Source: an uncultured Alistipes sp. (lineage in GTDB: Bacteria; Bacteroidota; Bacteroidia; Bacteroidales; Rikenellaceae). From it: a DNA stretch of 64,000 nucleotides. The notes beneath the pieces were generated by a model. That model was given only the letters and a program-made list of their open reading frames with translations, ran no database searches and had not been told where the DNA came from. Shown one piece after another: positions 1 through 64,000 of the stretch. Both the position numbers and the translations under genes were made by a program. The first letter of the stretch is position 1. Each line of letters opens with the position of its first letter. The DNA is taken from NCBI GenBank assembly GCA_964390585.1, contig CAYMIH010000001.1, forward strand, positions 8,432 to 72,431, given 5' to 3'.

Positions 1-21
1 TTTTTATTCGTTCGAACGAGG

Positions 22-29
22 TATATTTG
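22..29 (+). promoter_or_regulatory. Bacteroidota sigma-A -7 box
   Basis: TATATTTG matches TAnnTTTG upstream of the first CDS. Confidence 0.6.
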
Positions 30-98
30 CCGTGCGAAAAACAGCGGCCTGCGCCTTTCGGAACGACCGAAAGAGCCGTACAGCCGCATAGCCCGACT

Positions 99-752
99 AT
101 GAAAGAATCGAAACCGCATATCATAAAGCGTTATGTCGTCGCCACGGCGGGACTGTTCCTCGTCGCGCTCGGGGTGGCGCTGTCGACCCGTTCCGACCTC
201 GGAACCTCGCCCATATCCTGCCCGCCCTATGTACTCAGTCTGTTCGGCGGATTCACGATGGGACAATATACCATATTGATGCACTTCACGTTGATAGCGT
301 TGCAGGCGGCCCTGTTGCGTCGGCGGTTCCGCGCCGTGTTGCTGTTGCAGCTGGTTCCGTCGTTTATGTTCGGATTTTTTACCGACCTTACGATGGCCGC
401 GACGGCGGGATTGCAGGGCGAAACCTATGCATCCCATGTAGCGCTTCTGCTGGCGGGATGCGTCGTCATAGCGACGGGAGTATCGGTGCAGGTCAATGCC
501 GCCGCATGGATGCTGGCGGGCGAGCAGACCGTGGCGGTCATATCGGAGGTGAGCGGCGTGGCGTTCGGCCGCGTGAAGGTCTTTTTCGACTCGTCGCTGG
601 TCGTAATAGGAGTCGTGTTGTCGTTCTGTCTGCTGCACGGCTTGGTGGGGATACGCGAGGGGACGATAGTGTCGGCACTGTCGGTCGGTGCGATAGTCCG
701 CCGTATGCAAGACCCTGTCGGCACGGCGTTGCGGCGGTTGAAGATATTGTGA
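99..752 (+). CDS. YczE/YyaS/YitT-like (DUF6198) integral membrane protein
   Basis: Multi-TM ORF with 'S.LGTSPIS..PYVLS' and 'GIREGT' motifs; ATG at 99 preferred over TTG at 27, which overlaps the promoter box. Confidence 0.75.
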   Translation: MKESKPHIIKRYVVATAGLFLVALGVALSTRSDLGTSPISCPPYVLSLFGGFTMGQYTILMHFTLIALQAALLRRRFRAVLLLQLVPSFMFGFFTDLTMAATAGLQGETYASHVALLLAGCVVIATGVSVQVNAAAWMLAGEQTVAVISEVSGVAFGRVKVFFDSSLVVIGVVLSFCLLHGLVGIREGTIVSALSVGAIVRRMQDPVGTALRRLKIL

Positions 753-782
753 TGATAATTTAACCTAAATACCTGAAGATAA

Positions 783-1874
783 ATGACAAAACGTGTAGTT
801 TTTCTCGATTATGTCCGCGTATTCGCGTGTTTCCTCGTAATGATAGTGCATGCGAGCGAAAATTTTTACGGCGCAGGAGGCTCGTCCGACATGGCGGGAC
901 CGCAATCGTATCTGGCCAACGAGAGCGACCGACTGTGGGTGTCGCTCTACGACGGATTTTCGCGTATGTCGGTGCCTCTGTTCATGATCGTGTCGGCATT
1001 TCTGTTAGTGCCGATGAAGAGGGAGCAGACCTCGTGGCAGTTCTACGCCCGCCGCTTCAAGCGCATACTGCCTCCGCTGGCCTTCTTCATGATCCTTTAC
1101 AGTACCCTGCCGCTACTGTGGGGGCAGATCGATGCGGCGACGTCGGCTCGCGATCTGTCGAGGTTCTTCCTTAACTTCCCCACCGCGGCGGGCCACTTCT
1201 GGTTCATGTATCCTTTGATCGGCCTCTATCTGTTCATTCCCGTCATATCGCCGTGGCTCGAAAAAGCGACTGCACGCGAGGAGCTGTTCTTCATCGGGCT
1301 GTTCCTGCTCTCGACCTGCATACCCTATCTAAACCGCTGGTTCGGCGAGGTGTGGGGGCAGTGCTTCTGGAACGAGTACCACATGCTGTGGAACTTCTCG
1401 GGCTACGTGGGCTACATGGTGCTGGCGCACTACATACGCGTGCATCTCGACTGGAGCCGCGGGAAACGGCTGTGGATCGGCTCCTTGTCTTTGGCGGCGG
1501 GTGCTGCGGCCACCATCGGATCGTTCTACGTGCAGGCCGTCCCTGGCGAGATTCTCGAAACACCCGTGCTGGAGGTGGGATGGGCGTTCTGCACGATCAA
1601 CTGCGTGGCGCTCACGTTCGGTGCGTTCCTGCTCTTCACTTGCATTTCGGCAACCGAGACTCCGAGCATCGTGACCGACATGTCGAAACTCAGCTACGGC
1701 ATGTTCCTCATGCACATATTCTGGCTCGGCATGTGGGTCGGCGTGTTCAAGAACACTTTGGCGCTGCCTACCGCGGCGGCCATACCGAGCATAGCCGTCG
1801 CCACGTTCATAAGCTGCTACGTCACGACCAAGTTGATATCGTTTCTGCCGGGGAGCAAGTGGATCATCGGTTGA
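783..1874 (+). CDS. Acyltransferase family 3 membrane protein
   Basis: 'FLDYVRVFACFLVMIVH', 'VPLFMIVS', 'HFWFMY', 'SYGMFLMH' motifs; about 10 TM segments. Confidence 0.85.
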   Translation: MTKRVVFLDYVRVFACFLVMIVHASENFYGAGGSSDMAGPQSYLANESDRLWVSLYDGFSRMSVPLFMIVSAFLLVPMKREQTSWQFYARRFKRILPPLAFFMILYSTLPLLWGQIDAATSARDLSRFFLNFPTAAGHFWFMYPLIGLYLFIPVISPWLEKATAREELFFIGLFLLSTCIPYLNRWFGEVWGQCFWNEYHMLWNFSGYVGYMVLAHYIRVHLDWSRGKRLWIGSLSLAAGAAATIGSFYVQAVPGEILETPVLEVGWAFCTINCVALTFGAFLLFTCISATETPSIVTDMSKLSYGMFLMHIFWLGMWVGVFKNTLALPTAAAIPSIAVATFISCYVTTKLISFLPGSKWIIG

Positions 1875-1927
1875 TAGGGCGAAAAGATTTTTTTCGGCCC
1901 GTGCATTCGAATTTAGCGATTTTTCAC

Positions 1928-1935
1928 TATTTTTG
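1928..1935 (+). promoter_or_regulatory. -7 box for ssrA
   Basis: TATTTTTG, 12 nt before the mature tmRNA 5' end. Confidence 0.7.
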
Positions 1936-1947
1936 CAGTGTCGGATC

Positions 1948-2347
1948 GGGGGCGACCGGTTTTGACAGCTTGCAGAGTTCGATCGTAAGCACGTCGAGCG
2001 TTGTGTGGTAGCTCGTAAATATCAACACTCGAACTACAAATGGCAATAACAGCTATGCACTCGCTGCCTAATTTTCAAGGAAAATCGGCTTAATCGTCGG
2101 GCCCGAGGAGGTCTGACGACGAGTATCCCGAACGGCTGCTCTGCCCTTTAGCGGCTCGTTCATACGGGGTATCATCAATTTAGGGATAGTGCGGCATGTG
2201 TCTCGGTTGTCGTATGAGATTCAAGGGACTGCGGCAAGGGTCAGGTCGTCCGCGGCCATCCCGCGCAAGAGGATCAATCGCGGAATAAACGTGTAGAAAG
2301 CCTTGGGGCTCCTTGTTTGGACGCGGGTTCGACTCCCGCCGCCTCCA
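1948..2347 (+). ncRNA. ssrA: tmRNA (transfer-messenger RNA)
   Basis: 5' GGGGGCG pairs with CGCCTCC-A (2340-2347) with the G3.U alanine determinant; T-arm GCGGGTTCGACTCCCGC; tag ORF 2042-2071 encodes GNNSYALAA*; CCA is not encoded. Confidence 0.95.
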
Positions 2348-2352
2348 CGAGG

Positions 2353-2390
2353 AAATGCGGTTCGGATTTGTTCGGACCGCATTTTTGTTT
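2353..2390 (+). terminator. Intrinsic terminator after ssrA
   Basis: AAATGCGGTTCGGA/TTCGGACCGCATTT plus T tract. Confidence 0.75.
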
Positions 2391-2397
2391 GAAGTTT

Positions 2398-2495
2398 TCG
2401 ATATCGCATGGCGATATCGACAGTTCGCCGCCGCCCCACGCGGCGGACTGCAACTCGCCTTACGCTCGTGCATGTCCTCCGCCGTCGGCGAACTG
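2398..2495 (-). repeat. Dispersed palindromic element, subfamily A, copy A1
   Basis: Arms CAGTTCGCCG/CGGCGAACTG; shared core; terminal hairpin TCGATATCGC-ATG-GCGATATCGA. Confidence 0.9.
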
Positions 2496-2575
2496 CAGCC
2501 CGTATGCAATATGATATTTGCTCGTCGGGAGTGAATTTTTCTTCCGTCCCTATTGCCCGATTCGCGAAAAATGGT

Positions 2576-2583
2576 TAACTTTG
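2576..2583 (+). promoter_or_regulatory. -7 box for ftsE
   Basis: TAACTTTG. Confidence 0.6.
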
Positions 2584-2643
2584 TAAGTTAATGCAGCCGT
2601 CGTAACGACGGCCGATATCGACCTAACGTAATACCGATAACGG

Positions 2644-3375
2644 ATGGACAGGACGAATAATGTTGTAGAGTTGCGCAATGTCGCCATTTACCACTCCGAC
2701 GGCAATTCGCGCCGCGTGAAGTCGGACGACGAGCTGGTGTTGTCGGACGTGAATCTGACCGTCGCCCCGGGTGAACTTGTCTATTTCATAGGCCGTGTAG
2801 GCAGCGGGAAAAGCACTTTACTCAAAACTTTATATGCCGAGGTTCAACTCCTTGAAGGAGAGGGATACGTTGCAGGTATGGATTTGCGAAGGTTAAGACG
2901 CGGCGACATTCCGCGTCTGCGCCGCAGGATGGGCATCGTGTTTCAGGATTACCAGTTGCTGGACGACCGCAACGCTTTCTTCAATCTCTACGACGTGATG
3001 AAAGCCACGGGGTGGAAAAAGGAGTCCGACATCCGCCGCCGCATCGACGAGGTGCTGTCGGTGGCGGGACTGAGCAACAAGGCCTATAAGATGCCGCACG
3101 AACTGTCGGGCGGCGAGCAGCAGCGTCTGGTCATAGCCCGCGCTCTGCTCAACGCGCCGCGTCTGCTGCTCGCGGACGAACCTACGGGAAATCTCGATCC
3201 CGTGACGGCCGACGGCATAATGCGCCTTTTCAGGGAGATCGCGGCATCGGGCTGCGCCATCATAATGTCGACGCACAACACGGCCCTTATCGAGCAGTTT
3301 CCCGCGCGCACGATTCTCTTTTCGAAAGGCAGGATTACGGAGATCGACATCGAAAAGAGTTTTTCCGCGGAATAG
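2644..3375 (+). CDS. ftsE: Cell division ATP-binding protein FtsE-like ABC ATPase
   Basis: Walker A GRVGSGKS, 'LRRRMGIVFQDYQLL', LSGGEQQR, ADEPTGNLDP. Confidence 0.8.
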   Translation: MDRTNNVVELRNVAIYHSDGNSRRVKSDDELVLSDVNLTVAPGELVYFIGRVGSGKSTLLKTLYAEVQLLEGEGYVAGMDLRRLRRGDIPRLRRRMGIVFQDYQLLDDRNAFFNLYDVMKATGWKKESDIRRRIDEVLSVAGLSNKAYKMPHELSGGEQQRLVIARALLNAPRLLLADEPTGNLDPVTADGIMRLFREIAASGCAIIMSTHNTALIEQFPARTILFSKGRITEIDIEKSFSAE

Positions 3376-3407
3376 CGGCCGCAAGTGCGTGAATCGCGTG
3401 TCGGCGA

Positions 3408-3439
3408 TTTGCAGAAATCGATAAAAAACGTTATTTTTG
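3408..3439 (+). promoter_or_regulatory. -33/-7 promoter for gyrB
   Basis: TTTG (3408-3411), 20 nt spacer, TATTTTTG (3432-3439). Confidence 0.72.
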
Positions 3440-3444
3440 CGTGA

Positions 3445-5445
<2,001 letters not shown>

Positions 5446-5460
5446 ATAATTTATCGATTG

Positions 5461-5493
5461 CGGGGATCGTTCTACGGACGGTCCCCGTTTTTT
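5461..5493 (+). terminator. Intrinsic terminator after gyrB
   Basis: CGGGGATCGT/ACGGTCCCCG plus T6. Confidence 0.7.
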
Positions 5494-5506
5494 AACAGAC
5501 AGAGGC

Positions 5507-6127
5507 ATGAAAGTTACGGTAATAGGTGTTGCGGGAGGAACGGGCTCGGGAAAGAGCACGCTTGTGAAGCGGTTGCAGGATGCATTCGTTCACGACGACG
5601 TGGCGACGCTGTGCCACGACTATTATTACAAGGCGCACGCGGACCTTACGTACGAGGAGCGCACGAAGCTCAATTACGACCATCCTCAGGCATTCGATAC
5701 CGACATGCTGGTGGATCACATAAAGGCGTTGAAAAACAACGTACCCGTAGCGCATCCCGTCTATTCGTTCGTCGATCACAACCGCACCGCCGAAACGGTG
5801 ACCGTGAAACCGTCGAAAGTCATAATCGTCGACGGAATATTGATATTCGAAAACAAGGAGCTGCGCGATTTGATGGACATAAAGGTGTTCGTCGATACCG
5901 ATGCCGATATCCGTCTCGCGCGCCGCATACTGCGCGACGTGTGCGACCGCGGCCGCAGCATGCAGTCGGTGATCGACCAATACATCGGCACGGTAAAGCC
6001 CATGCACGACGAGTTCGTGGAGCCGTCGAAAAAATATGCCGACGTAATCATTCCCGAAGGCGGATTCAACTCGGTGGCCGTCGGCATGTTGATACAGAAC
6101 ATACGTTCGCTGATAGACGAGAAGTAA
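5507..6127 (+). CDS. udk: Uridine kinase
   Basis: 'IGVAGGTGSGKST', 'NYDHPQAFD', 'FVEPSKKYADVIIP'. Confidence 0.93.
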   Translation: MKVTVIGVAGGTGSGKSTLVKRLQDAFVHDDVATLCHDYYYKAHADLTYEERTKLNYDHPQAFDTDMLVDHIKALKNNVPVAHPVYSFVDHNRTAETVTVKPSKVIIVDGILIFENKELRDLMDIKVFVDTDADIRLARRILRDVCDRGRSMQSVIDQYIGTVKPMHDEFVEPSKKYADVIIPEGGFNSVAVGMLIQNIRSLIDEK

Positions 6128-6152
6128 ATCTCCGCAGCGTTTCCAAGAAACG

Positions 6153-6195
6153 ATCCCCGCCGATGACAGAGCGTCGGTGGGGATTCCTTGTTTTT
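6153..6195 (+). terminator. Terminator after udk
   Basis: ATCCCCGCCGATG/CGTCGGTGGGGAT plus T-rich tail. Confidence 0.6.
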
Positions 6196-6199
6196 ATCT

Positions 6200-6297
6200 G
6201 CTGTTCGCCGACGGCGGAGGACGCATGCGAGCGTGGAGCGAGTTGCAGTCCGCCGCGTGGGGCGGCGGCGAACTGCCGACCTCGCGTCGCGAGGTCG
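6200..6297 (+). repeat. Dispersed palindromic element, subfamily A, copy A2
   Basis: GCTGTTCGCCGACGGCGGAGGACGC...GCGAGTTGCAGTCCGCCGCGTGGGGCGGCGGCGAACTGC plus hairpin CGACCTCGCG-T-CGCGAGGTCG. Confidence 0.9.
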
Positions 6298-6302
6298 AAT
6301 AC

Positions 6303-8972
6303 TTATATCCCCGCTATCTTCTTTATCTCGTTCAGTTTGTTGAGCGCTTCTATGGGAGTCAGCGAATTGATGTCGAGGCCCTTTATCTGGTCGCGTATCT
6401 GAATCAAAACGGGATCTTCCAGCTGGAACATCGAGAGTTGCAGACTGCCTTTTTCCGCCACGTCGGCCACCTGCTTGGCCGACGGCCGGCGACTCTTGCG
6501 CCGCTGCGCCGGCTCTTTCGAGGCCACTATCTCGTTGTCGCCGTAAACCGTTTCCAGATTGCCCAGAATCTCCGTCGCACGCGACACTATACTCTGCGGC
6601 ATTCCCGCCATGCGTGCCACATGTATACCGAACGAGTGTTCGGTACCGCCGCGGGCCAGTTTGCGCAGGAACACTATGGTGTTGTCGATCTCGCGGACCG
6701 CCACATGGTAGTTCTTCACGCGCGCGAACAGCTGCTCCATTTCGTTCAGCTCGTGGTAATGCGTGGCGAAGAGCGTCTTGGCGTGTGCCGTCGGATGGTT
6801 GTGGATATACTCCACCATCGCCCATGCTATCGAGATGCCGTCGTAGGTGCTGGTGCCGCGACCTATCTCGTCGAGCAGAATCAAGCTGCGGTCCGAAAGA
6901 TTGTTCAGGATGCTCGCCGACTCCAGCATCTCGACCATGAATGTCGATTCGCCCTGCGAGATGTTGTCGGAGGCTCCCACGCGGGTGAATATCTTGTCCA
7001 CCACACCTATGTGCGCCGATTCGGCGGGTACGAACGACCCCATCTGCGCCATTAGTATTATGAGCGCCGTCTGCCGCAGCAGGGCCGATTTACCCGACAT
7101 ATTGGGACCTGTGATCATCATGATCTGCTGGTCCTCGTCGTTCAAAAGCACGTCGTTGGGGATGTACTCCTCTCCCACCGCCAGCAGACGCTCTATGACG
7201 GGGTGACGGCCGTTGCGGATGTCTATGACACTGCCGTTGTCGAGCAGGGGACGGACATAGCGGCACTCGCACGCCATGCGGGCGAACGATTGCAGGCAGT
7301 CGATGCGCGCCACGGCGGCGGCATCGCGCAGGATCACGCGCAACTGCCCCGCTACGTATTGAACCAAAGCCGTGTATATTTCGAATTCGAGCGCCAAAAT
7401 ACGGTCCTGCGCACCGAGGATCTTCTCCTCGTACTCCTTCAACTCCTCGGTGATGTAGCGCTCGGCGTTGGCCAAGGTCTGCTTGCGGATCCACGATTCG
7501 GGCACCTTATCCTTGTGCGTGTTGCGCACCTCGATGTAGTAGCCGAATACGTTGTTGTAGCTGATTTTGAGCGACGGAATCCCCGTCGCCTCAGTCTCGC
7601 GTTGCAGTATCTGCTGCAACACGTCCTTGCCATGCAGGGCTATGCGGCGCAGGTCGTCCAACTCGGCCGACACGCCGTCGGCTATGACTCCGCCTTTCTG
7701 AATCTGGTTGTTGGCGGGATCGGGATAGATCTCGCGGGCCAGTCGGTCGCGTATCTCCGTCGCGGGATCGATCTGCTCCGCTATTTCGTGCAGGCGCTCG
7801 TCGTCAGTCGACTCCAGCAGGGCCTTGAGCGTCTCCACGGCCGTGAGCGACGATTTGAGCTGCACCAGCTCACGCGGCAAAACGCGCCCCGCAGCTATGC
7901 GCGACGATATGCGCTCCAGATCGCCTATCGACGATATCTGCTCGCGCAGCGCCTCGGCCAGATCGGCGTCGGTCGCCAGACGCTCCACTACGTCCTGACG
8001 CCGCTTGATACGCTCGACGTCGACGAGCGGCATGGCTATCCAACGTTTCAGCAGACGGCCGCCCATCGACGTAAGCGTGCGGTCGATCACGTCGGCGAAG
8101 CAGCTCTTGTCATGCGATCCGTTCGACGAGAAGAGCTCCAGATTGCGTATCGAGAACTTGTCGACCCATACGTAATCGTTCCGATCGATGCGCGAGATGG
8201 AGGTGATGTGCGATATCTCGCGGTGCTCGGTGAACTCCAGATAATAGAGTATAGCGCCCGCGGCGGCTATGCCCTCGGTCATGTTCTGCACGCCGAAGCC
8301 TTTCAACGACTTGGTGCCGAACTGCTTGCAGAGCTTGTCCTTGTTGATGTCCGCCGAGAACACCCAATCGTCGAGACGATAGGTATAGTATCGGTTGCCG
8401 AATGCCGAATCGAAACGGTCCTCGTATCCGCGCTGGTAGATGATCTCCTTAGGCGAGAGGTTCGACAGTAGCTTATCCACATACAGATCGTCGCCCTGAG
8501 CCATGTAGAACTCGCCCGTCGATATGTCGAGAAAGGCCACGCCCGTGGTTTTCGCGCCGAAAAAGACCGATCCGAGGAACGAGTTTTCCTTATTGGGCAG
8601 CACGTTGTTGTCGCCCAGCACCACGCCCGGGGTAACCAGCTCTATGACACCGCGTTTGACCAGACCTTTGACGGTCTTGGGGTCTTCGAGCTGCTCGCAC
8701 ACGGCGACGCGTTCGCCCGCCCTCACCAGCTTGGGCATGTAGACGTCGAGCGCATGATAAGGGAATCCCGCCAACTCGACATACGACGCGGCACCGTTTG
8801 CCCGCCGCGTGAGCGTTATGCCGAGGATCGAACTCGCCTTGATGGCGTCGTCGCCGAAAGTTTCATAAAAATCTCCCACACGAAACAGCAATATCGCATC
8901 GGGATGAACCGCCTTGATAGAGTAATATTGCTTCATCAAAGGCGTCTCCACGTATTTCTTCTCAATAGCCAT
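6303..8972 (-). CDS. mutS: DNA mismatch repair protein MutS
   Basis: 'TPLMKQY', 'GDFYETF', 'TGPNMSGKS', 'GESTFMVEM', 'DEIGRGTST'; start placed at ATG 8972. Confidence 0.97.
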
Positions 8973-8991
8973 TCTCCCAGTTTTTAGTGAG

Positions 8992-8999
8992 CAAATATA
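8992..8999 (-). promoter_or_regulatory. -7 box for mutS
   Basis: TATATTTG on the minus strand. Confidence 0.62.
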
Positions 9000-9099
9000 C
9001 AAATAAAAGTTGGAAAAACGAGCGGGAAGATGACAACATCGGGCACGAAACGGCGCGCAGCCGCGCCTGTGGGGGCATGCGGACCGCGTGCGACGAAGG

Positions 9100-9735
9100 C
9101 TATTTCACGCGTATGACGTTGATTCCGTCGCGCAGCGGGAGTATGACGTTCTCCACTCTGTCGTCCTCGGCCACCATGCGGTTGAATTCGATAAGCGCCT
9201 GCGTATGTCGGTCGTTGTGCGCCACGGGCTGCACGATCTTGCCATACCACAGGATGTTGTCGGCCAGCATCACCGAACCGCTGCGGACCAGCCCGCCGTC
9301 CACCAGCATGCGGTAATAATCGGGGTATTCGCGCTTGTCGCCGTCGATGAATACCATGTCGAACCGCTTGCCGAGCCGCGGAGCTATATCCAGCGCCGAA
9401 CCGACGTGCAGGCGTATTTTATGCCCGTGGGGCGAGCGGTCGAAAAACGATTGCGCCAAGGGTTGCAGTTCGTCGTCGGGCTCGCAGGTGTCGACCGTGC
9501 CGCCCTCCTCCAGCCCCGCGGCCATGCAAAGCGCCGAATATCCCGTGAAAGTCCCTATCTCCAGAATGTCGTGCGGACGGAACATCTTCACCAGCAATTC
9601 GAGCAGTTTGCCCTGAATATGGCCCGACACCATGCGCGGGTTCAGCACTTGCAGATGGGTTTGGCGGTCCAGCTCCGTGAGCAGCGGATCCTCGGGCGAG
9701 GAGTGCAGATGAACGTATTTTTCGAGTAAATCCAT
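9100..9735 (-). CDS. SAM-dependent O-methyltransferase (Methyltransf_3)
   Basis: '[12 protein letters not shown]', '[10 protein letters not shown]', 'ADNILWYG', 'LPLRDG'. Confidence 0.88.
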
Positions 9736-9750
9736 GTCAGGTTGTTTTTT

Positions 9751-9780
9751 CGACGATATCGGCAGTTCGCCGACAGCGGG
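9751..9780. repeat. Fragment of subfamily A element
   Basis: CGACGATATCGGCAGTTCGCCGACAGCGG matches the A arm and a mini terminal hairpin. Confidence 0.65.
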
Positions 9781-9783
9781 CCC

Positions 9784-11001
9784 CTACTTATATATCAATG
9801 TCGACATGCGGGAGAACACCTCTTCGGCCGCCTCGACGATCCGTTCGGCCGTCACGGCCGCTACTTTCTTGTATACCTCCTCCATCGTATCGATCTCGTC
9901 GTGCACCAGAAAACTCTTTCCCGCACCGAGCATGTAGCCTTCGTTGCTCTCCATCGATATGGCCATCTGCGCCAGAAACTGACGTTTGGCCATCGACAGC
10001 TGACGCGGCGTGAGCTTCGTGCGGCGCAGGAGGGCGAGTTCGCGATCGACGAGCTCGCGGCAATGGTCGGCGTTGGAGTGTTCGGAACTGAAATATATCG
10101 CCGCCAAACCGCAATCGTTGTAGGGCGTGTATGAAGCCTCGATGTTGTACGACAATCCGTTTTTCTCGCGCAGCGACACGTTCAGACGCGAGTTGGCCGA
10201 GGGGCCGCCGAGAATGTTCACTAACAGTGCCAGCGGCAATCGCCGCTCGTCGTTGATGTCGTAGGCGCGTGCTCCCGTGACGCAGTGCACCTGATGGGTA
10301 TGCTTGTTCACCGTCTTGTCGAACGCGGACACCGCCGAAGGGGCCGTGCGTCGAAACGTGCGCGCGGTGGCGGGATATCGGGCGAAATACTTCTCGGCGA
10401 CTCCCTGCACGCTCTTTACCGACATGCTACCGATGGACGAGAAGACCATTTGGTCGGTAGTGTAGGTGCGGCCCACGAATCCGCGCACCGCTTCGGTGTC
10501 GTATCGCGCGATGGACGATTTGGTGCCGAGGATGTTGTGCCCCAGCTCCGAATCGGCGAAGATCATCTCCTCGAAGGTGTCGAATATCATGTCGGCGGGC
10601 GAATCCTTGCAGGTGTTGATCTCATCGACAATCACTTCGCGCTCTTTCGCCAACTCGCGTTCGGGAAACGCGGAATTGAAAGCCACGTCGGCGATGAGTT
10701 CCGCAGCCTTGGCGAAGTCGCCGCGCAGCGTGGTGGCGTGTATCGTGGTGTCCTCCTTGGTGGTGTAGGCGTTGAGCTCGCCGCCGAGGTTCTCCAGACG
10801 GCAATTCACCTGAAAGGCCTTGCGGCGTGCGGTGCCCTTGAATATGGCATGTTCGGTGAAGTGCGCCAGTCCGTACTGATCGGGCAGCTCGTCGCGGCAT
10901 CCCGCATTCACCACCAGCGCGCAGTGCGCTACCCCGCTCTTCACCTGACGGTGTATGCCCCTTATGCCGTTGGGCAGCGTATATGTGTAAAACTCCTTCA
11001 T
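9784..11001 (-). CDS. M16 family zinc peptidase
   Basis: Inverted zinc motif HFTEH, 'FKGT', 'GGELNAYT', 'LREKNGLSY'. Confidence 0.9.
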   Translation of the reverse strand: MKEFYTYTLPNGIRGIHRQVKSGVAHCALVVNAGCRDELPDQYGLAHFTEHAIFKGTARRKAFQVNCRLENLGGELNAYTTKEDTTIHATTLRGDFAKAAELIADVAFNSAFPERELAKEREVIVDEINTCKDSPADMIFDTFEEMIFADSELGHNILGTKSSIARYDTEAVRGFVGRTYTTDQMVFSSIGSMSVKSVQGVAEKYFARYPATARTFRRTAPSAVSAFDKTVNKHTHQVHCVTGARAYDINDERRLPLALLVNILGGPSANSRLNVSLREKNGLSYNIEASYTPYNDCGLAAIYFSSEHSNADHCRELVDRELALLRRTKLTPRQLSMAKRQFLAQMAISMESNEGYMLGAGKSFLVHDEIDTMEEVYKKVAAVTAERIVEAAEEVFSRMSTLIYK

Positions 11002-11002
11002 C

Positions 11003-13792
11003 TCAATTACGGCTGTGTTGTTTCAGGAAACGGCCCGTGTAGCTCGCCTCGCAGAGTTTCAACTCCTCGGGCGTACCCTCGAAAACGATGTTTCCGCCCT
11101 TGTCGCCCGCCTCGGGACCGAGGTCGATGATGTGGTCGGCGCACTTTATCACATCCATGTTGTGTTCCACCACCACTATGGTGTGGCCGTTGGCGATCAA
11201 AGCGTCGAAAGCCTTCAGCAGGCGGTTTATGTCGTGGAAATGCAGGCCCGTCGTAGGCTCGTCGAATATGAACATTATCTGCCCCTGACGGTCGTCCTTC
11301 GCCAGGAACGACGCCAGCTTCACGCGCTGGCTCTCGCCGCCCGAGAGCGTCGACGACGACTGGCCCAGACGTATGTAGCCCAGACCCACGTCCTGCAACG
11401 GTTGCAGACGCTCGACTATGCGGCGGCACGTGGCGTTGTCCTTGTCCTGCCCGAAGAACTCTATCGCATCGTCGACGCTCATCTCCAGCGTCTCGTGGAT
11501 GTTCTTGCCCCGATAGCGTATCTCCAGCACTTCGTCCTTGAACCTTTTGCCGTGGCACGCCTCGCAAACCAGCTCCACGTCGGCCATGAACTGCATGCTC
11601 ACCTTTATGGTACCCTCGCCCTGACACTCCTCGCAGCGGCCGCCCGCCACGTTGAACGAGAAGCTCGCCGCCGTGAGCCCCGTATGCACGGCCTGCAGTT
11701 GGTCGGCATAGAGCTTTCTGATCTCGTCGTAGGCCTTGAGGTAGGTGACGGGGTTCGAACGCGACGATTTGCCGATTGGATTTTGGTCGACCATCTCCAC
11801 CGATTGCAGCATCTTCACGTCGCCCTCCAGACCGTCGAAATCCCCGGGTTTCTGTCCCGTGTCGGCCAGCAGACGGCGCAGGGCGGGATAGAGGATGCCT
11901 TTGGCGAGCGACGATTTACCGCTGCCGCTCACACCCGTGATGCAGGTCATCACGCCGAGCGGTATGCTGACGTCGATATTCTTCAGATTGTTTTCCCTCG
12001 CGCCGCGTATCGTTACCGCGCCGCTGCCGCTGCGCGCCAGGGTCGGCGGCTCGATGGTGCGGCGTCCCGCGAGATAGTCGGCCGTAAGGCTCTTTTTCGA
12101 TTTCAGCAGTTTCGCCGTGGGACCGCAGAATATTATCTCGCCGCCGTGTTCGCCCGCTTTGGGGCCAACGTCGACTATGTAGTCGGCGGCGCGTATCACC
12201 TCCTCCTCGTGCTCGACCACTATCACCGTATTGCCCAGATCGCGCAACTGTTTGAGGACCTTTATCAGTCGGTGGGTGTCGCGCGGATGCAGACCTATGC
12301 TCGGTTCGTCGAGTATGTAGAGCGACCCGACAAGACTGCTGCCCAGCGACGTGGCGAGGTTTATGCGCTGGCTCTCGCCGCCCGAGAGCGTCGACGACAG
12401 GCGGTCGAGCGTAAGATAGCCCAGCCCCACGTCCGAGAGGTAACCCAGACGGTTCTTCAGCTCCACGAGTATGCGTTGCGCCGTGCGGGCGTCATGCTCG
12501 TCGAGCTGCAAGGTGTCGAAGAATGCGACCAGTTCATCCACCGTCATTCCGACCAGCTCGGCTATGTTGCGGCCGCCGACCTTGACGTAGAGCGCCTCCT
12601 TGCGCAGGCGCGTGCCGCCGCACTCGGGGCAGCGCGTCTTGCCAGTGTAGCGGGCCTTCATCACGCGGAACTGTATCTTGCGACGCTCGCTGTCTATGTA
12701 ATCGAAAAATTCGTCCAGCCCGTGGAAATATTCGTTTCCGCGCCACAGCAGCAGTTTCTGTTCGGTCGTGAGGTTGTAGTAGGGTTCGTGGATCGGGAAG
12801 CCGAATTTGAAAGCGTTCTCCACCAGCTGCTCTTTCCACCACTTCATGGTGGAGCCGCGCCAGCACGCCACGGCATCGTCGTATATGGTCTTGCCCTTGT
12901 CGGGGATCACCAGATCCTCGTCTATGCCGATTATCTTGCCGTAGCCCTCGCATTTGGGACAGGCCCCTATGGGATTGTTGAAGCTGAACAGATGCTCCAT
13001 GGGCTGCTCGAACTCCATGCCGTCGGCCTCGAAACGCGCAGAGAAAAGATGCTCCTCGTCGTCGATTACCGCCAGACACACGCCGTTGCCGTAGTCGTAG
13101 GCGCGGGCCACCGAGTCGCGCAGACGCAGCATGCCTTCGTCGTCGGACACGGGGCGCAGACGATCCACCACCAGATAAATATCCTCGGGCCGTGTCTCCG
13201 CCGTCACGGTCGGCATGAACTCCTCGAAAGTCATCACCTTGCCGTCGACCCTCAGTCGCACGAACCCGTCGCCGAGCAGTTGCAACAGAACCTCTATTAT
13301 GCCCTGCCCCGCCTTGATCGGAAGCGGACATGCGAGTACGGTCTGCTTGCCTTCGCCGTGTTCCATGACGAAATCGGCCACATCGTCCACGCCGTAGCAG
13401 CGCACTTCGCGGCCCGACACGGGCGAAAAGGTGTGCCCCACGCGGGCATACAACAGTTTCAGATAGTCGTATATCTCGGTGGTCGTACCCACCGTCGAAC
13501 GCGGATTGCGGGTGTTGACCTTCTGCTCTATGGCTATGGCGGGCGCGATTCCCGATATGAGATCGACATCGGGTTTGTTTATGCGCCCCAGAAACTGACG
13601 TGCGTATGCCGAAAGGCTCTCCACGTAGCGGCGCTGGCCCTCGGCGAAAATGGTGTCGAAAGCGAGCGTCGATTTGCCCGATCCCGACAGACCCGTTATC
13701 ACGGTAAGCGTGTTGTGCGGAATCGTCACGTCCACGTTTTTCAAGTTGTGGACGCGCGCCCCCTTTATATATATCGTCTTGTCGTTTGTCAT
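11003..13792 (-). CDS. uvrA: Excinuclease ABC subunit UvrA
   Basis: 'KGARVHNLKN', two ABC cassettes (LSGGESQR twice), CxxC zinc fingers; start at ATG 13792. Confidence 0.95.
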   Translation of the reverse strand: MTNDKTIYIKGARVHNLKNVDVTIPHNTLTVITGLSGSGKSTLAFDTIFAEGQRRYVESLSAYARQFLGRINKPDVDLISGIAPAIAIEQKVNTRNPRSTVGTTTEIYDYLKLLYARVGHTFSPVSGREVRCYGVDDVADFVMEHGEGKQTVLACPLPIKAGQGIIEVLLQLLGDGFVRLRVDGKVMTFEEFMPTVTAETRPEDIYLVVDRLRPVSDDEGMLRLRDSVARAYDYGNGVCLAVIDDEEHLFSARFEADGMEFEQPMEHLFSFNNPIGACPKCEGYGKIIGIDEDLVIPDKGKTIYDDAVACWRGSTMKWWKEQLVENAFKFGFPIHEPYYNLTTEQKLLLWRGNEYFHGLDEFFDYIDSERRKIQFRVMKARYTGKTRCPECGGTRLRKEALYVKVGGRNIAELVGMTVDELVAFFDTLQLDEHDARTAQRILVELKNRLGYLSDVGLGYLTLDRLSSTLSGGESQRINLATSLGSSLVGSLYILDEPSIGLHPRDTHRLIKVLKQLRDLGNTVIVVEHEEEVIRAADYIVDVGPKAGEHGGEIIFCGPTAKLLKSKKSLTADYLAGRRTIEPPTLARSGSGAVTIRGARENNLKNIDVSIPLGVMTCITGVSGSGKSSLAKGILYPALRRLLADTGQKPGDFDGLEGDVKMLQSVEMVDQNPIGKSSRSNPVTYLKAYDEIRKLYADQLQAVHTGLTAASFSFNVAGGRCEECQGEGTIKVSMQFMADVELVCEACHGKRFKDEVLEIRYRGKNIHETLEMSVDDAIEFFGQDKDNATCRRIVERLQPLQDVGLGYIRLGQSSSTLSGGESQRVKLASFLAKDDRQGQIMFIFDEPTTGLHFHDINRLLKAFDALIANGHTIVVVEHNMDVIKCADHIIDLGPEAGDKGGNIVFEGTPEELKLCEASYTGRFLKQHSRN

Positions 13793-13797
13793 CGCAT

Positions 13798-14406
13798 TCA
13801 AATTACCTCTACGGAGGCCCCCTCCACCTTGCCCAGTCGGCCCAGAACGGCGTCGGCGCGGCTGTTGCGCACGGCCAGCGTCATCACGCACAGGTTGTCG
13901 AACGTCTGCCTCTTCACCTCGGGCTGCTCCTCCTTCACTATGCGCATTATCTCGTTCATCACCACATAGGGGAACTCCACCCTGACGGTGGTGTCCACCG
14001 TGCGCTCCACTATATCGGCTGCATCTATGACGGCGGCGGCCGACTCCTTGTAGGCGGCTATCAGTCCCGGGACACCCAGCTTGGTACCGCCGAAATAGCG
14101 GACCACGACTATGAGGCAGTCCGTCACGGCGTGCGAGAGCATCTGCCCCAGAATCGGCTTGCCCGCCGTGCCCGACGGTTCGCCGTCGTCGTTGGCGCGG
14201 AAGCGTTCGCCCTCGGGCCCCAGACGCCATGCGTAGCAATGGTGCGTGGCATCGTAATAGCGCTTGCGCAGACGATCGAGGTGCGATGCGATCTCCTCCT
14301 CGCTCTCCACATGGAAAGCGTAGGCCAGAAACTTGCTGCTCCGCTCCCTGATGGCTGCCTCGGCATCCGCACCGACGGTCAGATAGCTGTCGCGCACCTG
14401 CTCCAC
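13798..14406 (-). CDS. YigZ/IMPACT family protein
   Basis: 'ATHHCYAW', 'DDGEPSGTAGKP', 'VVRYFGGTKLG..GLI.AY'; probable GTG start at 14406. Confidence 0.88.
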   Translation of the reverse strand: MEQVRDSYLTVGADAEAAIRERSSKFLAYAFHVESEEEIASHLDRLRKRYYDATHHCYAWRLGPEGERFRANDDGEPSGTAGKPILGQMLSHAVTDCLIVVVRYFGGTKLGVPGLIAAYKESAAAVIDAADIVERTVDTTVRVEFPYVVMNEIMRIVKEEQPEVKRQTFDNLCVMTLAVRNSRADAVLGRLGKVEGASVEVI

Positions 14407-14413
14407 CTTCAGT

Positions 14414-15760
14414 TTATTTGACTTTGGTGAACATTCTGTTCCAGCGAATGTTGGCGGGGAAGCTCTTTTCACTGTCGAGCGAAAGCCAGATGAACGACGC
14501 CTTGCCGACGATGTGGTCCTCGGGAACGAATCCCCAATAACGCGAGTCGGCCGAGTTGTGGCGGTTGTCGCCCATCATCCAGTAGTAGTCCATCTTGAAC
14601 GTGTAGCCGTCGCTCTCCTCGCCGTTTATGTAGATCTTACCGTCACGCACCTCCAGATCGTTGTCCTCGTACACCTCGATTATGCGTCGGTAAAGCGGCA
14701 GGTTGTCTTCCGTAAGCTCTATGCGGGCACCCTTCTGCGGAACCCACAGCGGTCCGAAGTCGTCGGCCGTCCATCCGTAGCGCACGTCGTGCGGGAAGGC
14801 CTCTTCCTCGGCGGTGTAACGCGTGACGCTCACCACGTTGTCCATCTCGCGCAGAGCCTGCGCCGACTTCTCGGTGAGCGGCATGAAGTAATGCGTGCCG
14901 CTGCCCTGCAACTCGGTTATGCCCAACTGCTCGACGGCATAAGGCGTAAGCGGCGACGATGTCCGCACGGTGTAGCAATACTGCTTCTCGGGGATAGTCT
15001 CCTGAGGCTTGCCGTTCACGAACAGTTCCGAATCGACAATGCGTACCGTGTCGCCCGGGATGGCCACGCAGCGCTTGATGTAGTTCTCGCGCTTGTCGAC
15101 GGGGCGCGTTATGATAGTGTAGTTGCGAGCCAGTTCCTCGCGGCCGCGCTCGGGACCGTATTGGTATTCGTAATCGCGCAGGACGTCGTAATACGTAGCC
15201 GCCTGATTCTCCAGCAGCACAGTGTCGCCCGCGGGGAAATTGAACACCACCACATCGTTGCGTTCGATCTTGCGCAGCCCCTTCAGACGGTGGTAGGGCC
15301 ACTTCACGGCCTCGCAGAACGATTTCTTGGTCTGCGAGAAAGGCATCGTATGGTGTACGAACGGGAACGACAGCGGCGTGTTGGGCATCTGCGGGCCGTA
15401 GGTCACCTTGCTCACATAGAGATAGTCGCCGACCAGCAGCGTCTTCTCCATCGACGACGAGGGTATGACGTACATCTGGAACAGGAACAGATGGATGATC
15501 GACGCCACCACGGTGGCGAACACTATGGCGTTCACCCACTCGTAGACGCTGCGGTAGAACGGGCTTTTCTCGCACAGACGCGCATTCTTGCTCCATACGT
15601 AGCGGTAGAACAGGCGCGAGATGTAGAGGTCGTAGATAAAGATCACGCCAAGGAGCATCCACCAATTGCCCGTCCACACGACGAACCACAATACGTAGAG
15701 AATGGTCGCCAGCGCGAATCCCACCCATTTGTTGCCGAAGAAATCCTTTATTTTTTTCAT
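14414..15760 (-). CDS. lepB: Signal peptidase I
   Basis: 'IPSSSMEKTLLVGD', 'YIKRC', 'MMGDNRHNSADSRYWG'. Confidence 0.93.
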   Translation of the reverse strand: MKKIKDFFGNKWVGFALATILYVLWFVVWTGNWWMLLGVIFIYDLYISRLFYRYVWSKNARLCEKSPFYRSVYEWVNAIVFATVVASIIHLFLFQMYVIPSSSMEKTLLVGDYLYVSKVTYGPQMPNTPLSFPFVHHTMPFSQTKKSFCEAVKWPYHRLKGLRKIERNDVVVFNFPAGDTVLLENQAATYYDVLRDYEYQYGPERGREELARNYTIITRPVDKRENYIKRCVAIPGDTVRIVDSELFVNGKPQETIPEKQYCYTVRTSSPLTPYAVEQLGITELQGSGTHYFMPLTEKSAQALREMDNVVSVTRYTAEEEAFPHDVRYGWTADDFGPLWVPQKGARIELTEDNLPLYRRIIEVYEDNDLEVRDGKIYINGEESDGYTFKMDYYWMMGDNRHNSADSRYWGFVPEDHIVGKASFIWLSLDSEKSFPANIRWNRMFTKVK

Positions 15761-15863
15761 TGCAATGTTTTTTATTCGGTACGAGGTACATGCGGGCGAT
15801 CCGCCGCACCGCGAATATAACGTTTCGCAACCCCGCGACAGTGTGTCGCGGAGGCATTCGGTG

Positions 15864-16574
15864 TCAAATCAGATCGTCCATAGTGTAGACGCCGCTCTTG
15901 CCGCACAGAAATTCGGCCGCCACGACGGCTCCCAGCGCCAGCGTGCGACGGTTCTTTATCGAATGGCGTATCTCCAGCACATCGTCCTCCGAAGTGTAGG
16001 TCACCGAGTGGTCGCCCGGGGTCATGCCCACACGGTAGGAGCGGATGCCGATAAGCGCGGGATCGTCGGTCGGTTCGTTCACCCACCCGCTCTTGCGGTC
16101 CATGCGCGCGATTATGTCGTCGGCCAAGGTCGCGGCCGTGCCGCTCGGCGAATCCTTCTTCTCGGTGTGGTGCGTCTCCTCGATGCTCACCTCGTACTGC
16201 GGAAAACGGTTCATCAGCCGAGCCAGCTCGCGATTGAGGCGGAACATTAGGTTCACGCCCAGCGAATAGTTCGAGGCGTAGAACATCGCGCCGCCGCGCT
16301 CGCGGCACAGCTCCTGCAACTCGGGCAGCCGCTCGGTCCATCCCGTGGTGCCGCTCACCACTGCCGCGCCGCACTCCAGACATTTGCGGATATTGCCGTA
16401 TGCCGTCGAGGGCGTGGTAAACTCTATGGCCACATCGGCGCGGGCCAGATTCTCAGCCGTGAGCTCCGCGGCGTTGTCCTGATCCACGATGAGCGTCACC
16501 TCGTGGCCGCGTTCGGCGAGTATGCGCTCTATTTCGCGGCCCATCTTGCCGTAGCCTATTATAATAGCTTTCAT
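15864..16574 (-). CDS. dapB: 4-hydroxy-tetrahydrodipicolinate reductase
   Basis: 'GYGKMG', 'VSGTTG', 'ETHHTEKKDSPSGTA'. Confidence 0.93.
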   Translation of the reverse strand: MKAIIIGYGKMGREIERILAERGHEVTLIVDQDNAAELTAENLARADVAIEFTTPSTAYGNIRKCLECGAAVVSGTTGWTERLPELQELCRERGGAMFYASNYSLGVNLMFRLNRELARLMNRFPQYEVSIEETHHTEKKDSPSGTAATLADDIIARMDRKSGWVNEPTDDPALIGIRSYRVGMTPGDHSVTYTSEDDVLEIRHSIKNRRTLALGAVVAAEFLCGKSGVYTMDDLI

Positions 16575-16606
16575 AATTTCGAAAAATCGTGTTTTTACGG
16601 ATCATG

Positions 16607-16695
16607 CAAAGATAGTGATTTTATTGTTTATCGAACAAGATAAACCGCGTCGTCGGCATACGTTATACGATTTTCGCGAAAATTAATTACTTTTG
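16607..16695. promoter_or_regulatory. Divergent promoters (dapB operon and beta-helix gene)
   Basis: TATCTTTG on minus at 16607-16614; TACTTTTG on plus at 16688-16695. Confidence 0.6.
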
Positions 16696-16723
16696 TATCG
16701 ATTTGCACAATACATCACCGAAA

Positions 16724-17779
16724 ATGAAACGACTTTTTATCGCCATTACCGCCATAGCGACTGCCGTTACGAGTTTCGCGCAAATTCCGCCTGCGGAAAA
16801 GGGGTATGTGATTGTAACCGATTACATCGGTGCCGACGGTGCGGGCGACGTCAGCGATGCCATACAGAAGATCATCGACGACAATCCCAACCGCACGATA
16901 TATTTCCCTGACGGAACCTACCTTATCTCGAAACCGGTGGCGACGCCCGCCGATCCCCGCAAAAGCGTGGCACTGGAGCTCTCCAACTACGCTGTAATCA
17001 AGGCCGCACCCGATTGGACGCACACCGAGGCGATGATACGTCTGGGTGGCAAGGATGCCGCCAACAACATCGAGATCGCGGGCAGCAACTACCATTTCGA
17101 GGGAGGCATAATCGACGGCAGCGGCGTCGCGAAAGGAATATCGATCGACAGCGGCCGCGAGACCGTGATCCGCAACACCTCGATCAAGAACGTCGCGCTC
17201 GGCATCCACGTCAAGCGCGGCGTGAACAGCGGCTCGTCGGACGCCGACATATTCGGCGTGAATATCGTCGGCAACAACAAGCCCGATTGCGTGGGCGTAT
17301 TGGTCGAGGGGTACGACAACACTTTCACGAACATGCGTATCGGAGGCGTACATATCGGATTCATCCTGCGTTCGGAAGCCAACTGCCTGCGCAACATCCA
17401 CCCGCTCTATTACGGCAGCGACGAGCATTACGAGAGCAGTTGCGGATTCCTCGACGAAGCGCAAAATAATTGGTACGACTTCTGTTACAGCGACGAGTTC
17501 GCCACCGCGTTCCGTATAAAAGGCGGGTGCAGCCTCTACAATAACTGCTTTGCCTTCTGGTATTCGAAACGCGGAAAGAAACATGTGGGATTCGGGTCGA
17601 CGGGCAAGTTCGAATCTTCGGTGATGAATTTCAACATGGGGCTGGACGAGCATAACAGCACCGTGGAGAACAAAATCCTCGAAGCTGCGGAGGAGGGAGG
17701 TTCGGGCACGTTCTTCAATCTCCATATCAGCGACAAACGATTCATAACCGACGACTCGCACGAAAAATATTTGAAATAA
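16724..17779 (+). CDS. Secreted right-handed beta-helix protein (pectate lyase 3/GH28-related)
   Basis: Signal peptide; N-terminal 'GADGAGDVSDAIQKIID..TIYFPDGTYLIS' beta-helix cap. Confidence 0.65.
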   Translation: MKRLFIAITAIATAVTSFAQIPPAEKGYVIVTDYIGADGAGDVSDAIQKIIDDNPNRTIYFPDGTYLISKPVATPADPRKSVALELSNYAVIKAAPDWTHTEAMIRLGGKDAANNIEIAGSNYHFEGGIIDGSGVAKGISIDSGRETVIRNTSIKNVALGIHVKRGVNSGSSDADIFGVNIVGNNKPDCVGVLVEGYDNTFTNMRIGGVHIGFILRSEANCLRNIHPLYYGSDEHYESSCGFLDEAQNNWYDFCYSDEFATAFRIKGGCSLYNNCFAFWYSKRGKKHVGFGSTGKFESSVMNFNMGLDEHNSTVENKILEAAEEGGSGTFFNLHISDKRFITDDSHEKYLK

Positions 17780-17781
17780 AT

Positions 17782-17872
17782 GGGGCCGCAGACTGCGGAG
17801 ACCGCAAACGGGCGAATGCAAGTTGCGGGCCTCCGCGGGGCGAGGCTGCGGCCCGCACGACTCTGACGAGTC
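17782..17872 (+). repeat. Dispersed palindromic element, subfamily B, copy B1
   Basis: ...GCGAATGCAAGTTGCGGGCCTCCGCGGGGCGAGGCTGCGGCCCGCACGACTCTGACGAGTC. Confidence 0.92.
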
Positions 17873-17887
17873 ATCATTCTTTATGAC

Positions 17888-18643
17888 ATGCGTTACTTCA
17901 TAGAACTTTGCTACGACGGCACGGCTTACTGCGGATGGCAGCGCCAGCCTGCGGCGCCCACGGTGCAACGGACATTGGAAAAGGCTCTGTCGACACTGCT
18001 GCGCGAAGAGGTGGAGACGGTCGGTGCGGGACGGACCGACACGGGGGTCAACGCGTCGTATTACACGGCCCACTTCGACTCGGTGCGGCCCGTGGACGAC
18101 TGCGCCAAGTTAGTATACAAGCTCAACCTCATTCTGCCGCACGACATCGCCGTTTCGTCCGTGACGGCGGTGGCCGACACGGCGCATGCCCGCTTCGATG
18201 CCGTCGAACGCGAGTATACCTATTATATATCGCAGCGCAAAAATCCTTTCCGTCGCTTCTCGGTATGGCAGTATTACGTGCCGCTCGACATGGAGAGGAT
18301 GAACCGCGCGGCCGAAGCGCTCCTGCGTCATGACGATTTCACGTCGTTTGCCAAACTCAATTCCGACAACAAGACCAACATCTGTCATGTGACCCGCGCC
18401 GAGTGGCTGCGCGATGGCAATATGCTCGTATTCACCATCCGCGCCGACCGTTTTCTTCGCAACATGATACGCGCCATAGTCGGCACTCTGGTCGACGTGG
18501 GCCGCAGCCGATACACGCCAGAGGATTTCGAGCGCATCATCGCGGCCCGCGACCTGTCGCTTTCGAGCGGCAGCGCACCTGCCCAAGGGTTGTTCCTGAG
18601 CGATGTGGTATATCCCGAAAGCGTATTCAAGCGGATAAGATGA
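17888..18643 (+). CDS. truA: tRNA pseudouridine(38-40) synthase
   Basis: 'YDGT.YCGWQ.Q', 'GAGRTDTGV', 'RFLRNMIR'. Confidence 0.95.
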   Translation: MRYFIELCYDGTAYCGWQRQPAAPTVQRTLEKALSTLLREEVETVGAGRTDTGVNASYYTAHFDSVRPVDDCAKLVYKLNLILPHDIAVSSVTAVADTAHARFDAVEREYTYYISQRKNPFRRFSVWQYYVPLDMERMNRAAEALLRHDDFTSFAKLNSDNKTNICHVTRAEWLRDGNMLVFTIRADRFLRNMIRAIVGTLVDVGRSRYTPEDFERIIAARDLSLSSGSAPAQGLFLSDVVYPESVFKRIR

Positions 18644-18646
18644 CAC

Positions 18647-18673
18647 AAAAAAACGAGGCCTGCGGGCCTCGTT
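18647..18673 (-). terminator. Terminator between truA and the hypothetical gene
   Basis: A7 plus AACGAGGCC-TGCG-GGCCTCGTT. Confidence 0.65.
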
Positions 18674-18680
18674 CACATTG

Positions 18681-19535
18681 CTACGGGCGCTGGACCCGAG
18701 TACGGGAAAAAGCCGATCCACCACCCCGCTCGTCGTAGCATTTCCATTCCAATTGATATTCGTTGTATGCGGACTTATTGATTTCGCCTGCTATAAATCC
18801 CGATGTCAAACTGCATTGCCAGCCGATTTGCGATTTAGACCCCGATCTCGACGATCTGTTGCATAATATTCCGTTGTTGTCGAATGCCGATATGAATCTG
18901 TATTTGTACTGCCATGCATATTTGCCTGTCAGCAATAATTTGCCGTCGACATATTCGTTCATCACGAACGTGGCTCCGCGCTTGTCGTTTGCGATATTTG
19001 GAGGTATGACACCGAAAAACTCGACGGGAATCGGGCGGGTGATCTTCACCGAAGTCTCCTTCTTTTCGGCATTGGCACTGTAATCGATAGCGAAAGAGGC
19101 TATATTGTCGTAAACTATACCGTCGTTGCCGACCAAAGCCTTCGACTTGTAGTCTCGGTCGCGGTAGACCCAGCTCAATTCCAACACTTCGATCGGTCCC
19201 CTTGCTATCGCGTCGTATACACGTTTCTTGAATTTTTCGCGGTCCTCGAATGTGAAAGCCCGACTGTCGCCCCACTCGACGATCGAGAATATGTCCGAAG
19301 AGTTTACGACAGTCACGGCGGCGTCGTCGAATATCTCGTCAAGGACGGCGAGCTTCTCCTTTTCGCTGTCGACGGTGCCGAGGTGCTGATAGGCTGTGAG
19401 CGTCATCTGCTTCTCGGCGCTTACCCGCGCGGCCAAGTCCAATGCGTGATTTATCTCTTTCAGCCACTCCTGCGAATATGAGAACTGACATAGTAATATT
19501 AATGCGAAACTCGATAAAAGAGTTCGCCGTGTCAT
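18681..19535 (-). CDS. Hypothetical secreted protein (lower GC)
   Basis: ORF of about 284 aa with a signal-peptide-like N-terminus; no recognised motif; start at 19535 or 19553. Confidence 0.55.
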   Translation of the reverse strand: MTRRTLLSSFALILLCQFSYSQEWLKEINHALDLAARVSAEKQMTLTAYQHLGTVDSEKEKLAVLDEIFDDAAVTVVNSSDIFSIVEWGDSRAFTFEDREKFKKRVYDAIARGPIEVLELSWVYRDRDYKSKALVGNDGIVYDNIASFAIDYSANAEKKETSVKITRPIPVEFFGVIPPNIANDKRGATFVMNEYVDGKLLLTGKYAWQYKYRFISAFDNNGILCNRSSRSGSKSQIGWQCSLTSGFIAGEINKSAYNEYQLEWKCYDERGGGSAFSRTRVQRP

Positions 19536-19650
19536 TCGTTTCTGCGGTCTCATATTTTATAATTTTAGTGATGATTACCCCGTCATTCGCAAATATAATA
19601 TATTATCCTGCCAAAAACAATTATTTTTCGTATAAAATATCGCTTACTGC

Positions 19651-19688
19651 AAAAAAATGCGGGAGTAGCACATCGTTACCCCCGCATT
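19651..19688 (-). terminator. Terminator after lpdA
   Basis: A7 plus AATGCGGG/CCCGCATT stem. Confidence 0.65.
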
Positions 19689-19705
19689 CGGTCTTGTTGC
19701 AAATA

Positions 19706-21082
19706 CTATAAATGTATCGCAGCGCCCATTGCGGCTTCGGCGGCCTCGGGCATACCCTCGTTCATCGTGGGATGGGCGTGTATGGTGCGGGCGATGTCGT
19801 GCGCCGTGGCTCCCAACGCCATTGCGAGTGTAGGTTCGCCGAGCATCTCGGTCACGTTGGCTCCCACCAGATGCGCACCTATTAATTTGTCGTCGGCCCC
19901 GAAAATCAGCTTCACGAAGCCGTCGCGGTCGCCTGCGGACGTGGCCTTGCCCGAGGCGGTGAAGGGGAAGCGCCCCACTTTGTATTCCATGCCCGCTTCG
20001 CGCGCCTTCTGTTCGGTGATGCCGACCGACGCCACCTCGGGCGAGGTGAATACGCACGACGGTATGGTCGAATAGTCGACGGGAGCAGGATCGAGTCCGC
20101 ATATATGCTCGACGCAGTGAACGGCCTCGGCCGAAGCCACGTGCGCCAAGGCAGGCGTGGCTATGATGTCGCCTATGGCGTAGACGCCCTCCAGCGAGGT
20201 CATGTAATGCTCGTCCACCTTGATCTTGTCGCGCTCGACGACGATGCCGCACTCCTCCAACCCCATGTTCTCGATGTTGGACTTGATACCCACGGCCGAA
20301 AGCACTATGTCGGCCGTAAGGGTCTCGGCGCCCTTCTTGCCCTCGATCTCGACGTCGCACTTGCCCTCGCCGTTCACCTTGACGCTCTTCACGTTGGTCG
20401 ACGTGAGCACCGTGGCGCGCATCTTTCTGAACGAACGCTCCATCTGCTTGGCTACCTCCTCGTCTTCGAGAGGCATCATCTGCGGCAGATACTCTATCAC
20501 CGTAACCTTCACGCCGAGCGAGGCATAGAGGCATGCGAACTCGCTGCCTATGGCTCCCGAGCCCACCACGATCATCGATTCGGGCAGCGCGGGCAGCGTC
20601 AGCGCCTGTTTCGACGTTATCACGTGCTCGCCGTCGACGGGCATGAACGGCATTTCGCGAGGACGCGCTCCCGTTGCGAGGATCACGGCATCGGCCTCGT
20701 ATGCGGTGCCGTCCACATCCACCATGCCCCGCCCCGTCACGCGGCCGAATCCGTTGATTACGTCGATGTTGTTCTTCTTCATCAGAAAGGCCACGCCCTT
20801 GCTCATGGTGTCGGCCACCGTGCGCGAACGGGCCACGATCTTGGCGAAGTCGGGCTTCGCCTCACCCGCGATCTCGACGCCGTAGAGAGCGGCGTTCTTG
20901 CAGTAATTGTACACCTGAGCGCTCTTCAGCAGCGCCTTGGTGGGGATGCACCCCCAGTTGAGGCATACGCCGCCCAACTCCGATTTCTCGACCACGGCTA
21001 CGCGCTTGCCCAGCTGCGAGGCGCGGATGGCGGCCACGTAGCCGCCCGGGCCGCTTCCGATGACGATTATGTCGTATTTCAT
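19706..21082 (-). CDS. lpdA: Dihydrolipoyl dehydrogenase
   Basis: 'GSGPGGY', redox 'GGVCLNWGCIPTK', C-terminal 'HAHPT'. Confidence 0.95.
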   Translation of the reverse strand: MKYDIIVIGSGPGGYVAAIRASQLGKRVAVVEKSELGGVCLNWGCIPTKALLKSAQVYNYCKNAALYGVEIAGEAKPDFAKIVARSRTVADTMSKGVAFLMKKNNIDVINGFGRVTGRGMVDVDGTAYEADAVILATGARPREMPFMPVDGEHVITSKQALTLPALPESMIVVGSGAIGSEFACLYASLGVKVTVIEYLPQMMPLEDEEVAKQMERSFRKMRATVLTSTNVKSVKVNGEGKCDVEIEGKKGAETLTADIVLSAVGIKSNIENMGLEECGIVVERDKIKVDEHYMTSLEGVYAIGDIIATPALAHVASAEAVHCVEHICGLDPAPVDYSTIPSCVFTSPEVASVGITEQKAREAGMEYKVGRFPFTASGKATSAGDRDGFVKLIFGADDKLIGAHLVGANVTEMLGEPTLAMALGATAHDIARTIHAHPTMNEGMPEAAEAAMGAAIHL

Positions 21083-21106
21083 ATTTTTATTTATGTTTTA
21101 TGTTCA

Positions 21107-22774
21107 CTATTCTGCCCGCAATATCTCTCCGTTGTCGGCCGCCACGGCGCGCTTCCACTTCTCGTTGTACCCGGGGAACTGTATCTTGTCGGGTATGTCG
21201 CGGCCGTTGCCATTGTCGACGAAGTGCGACGCATTGCCGCCCTCGCCTATCACATATTCCAGCACGTCGGCATGCTCGCTCTTTACGTTGCCGTCCATAT
21301 ATTTGAGGAGCAAATATTTGTCCAGACGCGTCCAGTTGTCGAACATCGTCTGCGCCGTTCGGGTGGTGAAACGCGTCAGATGCTTTCGACGTGCCTTGTC
21401 CGACATGGCGGCCACGTCGGCGTCGACACCCGCCACTGCCTTGAGCATCGAGTTCTCCCAGAAATCCACCACGCGGCGTATGTCGGCCGACATCATGTCG
21501 TAACGCATGTATGCAAAATTCGTGACACGATTGAAGAGCCAGAAGGCCGACGTGGGCGAATACTCCAGCATCGAGCCGTTGCCCTCGGCCATGCACTCGG
21601 GCACCTCGGCGGTGTTGCAGTAAACGGGCGTCAGGCACGAGGTGGCGGCATCGTCCACGCCGAACCACAGAATGCCCGTCTTACCCTTGCGCGCCTGCCC
21701 CACGAGCCAGAATCCCGTCTGCTGCGTGGCCGTGGCCCGCTCGTTCACATAACTCTTGCCGTCCACCTCGAACGACATCGGACGCCAGCGGTAGGGAAGT
21801 CCGTGGCCGCCCGCTCCGAGGTCGGTCGTCATATCCATCGGAGTACCCTCGTAGTGGTCGCGCATGGCGTCGAACACCTCTTTGGGCGTGATATTGTGCG
21901 ACGGCTTCACCCACAGGGGCATGCGGTTGGCGGCATTGCGGCCCATGGCGTAATCGACGTATCGGTCCATGTCGTCGGCGAAGGTGCGGAAGAAGCTCCA
22001 CACGCGCGCCTCGCAGGCACGCATGGCGCTGAAATCGAGCGGCGCGTAAGCATCGCAGAACGAGAAATCGTCGTCGCTGCCCGTGTAGTATCCCTTTTCG
22101 CGCGCGAACGAGATCACGTCGTGAGCGTAGAGACAGTTCTCGGGATCGTCCTTGGGGAATGTGGTTATACGGGCTTGGTTGGCATGCGCGCAGATGTATC
22201 CGTCGGGAATGCGGCGGGCCACCCACACGATACCCTTGTTGTCGGGTCCCTTGCCGATCAACTCCATGATCCACGCCTCGTCGGCATCGGCTATGGAGAA
22301 GCTCTCGCCCTCCGAGGCATAGCCGTAGGTGTTGGCCAGCTCGACGATGGTGTCTATCGCCTCGCGTGCGGTGCGAGCCCGCTGCAAAGCGATGTAGATC
22401 AACGAACCGTAATCGATCTTGCCCGCGGGATCGGCCAGCTCGTGACGGCCGCCGTAGGTGGTCTCGGTTATGATGAGCGAATGCTCGTTCATGTTGCCCA
22501 CCGTGGAATAGGTGGTCGGCACCTGCGCTATGTCGCCCAGATACTTGCCCGTATCCCACTCATAGACGGGCATCGTGGCGGCCGCGCGTTTGGCAGGCGT
22601 GTACTTGTACAGGCATCCGTAGAGCTGGTGCGAATCGGCGGCGTAGGTCACCATTACCGATCCGTCGCTCGACGCGCCGCGCGTGATGATGAAATTGGTG
22701 CAGGCCGACGCGGGCGCGCTTGCGGCAGCAACGGCGGCGAGGGCCAATGCGAGATTTCTGAAAATTCGTTTCAT
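21107..22774 (-). CDS. C69 family dipeptidase (secreted Ntn hydrolase)
   Basis: Signal peptide followed by catalytic 'ACTN', 'NMNEH', 'GESFSIAD..EAWIME', 'HANQARI'. Confidence 0.87.
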   Translation of the reverse strand: MKRIFRNLALALAAVAAASAPASACTNFIITRGASSDGSVMVTYAADSHQLYGCLYKYTPAKRAAATMPVYEWDTGKYLGDIAQVPTTYSTVGNMNEHSLIITETTYGGRHELADPAGKIDYGSLIYIALQRARTAREAIDTIVELANTYGYASEGESFSIADADEAWIMELIGKGPDNKGIVWVARRIPDGYICAHANQARITTFPKDDPENCLYAHDVISFAREKGYYTGSDDDFSFCDAYAPLDFSAMRACEARVWSFFRTFADDMDRYVDYAMGRNAANRMPLWVKPSHNITPKEVFDAMRDHYEGTPMDMTTDLGAGGHGLPYRWRPMSFEVDGKSYVNERATATQQTGFWLVGQARKGKTGILWFGVDDAATSCLTPVYCNTAEVPECMAEGNGSMLEYSPTSAFWLFNRVTNFAYMRYDMMSADIRRVVDFWENSMLKAVAGVDADVAAMSDKARRKHLTRFTTRTAQTMFDNWTRLDKYLLLKYMDGNVKSEHADVLEYVIGEGGNASHFVDNGNGRDIPDKIQFPGYNEKWKRAVAADNGEILRAE

Positions 22775-22837
22775 TATGATTCCTAAATTAAGTTTTCGGT
22801 TTATGCCGACGCACTTCGCACGTGCGTTTCGACAAGC

Positions 22838-22917
22838 CAAAGTTAGGCAAAATAGCCGTAATGCAAAAGTTTTGAGGCGCAAGAATGACCGATTCCGTTT
22901 GGTTATGGTTATATTTG
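22838..22917. promoter_or_regulatory. Divergent promoters (C69 peptidase and GH-like gene)
   Basis: TAACTTTG on minus at 22838-22845; TATATTTG on plus at 22910-22917. Confidence 0.6.
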
Positions 22918-22940
22918 CAAAGCACTAACCCGTAAATATC

Positions 22941-24734
22941 ATGAAAAAAACATACGCATCGATACTCGCCGCACTCTTAGCGCTCGGCCCGCTCTGTCTT
23001 TCGGCACAGAACTACGGCAACGGGCTGCCCGCCACCGACGCCCTCGGGCGACGGCTTCCCGACAGCGATACGGCGGGACCGCCGCGCAGGAAGTTCGTGG
23101 GGCTTTTCTACTGGACATGGCACAACAACTTCGCCGATCTGCAACCCTACACTCCGACATCCGTCATCACCGCGCATCCCGACGCCGCCCGCGATTACGA
23201 CCACGAGGCGTGGCCCGCAGGGATTCACACCTATTTTTGGGGCGAACCGCTGTTCGGCTTCTATCGCAACACCGACCGCTGGGTTCTGCGCAAGCATGCC
23301 GAGATGCTGGCCGACGCGGGTGTCGACGTGCTCTTTTTCGACTGCACCAACGGGTCGTTCACGTGGCGCGAATCCTACCGCGCGTTATGCGAAGTCTTCG
23401 CCGAGGCACGGCGCGACGGGGTGAATACTCCGCAGATAGCCTTCATGCTCGCGTTCGGCCCCTCCGAGGGGAGCCGCGCGGCCATAAAGGAGATATACGA
23501 AGACCTCTACAAACCCGCCGAGTACGAGGAGCTTTTCTTTAAGTGGGACGGCAAACCGCTTATCATGGCCTATCCCGAGATGCTCGGCGACGTCGAGGGC
23601 GACGATGCCGCTACCCGACTGCATCGCGAGATCCGCGAATACTTCACGTTCCGTCCCGGGCAACCCGTCTACAACGTCGGTCCGCAGCGTCCCGACCATT
23701 GGGGATGGCTCGAAATATGGCCGCAGCACGGCTTCGCGCCCAAGCCCGACGGCGGATTCGAGCAGGCGGTGGTCGGAGTGGCGCAGAACTGGACCGCGGC
23801 GCGGGGGCTCAGCGCCATGAATGCCGAAGGGGCTTTCGGACGCAACTACACCGCCGCGAACGGGCATGCCTCGTCGCCCGATGCGGAGCAGTACGGGCTC
23901 AATTTCCAAGAGCAATGGGATCGGGCGCTGGAGATCGATCCCGATTTCATATTCATCACGGGTTGGAACGAATGGGTGGCGGGGCGTCACCGCGAATGGA
24001 GCGGACTTACGAATGCCTTTCCCGACCAGTTCGACACGGAACACAGCCGCGACATAGAGCCCATGCGGGGCGGCCACGGCGACAACTATTACTACCAGAT
24101 GGTGGCGAACATACGCCGTTTCAAGGGGATGTCCGAAGCCGATTGCGTCGGGTCGGCGCCGCGGCGCATACGCATCGACGGCCGTTTCTACGACTGGTGC
24201 GGCGTGAAGCCCGAATACAAGGCTTCGCGAGGCAATGCCATGCGCCGCGACAGCCGAGGCTGGGGCGACAAGGTGTATCGCGATTCGAGCGCGCGCAACG
24301 ACATAGTCGCCGCCAAGGTGGCGAGGGACGACCGTTACGTCTATTTCCTCGTGGAGTGCGCCGACGACATCACCCCGCCGAGCGGAGACGCTTGGATGCG
24401 GCTGTTCATCGATATCGACCGCGACCGATCGACGGGTTGGGAGGGATACGATTTCGTGGTAAGCCGCACGGCGACTGACGGCAAGGCCTCGGTGGAGCGT
24501 TCGCGCGGCGGATGGGCATGGGATCGTGTCGGCTCGGCGGATTTTCGCGTAGAGGGGCGCGCGATAGAGCTGCGCATACCCCGCAAGGTTCTCGGGTTGG
24601 ATCGGGTCGAGGGTTTCGAATTGGAGTTCAAGTGGGTCGACAACACGCAGCGCGACGGGGATATCAACGATTTCTGGATAAGCGGCGACTGCGCGCCCGC
24701 GGGGAGGTTCAATTATTTGTATAAATCGAAGTAA
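22941..24734 (+). CDS. Secreted putative glycoside hydrolase (GH99/GH71-like TIM barrel plus C-terminal beta domain)
   Basis: Signal peptide; 'VGLFYWTWH', 'WGEPLFGFY', 'AGVDVLFFD', 'ITGWNEW', 'SRDIEP'. Confidence 0.6.
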   Translation: MKKTYASILAALLALGPLCLSAQNYGNGLPATDALGRRLPDSDTAGPPRRKFVGLFYWTWHNNFADLQPYTPTSVITAHPDAARDYDHEAWPAGIHTYFWGEPLFGFYRNTDRWVLRKHAEMLADAGVDVLFFDCTNGSFTWRESYRALCEVFAEARRDGVNTPQIAFMLAFGPSEGSRAAIKEIYEDLYKPAEYEELFFKWDGKPLIMAYPEMLGDVEGDDAATRLHREIREYFTFRPGQPVYNVGPQRPDHWGWLEIWPQHGFAPKPDGGFEQAVVGVAQNWTAARGLSAMNAEGAFGRNYTAANGHASSPDAEQYGLNFQEQWDRALEIDPDFIFITGWNEWVAGRHREWSGLTNAFPDQFDTEHSRDIEPMRGGHGDNYYYQMVANIRRFKGMSEADCVGSAPRRIRIDGRFYDWCGVKPEYKASRGNAMRRDSRGWGDKVYRDSSARNDIVAAKVARDDRYVYFLVECADDITPPSGDAWMRLFIDIDRDRSTGWEGYDFVVSRTATDGKASVERSRGGWAWDRVGSADFRVEGRAIELRIPRKVLGLDRVEGFELEFKWVDNTQRDGDINDFWISGDCAPAGRFNYLYKSK

Positions 24735-24855
24735 TTGTTTATCCTCGGCGGCTGCGGGGGTCGCGCTTTGCGCGAGCCGCCGAGGATAGTAATGCCCATC
24801 GGGCATTACACCGAAATTTATATGCCCAATTCATCCGCAATCACGAATTATATGC

Positions 24856-24863
24856 TATATTTG
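24856..24863 (+). promoter_or_regulatory. -7 box for the lipoprotein gene
   Basis: TATATTTG. Confidence 0.55.
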
Positions 24864-24938
24864 TCCCGAATGCCGACGACCGTCATTCGGGGCCGCTACC
24901 CCCCCCCTAAAAAGCGGTGCGTTAATTATCAATCACTT

Positions 24939-26168
24939 ATGAGAAAAATTCTATTATTCGTCGCCACGTGCGTATTATGCGCCGCGTGCAGCGAATGCAG
25001 CTTGCAGCCCGACCCTCCGTTCGTGAGCGACATAGTGATGCCGACCGAGGTGTTCGATGCGGGCGACGAAGTGACGGTTGCGGCCGTCGGGTTCAGGGCC
25101 GACGATGCTATCTTCGTTCGGCATATTGATCCATCGACGCAGATGCAGGCCACGTTGCGGGCCGAGATTACAGAACTCACCGACAATTCGGTCTCGTTCA
25201 TCATGCCCGCAGGATATGCGGCAGGCGCGATCGAAGTACTTCTGTTCCGCGGCGACGAGCCTATGGTTCTCGGATCGATCGAGGTGTCGGACGGAAGATT
25301 GCCGACAAAGGCGTCGCTCTACGGATTGGGCCGCAACGAAGCGGGAAAGTTCGTCATATACGATATCGACACGGCAACGGGAACGGTGTCGGAAAAGGTC
25401 GTATGCCCTCATGCGCTCGACGGTGCAGTGACCCGTCCGTCGACGAACCGAATCTTCGGCACGGACCGCACCGACGAACAGACGGTGATTTCGGGATACG
25501 ATTTCACCATGCGACGACACCTCGCGGTGGAATGCGGCGAAGAGATCTCGAATTGCATCATCGGCATGTTTGGAGCCACATTGTTGCCTCTGCGCATGGA
25601 GGACGATATGCGAATCAGACTGATCGCCGCCAACCCTACCATCTCTCGCAGCCAACCGCCGCAAAAACGCTATCTGACGGGGCAGAATATTCCCGACGAC
25701 GTGGTTGCGGCGGAGTTTGCCGATGGCCGTTTCATATATCACGAAAAGGGTGCGCTTTTGACGAAGATGTCGGTGACGACCGCCGACGGCAGAAAATATA
25801 CGACTCTCGCCGCGCTCTGGATTCCTTTTTATGTCTGGACTTTAGGTGAGCCTGCGGACGATACGGGCGATATGCTGTTGGTTTCTTCTCCCCAAACGCA
25901 ATACATCGTTACGGTAAAGGGTGAGCGAAGCATTGTGTGCGCCGTATCCGTTTCCGAGACGACATTGCAGCCGACGACGGGTGTCGCATCGGGCCTTATA
26001 GCAAGCAAAGCGATATCGGGCGCATACGACGAAGCTACGGGAGGCCTATTCCTGCTTACCGAAGCCGACGGGACGAAAACGCTGGGTAAATTTACGCCTG
26101 CCGACGGTCGCTATAAAGAAATTTGCGATGTCCCGAACGGCATCGTGCAGATTCTGTCGGTAAGATAG
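24939..26168 (+). CDS. Putative lipoprotein (Ig-like N-domain, beta-rich C-domain)
   Basis: Lipobox-like 'VLCAAC' after ATG 24939; no catalytic motif recognised. Confidence 0.55.
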   Translation: MRKILLFVATCVLCAACSECSLQPDPPFVSDIVMPTEVFDAGDEVTVAAVGFRADDAIFVRHIDPSTQMQATLRAEITELTDNSVSFIMPAGYAAGAIEVLLFRGDEPMVLGSIEVSDGRLPTKASLYGLGRNEAGKFVIYDIDTATGTVSEKVVCPHALDGAVTRPSTNRIFGTDRTDEQTVISGYDFTMRRHLAVECGEEISNCIIGMFGATLLPLRMEDDMRIRLIAANPTISRSQPPQKRYLTGQNIPDDVVAAEFADGRFIYHEKGALLTKMSVTTADGRKYTTLAALWIPFYVWTLGEPADDTGDMLLVSSPQTQYIVTVKGERSIVCAVSVSETTLQPTTGVASGLIASKAISGAYDEATGGLFLLTEADGTKTLGKFTPADGRYKEICDVPNGIVQILSVR

Positions 26169-26188
26169 CGGAGCTGCCTATTCTTCGG

Positions 26189-26217
26189 AAAGCCGCACAT
26201 GCGTTGTGCGGCTTTTT
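26189..26217 (+). terminator. Terminator after the lipoprotein gene
   Basis: AAAGCCGCACA/TGTGCGGCTTTTT. Confidence 0.72.
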
Positions 26218-26237
26218 CTATCGCGTTACGACGATCT

Positions 26238-26328
26238 CGGGCGGCAGCCTGCGGAGCACGCGAACGAGCGAATGCAAGTTGCGGGCCTCCGCGGGGCAGG
26301 CTGAGGCCCGCACGACTCTGACGAGTCG
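26238..26328 (+). repeat. Dispersed palindromic element, subfamily B, copy B2
   Basis: Near-identical to B4. Confidence 0.92.
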
Positions 26329-26385
26329 TTATTTCTTTAGTTTCGAAAAAAACAGTAATTTTACGGTGTCAAAACAGATTTTGCA

Positions 26386-27045
26386 ATGTCTATCGAGAAT
26401 AAAATAGCAGCCATCCGCCGAACCCTGCCCGCGGGTGTGGACTTGGTGGCGGTATCGAAATATCATCCTGCCGAGGCGATCCGCGAAGCCTACGACGCGG
26501 GACAGCGCATCTTCGGCGAGAACCGTCCGCAGGAGATGAAGGCCAAACACGAGATTCTGCCGCACGATATAGAGTGGCGCATGATAGGTCATTTGCAGAC
26601 CAACAAGGTGAAGTACATCGCCCCGTTCGTCGCGATGATAGAGTCGCTCGACAGCGAGCGTCTGGCAGCCGTCATAGACAAGGAGGCTGCGAAGTGCGGC
26701 CGCACGATAGATTGCCTGCTGGAGATACACGTGGCCGACGAGGATACCAAATCGGGCTGGGACTACGACGAACTGGCGGCATTCGTGCAGTCGGGAGGAT
26801 TCGGCGCATATCGCAACATCCGCATCCGCGGAGTGATGGGAATGGCCACCAACACCGACGACGAAACTGTCATCCGCCGCGACTTCATGCGTCTGGCCGA
26901 ATGCAAGCGCTCGCTCGCCGATCGGTTCGGGCCCGAGTTCGACACGTTGTCGATGGGCATGTCCGACGACTACCCCATCGCCATCGAGTGCGGCTCCACC
27001 GAGGTGCGTATCGGCTCCGATATCTTCGGGCCGCGGGAGTATTGA
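26386..27045 (+). CDS. yggS: PLP homeostasis protein YggS
   Basis: 'VAVSK', 'FGEN..QE', 'IGHLQTNKVK', 'LSMGMSDDY..AI..GST.VRIG'. Confidence 0.93.
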   Translation: MSIENKIAAIRRTLPAGVDLVAVSKYHPAEAIREAYDAGQRIFGENRPQEMKAKHEILPHDIEWRMIGHLQTNKVKYIAPFVAMIESLDSERLAAVIDKEAAKCGRTIDCLLEIHVADEDTKSGWDYDELAAFVQSGGFGAYRNIRIRGVMGMATNTDDETVIRRDFMRLAECKRSLADRFGPEFDTLSMGMSDDYPIAIECGSTEVRIGSDIFGPREY

Positions 27046-27048
27046 TAT

Positions 27049-27196
27049 CGACATTGCCCCGCAATGTCGGCAGTTCGCCGCCGCCCCACGCGGCGGACTG
27101 CTGCTCGCCCAAAGCTCGCGCACTCCGACCGCCGTCGGCGAACCGAAACGGTCTCGTCATAAAACGAGCGTTACGCCCACGCCGTCGGCGAACAGC
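27049..27196 (-). repeat. Dispersed palindromic element, subfamily A, copy A3 (plus an extra arm copy at 27180-27196)
   Basis: CAGTTCGCCGCCGCCCCACGCGGCGGACTGC is identical to A1; hairpin CGACATTGC-CCC-GCAATGTCG. Confidence 0.9.
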
Positions 27197-27268
27197 ATAC
27201 ATTAAACAAAATCCCCTTCGGCAGAACTATTCCGCGAAGGGGATCGTTGTTTCAGATAAAGCCTCGCT

Positions 27269-28339
27269 CTATCTCACCCGTATACGCTGGCCGATGCGCA
27301 GGATGGTGGTCTCCTTTATGCCGTTCAGCTGGCACAGCTTCTTCACCGTCGTATGGTTGTTTATGGCTATGCGCCCCAGCGTGTCGCCGCTCTTCACTAT
27401 GTGGTACTTGACGGCGGCGGCTTCGGCCGCTATCTTCTTGTCCTCCTCGGCGCTTTGCACCTCCTCGTCGAAATCCTGCGTGAAACGCGAATAGGGACTG
27501 AAGTAACTGCGCTTGAGCAGGAACGTCTCGCGGCGCAGCGTTCCCGTCGTGAAGTCGATCAGGCGCTCGGCGTCGAACGACTGCCCCTTGTAACGCACCT
27601 CGAAATGAAGATGGGGTCCCGTGCTGCGGCCCGTGTTTCCGCCGTAGCCTATCACCTGCCCCGCCGTCACCCACTGCTCGGGCTTCACGAGTATCTCCGA
27701 CAGGTGGCCGTAAAAGGTCTCCAGACCGTTGTCGTGGCGCAGCACGATCAGATTGCCGTACCCGCCTTTGTAATGTTGCGTGAGGCGCACCCGCCCGTCG
27801 AATACGGCATAGATGGGATCGCCTATCTTAAGTCCTATGTCGGTACCCTGATGAATGCCGCGGCGGCGAGGTCCGTATTTCGAATTGACGCGACCGACAT
27901 GCGGATAGTGGTAACTTTTGAGAGAATCGACGAGATCTATCACGAGCGATACTGGCAGATCCTTCAAATCCTTGCCGTAAGGTTGCAACTTGGTCGTATC
28001 CCAATCGGTGGTGAATACCGTGTCGTCGTCGGCCGAGATATCGCGGTTGCGCACATAACGCCACGTGTTGTCGTTGAACAACACGATGCTGAGACCTTCG
28101 CTCGACGAGGGGATGGTATCGACGACCAGCAAATTTTCGTCCAATGCGGGTCCCGACTCCAGCGGGACGCGGCGTATGACGACAGGGGCCGAGACCGAAT
28201 CCTTTTTCAAAGAATCGGGTTGTACGGTCAGGGTGTCGCGCAGAGCCATTTGTTCAGCCTCCTGTGCCGATACGGCGCATGCGGATACCAGAAACGAAAA
28301 TAAAAATGCTGTACGTAAATTCATTCGGTTTATCTTCAT
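27269..28339 (-). CDS. M23 family peptidase with C-terminal LysM domain
   Basis: 'HQGTD', 'GRSTGPHLHFE'; LysM 'YHIVKSGDTLGRIA'. Confidence 0.88.
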   Translation of the reverse strand: MKINRMNLRTAFLFSFLVSACAVSAQEAEQMALRDTLTVQPDSLKKDSVSAPVVIRRVPLESGPALDENLLVVDTIPSSSEGLSIVLFNDNTWRYVRNRDISADDDTVFTTDWDTTKLQPYGKDLKDLPVSLVIDLVDSLKSYHYPHVGRVNSKYGPRRRGIHQGTDIGLKIGDPIYAVFDGRVRLTQHYKGGYGNLIVLRHDNGLETFYGHLSEILVKPEQWVTAGQVIGYGGNTGRSTGPHLHFEVRYKGQSFDAERLIDFTTGTLRRETFLLKRSYFSPYSRFTQDFDEEVQSAEEDKKIAAEAAAVKYHIVKSGDTLGRIAINNHTTVKKLCQLNGIKETTILRIGQRIRVR

Positions 28340-28348
28340 CGGTTAAAA

Positions 28349-28930
28349 TTATTTATCATCATGTTCGCGCAACAGATCGTGCGCGCACTCCAGCGCTTTG
28401 TAAAACTCCTCGCCGAAACGGCGGATTATAGGTTCCCGCAGCGCTCGGTATATCGGGATGCCCGCCTTGCGGCCGCACTCCACGGCCGATCGGCACACAT
28501 GCCAGCGATGGTAGTTGAGCCCGTAGCTGCCGTTCGAAAAGCGCGCTACGCGTATCGGATAGAGGTGGCACGACACGGGTTTTATGAATCGGCAGCGTCC
28601 CTCGCGGTAGGCCCGCTCGATGGCGCAGAATGTAATGCCATTCTCGGTAAACGAGTAGGCGCACTCGGCGCCCCGCACCAGCGGCGTGGTGTAGTCGCCG
28701 TCGGCATCCACCACCATGAACCCCTGCTTTTCGACCTCGCGGCGCCCCTCCTCGGTCATGTAGGGTGCGTAGTTGGGATATTCGGCCTCCAACTCGTCCA
28801 CTTCGTCGATCTCCAGCGGCGCGCCCGCGTCGCCCTCCACGCAGCAGATGCCCTTGCATCGGCCGAGGTCGCAGGCGAAGCATTCGCGCAGAATATCGGC
28901 GCTCACTATTTTATCGTCTATCTCTATCAT
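28349..28930 (-). CDS. DUF3109 family protein
   Basis: 'CDL..CKG.CCVEGDAGAP', 'KPVSCHLYPIR'; start at ATG 28930. Confidence 0.85.
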   Translation of the reverse strand: MIEIDDKIVSADILRECFACDLGRCKGICCVEGDAGAPLEIDEVDELEAEYPNYAPYMTEEGRREVEKQGFMVVDADGDYTTPLVRGAECAYSFTENGITFCAIERAYREGRCRFIKPVSCHLYPIRVARFSNGSYGLNYHRWHVCRSAVECGRKAGIPIYRALREPIIRRFGEEFYKALECAHDLLREHDDK

Positions 28931-28937
28931 CTTTTCG

Positions 28938-29756
28938 TCAAGGGTTATAAATGTCCTTGTAACGAAACTCCAGAATCTCCTGCGCCATTTCGATGAACTG
29001 CCGCGCCTCGGTGCAGGCGGGATCGATCTCGCGGGCACGGTTGAAGTCGTTGACGGCACTGCCCCACTCGTTGCGGCGGAAATAGCGCTTGCCGCGCTCC
29101 AGATGCAAAGCCGCGTTGTCGGACTCACGCTCGATGGCCGCCGTCAGGTCGGCTATGATTCGCGCGGGAGTCCACAACCCATGTTCCCGTATGTATTGCA
29201 GCACCCCGCCGTCGACTATGTCCGACACATCCTCGCCGCGCTCCAGCGCCTCGCGGATCTTCGTCGACGAGAAATCGTATTGCGGCGCATCGCCGAGCAC
29301 GGTGGTGCGAGCGGTGGTGAACTTCACTTCGGCATCGGGACGCGGGTAGACGTATATGTCGTAATCTGCGATTATGCTCTCGGCCTCGCGCCAACGGGGA
29401 AGCTGGTTTATGAGGTCGCTGCCCATCAGTATGGCGAAATCCATTTCGCTGCCGTAGTTCTCCGACAGGTGGCGCAGCGTGTTGATCGTGTACGACGGCT
29501 TGTCGAGCATGAACTCCACTACCGACGGGCGTATGCGCTCGGGATGGCGCGAATTGCGGCATGCGATCTCGGCCATCTCGAAGCGGTCGAACTCGGGAGC
29601 CTGCGTCCAGCTCTGTTTGAAGGGATTCTGCGGCGATACGATCAATGCCGCCTCGTCGCACAGATCGCGGTCGACGACATATTCCGCCAGCGCCGTATGT
29701 CCCTTGTGGATGGGGTTGAACGACCCGAAATAGAGCATCATCCGTTTCCTGCCCAT
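28938..29756 (-). CDS. nadD: Nicotinate-nucleotide adenylyltransferase with C-terminal TPR extension
   Basis: 'FGSFNPIHKGH', 'SPQNPFK', 'PSYTINTL', 'MGSD', 'SSTKIR', then a TPR-like tail. Confidence 0.9.
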   Translation of the reverse strand: MGRKRMMLYFGSFNPIHKGHTALAEYVVDRDLCDEAALIVSPQNPFKQSWTQAPEFDRFEMAEIACRNSRHPERIRPSVVEFMLDKPSYTINTLRHLSENYGSEMDFAILMGSDLINQLPRWREAESIIADYDIYVYPRPDAEVKFTTARTTVLGDAPQYDFSSTKIREALERGEDVSDIVDGGVLQYIREHGLWTPARIIADLTAAIERESDNAALHLERGKRYFRRNEWGSAVNDFNRAREIDPACTEARQFIEMAQEILEFRYKDIYNP

Positions 29757-29759
29757 GCC

Positions 29760-30332
29760 CTACTCTGCGAAAAAACATTCCAGTATGCCGCGTGTCTCTC
29801 CCACGGCGTCGTCCAAAATGTCGTTCACCACCACATGGTCGAACTCCGACGCCTTCGATATCTCGAAATCGGCCTTGGCCACGCGCTTGGCTATGGTCTC
29901 GGGCGAATCGGTGCCTCGGCCGACGAGTCGGCGCTCCAGCTCCTCCACCGACGGCGGCATGATGAATATCGAGCAGGCGTCGCGGCCGAATATGCGTTTG
30001 AGGTTGATGCCTCCCATCACGTCCACGTCGAATATTATCACGTTGCCCTTGCCCCATATACGAAGCATCTCGCTCTTGAGAGTACCGTAGCAGGTGCCGT
30101 TGTAGACCTCCTCCCACTCGACGAACTCGCCCGCGGCGACCTTGGCGGCGAACTGTTCCCGAGTCAGGAAAAAGTAATCCGCACCGTCGCGTTCGCTGCC
30201 GCGCGGGCGGCGCGACGTGGCGGAGATCGAAAATTCCAGCTGCGGAAATATCTCCAGCAGCCGTTTCACTATCGTGGTCTTGCCCGAACCGCTCGGGGCG
30301 GAGAAAATAACGAGTTTGCCCGTCTGTTCCAT
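29760..30332 (-). CDS. gmk: Guanylate kinase
   Basis: 'SAPSGSGKTT', 'SATSRRPRG.E.DG.DY.F'. Confidence 0.95.
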   Translation of the reverse strand: MEQTGKLVIFSAPSGSGKTTIVKRLLEIFPQLEFSISATSRRPRGSERDGADYFFLTREQFAAKVAAGEFVEWEEVYNGTCYGTLKSEMLRIWGKGNVIIFDVDVMGGINLKRIFGRDACSIFIMPPSVEELERRLVGRGTDSPETIAKRVAKADFEISKASEFDHVVVNDILDDAVGETRGILECFFAE

Positions 30333-30336
30333 GCGG

Positions 30337-31209
30337 CTATAAAATATTTAGTACCTGTTCCTTTATCTTTTCCAGCTCGTCCTTCATCTTCACCACCAGA
30401 ATCTGCATGTTCGACTCGTTGGCTTTCGATCCGAGGGTGTTTATCTCGCGGCCCATCTCCTGCGCTATGAATCCGAGTTTGCGGCCCGCGGCCTCCTCCG
30501 ATCCCGCCACCTCGCGGAAATAGCGGCAATGGTTGTCCAGACGCACCTTCTCCTCCGTAATGTCGAGTTTTTCGATGTAGAAGATCATCTCCTGCTCCAG
30601 ACGGTTGGTGTCGACATCGACCTTGAGCTGGGCCAGATTCTCGCGGATGCGGGCCTTGATGGTCTCGCACCGCGTCTTCTCGTAAGGCTCCACCTCGCGG
30701 CGGTACTCCTCGATGTTCTCAACGCGATGCAGCAGGTCGGCGATCAGCGTCGCACCCTCCTGCTCACGGAACAGATCGAAGCGGCGCAGAGCCTCGTCCA
30801 GCGCCGTCATCACGGCAGCACGCTCCTCCTCCGACAACTCCTCCGCCTGAGCCGACACCACGTCGGGCAGACGCATCACCGCAGGCACCAGAGCGTCGTA
30901 ATCGGCGTCGATGCCCGAATACGACAGAGCGTCGTTCAGCTGGCGCATGTATTCGCGGAACACCTCTTTGTTCACGGTGGCCGACGTGTGCACCGCCGCG
31001 CTCTCCACCGTTATGCTCACATCGGCCTTGCCGCGCTTTATGGTGCCGCCCGCAACGCTGCGTATGTCGTATTCGAGCGAACGATAGAGCGCGGGCAGCT
31101 TGACTGTAAGATCCAACTGTTTGGAATTGAGCGACCGTATCTCCACGGTTATCTTTTTGGTCGGCAGAGCGATCTCGCTTTTGCCGAATCCCGTCATAGA
31201 TTTTATCAT
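30337..31209 (-). CDS. yicC: YicC/YloC family endoribonuclease
   Basis: 'MIKSMTGFG', 'GRKLGFIAQEMGREINTLGSKA'; start at ATG 31209. Confidence 0.9.
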   Translation of the reverse strand: MIKSMTGFGKSEIALPTKKITVEIRSLNSKQLDLTVKLPALYRSLEYDIRSVAGGTIKRGKADVSITVESAAVHTSATVNKEVFREYMRQLNDALSYSGIDADYDALVPAVMRLPDVVSAQAEELSEEERAAVMTALDEALRRFDLFREQEGATLIADLLHRVENIEEYRREVEPYEKTRCETIKARIRENLAQLKVDVDTNRLEQEMIFYIEKLDITEEKVRLDNHCRYFREVAGSEEAAGRKLGFIAQEMGREINTLGSKANESNMQILVVKMKDELEKIKEQVLNIL

Positions 31210-31234
31210 TGCAATATGATGTTCGAACAATGTG

Positions 31235-31375
31235 CAAAGATACGAATAAGCCGAGGGCAAAAGCAAATTTATTTGCGATTTTGCCGAGGCGAAGTATCTA
31301 AGGCGCAGCCAAAGATAGTAATAAGCGAGAGCAAAAGCAAACGAAGTTTGCATTTTGCCGAGCCGAAGATACGAA
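31235..31375. repeat. Tandem hairpin-forming repeat (2 units plus the start of a third) upstream of yicC
   Basis: CAAAGATA..AATAAGC(C)GAG.GCAAAAGCAAA...TTTGC..TTTTGCCGAG.CGAAG at 31235 and 31310; CGAAGATA again at 31364. Confidence 0.8.
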
Positions 31376-31494
31376 AAATCGCGCGGCGATGTTTTCGATA
31401 TCGCACCGCCGCGAGGCTTTACGCATACAGCGTCCGTAAAACGACTCCGCCCCATCCTGCGCGGACGGGGCGGGAAAGCATGATCGGGGCGGCG

Positions 31495-32316
31495 TTACAT
31501 GCCGTATTCGATCTCGGTGATGTCTAAGAGCGTCCTTTCGGTTCCGTCGACGACGCATTTCACCCGAGCGTTCATAAGTTTACCCTTCGATCGGGAGAAT
31601 ACGGCCGTGAGGCTCGCCTCGGAATACGGAGACTTCGATGCCCCTTTCGGATAATCGAGAACCGTCATTTCGATCGTATCCCCGTTGGATTTGAGTTTCA
31701 GCGTGGCCGATTCATCCTCCTCGAACACTGCTTTCACTTTTTCAAAATCCAGCAATTCCAACATTTTGAGATGCGTATTGCAACGGAACTCTTCCACGGT
31801 CTCGCCGTTCTCAAGCAGCTTGTACGTGCCGTTTTCGAATATCTGGGTCGAATGTTTCGCGTCGTTCCACTCGAAGCGGGCCGTGATGCCGTCATCGTTT
31901 TTCGACGCCTTGATAACGGCACTGATACGCTCTCCGTCGGGAGAAAAATCATATATCATGACATGGCCCGATTTGCGCGTATCCTTCATCAACGCCGTGA
32001 ATTTGATACTGAAATTCTCCGACGCATTCAAATCGGCCAGAGCCTGTTCTATTATCGCGTGGTTCTCGGCGGCACGCGCATTGTCTCCGCCGCCGTTGAT
32101 CCCCAGAAATATGCCTACGGCCAGCACGGCCGCAGCTGCCGTCAGGTGCAAAGCCCTCCGCAGGTCGAATATGCGTCGGCGCTTTTCGATCGTGCGGAAA
32201 TCGAATCGGGCTTCGGGCGCAAATTCGGGAGTAAGATCGTTTATGATGCGTTCCGTCCGAGTCGGGTCGTTGCCGTCGAACAGCTCGCGGTCCTCTTCAA
32301 AAAAATTCCTTTTCAT
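31495..32316 (-). CDS. Putative membrane-anchored anti-sigma factor
   Basis: Single TM 'LTAAAAVLAVGIFLGI' after a short cytoplasmic segment; directly downstream of the ECF sigma gene. Confidence 0.55.
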   Translation of the reverse strand: MKRNFFEEDRELFDGNDPTRTERIINDLTPEFAPEARFDFRTIEKRRRIFDLRRALHLTAAAAVLAVGIFLGINGGGDNARAAENHAIIEQALADLNASENFSIKFTALMKDTRKSGHVMIYDFSPDGERISAVIKASKNDDGITARFEWNDAKHSTQIFENGTYKLLENGETVEEFRCNTHLKMLELLDFEKVKAVFEEDESATLKLKSNGDTIEMTVLDYPKGASKSPYSEASLTAVFSRSKGKLMNARVKCVVDGTERTLLDITEIEYGM

Positions 32317-32340
32317 GTGTGATTACGTTTTTTAATTTGT

Positions 32341-32862
32341 TCAATCCGACAATTCATCCGCCGCGCCCGCTTCGCGCAACTTCGCAATACCGTATCTGTA
32401 ACGCGACTTGGCCGTCGCCACGGGCACTTCGGTGATCTCCGCTATCTCCGCGAACGAACGTCCGCCGTGGATGCGCAGCCGTATCGTCTCGCTCTGCTCC
32501 GCAGGCAGGAGCGCAAGCATACGGTCGATTCGAAGAAACTCGCGTTCGAAACGGTCGGGGGCCGTGTCGTCGTCGGCAAGGCCGCGCAACACCGTTTCGT
32601 CGACGAACCGCCGTCGGCCCCGACTCCGCAAGCGCGATGTGCAGGCGTTCGACAGACTGCGGTAGATGTAGCTGTCGAGTCGGTCGACATTCCGCAGCGC
32701 GCTCCTTTTGGAGTGCATGGCCAGATAGAGATCCTGCAACAGATCCTCGGCCTCCTCGGGGCTGCCGAGCCGATAGCATGCGTATCGGTAGAGGTCGTTC
32801 TTCTCCCGTTCCATGATCTCGGTAACACGGGCGAGGCAGTAATTTTCGATGTCTTGTTTCAT
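32341..32862 (-). CDS. ECF-type RNA polymerase sigma-70 factor
   Basis: 'EAEDLLQDLY' region 2; 'LPAEQSETIRLR..GGRSFAEIAEIT.VP..TAKSR' region 4. Confidence 0.88.
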   Translation of the reverse strand: MKQDIENYCLARVTEIMEREKNDLYRYACYRLGSPEEAEDLLQDLYLAMHSKRSALRNVDRLDSYIYRSLSNACTSRLRSRGRRRFVDETVLRGLADDDTAPDRFEREFLRIDRMLALLPAEQSETIRLRIHGGRSFAEIAEITEVPVATAKSRYRYGIAKLREAGAADELSD

Positions 32863-33099
32863 AAATTCATAGTTCCTTTGCGGAAGCGCTTCCGTATATA
32901 AGACGCCGCGAGACGCGAAAAGATTTAATGCGCGGCGCAAATTTACAAAAGGTACTATCTATTTCGGCTCGCGCGGCTCCCGATAATTATAGTTTATGAA
33001 AGCGTCAGGATTATCGACAAGCAGAGACGAACCGAAGATTAAAACAAAGATTAAAGCCGCAGCAATTACAGCGATGTTTGCTACGGCCTTTCCTGCGAA

Positions 33100-34281
33100 T
33101 TATTGTCGTTTCTCTTCGGGCGGCAAACTCTGGAAATGCCGTGTAGCCCATACTTGAATAAGGAGCATTACGCTTATAAATACAGCGATTTTATATGGTC
33201 CTGCAATATCGTCCATTCCAAAGAATGTTTCGGCGAGAGGAAGTATAATGATGGGCGAGATAAATTGTCCCAAATACAAAGCCGCCGAAAGCAAGGGCAT
33301 TACCGTAGTAGCCGAATTTTTGCCGCCTTTAATGGAAGCAATTGTCATAAAATACGGTACCCCAAATCCATTCGCAAGTCCTATAAAAGCCGAACCTGCA
33401 AGTATCATTGCCATATTGCTTGCATAGGCATAAAACAGATATCCGATTATAAGTGCAACAGGTGGAAAGAACTTGATAGAGGTACGAAAACGCCCCATCG
33501 TCTTTCCGAACACTAACCCCGCAAAGAATGCAATAAGATCAAGCGCCACCATCAACAGCGTTATGGTTGCGGTATCGAGCCCCAATTGTCGGCCCGTAAC
33601 TATGGCAAAATTGGTAGGAAATACAAAAAATACTATTGTAAGCAACAACATACCGATTACCGATGGGTGAAACTTCAATAGTTGGCGAGGTTCGAATGCC
33701 TTACCGCGTTTGTTGGACGAGCCTAACTGTTCGTTCGGCAGCCAACGAATTATCATAAAAAGAGCAATTAATCCGAATACATATACAAGAAACGCATAAT
33801 TCCATTCAATCGATGCCAAAACGCCTGCAAGCAACGTACCTACGACGCCGCCCATCTGGTTCATGGCAGCAGACAATCCCATCAGACGGGCTTGCTCTTC
33901 GGGCGGATAGAAATATGACAACAAGCCTGTGGAGAGCGGCATGATCAAACCGACACTCACACCCAACAGAGCCCTCATCACCAACAAAAAATTCAAATTG
34001 TCGATAAAGAAACACCCTGTACCTGCCGTCACATACAACAGCAAGCCGACGATCGCAATCGTTCGTGTCCGCCATATTCTGCTGATTTGCAGAAAGAACA
34101 TATTAGTGATAATAATGAACAGCGCAGGCAGACTGATTATTAATTGTATCAAAATTTCGGGCGATGATGCAAAATGCTGTCTGATAATGCCCATAGCAGG
34201 AGCAATTGCAGCAGCTGCCATGACCGTCAGAAGCGACATCGACAAGATGGTCGCTGTTACCATTTTTGAAACTTTACTCAT
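33100..34281 (-). CDS. MFS transporter (lower GC)
   Basis: About 12 TM segments; 'RALLGVSVGL..P', 'EQARLMG' MFS motifs. Confidence 0.82.
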   Translation of the reverse strand: MSKVSKMVTATILSMSLLTVMAAAAIAPAMGIIRQHFASSPEILIQLIISLPALFIIITNMFFLQISRIWRTRTIAIVGLLLYVTAGTGCFFIDNLNFLLVMRALLGVSVGLIMPLSTGLLSYFYPPEEQARLMGLSAAMNQMGGVVGTLLAGVLASIEWNYAFLVYVFGLIALFMIIRWLPNEQLGSSNKRGKAFEPRQLLKFHPSVIGMLLLTIVFFVFPTNFAIVTGRQLGLDTATITLLMVALDLIAFFAGLVFGKTMGRFRTSIKFFPPVALIIGYLFYAYASNMAMILAGSAFIGLANGFGVPYFMTIASIKGGKNSATTVMPLLSAALYLGQFISPIIILPLAETFFGMDDIAGPYKIAVFISVMLLIQVWATRHFQSLPPEEKRQ

Positions 34282-34287
34282 ACATTT

Positions 34288-34563
34288 CTACTTTTTTGTC
34301 TTCAACTTCTTCATGAACTCAACGAATGCAGAGTCAAAATCCTTAAAGAGCTCCTCGCTTCTATGCTTCATCATAACGGACCCTAACAGTTTAAGTCCCA
34401 CACAGAATCGGATGGCTTCCTCCTCGCTGTTAAATTGACCGATTGCTTTGATTTTTTCAACGATGCGAAACAAATCATCGTGGTTTTCAAACTCGAATTC
34501 AAGTCTTCTGCCGCCATCGGCGCTCTCCGTCTTTTCAATTACCGATACACTATATTTATTCAT
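34288..34563 (-). CDS. DUF3861 family protein
   Basis: 'FEFENHDDLF.IVE', 'F.VGLKL.G.VM.KHR', 'F..FMKKLK'. Confidence 0.75.
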   Translation of the reverse strand: MNKYSVSVIEKTESADGGRRLEFEFENHDDLFRIVEKIKAIGQFNSEEEAIRFCVGLKLLGSVMMKHRSEELFKDFDSAFVEFMKKLKTKK

Positions 34564-34595
34564 ATTCAAATAAAAATTATGAAACAACCTTATTT

Positions 34596-34790
34596 CGGAG
34601 CGTAGCGACCTAAGTCCCCTCCGAGGAGGGGATTTAGGGGAGGGTCAGATTCGAATAACGGCGAAAGCCGTGGCACAGACCCTTATACCGTAAGAAGCGA
34701 ACACTCTTTCCATCGGGTTGATTCGCACTATAAGCACTTTAAAAAAAGTGTCCAACCGCAAATCAACTAGATTTACGTGGTTGAACACTA
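34596..34790. other. Multi-hairpin structured non-coding segment (candidate ncRNA or element end)
   Basis: Several stems: CCTAAGTCCCCTC-CGAG-GAGGGGATTTAGG, ACGGC-GAAA-GCCGT, CTTATA/TATAAG with GCGAA/TTCGC, GTGTCCAACCGC/GTGGTTGAACAC. Confidence 0.5.
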
Positions 34791-35122
34791 CATGTTGTTT
34801 TAACGGGTGCAAATTTCCTAAAATATTTTTATCGAACAAATTTTCTTCGTTAATTTGTGCCGCGCCGAAGAAATAATCGCCTTTGCGGCATTAAGAGTTA
34901 CCGCATCGAAGCAAAACAATAACGAACTCTGAAGTGCCATACCATTACCCGATTTTCAATCGATCCGAATAATCGTTTAATTATAAAATAATTGCAATTT
35001 CTGCGATAATTTTGTCCAAAAGCTACGATCCGAGCCGAAAAACAAGCCTTAATATTTTGAATAATCATAATTTTGAGTTTACTTTGTAGAACGAAAGATG
35101 TAATCACTTAATTAATTCGATT

Positions 35123-36193
35123 ATGAAAAAGTATAATTTCTATGCAGGACCGTCAATCCTACCCGACGCCGCATTGGAAGCCGCAGCGAAGGCTATTTTC
35201 GATTTCGAGGGCACGGGCGTGTCGCTCCTCTCGATATCGCACCGCACCAAAGAGTTCCAAAGCGTACTTGACGAAGCCAAAAGCCTTTTCCGAGAACTGC
35301 TGAACATACCCGATAACTATAAAATATATTTCGTCGGCGGAGGCGCCAGCACCCAATTTTTCCATATTCCCGCCAATTTCCTGAAGACCAAGGCGGGCTA
35401 CGTCAATACGGGCGTGTGGACCAAAAAGGCGATCAAGGAGGCCAAGCTCTACGGCGAAGTGGATGTGGTCGCATCGTCGGAGGATAAGAACTTCACCTAC
35501 ATTCCCAAGAATTTCGCAATTCCCGCCGACCTCGATTACCTTTATATATGCACCAACAACACCATCTACGGCACCGAGTATAAGACCGACATCGATTCGC
35601 CCGTGCCTCTCGTCGCCGACATGAGCTCCGACATCCTGAGCCGTCCCGTCGACGTATCGAAATACGCCCTCATCTACGGCGGCGCGCAGAAGAATCTGGC
35701 ACCTGCGGGAGTCACGTTCGTAATCATCCGCAACGACATGTTGGGCCGCGTGGCACGCACACTGCCCACGATGATGAACGTCAACACTCATGTCGACAAC
35801 GATTCGATGTTCAACACCCCGCCCGTGTTCCCCATCTTCGTCCTGCGCGAGACGCTGAAGTGGATGAAGTCCATAGGCGGCATGGACGAGATGTACCGCC
35901 GCAACAAGGAGAAGGCGGCGCTGCTCTACGACGAGATCGACCGCAACACCATGTTCCGCGGAACGGCCGCGGTGGAGGACCGCTCGCTTATGAACATCTG
36001 CTTCGTCATGGCCGAGGGCCGCGAGGATCTGGCTCCCGAGTTTCTGGAGTTCGCGCAGTCGCGCGGCATGGTCGGCGTCAAGGGTCACCGTCTGGTGGGC
36101 GGATTCCGCGCCTCGTGCTACAACGCCTGCCCCAAGGAGTCGGTGGAGGCTCTGGTGGCCTGCATGCGTGAGTTCGAAGAGAAGCATAAATAA
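35123..36193 (+). CDS. serC: Phosphoserine aminotransferase
   Basis: 'NFYAGP', 'SISHR', 'DMSSD', 'YGGAQKN', 'NTPP', '[11 protein letters not shown]'. Confidence 0.95.
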
Positions 36194-36303
36194 CAAACAT
36201 GGGATTCAGTTACAATATGCCGACGCGGCTCAATCCGTTCAACGGCGACGTGCTGTTGTGGGAGCCGACGGAAATTACGGAATCCGTATCAATGACCGAG
36301 AAG

Positions 36304-37227
36304 ATGAAAATATTGATAGCTACAGAGAAACCGTTCGCGAAAAAGGCGTCGGACGGGATAAAGGCGATCTTCGCCGAAGCGGGCTACGAAACGGTCCTGC
36401 TCGAAAAATATACCGACAAATCGCAGTTGATCGCCGCCGTGGCCGACGTGCAGGGACTCATCGTGCGCAGCGACAAGGTGACGGCCGAAGTAATCGCCGC
36501 CGCGCCCGAGTTGAAGATAATAGTCCGCGCAGGCGCGGGGTACGACAATATCGACCTCGCCGCCGCGACGGCCAAGGGCATCGTGGTGATGAACACCCCC
36601 GGGCAGAACTCCAACGCCGTGGCGGAGCTCGCGCTGGGCATGATGGTCTACATGGCCCGCAACCGATTCACCCCGGGCACGGGTTCGGAGCTTTCGGGCA
36701 AGACCATAGGCATACACGCCTACGGCAACGTGGGCCGTCTGGTGGGCCGCAAGGCCAAGGCGCTGGGTATGAACGTCGTCGCCTACGACCCCTTCATCAC
36801 CGATGCGGCGGTGTTCGAGAACGACGGAGTGAAGCAGGCATCGAGCGTCGAGGAGCTGTACGCCGCGGCCGATTATCTGTCGCTGCACATACCCGCCACC
36901 GAGCAGACCCGAAAATCGATCGGCTACAAACTGCTCATGTCGATGCCCGAGGGCGCCACGTTAGTCAACACGGCCCGCAAGGAGGTGATCGACGAGGAGG
37001 GACTCAAGGCCGCCCTTACGGAGCGTCCCTCGCTGAAGTACGTGACCGACATAGCACCCGACTGCAAGGACGAACTCGCCGAGCTCTTCGGCAACCGTTT
37101 CTTCGCCACGCCCAAAAAGATGGGCGCCGAGACGGCCGAGGCCAACATAAACGCGGGACTGGCCGCCGCGCGTCAGATCGTGGATTTCATAGAAAACGGA
37201 AATACCCGTTTCCAAGTCAACAGATAG
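36304..37227 (+). CDS. serA: D-3-phosphoglycerate dehydrogenase (short Bacteroidales type)
   Basis: 'MKILIATEKPF', 'RAGAGYDN.D', 'NTPGQN.NAVAEL', 'GNVG'; in-frame upstream ATGs extend to 36199. Confidence 0.85.
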   Translation: MKILIATEKPFAKKASDGIKAIFAEAGYETVLLEKYTDKSQLIAAVADVQGLIVRSDKVTAEVIAAAPELKIIVRAGAGYDNIDLAAATAKGIVVMNTPGQNSNAVAELALGMMVYMARNRFTPGTGSELSGKTIGIHAYGNVGRLVGRKAKALGMNVVAYDPFITDAAVFENDGVKQASSVEELYAAADYLSLHIPATEQTRKSIGYKLLMSMPEGATLVNTARKEVIDEEGLKAALTERPSLKYVTDIAPDCKDELAELFGNRFFATPKKMGAETAEANINAGLAAARQIVDFIENGNTRFQVNR

Positions 37228-37231
37228 CGTT

Positions 37232-38473
37232 ATGGTAAGAGTAAAACCTTTTTGCGGAATACGCCCGCCCAAGGAGTTCGCATCGGAGGTGGCGTCGCGC
37301 CCCTACGATGTACTTAATTCTGCCGAAGCCAAGGCCGAGGCCACGGAGCGTTCGTTGCTGCACATCATAAAGGCCGAGATCGATTTCGATCCCATAGCCG
37401 ACGAGCATTCGCAGGCCGTGTACGACAAGGCCGTGGAGAATTTCCGCGCATGGAAGGAGCGCGGCTGGCTCGTGCAGGACGACGAGGAACACTATTACGT
37501 CTATGCGCAGACGATGGACGGGCGAACGCAGTACGGCATAGCCATGTGCTGCCACTTCGAAGACTATCTCTCGGGAGCGATCAAGAAGCACGAACTTACG
37601 CGTCCCGACAAGGAGGAGGACCGCATGATACACGTGCGCAACCAGAAGGCCAACATAGAGCCCGTGTTCTTTACCTACCCCGACAATGCCGAGATAGACG
37701 CCATAGTGTCGGAGGTCGTGGCTTCGAACGCCCCCGACTACGATTTCACCGCGGCCGACGGCTTCGGGCACAGCATGTGGGTGATCCGCGACGCGGCCAA
37801 GAACCGCCGCATAACCGAGCTGTTCGCCGCCATCCCCGCACTGTATGTCGCCGACGGACACCACCGCACTGCTGCCGCGGCCCGCGTCGGACAGGAGTGC
37901 ATGCGCAACAACCCCGCGCATACGGGCGACGAAGAGTACTGCTACTTCTTAGCCGTGACGTTCCCCGCCTCGCAACTGCGCATCATCGACTACAACCGCG
38001 TGGTGCGCGATCTGAACGGGCTTACGCCCGCCGAACTGTTAGAGCGCCTCGGCGAATCGTTCGCGGTGGAGCGAAAAGGAAGAGAGATATACAAACCGTG
38101 CGCGCTGCACAACTTCTCGATGTACCTCGACGGCGAATGGTACAGCCTCACGGCAAAGGAGGGAACTTACGACGACAGCGATCCCATCGGGGTGTTAGAC
38201 GTTACGGTGCTGTCGAATCTGGTGCTCGACAAGATCCTCGGCATCGCCGATCTGCGCACATCGAAACGCATCGACTTCGTGGGCGGAATACGCGGGCTGG
38301 ACGAACTGAGCCGCCGCGTCGACAGCGGCGAGATGAAAGCGGCATTCGCACTCTACCCCGTCTCGATGCAACAGCTTATCGACATAGCCGACACGGGCAA
38401 CATAATGCCTCCGAAAACCACATGGTTCGAACCGAAGCTGCGTTCGGGAGTGGTGATACACTCGTTCGAATAG
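37232..38473 (+). CDS. DUF1015 family protein
   Basis: 'PYDV', 'IKKHELT', 'YVADGHHR', 'MPPKTTWFEPKLRSG'. Confidence 0.88.
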   Translation: MVRVKPFCGIRPPKEFASEVASRPYDVLNSAEAKAEATERSLLHIIKAEIDFDPIADEHSQAVYDKAVENFRAWKERGWLVQDDEEHYYVYAQTMDGRTQYGIAMCCHFEDYLSGAIKKHELTRPDKEEDRMIHVRNQKANIEPVFFTYPDNAEIDAIVSEVVASNAPDYDFTAADGFGHSMWVIRDAAKNRRITELFAAIPALYVADGHHRTAAAARVGQECMRNNPAHTGDEEYCYFLAVTFPASQLRIIDYNRVVRDLNGLTPAELLERLGESFAVERKGREIYKPCALHNFSMYLDGEWYSLTAKEGTYDDSDPIGVLDVTVLSNLVLDKILGIADLRTSKRIDFVGGIRGLDELSRRVDSGEMKAAFALYPVSMQQLIDIADTGNIMPPKTTWFEPKLRSGVVIHSFE

Positions 38474-38482
38474 CACAAACGT

Positions 38483-38517
38483 AAAATCGGGCAACCCGCA
38501 GCGGGTTGCCCGATTTT
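38483..38517. terminator. Bidirectional terminator (DUF1015 and DUF3298 genes)
   Basis: Perfect inverted repeat AAAATCGGGCAACCCGC-A-GCGGGTTGCCCGATTTT. Confidence 0.75.
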
Positions 38518-38532
38518 CGTATTCGCGCCGCT

Positions 38533-39270
38533 TTATTTCAGCATGTCGTCCATCATGGCGTAGGGAAACTCTATCGCCGTTTTGCCCACGGCATACACGC
38601 CTATGTGATATGGGTCGTACAGAAACGTTATCCCCGTAGCCGAAACAGTGAAGTTCTCGGTGGGCTTCACATCGTCGGGATAATAGCCCATCTGCGCGAG
38701 GCCCTCGGCATCGACCGCTCCCGTCTGCATGCACAGCAGCTTCACGAGCGCCGCGGGCAGCTTGGCTTTCTGCTCCTCGGTAAAGAAATCGTCGAGCGTC
38801 AATCGGCTGCCGTCGTCGAGCGAATAGTTGAGTGCCTTGGTCCAGCCGATCCCGTGGGCACCGCCCGTGTATTGGTATCCCTCTATGACGTATGACAGAG
38901 TGCGGTCGTAAACATCGACGTCCGAGGTGACTATGAGTTCATAATCGCCCTGAGACACGCGGCCGTCGTCGCAATTGTTCGCTTCGCGGAAACGTGCCGC
39001 CGCCATGTCGAACGTCTTTTTCATGGTGCGCGGCATGCGGCCCTCGGCATCGAAGAACTCGCGTCGTGTAGACTCCTCTATCGCCTTGAGCACAGGGCTC
39101 TTGTCGGCGTTCACTATGCGGATGTAGGACATGCGTACCGAAAACGGCTGTTTGGAATCGAACGTCTGCTCGTAGTTCTCGAACGAGAACGCGGGCGCCT
39201 GCTCGCGGCGGCATGAGGCGAAAAGCAGTGCCGCCGCCGACAGAATTGCAAGAATAAGGTTGTTTTTCAT
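38533..39270 (-). CDS. DUF3298/RsiV-like lipoprotein
   Basis: Lipobox 'LFASC'; 'YTGGAHG', 'G.RLTLDD.F', 'F.Y.PY.I..YA.G'. Confidence 0.78.
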   Translation of the reverse strand: MKNNLILAILSAAALLFASCRREQAPAFSFENYEQTFDSKQPFSVRMSYIRIVNADKSPVLKAIEESTRREFFDAEGRMPRTMKKTFDMAAARFREANNCDDGRVSQGDYELIVTSDVDVYDRTLSYVIEGYQYTGGAHGIGWTKALNYSLDDGSRLTLDDFFTEEQKAKLPAALVKLLCMQTGAVDAEGLAQMGYYPDDVKPTENFTVSATGITFLYDPYHIGVYAVGKTAIEFPYAMMDDMLK

Positions 39271-39294
39271 GATCCGAATGAATTTGTTCTTCGG

Positions 39295-39469
39295 CAAAGT
39301 TAGCAAAAAAAAGGCAATAACGAAGCGCCGCACCGTCCTCCCGCGGAAAATGTCGCGGTGCTGCGATATAGAGCGGTTCGAATAGGTCGCCGTTATGCAA
39401 TCGCAGGACATCATTCGATAATTAATCGTGCACGTGGGAACATTATTCGGGATAAAATAGCTATATTTG
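39295..39469. promoter_or_regulatory. Divergent promoters (DUF3298 gene and oxidoreductase operon)
   Basis: TAACTTTG on minus at 39295-39302; TATATTTG on plus at 39462-39469. Confidence 0.6.
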
Positions 39470-39505
39470 TAGAAATTTTGGAAACCTGAATTTAATTCGT
39501 TTTTT

Positions 39506-39733
39506 ATGGCGAGGATCAAAGGAAGTCTTGTCATTGATGCAGAACGGTGTAAAGGATGCGGCGTGTGCATAGCCTCGTGTCCGTGCAACGTGCTCGGCTT
39601 CTCGGCCGACGTCAACGGCAAAGGTTATCGTTACGCGGTAATGGTCGATCGCGACGCATGTACGGGATGCGCGTCATGCGGAATTATTTGTCCCGACAGT
39701 TGTATTGTCGTTTACCGACAAAAATTCGAATAG
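39506..39733 (+). CDS. 2x[4Fe-4S] ferredoxin, delta subunit of 2-oxoacid:ferredoxin oxidoreductase
   Basis: Two CxxCxxCxxxCP motifs; first gene of the operon. Confidence 0.88.
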   Translation: MARIKGSLVIDAERCKGCGVCIASCPCNVLGFSADVNGKGYRYAVMVDRDACTGCASCGIICPDSCIVVYRQKFE

Positions 39734-39735
39734 TT

Positions 39736-40827
39736 ATGGCAGAGAAAGAGGTGAGATTGATGAAAGGCAACGAGGTGATCGCCCATGCTGCCGTACGCTG
39801 CGGATGTGACGGTTATTTCGGCTACCCCATAACGCCGCAATCCGAAGTAATGGAGACCTTGATGGAGCTCAAGCCGTGGGAGACCACGGGCATGGTGGTA
39901 CTTCAGGCCGAATCGGAGCTGGCGTCGATCAACATGGTTTACGGCGGCGCCGCAACGGGCAAACGCGTCATGACCTCGTCGTCGAGCCCCGGCGTCAGCC
40001 TCATGAGCGAAGGAATGAGTTATCTGGCAGCCTGCGAGTTGCCTTGTCTTATAGTAAACTGCCAGCGCGGCGGCCCGGGGTTAGGTACCATACAGCCCTC
40101 GCAGGGCGACTATCTCCAAGCCTGCAAGGGCGGTGCGCACGGCGATTTCCATCTCATAGTACTCGCGCCCGCCTCGGTGCAGGAGATGCACGACTTCGTC
40201 GATTTGGGATTCGAGCTGGCTTTCAAGTATCGCAATCCCGCCATGATTCTGGCCGACGGAGCCATAGGCCAGATGATGGAGAAGGTGATTCTCGCGCCGC
40301 AGAAAGCGCGCCGCACCGACGCCGAGATCGAGGCCGAATACGGCTCGTGGGCGTGCTGCGGCAAAGGCACCCGCCGCGAACGCAATATATGCACCTCGCT
40401 GGAGATGCAGTCGGAGAAGATGGAGAAGATCAATTTCCATCTCAACGACAAATACAAGGCCATCGAAGCGGCCGAGGCCCGCTGGGAGCAGATCGACTGC
40501 GACGATGCCGACTACGTGCTGGTGGCGTTCGGTTCGTCGGCCCGCATCTGCTCGGCCACCGTCGAGCTGGCGCGCGCCGAGGGCATAAAGGTCGGACTGC
40601 TGCGCCCCATCACCCTCTACCCGTTCCCCTCGGAGCCGCTGGCGGAGCTGAGCCGACGCGGAGTGAAAGGATTTCTCTCGGTGGAACTCAATTCGGGCCA
40701 GATGGTGGAGGACGTGCGTCTCGCCGTCGAGGGCCGTGCCCCCGTCGCGCACTACGGCCGTCAGGGCGGCATGATGTTTACGCCCGACGAAGCGCTGGAG
40801 GCGTTGAAAAGTAATTTCATAAAATAG
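39736..40827 (+). CDS. vorB: 2-oxoacid (3-methyl-2-oxobutanoate-type):ferredoxin oxidoreductase alpha subunit
   Basis: 'KGNE', 'GYPITPQSE', 'QAESE', 'SSSSPG', 'QRGGPG'. Confidence 0.85.
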   Translation: MAEKEVRLMKGNEVIAHAAVRCGCDGYFGYPITPQSEVMETLMELKPWETTGMVVLQAESELASINMVYGGAATGKRVMTSSSSPGVSLMSEGMSYLAACELPCLIVNCQRGGPGLGTIQPSQGDYLQACKGGAHGDFHLIVLAPASVQEMHDFVDLGFELAFKYRNPAMILADGAIGQMMEKVILAPQKARRTDAEIEAEYGSWACCGKGTRRERNICTSLEMQSEKMEKINFHLNDKYKAIEAAEARWEQIDCDDADYVLVAFGSSARICSATVELARAEGIKVGLLRPITLYPFPSEPLAELSRRGVKGFLSVELNSGQMVEDVRLAVEGRAPVAHYGRQGGMMFTPDEALEALKSNFIK

Positions 40828-40833
40828 AAAGCT

Positions 40834-41604
40834 ATGGCAGAAGTTGAGATAAAACCCGAAAACATAGTCTATGCCAAGCCGCGCCTGATTACCGACGAGG
40901 TGATGCACTACTGCCCGGGATGCAGCCACGGCACGGTGCATAAACTCGTGGCCGAGGTGATAGACGAGATGGGATTAGAGAAGTCGGCCATCGCCATCTC
41001 GCCCGTCGGTTGCTCGGTGTTCGCCTACAAATATGTCGACGTCGACTGGATAGAGGCGGCGCACGGCCGCGCATGCGCCGTGGCTTCGGCCGTCAAGCGC
41101 CTGCATCCCGACAAACTGGTATTCACCTATCAGGGCGACGGCGATCTGGCCGCCATCGGCACGGGCGAGACCATACATGCCGCGGCGCGCGGCGAGAACA
41201 TTGCCACCATATTCATCAACAACGCGATATACGGCATGACGGGCGGACAGATGTCGCCCACCACCCTGCTCGGCCAGAAGACTGCCACCACGCCTTACGG
41301 CCGCGACAGTCGGTTGAACGGCTTCCCCTACAAGATAGCCGAGATGCTGGTGCACCTCGACGGCGCCACCTACATCACCCGTCAGAGCGTGCACACGCCC
41401 GCCAATGTGCGCAAGTGCAAGAAGGCCATACGCCGTGCGTTCGAGAACTCGCTCGCGGGCAACGGCTACTCGATGGTCGAGGTGGTGTCGACATGCAGCA
41501 GCGGCTGGAAGATGTCGCCCGTCGACTCCAACAAGTGGCTCGAAGAGAACATGCTGCCCTACTACCCGCTGGGCGACATAAAGTGCTCGGAGCTGCCGAA
41601 ATAA
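40834..41604 (+). CDS. 2-oxoacid:ferredoxin oxidoreductase beta subunit (TPP-binding)
   Basis: 'YCPGC.HG', 'HGRA', 'QGDGD', 'NN..YGMTGGQ'. Confidence 0.88.
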   Translation: MAEVEIKPENIVYAKPRLITDEVMHYCPGCSHGTVHKLVAEVIDEMGLEKSAIAISPVGCSVFAYKYVDVDWIEAAHGRACAVASAVKRLHPDKLVFTYQGDGDLAAIGTGETIHAAARGENIATIFINNAIYGMTGGQMSPTTLLGQKTATTPYGRDSRLNGFPYKIAEMLVHLDGATYITRQSVHTPANVRKCKKAIRRAFENSLAGNGYSMVEVVSTCSSGWKMSPVDSNKWLEENMLPYYPLGDIKCSELPK

Positions 41605-41622
41605 CATTAAAAGCGAAACGAA

Positions 41623-42168
41623 ATGAAAGAGACGTTGATAATAGCAGGATTCGGCGGTCAGGGAGTGCTGTCGATGGGCAAGATACTCGCCTACTCGGGT
41701 GTCATGCAGGGATGCGAGGTGACGTGGATGCCCTCCTACGGCCCCGAAATGCGCGGCGGCACGGCGAACGTCACGGTCATACTCTCCGACCGCAGGATAT
41801 CGTCGCCCATCGCAGGCAGTTTCGACTCCGCCATCATACTCAACCAGCAGTCGATGGACAAATTCGAGAGTAAGGTCAAGGCGGGCGGAATCCTGATCTA
41901 CGACACCAACGGCATCACTCACGCACCCACGCGCACCGACATAGAGATCTACGCCATCGACGCGGCCGCGGAGTGCGCCCGATTGGGGCAGGCGAAGATG
42001 TTCAATACGATGATTCTGGGCGGATACCTCAAGGTGAAGCCCATAGTCGACATGGCCAACGTAATGACGGGGCTCAAGAAATCGCTGCCCGAGCGGGCAT
42101 GGCGCTTCCTGCCGCAGAACGAGGAGGCGATTCGCCACGGCGGCGAGATAATCCGAAAGATAAAATAA
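41623..42168 (+). CDS. 2-oxoacid:ferredoxin oxidoreductase gamma subunit
   Basis: 'AGFGGQG', 'SYGPEMRGG'. Confidence 0.88.
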   Translation: MKETLIIAGFGGQGVLSMGKILAYSGVMQGCEVTWMPSYGPEMRGGTANVTVILSDRRISSPIAGSFDSAIILNQQSMDKFESKVKAGGILIYDTNGITHAPTRTDIEIYAIDAAAECARLGQAKMFNTMILGGYLKVKPIVDMANVMTGLKKSLPERAWRFLPQNEEAIRHGGEIIRKIK

Positions 42169-42271
42169 GTGGGTGCGGCAATTTTGCCGCACTTCGTTTT
42201 TAACAATGTCGGAGTCGCATTAATTTTTTGTTATTTAATGGCACGAATATGGTAAGATTGTGTAGTTTTTG

Positions 42272-42279
42272 TAATTTTG
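42272..42279 (+). promoter_or_regulatory. -7 box for mgsA
   Basis: TAATTTTG. Confidence 0.55.
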
Positions 42280-42353
42280 CGGTCGAAACAACAGGACATA
42301 TAATAGGATGATTAACGGGATCCCCGCCGAGGGATCCGAAATTTGGATGAATT

Positions 42354-42827
42354 ATGGAAAAGAGATTAACGGTAGCACTGGTCGCACACGACAACATGAA
42401 ACACGATCTGGCCGAATGGGTGGCGTGGAACTGGGAAAAACTGCTCTCGCACCGTTTGATATGTACGGGTACCACGGGACGCATAGTGGCCGAGACGCTT
42501 ATGGAGCGCCGCAGCAAGGACGCTGCCAATTCGCGCTTCGACATCACGATGCTCAAATCAGGCCCGCTCGGCGGCGACCAGCAGTTGGGTTCAATGATCG
42601 CCAACGGCGATATCGACATGCTCATATTCTTCTGGGATCCCATGTCGGCGCAGCCGCACGACGTGGACGTGAAGGCACTGTTGCGTCTGGCTACGCTGTA
42701 CAACGTACCCACGGCCATCAACCGCTCGTCGGCCGATTTCCTGATCTCGTCGCCGCTCATGGCTCACGAGGAATACACTCCCGTACTGAAGGATTACACT
42801 TGCTATATCGAACGGACGCTCAAATAA
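42354..42827 (+). CDS. mgsA: Methylglyoxal synthase
   Basis: 'ALVAHD', 'TGTTG', 'SGPLGGDQQ', 'FFWDP..AQPHDVDVKALLR'. Confidence 0.95.
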   Translation: MEKRLTVALVAHDNMKHDLAEWVAWNWEKLLSHRLICTGTTGRIVAETLMERRSKDAANSRFDITMLKSGPLGGDQQLGSMIANGDIDMLIFFWDPMSAQPHDVDVKALLRLATLYNVPTAINRSSADFLISSPLMAHEEYTPVLKDYTCYIERTLK

Positions 42828-42848
42828 CGCATTCTAAAATATATGACA

Positions 42849-42882
42849 GAAGAGCGGGGAGGCACCCCGCTCTTTTCGTTTT
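42849..42882 (+). terminator. Terminator after mgsA
   Basis: AAGAGCGGGG/CCCCGCTCTT plus T tract. Confidence 0.7.
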
Positions 42883-42945
42883 ACGGCCAAACCTCCGCAG
42901 AGCGGTTTTTAAGACGTCAATATCTTTATTTCAAAATATTTTCGT

Positions 42946-42953
42946 TATATTTG
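42946..42953 (+). promoter_or_regulatory. -7 box for the G1P dehydrogenase gene
   Basis: TATATTTG. Confidence 0.6.
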
Positions 42954-42978
42954 CTTTCGAATCCAAACAATCCCGATT

Positions 42979-44325
42979 ATGAATAATAACAAGCGAATAG
43001 CCGATGCTCTGGCGGCCGCTACCGATACCGCGGCTTTGGAGATCGGAACCGACATATTCGACCGCGTGCCGTCGATGTTCGCGGAGCAGTTTCCCGACAA
43101 GCGGGCATTGATCGTCGCCGACGAGAACACATGGCGTGCGGCGGGCGAAGCCGTGCTCTCGCATTTGAAAGCCGCAGGCATTCCGTGCGACGAGCCCTAC
43201 ATCTTCACCGACCCGCACCTGCATGCCGAATGGCGGTTCATAGAGATGCTCGACGCGCGTCTGGCCGCTACCGACGCCATAGCCGTCGCGGTCGGTTCGG
43301 GCACGATAAACGATCTGTGCAAATTGTGCTCCTACCATGCGAACCGCCCCTACATGTGCGTCGCCACGGCGGCATCGGTCGACGGCTATTCCTCTTTCGG
43401 AGCGTCGATTACATATCGCGACATGAAGCAGACCTTCACCTGCCCCGCCCCTCGCGCCATACTGGCCGACGTCGGGGTCATGGCCAAGGCTCCCGCCGAA
43501 ATGACCGCTGCGGGCTATGCCGATCTGGCCGCGAAGATCCCCGCGGGCGCGGAGTGGATCATAGCGGACTTCCTTGGGGTGGAGCCTATACACGACGCGG
43601 CATGGCACATCGTGCAGGACAGTCTCAAAGAGTCGCTCGCCGATCCCGAAGGGGTCGCCGCGCTGCGGCCCGAGGCGATAGCGCCGTTCGTGGAGGGGTT
43701 GATGCTCAGCGGATTCGCCATGCAAGCGGCGCGTTCGAGCCGTCCCGCATCGTGCACCGATCATCTGTTCAGTCACTTGTGGAACATGCGCAACCACACC
43801 TACAAAGGCGCGACGCCCTCGCACGGATTTCAGGTAAGCGTCGGCACGCTCATGATGTGCGCCATGTTCGACCAAATGTATAAGACCGATTTCACGAAGC
43901 TCGACATCGATGCCTGCGTCGCCCGATGGAAAACGCTCGACGAGGTGCGTCGCGAGGCCGAGGAGCTGTTCCGCGGACTGCCCTACGCCGAGCTCGGTAT
44001 CACCGAAGTCACTGCCAAATACGGCGACCGCGACGAGGTGCGGCGTCAACTGCAACTCGTCAAGGACAATTGGCCCGACCTGAAACGCCGTTTGCAGGAG
44101 CAGTGCTATACGTTCGATGAAATGTATCGCTATCTCAGCATAGTCGGCGCCCCCACCGCGCCCGAACATGTCGGCATATCGCGCAAGACCATGCGGGCCG
44201 ACGTGCCTTTCGTGCGCCACATCCGCCGCAGGTATAATCTGCTCGATCTGGGACTGCGGGCCTGCACGCTGGACGGATGGGTCGACGGCATCTTCGGCAG
44301 AGGCGGAGTGTGGGAGATCATGTAA
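42979..44325 (+). CDS. sn-glycerol-1-phosphate dehydrogenase (EgsA/AraM-like)
   Basis: 'VADENT', 'AVGSGTINDLCK', 'TAASVDGY.S', 'SSRPAS...H..SH.W', 'HG.QV.VG'. Confidence 0.78.
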   Translation: MNNNKRIADALAAATDTAALEIGTDIFDRVPSMFAEQFPDKRALIVADENTWRAAGEAVLSHLKAAGIPCDEPYIFTDPHLHAEWRFIEMLDARLAATDAIAVAVGSGTINDLCKLCSYHANRPYMCVATAASVDGYSSFGASITYRDMKQTFTCPAPRAILADVGVMAKAPAEMTAAGYADLAAKIPAGAEWIIADFLGVEPIHDAAWHIVQDSLKESLADPEGVAALRPEAIAPFVEGLMLSGFAMQAARSSRPASCTDHLFSHLWNMRNHTYKGATPSHGFQVSVGTLMMCAMFDQMYKTDFTKLDIDACVARWKTLDEVRREAEELFRGLPYAELGITEVTAKYGDRDEVRRQLQLVKDNWPDLKRRLQEQCYTFDEMYRYLSIVGAPTAPEHVGISRKTMRADVPFVRHIRRRYNLLDLGLRACTLDGWVDGIFGRGGVWEIM

Positions 44326-44327
44326 TT

Positions 44328-44420
44328 CGGGTAGCAGCCTGCGGAGCACGCGAACGAGCGAATGTGAGTTGCGGGCCTCCGCGGGGCGAGGCTGCGGCCC
44401 GCACGACTCTAAAAGAGTCG
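44328..44420 (+). repeat. Dispersed palindromic element, subfamily B, copy B3
   Basis: Near-identical to B4; terminal hairpin CGACTCT-AAA-AGAGTCG. Confidence 0.92.
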
Positions 44421-44428
44421 TAAAAAAC

Positions 44429-44463
44429 AAAAGCTGTATGAACTTGCTTTCATACAGCTTTTT
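44429..44463. terminator. Bidirectional terminator (G1PDH and fmt)
   Basis: AAAAGCTGTATGAA/TTCATACAGCTTTT. Confidence 0.72.
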
Positions 44464-44466
44464 AGC

Positions 44467-45450
44467 TTACTTTCCGAAAACGTAATCCTCCAGATCTCGG
44501 AACCCGACCAGAAGTTCCCGATTGCTCATGCGGCGTTTTCCTGCCATTTGCAAACCGCCGATATCGATATACCCGTCGACGCATGCGACCGATATACGAT
44601 CTCGACCGTCGGTGAATATGGTTCCCGCCGCTGCCGAATGCGGCTCTGGGCGGAACGCCACTTCGAATATCTTCGCCGACCCCGCCTCCTCGGCGCTGCC
44701 GTCGGCCTTGTACATGGGAGTCCACGCCGCGGGATAAGGCGACAGGCCGCGGACGAAATTCACTATGCGGCGGCCGTCCCACGACCAGTCGATCCTGCAA
44801 TCCTCCTTGAAGATCTTGGGTGCGGGCTTCAACTGCGACTCGTCGACGTGCATCTGCTCAACGGCTTCGTAATCGCCCGAAGCGATCTTCTCCACCGTCT
44901 CGACCACCAGATCGCACCCCGCCGTCATCAGTTTCTCGTACATCGTCCCCACGTTGTCTTCGGGAAGTATCGGCTCCCGACGCTGCCCGATTATGGCGCC
45001 CTTGTCTATCTCGTGGTTGAGCAGGAACGTGGTGATGCCCGTCTCCGTCTCGCCGTTCATGATGGCGTGGTTTATGGGTGCCGCGCCGCGATATTGCGGC
45101 AGCAGCGAAGCGTGCAGGTTAAAGGTGCCGAGACGCGGCATGGCCCAGATGATCTCGGGCAGCATGCGGAACGCTATGACGATGCCCAGATCGGGATTCA
45201 GCGCCCTGACGGCCTCCACGAACTCCTCGGCCCTGAGCTTCTCGGGCTGCAATATCGGCAGACCCAGTTCGCGTGCGGCGATTTTCACGTCGCTCTCGTG
45301 CATCTTGCGGCCGCGCCCCGCGGGTTTGTCGGGCGTGGTGACCACCGCGACCACATTGTATCCCTCGCCGACCAGCCGACGCAGCGACGCCACGGCGAAC
45401 TCGGGAGTTCCCATGAATATTATACGCAGATCCTTTCCTGTCATAATCAT
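44467..45450 (-). CDS. fmt: Methionyl-tRNA formyltransferase
   Basis: 'FMGTPEFA', 'PDKPAGRG', 'NLHASLLP.YRGAAPI'; ATGA overlap with the upstream stop. Confidence 0.95.
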   Translation of the reverse strand: MIMTGKDLRIIFMGTPEFAVASLRRLVGEGYNVVAVVTTPDKPAGRGRKMHESDVKIAARELGLPILQPEKLRAEEFVEAVRALNPDLGIVIAFRMLPEIIWAMPRLGTFNLHASLLPQYRGAAPINHAIMNGETETGITTFLLNHEIDKGAIIGQRREPILPEDNVGTMYEKLMTAGCDLVVETVEKIASGDYEAVEQMHVDESQLKPAPKIFKEDCRIDWSWDGRRIVNFVRGLSPYPAAWTPMYKADGSAEEAGSAKIFEVAFRPEPHSAAAGTIFTDGRDRISVACVDGYIDIGGLQMAGKRRMSNRELLVGFRDLEDYVFGK

Positions 45451-46952
45451 CTGATTTTCTTTACGAACAACCGTTTCGGCAGATATCCTTTCAACCGATT
45501 CCATACGGGATCCAGACGCTCTTTCAGAACCTTCAATTTGCCTGAATACCAATCCACGTCGAGCAGCTGCGAGTCGTTGGTCGCCTTGACCAGCAGATAC
45601 GCCGCTATGGGAGTCAGCACTATGGAGGATATCCACATTCCGAGCAGCGAGCTCCACACCCCCTCCTTGGCCATTTTCTCGCCCGATAGGCTTATGATAT
45701 AATATATGACGAAGAAGACCACCGATATCACTATGGGCGTTCCGAGTCCGCCTTTGCGGATGATGGCCCCGAGCGGCGCGCCGATAAGGAAGAATATCAA
45801 TACCGACACGGGCAGCGACAATTTGCGGTGCCAATCGTTTTTGCTGCGGTAGAGTTGGTTCAGGGCCTCCTTGGCCGAGGTCTCGTCGAACGAAAACGAG
45901 TTGCGCGAATTGAGCGCTACCGCCCTCGCGTTGTTCCACAAATCGTTTTTCTGACGCACGGTCATGTCGGGAATCGAATCGAGCAGGTACACGTCGCGAT
46001 AGCCCGTCTTGTCCTTGCGCAGCGAATCGGGAAGCTGCAATACCTGTATGTCGCGCGTGAAGATGTTGTCCTTGAGCAGCGGCTCGTAAGATTTGGCCGT
46101 GGAGGTCGACACCATGACGTCGAGCGAATCGATGTCATGCTGCAACTCCACGATGTTTTTGGTCTGCGATCCGCCCATCGAGCTCGAATTGTCGGTGCGC
46201 TGGAAGTCGAATCCCTCCATGGCGATCTTCGCATTCTGCACGTCGAACTTGTCGTGCCGCAGCTCGTTATGCGTATACCACTTGTTGTTGCGTGTCTGCT
46301 GGTAATTATCGCCGTCGTAAAGCGTCACCATAAGGTATTTCTTGTCGTCCGACAGACGGATATATCCCGTCTTTGCCGTGGTGGTGGTCATGTCGCCGTT
46401 GGCCGTGCGGTTGTCGTATATGAGAACGTCGTAAAGCAGGCCCGACACGGGATCCTGATGGCCCACGCGAATGCTCATGTCGTCTATACCGTTGAAAAAC
46501 AAACCGTCCTGAAACTCCAGCACCTGCTTCTGACGGCGTATGTCGTAGATGATGCTCGACATCTTCTTGTTGGCATACGGCACCAGATTATTCACCAAGA
46601 AGAAACTTCCGACCGACATCAACCCCACCACTATGATGAGCGGTTTCATTATGCGCATCAACGACATGCCCGACGATTTCATGGCCAGCAGCTCGTAATT
46701 CTCGCCCATATTGCCCATCGTCATGATTGCGGCAAGCAACATTGCGAGCGGCAAGCCGATGGGAATCATGTTTATGGTGGCATAACAGATGAGCTCTATT
46801 ATGACGCCGGCATCGAGTCCCTTGCCGACAAGTTCATCTATGTAGCGCCACACGAAGTTCATCATCAGCACGAACGTGACGATGAAAAACGTAAGCAGCA
46901 GCGGGCCGAGGTAGGCCTTGAGCACGAGTCGGTGTATGGTTTTAAGTCGCAT
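45447..46952 (-). CDS. LptF/LptG family LPS export permease
   Basis: 'GKGL', 'E..ELLAMKSSG.S', 'H.K.SLP', 'IGAPLGAIIRKGG'. Confidence 0.85.
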   Translation of the reverse strand: MRLKTIHRLVLKAYLGPLLLTFFIVTFVLMMNFVWRYIDELVGKGLDAGVIIELICYATINMIPIGLPLAMLLAAIMTMGNMGENYELLAMKSSGMSLMRIMKPLIIVVGLMSVGSFFLVNNLVPYANKKMSSIIYDIRRQKQVLEFQDGLFFNGIDDMSIRVGHQDPVSGLLYDVLIYDNRTANGDMTTTTAKTGYIRLSDDKKYLMVTLYDGDNYQQTRNNKWYTHNELRHDKFDVQNAKIAMEGFDFQRTDNSSSMGGSQTKNIVELQHDIDSLDVMVSTSTAKSYEPLLKDNIFTRDIQVLQLPDSLRKDKTGYRDVYLLDSIPDMTVRQKNDLWNNARAVALNSRNSFSFDETSAKEALNQLYRSKNDWHRKLSLPVSVLIFFLIGAPLGAIIRKGGLGTPIVISVVFFVIYYIISLSGEKMAKEGVWSSLLGMWISSIVLTPIAAYLLVKATNDSQLLDVDWYSGKLKVLKERLDPVWNRLKGYLPKRLFVKKIR

Positions 46953-47775
46953 CGGCGATTCTTTTTGATCGCAAAGTTAACAGTTTTGCGACAATAAGCC
47001 CCAACGTGAGGGTAAATATTATGCACGTCCCGGGCGGAACCTCCCAATTGTAACTTATGACGAGCCCCGTCACCGCGCCGACGACAGCCGTGACGGAGGC
47101 CCACAACGTTATGGAGGCGTACGACTTGGTGAATGCGTTGGCCGTCACCGCCGGAATCGTGAAGAGCGACAACAGCAGCACGATACCCATTATGCGTATC
47201 GACATCACGATGGTCGCGGCTACGACGACGGTCAACGCATACGACGCCGTCTTGGTCGCAATGCCTTGACTCGCCGCGAAATCGCGATCGAATGCCAGAT
47301 ACATCACGGAGCGTCGCCACAACACCGCTCCCGCGACGCAGAAGAGGGTGAGCACCCCGAGTGTTACCACGTCACGCGTGGTGACCGTCACGATGCTTCC
47401 GAACATGTAACTCGCCAGATCGCCCGACGTATACCCGGGCGTAAGGCTCATGAACAGCGCCCCCGTCGCCATGCCTATCGACCACACTATACCTATGGCC
47501 GAATCCTCGCGTATGCGGCCGCGATCGCTCGCCCACTCTATGCCCAAGGCCGAGATCACGGCGAAGACCATTGCCCCGCTTATGGGATTGGCCCCCATCC
47601 AGAACGCTATGCCCAATCCGCCGAACGAGGCGTGCGTCACGCCCCCGCACAGAAACACCATACGGCGCGAAACCACATAGGTACCCACTATGCCGCACGT
47701 AATCCCCGCGAACACGGCCGCGAGCAGAGCGTTGGCCAAATATCCGTATCGGAATATGTCGTAAAAAAACTCCAT
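46942..47775 (-). CDS. Metal (Zn/Mn) ABC transporter permease, ZnuB-like
   Basis: 'GTYVV.RR', 'H..FGG.G', 'YMFGSI', 'FD.DFA'. Confidence 0.85.
   Translation of the reverse strand: MEFFYDIFRYGYLANALLAAVFAGITCGIVGTYVVSRRMVFLCGGVTHASFGGLGIAFWMGANPISGAMVFAVISALGIEWASDRGRIREDSAIGIVWSIGMATGALFMSLTPGYTSGDLASYMFGSIVTVTTRDVVTLGVLTLFCVAGAVLWRRSVMYLAFDRDFAASQGIATKTASYALTVVVAATIVMSIRIMGIVLLLSLFTIPAVTANAFTKSYASITLWASVTAVVGAVTGLVISYNWEVPPGTCIIFTLTLGLIVAKLLTLRSKRIADAT
46972..46979 (-). promoter_or_regulatory. Internal -7 box for lptF/G-fmt (inside the 3' end of the ZnuB-like gene)
   Basis: TAACTTTG on the minus strand, about 20 nt before the ATG. Confidence 0.5.
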
Positions 47776-47928
47776 CTTTTCATTCGCTGTCGGGATCCGT
47801 CGCAGCTCACCCGAAACGTGCGCAAATTTACTTCAATTATCGGATTGCGTCAAAACTTTTTTCCTAATACGACAAGTTTTTATAACTTCGCACGATATTT
47901 AATCGATCGCTTGCCGTTAAAAACGGCA

Positions 47929-48024
47929 GCGGTTTGCCGTCGGCGGCAGGATCGCACGAGCCTCAGGCGAGTTGCGATCCGCCGCATGGGCGGCGGCGAA
48001 CCGCCGACATCGCGCGCGATGCCG
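47929..48024 (+). repeat. Dispersed palindromic element, subfamily A, copy A4 (diverged)
   Basis: Arms GCGGTTTGCCGT/GCGGCGAACCGC; core GCGAGTTGCGATCCGCCGC; hairpin CGACATCGCGCGCGATGCCG. Confidence 0.8.
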
Positions 48025-48054
48025 AGTCAGATCCGATTCATACCCGAATTATTT

Positions 48055-49353
48055 ATGGAAAAACGTCGAGTAAGTTTTCATACTTTGGGCTGCAAGCTCA
48101 ATTTTTCGGAGAGTTCCACCATCGCCCGCTCATTCGAAGAGGGCGGCTTCGTTCGTGTGGGACCCGACGAGGAGGCCGACATACATGTCATAAACAGTTG
48201 TTCGGTCACCGAGCATGCCGACAAAAAATGCCGCAACATCATACGCAAGCTGCATCGTCGCAATCCCGATGCCATCATAGCCGTCACGGGATGCTACGCA
48301 CAACTGAAGCCCTACGACATAGCGGCGATAGACGGAGTCGATATAGTGCTTGGCAACAACGATAAAGGCGATTTATATAAACGTGTGATCGAACTCGGCG
48401 CCAAGGGGCGCGCCCGCGTCTACGCATGCGACACCGACTCTCTGACGCGCTTTTTCGCGGCCTTTTCGTCGGGCGACCGCACGCGTTCGTTCCTCAAGGT
48501 TCAGGACGGATGCGACTACAAATGCGCCTACTGCACAATACATTACGCACGCGGATCGAGCCGCAACCCGCCCATCGCCGATTTGGTGGCCGAAGCGCGC
48601 GAGGTGGCCGCTTCGGGGACTAAAGAGATAGTGATAACGGGAGTGAATACGGGAGATTTCGGCCGCACTACGGGCGAAAAATTCATCGATCTGCTGCACG
48701 CCCTGAACGATGTGGAGGGAATCGAGAGATATCGCATTTCGTCAATCGAGCCCAATCTCATAACCGACGAGATTATAGAGTTTTGCGCCGCGTCACCTAA
48801 ATTCCAACATCATTTCCATATCCCGCTTCAGAGCGGGTCGGATCGCATCTTGGGTCTCATGCGCCGCCGCTACACCTCGGCCCGCTTCGCCGACCGTATC
48901 GCTAAGATCCGTTCGCTGATGCCCGACGCGTTCATCGGCGTCGACGTCATAACGGGGTTCCCGAGCGAAAGCGAGGCCGATTTCGCCCAGACGCGCACGC
49001 TTTTGGAACGGCTCGCCCCGTCGTATCTGCATGTCTTTCCGTTCTCCGAACGCCCGGGCACTCCCGCCGTCGACATGCCCGACAAGGTGCCCGCATCGGT
49101 CTCGACCGCCCGCGTCGCCGAGCTGGAGGCGCTTTGCGACCGCCTGCATCGCGATTTCTGCTCCCGCGCGGTGGGGACCGAGACTACCGTATTGTTCGAA
49201 AGCACAGTACGCGGCGGCATGATGTACGGCTACACGGGCAATTACATAAGAGTGAAAGCCCCCTACGACCGCGATGCCGTAAACCGCATCCGCACCGTGC
49301 GCCTGACCGCCATCGACGACGACCACGACGTTACGGCCGAAATTTTGAAGTAA
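48055..49353 (+). CDS. mtaB: tRNA ms2t6A37 methylthiotransferase
   Basis: 'TLGCKLN..E', 'NSCSVT', radical SAM 'KVQDGCDYKCAYC', 'RISSIEP'; start at ATG 48055. Confidence 0.9.
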   Translation: MEKRRVSFHTLGCKLNFSESSTIARSFEEGGFVRVGPDEEADIHVINSCSVTEHADKKCRNIIRKLHRRNPDAIIAVTGCYAQLKPYDIAAIDGVDIVLGNNDKGDLYKRVIELGAKGRARVYACDTDSLTRFFAAFSSGDRTRSFLKVQDGCDYKCAYCTIHYARGSSRNPPIADLVAEAREVAASGTKEIVITGVNTGDFGRTTGEKFIDLLHALNDVEGIERYRISSIEPNLITDEIIEFCAASPKFQHHFHIPLQSGSDRILGLMRRRYTSARFADRIAKIRSLMPDAFIGVDVITGFPSESEADFAQTRTLLERLAPSYLHVFPFSERPGTPAVDMPDKVPASVSTARVAELEALCDRLHRDFCSRAVGTETTVLFESTVRGGMMYGYTGNYIRVKAPYDRDAVNRIRTVRLTAIDDDHDVTAEILK

Positions 49354-49400
49354 ATGCCGCGGCGGGTCCGATTTTTTAGGTGCCGTTAAGATATTTTTGC

Positions 49401-49408
49401 TATATTTG
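49401..49408 (+). promoter_or_regulatory. -7 box for the sensor-trkH operon
   Basis: TATATTTG. Confidence 0.58.
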
Positions 49409-49507
49409 CATTGATTAGCGTAATTTTTACAAGAGTCGGTCCGCCAACTGTTATCCGCGCGGGATTCCCCGCACGCCGCACGGACCGCGACGCGAAAAAC
49501 TATTTTT

Positions 49508-50272
49508 ATGACGGGGATTCGTAAACGAGTGACAATCGGATTTTTGAGCATCGTTGCGCTGCTCTTTTTTTCGGGTTTGGTATCGCTTTTCGAACTGAGC
49601 CACATGAGCGTCGACATAGAAGCCATCCTCGGCAGCAGCCGTCGCAGCATCGAGATGTCGAAAAACATGCTGTCGGCCATACATGCCAACGATCGCGCGG
49701 TGGTCAACTATGCGGTTCTGCGCGACAGCACGTATGCCGATTCGTGCCTCGTAGGCATACAGAGATTCAATCTCACCATACGTCAGGCGCGCAACGAATC
49801 GGGCAAATCGTCGGCCGACCCGCTTTTCGATTCGCTAAGCCAATGCTCGGACCGCATGGAAGAGGCCATCGAGGGGTTGCTGGCCCGAAAGCCGAGCGCG
49901 ACGTTCGACGGCCGCAAATGGTACGACGACAATTATCTGCCCCTGTACAACAGCATAACCGACGGCATAACGAACGTGATGTCGTCGGTGCAAGGTTCGC
50001 TCACGCCGCGTGCCGAGCAACTCAACCTCAACGCCTACCGTTCGGTGACTCCCGTATTCATCTCGCTGTTAGTGATGATAGCCATCTTGTTGATGTTCTA
50101 TTACTTCATAATGATCTACACCGTGAAGCCCATCATCGAGATGAACCGCAGTCTGGGCGACTGGCTACGTTACAAGCTGCCGTTCGACGTGAAGGCGGAG
50201 TGCCGCGACGAGATGCAGGAGTTGAAGGAGAAGATAGAGTCGGTAATGGTCGGCACGAAGACGACGAAATGA
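49508..50272 (+). CDS. Two-TM protein with periplasmic four-helix-bundle (MCP-like) sensor and short HAMP-like tail
   Basis: 'GIRKRVTIGF' plus TM, helical periplasmic region, second TM, 'KPI.EM...DEMQEL'; no kinase domain. Confidence 0.6.
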   Translation: MTGIRKRVTIGFLSIVALLFFSGLVSLFELSHMSVDIEAILGSSRRSIEMSKNMLSAIHANDRAVVNYAVLRDSTYADSCLVGIQRFNLTIRQARNESGKSSADPLFDSLSQCSDRMEEAIEGLLARKPSATFDGRKWYDDNYLPLYNSITDGITNVMSSVQGSLTPRAEQLNLNAYRSVTPVFISLLVMIAILLMFYYFIMIYTVKPIIEMNRSLGDWLRYKLPFDVKAECRDEMQELKEKIESVMVGTKTTK

Positions 50273-50303
50273 TTTACGGACCGAAAGACCTGACGACCGA
50301 GAT

Positions 50304-51749
50304 ATGAGATTCAGCGTGGTGATACGATATATCGGAATGGTGCTGCTGGTGCTGGCGGCATTCATGTTGTTGGCGGCGGGAATATCCTACCTCAGCAACA
50401 TGGATACGGGCTACTACCCTCTCCTCATGTCGTCGTTGCTGACGCTTGTGTTGGGATGTTTTCCCATGATCTTCGTTCCGCGCACCGACCGCATATCCAC
50501 CAAAGAGGGCTATTGCATAGTGGTCGGAGCATGGATCGTGTCGAGCATCGTGGGCATGTTCCCCTACCTGATGTGGGGCGGCGAGTTCTCGCCCATGAAC
50601 GCTTGGTTCGAGAGCGTGTCGGGTTTCACCACCACGGGAGCCTCCATACTAAACAACATCGAGGCGCTGCCGCGCGGGCTTCATTTCTGGCGCATGTCCA
50701 CATGCTGGGTCGGCGGCATAGGCGTGGTGATGTTCACTCTGGTAGTACTGCCGTCCATCGGCAAAAGCAAGATGATGCTCTCCAACGTCGAGCTGTCGTC
50801 GCTGGCGAAAGACAACTTCAATTACCGTACGCAAACCATCGTAAAGATAATACTTTCGGTCTACATAGGTCTCACGACCGTCACCACACTGCTGCTCAAG
50901 CTGTGCGGCATGTGCTGGTTCGACGCTTTGTGCTACGCCATGTCGACTTGCAGCACATGCGGATTCGGCACCAAAAATACCAGCGTGGCATTTTTCGATT
51001 CGGCGCTCATCGAATCGGTGCTCATACTCGGAATGGCAGTGGCGGGTATACATTTCGGACTCATATACGCCACCGTCACGCGCAAGGCGAACAACATTTT
51101 CCGCTCGGAGGTAACGCGCTTCTACCTTTGGACGATCGCCATAGCCGCGATTCTTATCGCACTGAGCCTCCGCAAGGCCGAAGTATATCCGTCGACGATC
51201 GCATCTTTGCGCTACTCGCTGTTCCAGACGGTGTCGTACATCACCACCACGGGATTCGCCATAGCCGACTGCAACACGTGGACTTCGTTCGCGATACTGA
51301 TATTGATCTTCTGCTCGATCGTGTGCGCCTGCGCGGGATCGACGTCGGGCGGTCTTAAAATCGACCGTCTGCTGCTGGCTGTCAAGATGATGCGCAATCG
51401 CCTGCGAATGCAGCAACACCCAAATGCCATCTTCCGCACCAAGGTCGACGGCATCCCGCAGGACAAGGACATGCTCAATACGGTAATGGTTTACACGGTG
51501 GCTTTCATGATGTTGATTATGGCGGGGACATTCGCCAACACGTTGTTCGGTTCCGACCTCACGACAGGCTTTTCGTCCGCCGTGGCATGCACGAGCAATG
51601 TGGGCCCCGGGTTCGGAGAGGTGGGTTCCATGAACAATTATTCGGCTTTACCGACAATAATGAAACTAAATCTGACGGTCCTCATGTTGCTGGGACGTCT
51701 CGAAATATTCGGATTGATTCAACTCTTTTTTATCAGATGGTGGAGATAA
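50304..51749 (+). CDS. trkH: TrkH family potassium uptake protein
   Basis: 'FESVSGFTTTGAS', 'GGIG', 'TTTGF', 'AGSTSGGLK', 'NVGPG', 'GRLEIF'. Confidence 0.92.
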   Translation: MRFSVVIRYIGMVLLVLAAFMLLAAGISYLSNMDTGYYPLLMSSLLTLVLGCFPMIFVPRTDRISTKEGYCIVVGAWIVSSIVGMFPYLMWGGEFSPMNAWFESVSGFTTTGASILNNIEALPRGLHFWRMSTCWVGGIGVVMFTLVVLPSIGKSKMMLSNVELSSLAKDNFNYRTQTIVKIILSVYIGLTTVTTLLLKLCGMCWFDALCYAMSTCSTCGFGTKNTSVAFFDSALIESVLILGMAVAGIHFGLIYATVTRKANNIFRSEVTRFYLWTIAIAAILIALSLRKAEVYPSTIASLRYSLFQTVSYITTTGFAIADCNTWTSFAILILIFCSIVCACAGSTSGGLKIDRLLLAVKMMRNRLRMQQHPNAIFRTKVDGIPQDKDMLNTVMVYTVAFMMLIMAGTFANTLFGSDLTTGFSSAVACTSNVGPGFGEVGSMNNYSALPTIMKLNLTVLMLLGRLEIFGLIQLFFIRWWR

Positions 51750-53299
51750 CCGTACGTAAACTGTTAATTGCAGGCATATTGGCCGTAACGTTAAACGTCG
51801 CCGACACGGCGGCGCAGGAGATCGTCGCGCGAATACCCGGGCTCGAAAAGAACAACGAATACATGACCCTGTTGCGCAAGGAGGAGGAGCTGCGGCTCAA
51901 AAACGACTCCATAATAGCCGTCATGCGCACGGTGCGCGAAGCGATGCGCGAGAATGCCGAAAAGCGCGATTCGCTGACTCGCCAAAGATCCGATTCGTTG
52001 ATGCTCATACTCTCCGACGCCGAAAACGCGGCTTTCGCGTTGCGGTCGCAAAAGATAAAACTCATCGACGGCATCAACGCCATCGAACAGGAATTCGTAC
52101 TCGCGGGCATGGGCAACATAGGCGGTGCGGACGAGTCGCAATCGGCGGCTTCGATCTTCGGCAACGCCTATTTCGTAAAAAACATCGATCCCGACGACTA
52201 CAAGGCTTTGCTCGACGCGAACCGCAAGGAGAGCACGGCGCGTAAATACGTGTCGTCGTATATCGACAACTACAAAAAGATCAAGGCTCTTTACGACAAA
52301 TACGTGCTGGCCGCCACCGAAGCCGAGGCCGAAGCCGTGTACGCCGACATATCGGCGGCAGCCGACGAGAGTCTGGTGCTCGAAAGACAGCTGGCCAAGT
52401 TGTGGAGCGAGATCTACGACCAAAAGATCTACGTATACTCCTATTTCCTCGAAAAGGAGAACCGCGAGGATATCCTCGAAATCACGGAGTCGATGATGGG
52501 CGAAGCCCGACAGGAGAAACTCTCCTCGGCGGACAACATCGTATCGGAAGCGGTGGCCGACTATTGTCTGCAAAAACCCATCGTGCTCAATTACGAGATC
52601 TATGTGGCCAAATTGCTCAATCGCACGACGGCGATCGACTCGCTCTCCAACGCATCCAAAAGCGTTCGGCAGATAGATTTCCGCATGCCTCCCGTCGAAG
52701 TGAAACGCCGCTCGTTCGTCGACTACGAGGCCATCGAGTTCACGCCCCGCAGCCCCTACAACGCATCGAACCCCATCCCCGACTGCATCGTGTACGAATA
52801 CGGCACCATATACCGCATACTGCTGGGAACCTACAAATACAAACAGGCCGTTTCGACGTTCCGCGGCGCCTCGCCTCTCTGCGTCGAGACGCTCGACGAC
52901 GGACGTTTCAGCTACTACGCTGGCGGACTTAAAACGCGCGCCGAGGCCGAAACGGCGGTCGAGATAATGAAAAAGAAGGGCTTCCGCAATCCCGAGATCG
53001 TCGAGTGGTGCGACGGGCGCAAAACCAACCTCTCGCAACAGAACGAGGACGCGACCGTCACGTTCCGCGTGACGATAAAGGGCGGCGCGCTGGACGACAC
53101 AGTGCGCGATCTGATAACGACCATGGCCGAAGGGTGCCAGATATCGAAGATCGCCGAAGGCACCTTCATCGTGGGTGCGTTCGACTCGCGTGTCATGGCC
53201 GAGCGTGTGGCCGCCGCCGTGGCCAAGTGCGACGAATCGCTCACCGCCGAAGTGACCGAGATCGGCAATACCGCCTCCAACGAAGGCGCGGAGGAATAG
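51737..53299 (+). CDS. Secreted hypothetical protein (helical N-terminus, SPOR-like C-terminal domains)
   Basis: Signal-peptide-like start overlapping the trkH stop; 'YRILLG...YYAGG....AEAE.A.....KKGF' SPOR-like pattern. Confidence 0.5.
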   Translation: MVEITVRKLLIAGILAVTLNVADTAAQEIVARIPGLEKNNEYMTLLRKEEELRLKNDSIIAVMRTVREAMRENAEKRDSLTRQRSDSLMLILSDAENAAFALRSQKIKLIDGINAIEQEFVLAGMGNIGGADESQSAASIFGNAYFVKNIDPDDYKALLDANRKESTARKYVSSYIDNYKKIKALYDKYVLAATEAEAEAVYADISAAADESLVLERQLAKLWSEIYDQKIYVYSYFLEKENREDILEITESMMGEARQEKLSSADNIVSEAVADYCLQKPIVLNYEIYVAKLLNRTTAIDSLSNASKSVRQIDFRMPPVEVKRRSFVDYEAIEFTPRSPYNASNPIPDCIVYEYGTIYRILLGTYKYKQAVSTFRGASPLCVETLDDGRFSYYAGGLKTRAEAETAVEIMKKKGFRNPEIVEWCDGRKTNLSQQNEDATVTFRVTIKGGALDDTVRDLITTMAEGCQISKIAEGTFIVGAFDSRVMAERVAAAVAKCDESLTAEVTEIGNTASNEGAEE

Positions 53300-53401
53300 T
53301 GACGGGCATGGCGATCACCCGAAAGGCCGATCGCCGCCGACAGGACAATAACTATTCGGAAACCGACGTTCGGTTTCCGCCAAACTAAATAACAGACGCT
53401 T

Positions 53402-53863
53402 ATGGGATTGATCGTATTTCTCGTTCTGCTGGGAATGTTCTTCCTCGTGGTGGAATTGCTACTGCTGCCCGGAATCACCGTGGGAACCATCCTCTCACTG
53501 TCGTGCTACGGCGCTGCCGTGTATTTCGGATTCATGCGCTTCGGAATCGGCGGAGTCGGCGTGACGATAGTCGCGATACTCGCCGTGTCGCTGGTGGCAA
53601 CGGTCATATCGTTGCGCGCCAAGACTTGGCAGCGCTTTTCGCTCAACCAGAAGATCGATTCGTCGAGCATGACAAGTCCCGCCGACGAACTGAAGATCGG
53701 CGAACGCGGCACTACGGTCTCGCGCCTCTCGCCTATGGGTAAGGTGAATATCGACGGCAAGGTCTACGAAGCCAAATCGGTCGACGTCTACATCGATCAA
53801 CGCAAGGAGATCGAGGTGACGGGATTCGAGAACTTCACCGTCATAGTGAAACTCGTCGAATGA
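53402..53863 (+). CDS. NfeD family protein (short)
   Basis: TM N-terminus, 'G..G.TVSRL.P.G.V.I.G...EA' OB-fold; directly upstream of floA. Confidence 0.85.
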   Translation: MGLIVFLVLLGMFFLVVELLLLPGITVGTILSLSCYGAAVYFGFMRFGIGGVGVTIVAILAVSLVATVISLRAKTWQRFSLNQKIDSSSMTSPADELKIGERGTTVSRLSPMGKVNIDGKVYEAKSVDVYIDQRKEIEVTGFENFTVIVKLVE

Positions 53864-53944
53864 CGGCCGACGGGCATACTTGCGCTTCGCTGCGGCATTC
53901 ACATGGTCACACACATGCCAATTAATCATTAACAACCTGATACT

Positions 53945-54919
53945 ATGGAAGAATTACAATTGGGAATCATCGCCTTCGTGGTCTTTTTCGGCCTTATCGC
54001 CATTTGGCTGGTATTCTATTTCATTCCTGTGGGACTCTGGTTTTCGGCACTCGTGTCGGGTGTCAAGATCAGTCTGCTGCAACTGATCCTCATGCGTTGG
54101 CGCAAGGTTCCGCCCTCGGCAATCGTATCGTCGATGATCGAGGGAACCAAGGCAGGTCTCAACCTCGACCCCAACGAATTGGAGGCTCACTATCTGGCGG
54201 GCGGTAACGTCACCAACGTCGTGCACGCTCTCGTTTCGGCGCAGAAGGCCAACATCAACCTCGATTTCAAGATGGCCACGGCAATCGATCTCGCGGGCCG
54301 CGACGTATTCGAGGCCGTGCAAATGTCGGTCAACCCCAAGGTCATAAACACTCCGCCCGTGGCGGCCGTCGCCAAGGACGGCATACAGCTCATAGCCAAG
54401 GCCCGCGTCACGGTGCGCGCCAACATCAAGCAGCTGGTGGGCGGCGCAGGCGAGGAGACGGTTCTGGCCCGTGTGGGCGAAGGCATCGTGTCATCGATCG
54501 GTTCGGCCGCATCGCACAAGATCGTGCTGGAGAATCCCGATTCGATCTCACGCGTGGTGCTGGAGAAGGGCCTCGACGCGGGTACCGCATTCGAGATACT
54601 GTCGATCGACATCGCCGACATCGACGTCGGCAAGAACATCGGCGCGCAGCTCCAGATGGATCAGGCCGACGCCGACAAGAATATCGCCCAAGCCAAGGCC
54701 GAGGAGCGCCGCGCGATGGCGGTGGCTCTGGAGCAGGAGAACCGAGCCAAGGCTCAGGACGCCCGCGCCAAAGTGATCCTCGCCGAGGCGGAGATACCTC
54801 TGGCAATGGCCGAAGCGTTCCGCAACGGCAATCTCGGAGTGATGGATTACTACAAGATGAAGAACATCATGGCCGACACTCAGATGCGCGATACCATAGC
54901 GCGGAACGACAAGAAATAA
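53945..54919 (+). CDS. floA: Flotillin-like protein FloA (YqfA/UPF0365)
   Basis: 'LEAHYLAGG', 'AIDLAGRD', 'SVNPKVI', '[10 protein letters not shown]'. Confidence 0.92.
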
Positions 54920-54961
54920 AGGAATATTACTAACCCCGCCGACGAACTTTAATAACGGAAT

Positions 54962-56188
54962 ATGATGTCGAAAAGTCGTTTGATATTTTGCCTGTTGACA
55001 TTGGCAATATTCACTCGTTCTCAGGCCGATGAGATTTCGCGGACAACAGGATCGGAAGACCGTAAATTATGGGTCAACACTCTTGTTAAAATCGTCGACC
55101 CCGTTTTGACCAATCTTGCAAATGAGACCTTGCGGGCGAATATGCCTCAGGAATCTTCGGACAGCAACCGCGGTCACAAATTCTCGCATTTGGAAGCAGT
55201 CGGAAGAACAATATGCGGAATAGCACCTTGGCTGGAACTCGGAATTGACGATTCCGAAGAGGGAAAATTGAGAGAAAAGTATATCGATCTGGTTGTCAAA
55301 GGACTCGCCAATGCCGTCAATCCGAATTCACCCGATTACTTGGATTTCCGGACTCCTCATCAACCTTTGGTCGATGCCGCTTTCTTGTCGCTCGGGATAT
55401 TGCGGGCGCCTACTCAGATATGGGGGAGATTAGATAATCGGACCAAAGAAAATCTGATAATCGAGTTGAAGCGTACCCGTTCGATCGAACCGTTTCAAAG
55501 CAACTGGTTATTGTTTACTTCGATCGTCGAGGCTACGCTGTTGGAATTGACGGGGGAGTGCGACGAGGAGCGGTTGCTCTACGGAGTGGAAATGTTTCGT
55601 GACAAATGGTATCTGGGAGATGCGACTTACGGAGACGGCCCCCACTACCATGCCGACTATTACAACAGTTTCGTCATTCATCCTCTGTTAACGGAGGTAC
55701 TGCGTGTCATGGAAAAACATCACGTAGCGGGTGCCGATTTTCTGGCTACCCAATACAAACGCCTTTCACGCTATGCCGAACAGCAAGAACGATTGATTTC
55801 GCCCGAGGGTGCATATCCCGTAATAGGACGTTCCATCACCTATCGTATAGGTGCGTTTCATGATTTGGAATACGCTGCGCTTCTCCATAAGTTGCCGTCG
55901 TCAATTAAACCTGCTCAGGTGCGATGCGCCTTAACCGCGGTTATTAAAAGGCAATTCGATGCACCCGATACCTATGATGTTCAAGGATGGCTGCGCGTCG
56001 GATTTGCCGGCAGCCAGATTGAAATGTCTGAGTCTTACATCAATACGGGAAGCGTTTACCTTTGTACATTCGGCTTTGTGGCATTGGGTTTGCCGAATAG
56101 CGATCCGTTTTGGAATGAAGATTTTACTTCATGGACTTCTTTGAAGGCTTGGAATGGAGAGACGGTAAATGCCGACCATGCCCAATGA
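54962..56188 (+). CDS. DUF2264 family protein (secreted, lower GC)
   Basis: 'LEAVGRT..GIAPWL', 'QPLVDAAF', 'NWLLF', 'Y.GD..YGDG', 'GRSITYR', 'YINTGS.YL'. Confidence 0.8.
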   Translation: MMSKSRLIFCLLTLAIFTRSQADEISRTTGSEDRKLWVNTLVKIVDPVLTNLANETLRANMPQESSDSNRGHKFSHLEAVGRTICGIAPWLELGIDDSEEGKLREKYIDLVVKGLANAVNPNSPDYLDFRTPHQPLVDAAFLSLGILRAPTQIWGRLDNRTKENLIIELKRTRSIEPFQSNWLLFTSIVEATLLELTGECDEERLLYGVEMFRDKWYLGDATYGDGPHYHADYYNSFVIHPLLTEVLRVMEKHHVAGADFLATQYKRLSRYAEQQERLISPEGAYPVIGRSITYRIGAFHDLEYAALLHKLPSSIKPAQVRCALTAVIKRQFDAPDTYDVQGWLRVGFAGSQIEMSESYINTGSVYLCTFGFVALGLPNSDPFWNEDFTSWTSLKAWNGETVNADHAQ

Positions 56189-56211
56189 TAGCGCGGTTTG
56201 CCGCAAAATAA

Positions 56212-56253
56212 GACGAAAACTGCCGACCCGTGAAATGGTCGGCAGTTTTCGTC
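56212..56253. terminator. Bidirectional terminator (DUF2264 and CDGSH genes)
   Basis: GACGAAAACTGCCGACC/GGTCGGCAGTTTTCGTC. Confidence 0.7.
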
Positions 56254-56258
56254 ATACA

Positions 56259-57026
56259 TCAATACACCTCCTCGGGTACCGTCTCCCCTTCGGGAACTCC
56301 GTCGATCTCGTCACGCCACTTTATCGCGGCATGCGTGCCGTCGCAATAGGGTTTGTTACCCGACTCTCCGCAACGGCACAACACCACTCTGTTGCGTATC
56401 TCGAAAGTCTTGCCGTTCGCGCGCTCCAATCTTATGCCTCCGCGAACCCATATTCCTCCGCTCGCACCTATGGCAGGGTCTTCCACAAGTCCCAAACTCG
56501 GATCGTAAGCAGGTTCGAAAGGCTTGCCCGTTTCATTGTCCCATGCGGTAAGGCGTGCGCTCGGGCACATCGACGCTTCGCGTATGGCCAACTTTCTTGC
56601 TTCGGGATACTCCGAATTGGCGACCAGATTCCACGCACGTCCCTCGGCATCGCAAAATCGCGCGAATACGCAATAGCGTTCGTTGTCCGACATGGTGAGC
56701 GTGCCGCCTTCGGTTATCTCGACGTCGCGCAGCAACGGTGCATCCGACGCGGTCAAACGCGAATCCCATTCGAATTTCGCATGCGTGCCGTCGCAATAAG
56801 GCTTGCGATGCGACCCGCCGCAACGGCACAGCGCTGTCGGTTCGTTCTCGGTGGAAAAATGGCGTCCTTCCTGAAAATACCAGCTTGCGCCGCGGTCGTT
56901 TGCCATGATGAATTGCATCGCCAACGGCGGACGTCCGAACACCAGATAGGGGCCCTCGTCGGCAATGACGATGCGGTATCCCTTTGCGGCGGGTTTCGAT
57001 CCCGTCATAATTTTTGTACTGCTCAT
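56259..57026 (-). CDS. CDGSH iron-sulfur protein (CDGSH, divergent Fe-S, CDGSH)
   Basis: Two 'LCRCG.S..KPYCDGTH' motifs flanking 'C..ARFC...CPS.RL'. Confidence 0.85.
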   Translation of the reverse strand: MSSTKIMTGSKPAAKGYRIVIADEGPYLVFGRPPLAMQFIMANDRGASWYFQEGRHFSTENEPTALCRCGGSHRKPYCDGTHAKFEWDSRLTASDAPLLRDVEITEGGTLTMSDNERYCVFARFCDAEGRAWNLVANSEYPEARKLAIREASMCPSARLTAWDNETGKPFEPAYDPSLGLVEDPAIGASGGIWVRGGIRLERANGKTFEIRNRVVLCRCGESGNKPYCDGTHAAIKWRDEIDGVPEGETVPEEVY

Positions 57027-57126
57027 AATAATAAATGTATTTTCGAAACGTTTGCACAATAGACAATAATTGTTCCTCCCGATGAAATAATCCGTTATCG
57101 GTTGCGCAAAGTCATTGCTTTTTTGG

Positions 57127-57134
57127 TATATTTG
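57127..57134 (+). promoter_or_regulatory. -7 box for the surface lipoprotein
   Basis: TATATTTG. Confidence 0.58.
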
Positions 57135-57174
57135 CAGATATTTTTAAAGTGGTTATTTGATAAAAAACAGATAT

Positions 57175-58668
57175 ATGAATAGAGTTTTTCGAGGTGCATC
57201 AGCCGTCGCGGTCATCGCAATCATCTGTACGGCAATGTTTTCGTCGTGCACGACCGATGAAAAATACGATTTCGCGTTCGAACTTCCCGGGCGTATCGTC
57301 ACCGAATTGAACGAAACCGTGGTGATTCCGTTCACGGCTTGCAACATCACCAGCGTATCGGTCACGTCCAAACCCGATGGATGGACGGTGGACAACGTCG
57401 ATCTGGTGAATTGGACCATCACCGTAACTTCGCCCGAATCGTACACCGAAGACGATGACAGCGTGGTCGAAAACGGCAATCTCGTCCTCACGGGCTACAC
57501 GGCCGCAGGCACCTCGGTGAAGGCCACATCCTACCTTTCGCTGCTCAATCGCGAGATAGACCTCACCGATTCATATTCCAATTGTTACGTCATATCGCAG
57601 GCCGACACCCGCTACATCATCGACGTCACCCACAAGGGCGAGTCGTCGCAGACCGTATCGCCCGCCGGCGTCGCCATTCTGTGGCAGAGCGAACGCGACC
57701 TGATCAATTTCAGCAATTTCGACGAAGCCACGGGTACATTCACCTTTTACGTGTCGCACGAAGACACCGACGACGACACCGAGGCAGCGAAAACCCCCGA
57801 CGGCAATGCCGTAGTGGCCGCTTACGACGCCGACGACAACATTCTTTGGAGCTGGCATCTGTGGGTAACGGGATCGGATCCCGAATCGAATGCCGTGGCC
57901 ACTTCGGCGGGCGTGTTCATGGACCGCAACCTCGGAGCATATCACAACAGCGACGGCTCGACCGATACCGACGACATATTCAAGTCTTACGGACTCTATT
58001 ACCAGTGGGGGCGCAAGGATCCGTTCATTAGACCCGTCGATTACAGATTTTCAAGCAACACCGACAGAACCGTTTACAGCGCCTCCAACACCGTAAAGCG
58101 TTTCGCATACGTCGATTCGGAGAAAGACGCCGAAGCGGGCAGCATAGAGTACGCCGTGGCCAACCCCATGTCGTTCGTGCTCGGATTGAAAGACAGCGGT
58201 TACGACTGGCTTTGGACAGCTCGCGACAACAGCTTGTGGAGCGACGGAGAAAAGAGCATCTACGATCCCTGTCCCCGCGGCTGGCGCGTTCCCGACGGCG
58301 ATGCTTTCTCGGCATTCGATATCGACGAGATAGAGGATGAAGCGCAATTGGCCGACATACGCGACATGTACGGATGGCATATAAAGGACAAGACGACGGG
58401 CGCCAAGCTCTTCATGCCGGGCGCAGGCCGCCGCAGTTTCGAAACGGGAGTACTCACCAACATGAACGACTACGGTTACGAAAACGTACCCATGCCTTGG
58501 ATCGGCTACTATTGGACAAGCGGAGTCGGCACGGAAGAGTTGACGACGGCAAAATCGATGTTCTTCGATCTCAATACCACCCGAGCCGTGAACAACCGCT
58601 ACGACGCAGCCAAGGAGATGTACCGCGCCAACGGCATGCAGATTCGCTGCGTGAGAGACGACCGATAG
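57175..58668 (+). CDS. Surface lipoprotein with Fib_succ_major/fimbrillin-tip-like C-terminal domain
   Basis: Lipobox 'FSSC'; 'WSWHLW', 'MDRNLGA', 'YYQWGRKDPF', 'DPCPRGWRVP', 'GYYWTS', 'G.QIRCVRD'. Confidence 0.7.
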   Translation: MNRVFRGASAVAVIAIICTAMFSSCTTDEKYDFAFELPGRIVTELNETVVIPFTACNITSVSVTSKPDGWTVDNVDLVNWTITVTSPESYTEDDDSVVENGNLVLTGYTAAGTSVKATSYLSLLNREIDLTDSYSNCYVISQADTRYIIDVTHKGESSQTVSPAGVAILWQSERDLINFSNFDEATGTFTFYVSHEDTDDDTEAAKTPDGNAVVAAYDADDNILWSWHLWVTGSDPESNAVATSAGVFMDRNLGAYHNSDGSTDTDDIFKSYGLYYQWGRKDPFIRPVDYRFSSNTDRTVYSASNTVKRFAYVDSEKDAEAGSIEYAVANPMSFVLGLKDSGYDWLWTARDNSLWSDGEKSIYDPCPRGWRVPDGDAFSAFDIDEIEDEAQLADIRDMYGWHIKDKTTGAKLFMPGAGRRSFETGVLTNMNDYGYENVPMPWIGYYWTSGVGTEELTTAKSMFFDLNTTRAVNNRYDAAKEMYRANGMQIRCVRDDR

Positions 58669-58689
58669 AGGCCGCAACAAAAAATTCGG

Positions 58690-58719
58690 AACAGCCCGAC
58701 CTTGCGGTCGGGCTGTTTT
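58690..58719 (+). terminator. Terminator after the surface lipoprotein
   Basis: AACAGCCCGACC/GGTCGGGCTGTT plus TT. Confidence 0.7.
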
Positions 58720-58733
58720 GCGATAATACGGCT

Positions 58734-58825
58734 CGGGCGGCAGCCTGCGGAGCGCGCGAACGAGCGAATGCAAGTTGCGGGCCTCCGCGGGGCGAGGCTG
58801 CGGCCCGCACGACTCTGACGAGTCG
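58734..58825 (+). repeat. Dispersed palindromic element, subfamily B, copy B4
   Basis: CGGGCGGCAGCCTGCGGAGCGCGCGAACGAGCGAATGCAAGTTGCGGGCCTCCGCGGGGCGAGGCTGCGGCCCGCACGACTCTGACGAGTCG. Confidence 0.92.
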
Positions 58826-58857
58826 CGACAGAATTTCTCCGTTCGAGTTTTTTTGTC

Positions 58858-58865
58858 TATTTTTG
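58858..58865 (+). promoter_or_regulatory. -7 box for engB
   Basis: TATTTTTG. Confidence 0.58.
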
Positions 58866-58905
58866 CGGCACTAACAAGCCGTTCGAGGCATAATCCTTCC
58901 AAGCG

Positions 58906-59493
58906 ATGAAAATCAACAAAGCCGAATTCAAGTGCAGTTCGGAGAGAATCTCGCAAGTCCCGAAAGACGATCTTCGCGACATAGCGTTCATCGGGCGCAG
59001 CAATGTCGGCAAATCGTCGCTCATCAACATGCTCACGGGGCGCAAGGCGCTGGCCAAAGTGTCGTCCACCCCGGGCAAGACCCGCCTTATAAACCACTTC
59101 CGCATAAACGACTCGTGGTATCTGGTCGACCTCCCGGGATACGGCTACGCCCGCGTGTCGAAAAGCATACGCGGCGAGTTCTCGAAGATCATCCTCGATT
59201 ACGTGCTCAAGTGCGAGAAGATGCACTTTCTGTTCGTTCTGGTCGATTCGCGGCTCGAACCGCAAGCCATCGACATGCGTTTCATCGAGATGCTGGGCGA
59301 GAACGGCATTCCGTTCGGCATCATATTCACCAAGAGCGACAAGCTCTCGGCCGCACAGCTCAAAAAGAGCGTCGAACGCTACCGCACCGCCCTCGCGGAG
59401 CAGTGGGAGGAGTTGCCGCCCATGTTCGTCTCGTCGAGCGCACGCGGCACGGGGCACGACGAAATACTCGACCATATCGAAAAATGTTTATAA
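58906..59493 (+). CDS. engB: Ribosome biogenesis GTPase YihA/YsxC
   Basis: 'GRSNVGKSSLIN', 'PGKT', 'DLPGYGYA', 'TKSD'. Confidence 0.94.
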   Translation: MKINKAEFKCSSERISQVPKDDLRDIAFIGRSNVGKSSLINMLTGRKALAKVSSTPGKTRLINHFRINDSWYLVDLPGYGYARVSKSIRGEFSKIILDYVLKCEKMHFLFVLVDSRLEPQAIDMRFIEMLGENGIPFGIIFTKSDKLSAAQLKKSVERYRTALAEQWEELPPMFVSSSARGTGHDEILDHIEKCL

Positions 59494-59542
59494 TTATTTG
59501 AAAAGTCGGTATCGAAGCTGTCCTTTTTTACCGTGGATTGTA

Positions 59543-59550
59543 TATATTTG
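59543..59550 (+). promoter_or_regulatory. -7 box for prs
   Basis: TATATTTG. Confidence 0.6.
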
Positions 59551-59573
59551 CACCATCAAAATTCAACTGTACA

Positions 59574-60515
59574 ATGGCTATACATAAGATCAAGTTTTTC
59601 GCGGGACGCAATTCGCGTTATCTGGCCGAGAAAATCGTGGCCAGCTACGGCACGACGCTCGGCGATTCGGAGATACTCCAGTTCAGCGACGGCGAATTCC
59701 AACCGTTCTACAACGAGTCGATCCGCGGTTGCACGGTGTTCATCATCCAATCGACGTTCCCGCCCTCGGACAATCTGATGGAGCTTCTTATGATGATCGA
59801 TGCGGCACGCCGCGCTTCAGCCTACAAAGTCATTGCCGTAATGCCCTACTTCGGCTGGGCCCGTCAGGACCGCAAGGACCGTCCGCGCGTTCCCATCGGA
59901 GCCAAGCTCGTAGCCAACCTTCTGGTTGCGGCGGGTGTCGACCGCATCATGACGATGGACCTTCACGCCGATCAGATTCAGGGATTTTTCGACGTTCCCG
60001 TCGACGCGCTCTACGCCAGCGGCATATTCATACCCTACATCCAGAGCCTCAATATCGAGGATCTGTCGATCGCCGCTCCCGACATGGGCGGTGCCAAGCG
60101 AGCCAACGCCTACGCCAAGCATCTGCATACCCCCATCATCATATCGCATAAGGAGCGTGCCAAAGCCAACGTGGTGGGCAGCATGACCGCCATAGGCGAA
60201 GTGGAGGGGCGCAACATAATCATCGTCGACGATATGATCGACACCGCGGGAACCATCTGCATGGCAGCCAACATGCTCATGGACAAGGGTGCCAAGAGCG
60301 TCCGCGCCGTCATAACCCATCCCGTGCTGTCGGGCGCCGCCTACGAGCGCATCAACGAAAGCAGTTTGCAGGAGGTCATCGTTACCGACACCATTCCACT
60401 CAATCAGGAGAAGGATCTGAGCAAGTTCACCGTCCTCTCGGTGGCCGACATATTCGCCAACGTGATAGAACGCGTGCACAACTACAAGGAGATAAGTTCG
60501 ATATTCTATAAATAG
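59574..60515 (+). CDS. prs: Ribose-phosphate pyrophosphokinase
   Basis: 'FSDGE', 'ARQDRK', 'DLHA.QIQGFF', 'VDDMIDTAGT'. Confidence 0.96.
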   Translation: MAIHKIKFFAGRNSRYLAEKIVASYGTTLGDSEILQFSDGEFQPFYNESIRGCTVFIIQSTFPPSDNLMELLMMIDAARRASAYKVIAVMPYFGWARQDRKDRPRVPIGAKLVANLLVAAGVDRIMTMDLHADQIQGFFDVPVDALYASGIFIPYIQSLNIEDLSIAAPDMGGAKRANAYAKHLHTPIIISHKERAKANVVGSMTAIGEVEGRNIIIVDDMIDTAGTICMAANMLMDKGAKSVRAVITHPVLSGAAYERINESSLQEVIVTDTIPLNQEKDLSKFTVLSVADIFANVIERVHNYKEISSIFYK

Positions 60516-60538
60516 AATCCCGATCCCGCTAAAACCGC

Positions 60539-60572
60539 AGGCTGCCTCGCGAAAGGCAGCCTTTGTTGTTTT
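60539..60572 (+). terminator. Terminator after prs
   Basis: AGGCTGCCT/AGGCAGCCT plus T-rich tail. Confidence 0.65.
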
Positions 60573-60655
60573 GCGGTTCGCCGACAGCGGAGGATTGCGA
60601 CAGCAGTCCGCCGCGCGGGGTGGCGGCGAACTGCCGACATTGCAATGCAATGTCG
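60573..60655 (+). repeat. Dispersed palindromic element, subfamily A, copy A5 (internally shortened)
   Basis: GCGGTTCGCCGACAGCGGAGG...GCAGTCCGCCGCGCGGGGTGGCGGCGAACTGC plus CGACATTGCA-A-TGCAATGTCG. Confidence 0.88.
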
Positions 60656-60659
60656 TGAA

Positions 60660-61568
60660 TCACCGTCTCGAAATATTCCTCTTTATCCGCTCCAACCCGC
60701 TACGCTTCAAAGGAGTCCCGCCGAACCGCTCGGCGAACTCCGCTTCGCTCATTCCCAGCCACTCGTCGGCCCCCATCTGCCGAGGGTCGAACACGGGATC
60801 GAACGCCGAGCAGCGATGCTCCGCCGCCTTTTTATTATAGGGGCAGCAGCTCTGGCACTCGTCGCACCCGAATATCCATCCGTGCAGATCGACCGTCGCC
60901 GACGGCTCGGCCTCTATGGTGTGGCACGATATGCAACGCGAGGTATCGATGGTCATGGGTGCGACGATCGCCCCCGTGGGGCATGCCTCCATGCACCTGC
61001 GGCACTCGCCGCACCCCACTCCGCTATATGGCGAGTCGTAACGGTCGACCTCGTCGCACAGCACCAGTTCGCCGAGCAGCACGAACGAACCGAACTCGGG
61101 CGTCACCAGCAGCGACTGCCGCCCGATCCATCCCAACCCCGCCTCGACGGCGATCTGCTTTTCGAGCAGCGGGGCCGAATCGACGAACGCACGCCCCTCG
61201 ATCGACGGATAACGCTCGCGCAAGGCCCGCAGCATCGTCTGCAACATCTTCTTCAGACTCTTGTGGTAATCGCGATTGCAGGCATACGACGCCACTTTGG
61301 TCACGCAATCCCGCGAATATCCCCCGCTCGCGGCCGATTTGTACCCCACCGCGCATACCGCCACGCTCTGCGCGCCCTCCACCAGACGCCCCGTATCGAA
61401 GCGTTTGTCGAGGTTGTTGCGCAAGTATCCTAACGACGAGTCGTAGCCATGCGCGAGCCATCGGCGAAACGCCGTTTCGTTGTCTGCCAGATGGCGGCTG
61501 CGGGCGATTCCGCACATGTCGAATCCCGCCTGCGCGGCAAGATCTTTGATATATCGGTAATCTATCAT
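60660..61568 (-). CDS. queG: tRNA epoxyqueuosine reductase
   Basis: 'Y....DYH', 'VDSAPLLEK', 'AGLGWIG', 'CGECRRC..ACPTGA', 'FGCDECQ..CPYN'. Confidence 0.92.
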   Translation of the reverse strand: MIDYRYIKDLAAQAGFDMCGIARSRHLADNETAFRRWLAHGYDSSLGYLRNNLDKRFDTGRLVEGAQSVAVCAVGYKSAASGGYSRDCVTKVASYACNRDYHKSLKKMLQTMLRALRERYPSIEGRAFVDSAPLLEKQIAVEAGLGWIGRQSLLVTPEFGSFVLLGELVLCDEVDRYDSPYSGVGCGECRRCMEACPTGAIVAPMTIDTSRCISCHTIEAEPSATVDLHGWIFGCDECQSCCPYNKKAAEHRCSAFDPVFDPRQMGADEWLGMSEAEFAERFGGTPLKRSGLERIKRNISRR

Positions 61569-61582
61569 AGTCTATTTCGCTT

Positions 61583-61590
61583 CAAAAGTA
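61583..61590 (-). promoter_or_regulatory. -7 box for queG
   Basis: TACTTTTG on the minus strand. Confidence 0.5.
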
Positions 61591-61647
61591 CCGAATTTTA
61601 ATATTTTTTCGCTACCTTAGCGCAAATTTTACAATGAATATTGCTTA

Positions 61648-63333
61648 ATGATAGCTTTGAACACACTTTACGAACTCCTGCACAACAGCATCGACAAGTT
61701 CGGCGACAGGGTTGCATTTTCGATGTTCGAAGGCGAGGATGTGACCTACAACGAGGTGGGGAAACGCGTAACAGAGATACAGAAATTACTTACGGGAGCC
61801 GGCATCGGTGCAGGCGACAAGGTGGCTCTGCTAAGCAGCAATATGCCCAACTGGGGAATCAGCTACTTCGCCGTTGTATCGGCGGGAATGGTCGCTGTCC
61901 CCATCCTGCCCGATTTCACGGGCGAGGAGCTGGACATGCTCATCAAGCACTCCGAATCCAAAGCGCTGCTCGTATCCGACAAGCTGTTCACAAAACTATC
62001 GAAAGAGACCGTTTCGTCACTCAATATAGTGATCCGCACCAAAAGCCTCACCGTCATATCGCAGCGCGTCACGGGCGAAGGCTCTACGGCCATTCCTTCT
62101 CCCGACGATCCGGCCGTAATCATCTACACTTCGGGAACCATGTCGCGCCCCAAGGGGGTGATGCTCTCGCATCGCAATCTGGTATCCAACGTATGTATGA
62201 TGTACGGTCTTTTCCCTATCGACGAGAACGATTCGATGCTCTCTGTTTTGCCGCTGTCGCACACCTACGAATGCACGGTGGGCATGCTCTACCCGTTCGC
62301 TACGGGCGGAAAGGTGACCTATCTCGAAAAGCCGCCCACGGCATCGGTCCTGCTGCCCGCACTCAAGCAGGTGCGTCCCACGTGCCTCCTGATCGTGCCG
62401 CTCATAATCGAGAAGATATACCGCAGCCAGATATACGCCAAATTCACCTCCAACCGATTCTGGAGGACGCTTTACGGCATAGGCTTCATGCGCCGTTACC
62501 TGCATCGCATCGCAGGCAGCAAGATGATGAAGATGTTCGGCGGCCGTCTGCGTTTCTTGGGTATCGGCGGCGCGAAGCTCGACGGACAGGTGGAGCAATT
62601 CCTTATCGACAGCCGCGTCATACCCTACTCCATAGGTTACGGCCTGACCGAAACCGCTCCGTTGATAGCGGGAGCCCTACCGCAGATGACGCGCAAGCTC
62701 GGATCGACGGGCGTGGCGATGAACGGACTGAAAGTACGTTTGGACAACGTGAATCCCGCAACCCGTCAGGGCGAGATCGTCGTCGACTCTCCGTCGGTAA
62801 TGCTCGGATACTATAAGAACGAGGCCGCCACGGCCGAAGTGTTCACCGAAGACGGATGGTTCCGCACGGGCGATCTGGGCTTCATCGACGACGAAGGCTG
62901 CATATTCATCAAGGGTCGTTTGAAGAACATGATCGTAGGTCCCAGCGGCGAGAACATCTACCCCGAAGAGATAGAATCGGTTCTCAACTCCAACGCGTTC
63001 GTATCCGAATCGATAGTCACCGAACAGGACGGCCATCTGGTGGCGCTCGTGCACTTCGACACCGATGCCATCGAGGCCCTCAAAGACGAGTTGATGGAGA
63101 AATGGGAGATCAAACGCGACGAGTGGCACCACAAGATCGATGAATGGAATGCCAAAAAGGAGGAGATCAAACAGGATATTCTCAAATACGTCAACTCGAA
63201 GGTGAACAAATTCTCACGCATAACCGAAGTCGTGGAGGAGGATGCCGAGTTCGTGAAGACTCCCACAAAAAAGATCCGCCGATTCCTCTACAACAACCGC
63301 AAGAAAAAGTCAGACGGAAACGACGAGAAATAA
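61648..63333 (+). CDS. Long-chain fatty acid--CoA ligase (AMP-binding)
   Basis: 'YTSGTMSRPKGV', 'GYGLTE', 'GWFRTGDLG', 'GENIYPEEIE'. Confidence 0.88.
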   Translation: MIALNTLYELLHNSIDKFGDRVAFSMFEGEDVTYNEVGKRVTEIQKLLTGAGIGAGDKVALLSSNMPNWGISYFAVVSAGMVAVPILPDFTGEELDMLIKHSESKALLVSDKLFTKLSKETVSSLNIVIRTKSLTVISQRVTGEGSTAIPSPDDPAVIIYTSGTMSRPKGVMLSHRNLVSNVCMMYGLFPIDENDSMLSVLPLSHTYECTVGMLYPFATGGKVTYLEKPPTASVLLPALKQVRPTCLLIVPLIIEKIYRSQIYAKFTSNRFWRTLYGIGFMRRYLHRIAGSKMMKMFGGRLRFLGIGGAKLDGQVEQFLIDSRVIPYSIGYGLTETAPLIAGALPQMTRKLGSTGVAMNGLKVRLDNVNPATRQGEIVVDSPSVMLGYYKNEAATAEVFTEDGWFRTGDLGFIDDEGCIFIKGRLKNMIVGPSGENIYPEEIESVLNSNAFVSESIVTEQDGHLVALVHFDTDAIEALKDELMEKWEIKRDEWHHKIDEWNAKKEEIKQDILKYVNSKVNKFSRITEVVEEDAEFVKTPTKKIRRFLYNNRKKKSDGNDEK

Positions 63334-63338
63334 ATCCG

Positions 63339-63375
63339 ACGAGCCGACCCTATGCGGGTCGGCTCGTTTTTTTTT
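63339..63375 (+). terminator. Terminator after the acyl-CoA ligase
   Basis: ACGAGCCGACCC/GGGTCGGCTCGT plus T tract. Confidence 0.78.
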
Positions 63376-63407
63376 ACAGATAATCAATCTGTTTCACTGC
63401 CGCAAAA

Positions 63408-64000
63408 TCAAATTCCACGGCGCTTTTTTCTTACTTTGGCCGTTGTCGCCGCGGCTGCCGCCATCACTATCGCGACGGCTCCCGCTACCCACCAAACCCA
63501 TGCGGGCAAACCTTTCGTCGGAACGTCTATATCGGCAAACGGATTTTCGCCCAAATACTCTCCGTCGGCTATGGCTTTCAGTGCGCGGTTGAGTATGGCG
63601 TCGCCGTCGGTGAAAGCCACCTCGTCGCAGGTGAGAGGCACGTGTATGTCGGGCACCACTCCTCGGCCGTAGGGTATGCGGGGCGATTCTGTGTCGTCGA
63701 AAACGCACTTCACGAGCGGTATGCGCCATGTCACGCGCGAATTGGGCAGGCATATGTCCGCGAATTTCAGAGCGGTCATGTAGTGATAGGCCGTGCGGGT
63801 CTCGCGACCGATTACCAGACCGCGGTGCGAGCGCATCACTACGGCGGGGAAGAGTGTCGCGGCCGAGCTCGACATTTCGTTGGTGAGCACATAGAGCCTG
63901 CCGCCGTAATGCGCCGTCGAATCGGGCATAATGCACAACGTCTCGCCGCGGGCGTACAATCCGTCGCGACCCTCCTCGGCCTTGTACACCTCGCCGAAAA
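63408..64000 (-). CDS. S41 family peptidase, C-terminal part (5' end outside the window)
   Basis: 'LYVLTN...SSAA..F', 'VIGRET', 'GRGVVPDI' motifs; C-terminal TM plus basic tail. Confidence 0.7.
   Translation of the reverse strand, partial: FGEVYKAEEGRDGLYARGETLCIMPDSTAHYGGRLYVLTNEMSSSAATLFPAVVMRSHRGLVIGRETRTAYHYMTALKFADICLPNSRVTWRIPLVKCVFDDTESPRIPYGRGVVPDIHVPLTCDEVAFTDGDAILNRALKAIADGEYLGENPFADIDVPTKGLPAWVWWVAGAVAIVMAAAAATTAKVRKKRRGI

Follow-up and report, generated by a model that had tools for sequence, protein, structure and literature searches.

IS200/IS605 ends and the PATEs, as well as IS91 and Helitron elements, have a 3′ subterminal hairpin a few nucleotides from the end, two ends that are unlike each other, and no target-site duplication. 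PATEs are further marked by the lack of terminal inverted repeats, by insertion 3′ of a fixed short target and by strong lagging-strand polarity. In REPIN–RAYT systems, two inverted REPs form one long hairpin, and the genome has a Y1 (RAYT) transposase gene, usually with the repeats on either side of it. Integron attC sites are structure-defined, sequence-variable imperfect palindromes with conserved unpaired bases, and recombination at a fixed point in them yields hybrid sites. The REP superfamilies are recognized by a GTAG or CGTC tag that stays unpaired on one side of the palindrome; the CGTC families also have a short CCA-like tail, and REPs of the CGTC type occur without a dedicated transposase (PMC3733652). 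Template switching between the arms of an inverted repeat makes the arms equal and inverts the spacer (PMC8604942, PMC8794818, PMC7202029), and spacer inversion is a known signature of this process (PMC8604942, PMC8794818).

We analysed a stretch of 64 000 nucleotides of Alistipes DNA (hereafter ‘the window’) together with its source assembly (G000: 2.24 Mb in 104 contigs, 58% G+C, 90% complete). The repeats found here have two related cores of about 80 nt, A (GTTCGCCGACGGCGG...GTCCGCCGC-NN-GGGG-N-GGCGGCGAACTGC) and B (GGGCGGCAGCCTGCGGAG...CCTCCGCGGGGCGAGGCTGCGGCCCGCR). Both are predicted to fold as a long rod, in which a G-rich stretch of the 3′ side is conserved and unpaired, and both are followed by a separate short hairpin (Table 1). 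With nhmmer profiles built from the cores only, leaving out the hairpin, 362 core copies were detected in the 2.24 Mb genome at the confident cut-off of E < 1e-3 (180 A and 182 B). Of the 339 copies that reach the 3′ end and have a readable flank, 304 (90%) carry there a palindrome whose arms match perfectly over 6 nt or more and which begins between −4 and +3 nt of the core end, compared with 138 of 5000 random positions (2.8%). The self-complementary hairpin that an earlier sequence-only reading had noticed 3′ of each copy in the window is thus found genome-wide, and the finding that would have spoken against that reading, a palindrome missing from most genomic copies, was not obtained. All palindromes it had listed were found in place, including that of A copy 4 with its single A.C mismatch. 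When one internal mismatch was allowed, 299 hairpins could be parsed, of which 274 (92%) have perfect stems.

Single units are accompanied by mosaic arrays, in which a B core, a hairpin, a ATTTTTCGGTTTTTGG spacer, an A core and a further hairpin are combined with several recurring downstream modules. No Rfam family corresponds to the element: only tmRNA scored above threshold in the window, and nothing relevant appeared between 26150 and 27300 with E-values up to 5. We found no description of this Alistipes repeat in the literature. It is apparently an undescribed, abundant REP/BIME-like non-coding family of gut Alistipes, and the repeats account for about 1.5–2% of the DNA in small-genome members of this group. 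As many copies sit at contig ends, the repeats break short-read assemblies. The window also holds a second, AT-rich tandem hairpin unit (31235-31363), of which dozens of copies with 80–91% identity occur in another Alistipes genome, G091, often as overlapping tandem arrays with a period of 75 nt; this second repeat family is common to both species.

Table 1. Repeat copies in the window and related features of other Alistipes genomes. Coordinates are window positions unless a genome and contig are named; cores, hairpins and tails of A copy 3 are given separately.
Feature	Coordinates	Strand	Description
A copy 1	2398-2498	−	core 2421-2498; hairpin 2398-2420, stem GATATCGC, loop CAT (element strand)
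A copy 2	6198-6302	+	core 6198-6276; hairpin 6277-6297, stem GACCTCGC, loop GTC; tail AATAC
A copy 3, A/T-rich tail	27043-27048	−	ATATCA on element strand, 3′ of hairpin
A copy 3, terminal hairpin	27049-27069	−	CGACATTGC/CCC (GGG on element strand)/GCAATGTCG; perfect 9-bp arms, 3-nt loop; type I stem allele GACATTGC
A copy 3, core	27070-27148	−	nhmmer 69 bits; predicted fold; cross-species covariation of outer stem
Extra partial A 5′ arm and module	27149-27200	−	GCTGTTCGCCGACGGCG arm plus GGCGTAACGC..TTTATGA module, upstream of copy 3
A copy 4	47929-48024	+	core 47929-48003; hairpin 48005-48024, one A.C mismatch
A copy 5	60571-60655	+	core 60571-60634, short, without apical part; hairpin 60635-60655, stem GACATTGC, loop AAT
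B copy 1	17784-17872	+	core 17784-17857; type II hairpin CGACTC-TGAC-GAGTC from 17858
B copy 2	26240-26328	+	core 26240-26312; hairpin CGACTC-TGAC-GAGTCG from 26313
B copy 3	44330-44420	+	core 44330-44403; hairpin CGACTCT-AAA-AGAGTCG from 44404
B copy 4	58736-58825	+	core 58736-58809; hairpin CGACTC-TGAC-GAGTCG from 58810
Degenerate remnant	9752-9785	−	truncated A arm ending GGCGAACTGC, then collapsed type I palindrome CGATATCG, then A-run
Shared B-like spacer, window	58640-58930
Shared B-like spacer, G091 (L236)	G091:C9:94560-94900
Shared B-like spacer, G128 (L237)	G128:C108:4180-4520
G091 terminal palindrome			CGCGCT... or CGCAC-ATGC-GTGCG
G128 terminal palindrome			CGATCCC-TAAC-GGGATCG
G043 terminal palindrome			CGCCGCT-NNN-AGCGGCG
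G009 terminal palindrome			GCGATCC-AGC-GGATCGC

All nine copies in the window lie between called genes, copy A4 being inside an over-extended ORF of the crude gene calls. The core of A copy 3 is predicted to form a long imperfect rod with the outer stem GTTCGCCG/CGGCGAAC and the conserved unpaired GTGGGGC on its 3′ side. Its hairpin starts 4 nt past the TGA stop codon (27043-27045) of a YggS-like gene (26386-27045), and its tail overlaps this codon, so that the element ends within the last codon of a housekeeping gene. The mosaic junction on the other side of the core recurs in three genomic copies. The degenerate remnant looks like the product of a deletion of the palindrome centre. A tmRNA gene (1948-2350; Rfam RF00023 with 139.6 bits) is situated upstream of the A copy 1 hairpin, at a distance of 48 nt.

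The hairpin belongs to one side of the repeat. Although the core arms are inverted repeats, a hairpin with arms of at least 5 nt follows 138 of 159 3′-arm ends and only 4 of 168 5′-arm ends. In 75 copies with a type I hairpin (see below), conservation extends from GC(T)GTTCGCC across the hairpin and into a tail with the consensus A-W-A-T-A (first A in 67, second A in 56 and third A in 46 of the 75 copies); since this tail is conserved beyond the hairpin, the hairpin is subterminal. No target-site duplication was detected, as duplications of 3–6 nt were not above chance level at any offset, and no conserved target tetranucleotide was seen in the flanks. A search for longer units running from an A 5′ arm to an A 3′ arm returned none, partial matches being mostly at contig ends. 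Recurrent stems are located at a core end (ATATCGC in 21 of 22 and ACATCGC in 15 of 15 occurrences), and most seeming orphan hairpins adjoin a core which the profile search had missed.

Sites without the element were compared within the genome and between species. The B core with hairpin GCAGTCC-TGC-GGACTGC at C20:26276 represents a single indel relative to the array versions at C10:31902-32014 and C58:9120-9232, which contain neither hairpin arm; similar further cases were found in arrays. In relatives with 76–81% coding identity, the spacers after udk and after prs and the A4 site are without core and without hairpin, the A4 element and its hairpin both being missing from the matching spacer of G091 and G128. 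The spacer after yggS has neither core nor hairpin in more distant relatives; a scan of metagenomes and genomes with the YggS-like protein found nothing closer than 73% amino acid identity. The matching spacers of relatives hold ordinary terminators or shorter DNA. A possible half-hairpin at one ‘empty’ array site (C12 versus C35) was dropped from the comparison, as many different sequences precede the downstream module; a deletion derivative or a chance match is the better reading. In the sequence-only reading, the palindrome was proposed either to be made at insertion, which would leave one arm in the empty allele, or to be a pre-existing hairpin beside which the element inserts, which would leave both. 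Neither arm was present in the array sites or in the spacers of relatives. Taken together, the small inherited set of stem alleles (24 copies share GATATCGC), the occurrence of type I only behind A, the conserved tail, the practical absence of free hairpins and the armless empty sites argue that the hairpin is neither a target nor built from the flank. On these sequence comparisons, it is inherited with the repeat and not built from neighbouring DNA at insertion, for type I by indirect evidence.

Two types of hairpin were distinguished. Type I consists of C-GAYMTNGC, a 3-nt loop and the complement, and occurs solely behind A cores ending in ...ACTGC. The most frequent alleles are GATATCGC (24 copies), GACATCGC (15), GACATTGC (13), GACCTCGC (9) and GACATGGC (8), in addition to rare ones. 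Six of the nine stem positions are invariant, and the stem pairs covary nearly perfectly, each change being mirrored in the other arm (mutual information 0.81 of 0.90, 0.51 of 0.51 and 1.21 of 1.3 bits, and thus close to the entropy of the columns). All but two of 79 5′ arms are either CGACATCGC or exactly one compensated base-pair step away from it; stems with two or more differences were found in 2 copies, compared with 15.3 expected if the positions were independent (0 of 5000 shuffles). Type I loops are near random, with 41 different sequences in 75 copies and identical-loop pairs at 2–9% within a stem class, where chance would give 1.6%. Type II hairpins have stems of 6–7 bp with five main alleles (CGACTC, CGGCTC, CGGTTC, CAGTCC and CAGTTC) and loops of 3–4 nt. 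They are found behind both A and B cores, except for the CAGTCC and CAGTTC stems, which are restricted to B. Their loops are limited to few sequences (TGC in 29 of 35 CAGTCC hairpins; elsewhere TGAC, TGAA and TAAA), and stem and loop are both kept across 10–29 copies. These loops are also strand-polar and YRAM-like (TGAC, TGAA, TAAA, CGAA, TGC), reverse complements being almost unseen. This polarity hints at a strand-specific reading, possibly of RNA, and the difference to the random type I loops may hint that the two hairpin types are read differently.

The statement of the sequence-only reading that each copy has a different palindrome therefore holds for the handful in the window and for type I loops, but not for the stems, of which there are few alleles, nor for type II loops. 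What had appeared as arms separated by 0–1 nt are 9-bp stems with 3-nt loops whose outer bases pair by chance. Simple point-mutation descent from one ancestor, which had been put forward as the contrary case, does hold for the stem variants: 77 of 79 type I stems lie within one compensated step of CGACATCGC, and single-arm intermediates between common alleles exist.

Stems with a single mismatch (25 of 299) comprise 13 with A.C, eight with G.T and four with other pairs. Several of these are hybrids of two common alleles (e.g. GCGACTC...GAGCCGC), indicating that change goes stepwise. The numbers of A.C and G.T mismatches reveal no RNA-type wobble preference on either strand, which favours a hairpin at the DNA level. 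Saturated loops next to 92% perfect stems with six of nine invariant positions indicate that purifying selection preserves the pairing and also some of the sequence; this requires that selection acts in place or via birth-and-death turnover, as the youth of the copies is no explanation. A dimeric protein bound to duplex DNA would need no compensation, so that intrastrand pairing appears to matter.

A mechanical contribution to the symmetry is suggested by the loops. Pairs of reverse-complementary loops exceed the expectation (57 versus 40.2, sd 5.7; 0.2% of shuffles reach 57). Further, the paralogous segments C19:192-472 and C76:7590-7885, which are 87% identical overall, share the same A copy. 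It has two differences in about 85 core positions, compared with a divergence of about 10–13% in the flanks; the stems are identical while the loops, GCA and TGC, represent an exact inversion of the spacer. The earlier proposal that the palindromes are homogenized mechanistically is thereby supported in part. Covariation, the balance of A.C and G.T and the excess of reverse-complementary loops point to a DNA-level hairpin kept by selection, and template switching within the palindrome probably contributes to its symmetry.

Hairpin and core are nearly unlinked. Mutual information between hairpin allele and core haplotype is at most 0.16 bit, compared with 0.57 bit between core columns 88 nt apart, and cores with 95–100% identity carry different stems and loops (CGACATTGC-ACA at C49:1252, CGATATCGC-TAT at C2:94100). 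Plain co-inheritance or simple descent is therefore not enough, and either very constrained cores or exchange at the junction is needed. The cores may be strongly constrained, which is consistent with the C19/C76 pair; there may be exchange or re-synthesis at the core/hairpin junction; or short conversion tracts may begin at the palindrome.

To find the repeat elsewhere, 121 genomes of the genus were sampled. The A-core pattern was detected in six: G000 (95 matches), G091 (52), G128 (12), G043 (12, a variant form), G009 (9) and G046 (1). The same architecture with other palindromes is present in four to five further Alistipes species, in which the core 3′ arm is nearly constant. The core outer stem shows compensatory changes across species; this applies to the outer stem, as the cross-species MAFFT alignment left the variable hairpins out of register. 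The spacer just upstream of the window gene 58906-59493 contains a B-like element in G000, G091 and G128. The hairpins of these elements are CGACTC-TGAC, CGATCCC-TCGC and CGACTGC-ACA, and the element of G128 has the opposite orientation. Three hairpins in two orientations at one spacer suggest turnover at hot spots, and the spacer looks like an insertion hot spot or a place of in-place turnover. Replication-strand polarity of the repeats in G000, judged by GC skew, is 58–65% and not significant. On the G091 contigs C1, C7, C8 and C10, the A copies of a contig seem to share one orientation, possibly switching on C1 between 164 and 262 kb, which suggests replication polarity there. Other simple repeats lie beside elements in relatives (loci L033-L039 of G128, L134, L217 and L222): GAATTTT-type heptamer arrays in G128 and in Rikenellaceae SIG177, and a tandem array of the 13-nt sequence GGGACCGGAGAGA after udk in G046.

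None of the mobilizing enzymes searched for was seen to track the elements. The Y1/RAYT family (PF01797) had no match in G000, G091, G043, G128, G009 or G046, while controls matched in six of 14 genomes; two of these six Y1-negative, element-bearing genomes are 94% and 99% complete, G000 being 90% complete. A Y2 search yielded no match, the controls being equally silent. The IS110 DEDD transposase (PF01548) was found in G043 and G009 only, with none in G000, G091 and G128. The latter three also have no reverse transcriptase (PF00078), although 43 of 121 genus genomes have one. Presence of Y1, IS110 or reverse transcriptase thus does not follow that of the repeat. The sole match to PF07282 (TnpB-like) was rejected, as it is a Cas12f-like protein beside a CRISPR array. 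Situated near a contig end, this miniature type V-like locus (G000 C45:15454-17620, outside the window) consists of a 498-aa Cas12f/TnpB-like ORF followed by an array with at least seven repeats GTTGCAAACGGCTTGCTTTTGGGATGAATATCCAAC and spacers of about 30 nt. REPtron-like genes between inverted copies were also rejected: ten such genes are housekeeping genes (TsaE, Dus, a LysR regulator, an aminoacyl-tRNA synthetase and others).

We consider it rather probable that the palindrome belongs to the repeat itself, as a 3′ subterminal hairpin that forms the final module of a REP/BIME-like element, is read as a DNA structure and is kept symmetrical by selection together with template switching. The unit would be ordered as core rod, hairpin and short A/T tail, and gains or losses of a unit would involve hairpin and core together. 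The conserved feature would be a G+C-clamped stem of 6–10 bp that starts with CG and ends with CG and encloses a small loop. Type I would keep in addition the frame C-G-A-y-m-T-n-G-C, with three stem pairs changing singly by compensated substitution and the loop free to vary. On either strand, the palindrome probably acts through intrastrand pairing of the DNA, as a hairpin or cruciform, rather than in RNA, and some factor would read the structure and part of the sequence to copy or maintain the element. Purifying selection on pairing would hold the symmetry, while template switching at replication within the palindrome would copy one arm onto the other and flip the loop.

Other explanations have to be weighed against this one. 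That cores insert beside pre-existing REP-like hairpins as preferred targets is disfavoured already and must be regarded as highly improbable. It would fit the almost independent assortment of hairpin alleles and core haplotypes, the identical type II alleles behind A and B cores, and the array hairpin CGRCTC-CAAA, which is linked to its downstream module behind either type of core; yet hardly any hairpin occurs on its own, neither the empty sites nor the corresponding spacers of relatives contain one, and type I stems occur only behind A as CAGTCC and CAGTTC occur only behind B. Uncoupling would also fit a site-specific recombinase which, in the manner of integron attC, would swap modules at the core/hairpin junction and so create hybrid units and arrays. 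Linkage breaks sharply there (a column 17 nt away has a mutual information of 0.13, compared with the 0.57 of the distant core columns), the array indel C51:1024 versus C7 can be read as hairpin, spacer and core placed between a core and its hairpin, target-site duplications are missing, and the unpaired GGGG bulge of the core recalls extrahelical bases. However, solo units in unique DNA run from core to hairpin and not from hairpin to core, swaps between dispersed chromosomal copies would rearrange the genome, the array cases allow other parses, and no candidate recombinase is linked to the repeats, the genes flanked by inverted copies being housekeeping genes. We regard this mechanism as very unlikely. 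A hairpin of which one arm or none is transmitted, the second being rebuilt at each copying by snap-back or template-switch synthesis, would explain why stems are 92% perfect, why hairpin and core have separate genealogies even where the cores are identical, why type I loops are near random and why a loop inversion and an excess of reverse-complementary loops are seen. Such rebuilding is improbable with stems that form a small discrete set around CGACATCGC, with the same stem and loop recurring on unlike cores (CGACCTCGC-GTC, three to four copies), with type II stems and loops that are kept over many copies and with single-arm intermediates of common alleles in 25 of 299 copies. Moreover, neither a polymerase nor a reverse transcriptase nor an HUH enzyme was detected (for Y2 with silent controls), and the C19/C76 loop flip occurred in place between paralogous segments, not at insertion.

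The hairpin might instead act in RNA, being co-transcribed with the upstream gene and protecting the 3′ end or terminating transcription, as in E. coli REP. The copies are intergenic, and A copies lie between convergent genes in 34 of 130 cases (26%), compared with 17% of all spacers; their orientation leans to the upstream gene (80:50 for A and 65:51 for B, from crude gene calls). Several window copies follow a gene end or terminator, and the polar loops of type II would suit a reading in RNA. On the other hand, the orientation bias is weak, no U-run follows the hairpin, G.U is not preferred on the element strand (eight G.T against 13 A.C), copy 4 lies in a divergent promoter spacer and Rfam has no match. 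Docking behind terminators as a rule was rejected too, as an upstream terminator-like hairpin precedes 8 of 75 type I copies, compared with 3.7% of random intergenic positions. An action in RNA is therefore judged unlikely. The same low probability is assigned to the idea that the terminal hairpin is a self-templated, fast-rewritten module, which a copying or repair process that starts or stalls there would re-synthesize by template switching within or between copies. If true, each unit would keep a palindrome that is perfect but reshuffled and uncoupled from the core, and this would point to a hairpin-primed spread without the known transposase families.

The genomes richest in the element yielded none of Y1/RAYT, IS110 and reverse transcriptase. 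Under the preferred reading of a structure-read DNA hairpin, the working of these repeats is best approached through the end hairpin. It is obligatory, one-sided, selected for structure and evolves apart from the core. Core-plus-hairpin oligonucleotides, with variants in which pairing is broken and restored, would be reagents for finding the reading factor. The approximately 300 palindromes are a natural data set for compensatory evolution versus template-switch repair in a bacterium, and the repeats mark hot spots of spacer turnover between species.

Compared with known systems, the unit resembles a classical DDE-type MITE in its inverted outer arms, but has no target-site duplication and extends past the 3′ arm. 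A SINE-like retroelement repeat does not fit with G000, G091 and G128 being without reverse transcriptase, nor does an IS110/bridge-RNA element fit with these genomes being without DEDD transposase. Like attC, the element is defined by structure, variable in sequence and has conserved unpaired bases, and hybrid sites would explain the uncoupling of core and hairpin; however, cassette arrays and an R-box consensus are missing (GTTCGCC misfits GTTRRRY), and copies are found between housekeeping genes. Subterminal hairpin, unlike ends, missing target-site duplication and conservation of structure over sequence recall IS200/IS605 and PATEs, IS91 and Helitron, whereas here no Y1 TnpA and no conserved target tetranucleotide were found and strand polarity is not significant. 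Template-switch mutagenesis (PMC8604942, PMC8794818, PMC7202029) predicts both arm homogenization and spacer inversion, and both are seen here. It is a general mutational process and not an element family, and alone it would randomize all stem positions, which is not observed.

Like the REP/BIME sequences of Enterobacteria and Pseudomonas (PMC3733652), the repeat is present in hundreds of copies outside genes, has a short G+C-rich palindrome whose stems and loops vary within the family, forms mosaic clusters together with further conserved motifs, and combines a conserved design with a species-specific sequence. It differs in that the palindrome is the end module of a structured core of about 80 nt and not the whole unit, in that head-to-head dimers are not the rule, and in its host, which belongs to the Bacteroidota. 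An unpaired GTAG or CGTC tag is missing: stems begin with paired CGAC, CGAT, GCG or GCA, and CGTC, which only 2 of the 79 type I copies have, is paired as well, the tail being A-W-A-T-A and not that of CGTC REPs. REPIN–RAYT systems (PMC3116915, PMC3337134) are similar in the lack of target-site duplications, in populations of almost identical copies around a master sequence and its one-step variants, in vertical persistence and in lineage-specific sequence. The core rod recalls their long hairpin in being built of inverted arms, but these arms are not free-standing REPs, and a third, variable hairpin with a tail on one side makes the unit asymmetric. Unlike there, no Y1/RAYT gene was found in the six element-bearing genomes. 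With neither a GTAG/CGTC tag nor a RAYT, the element nevertheless is most like REP/BIME mosaics and REPINs in the way it works.
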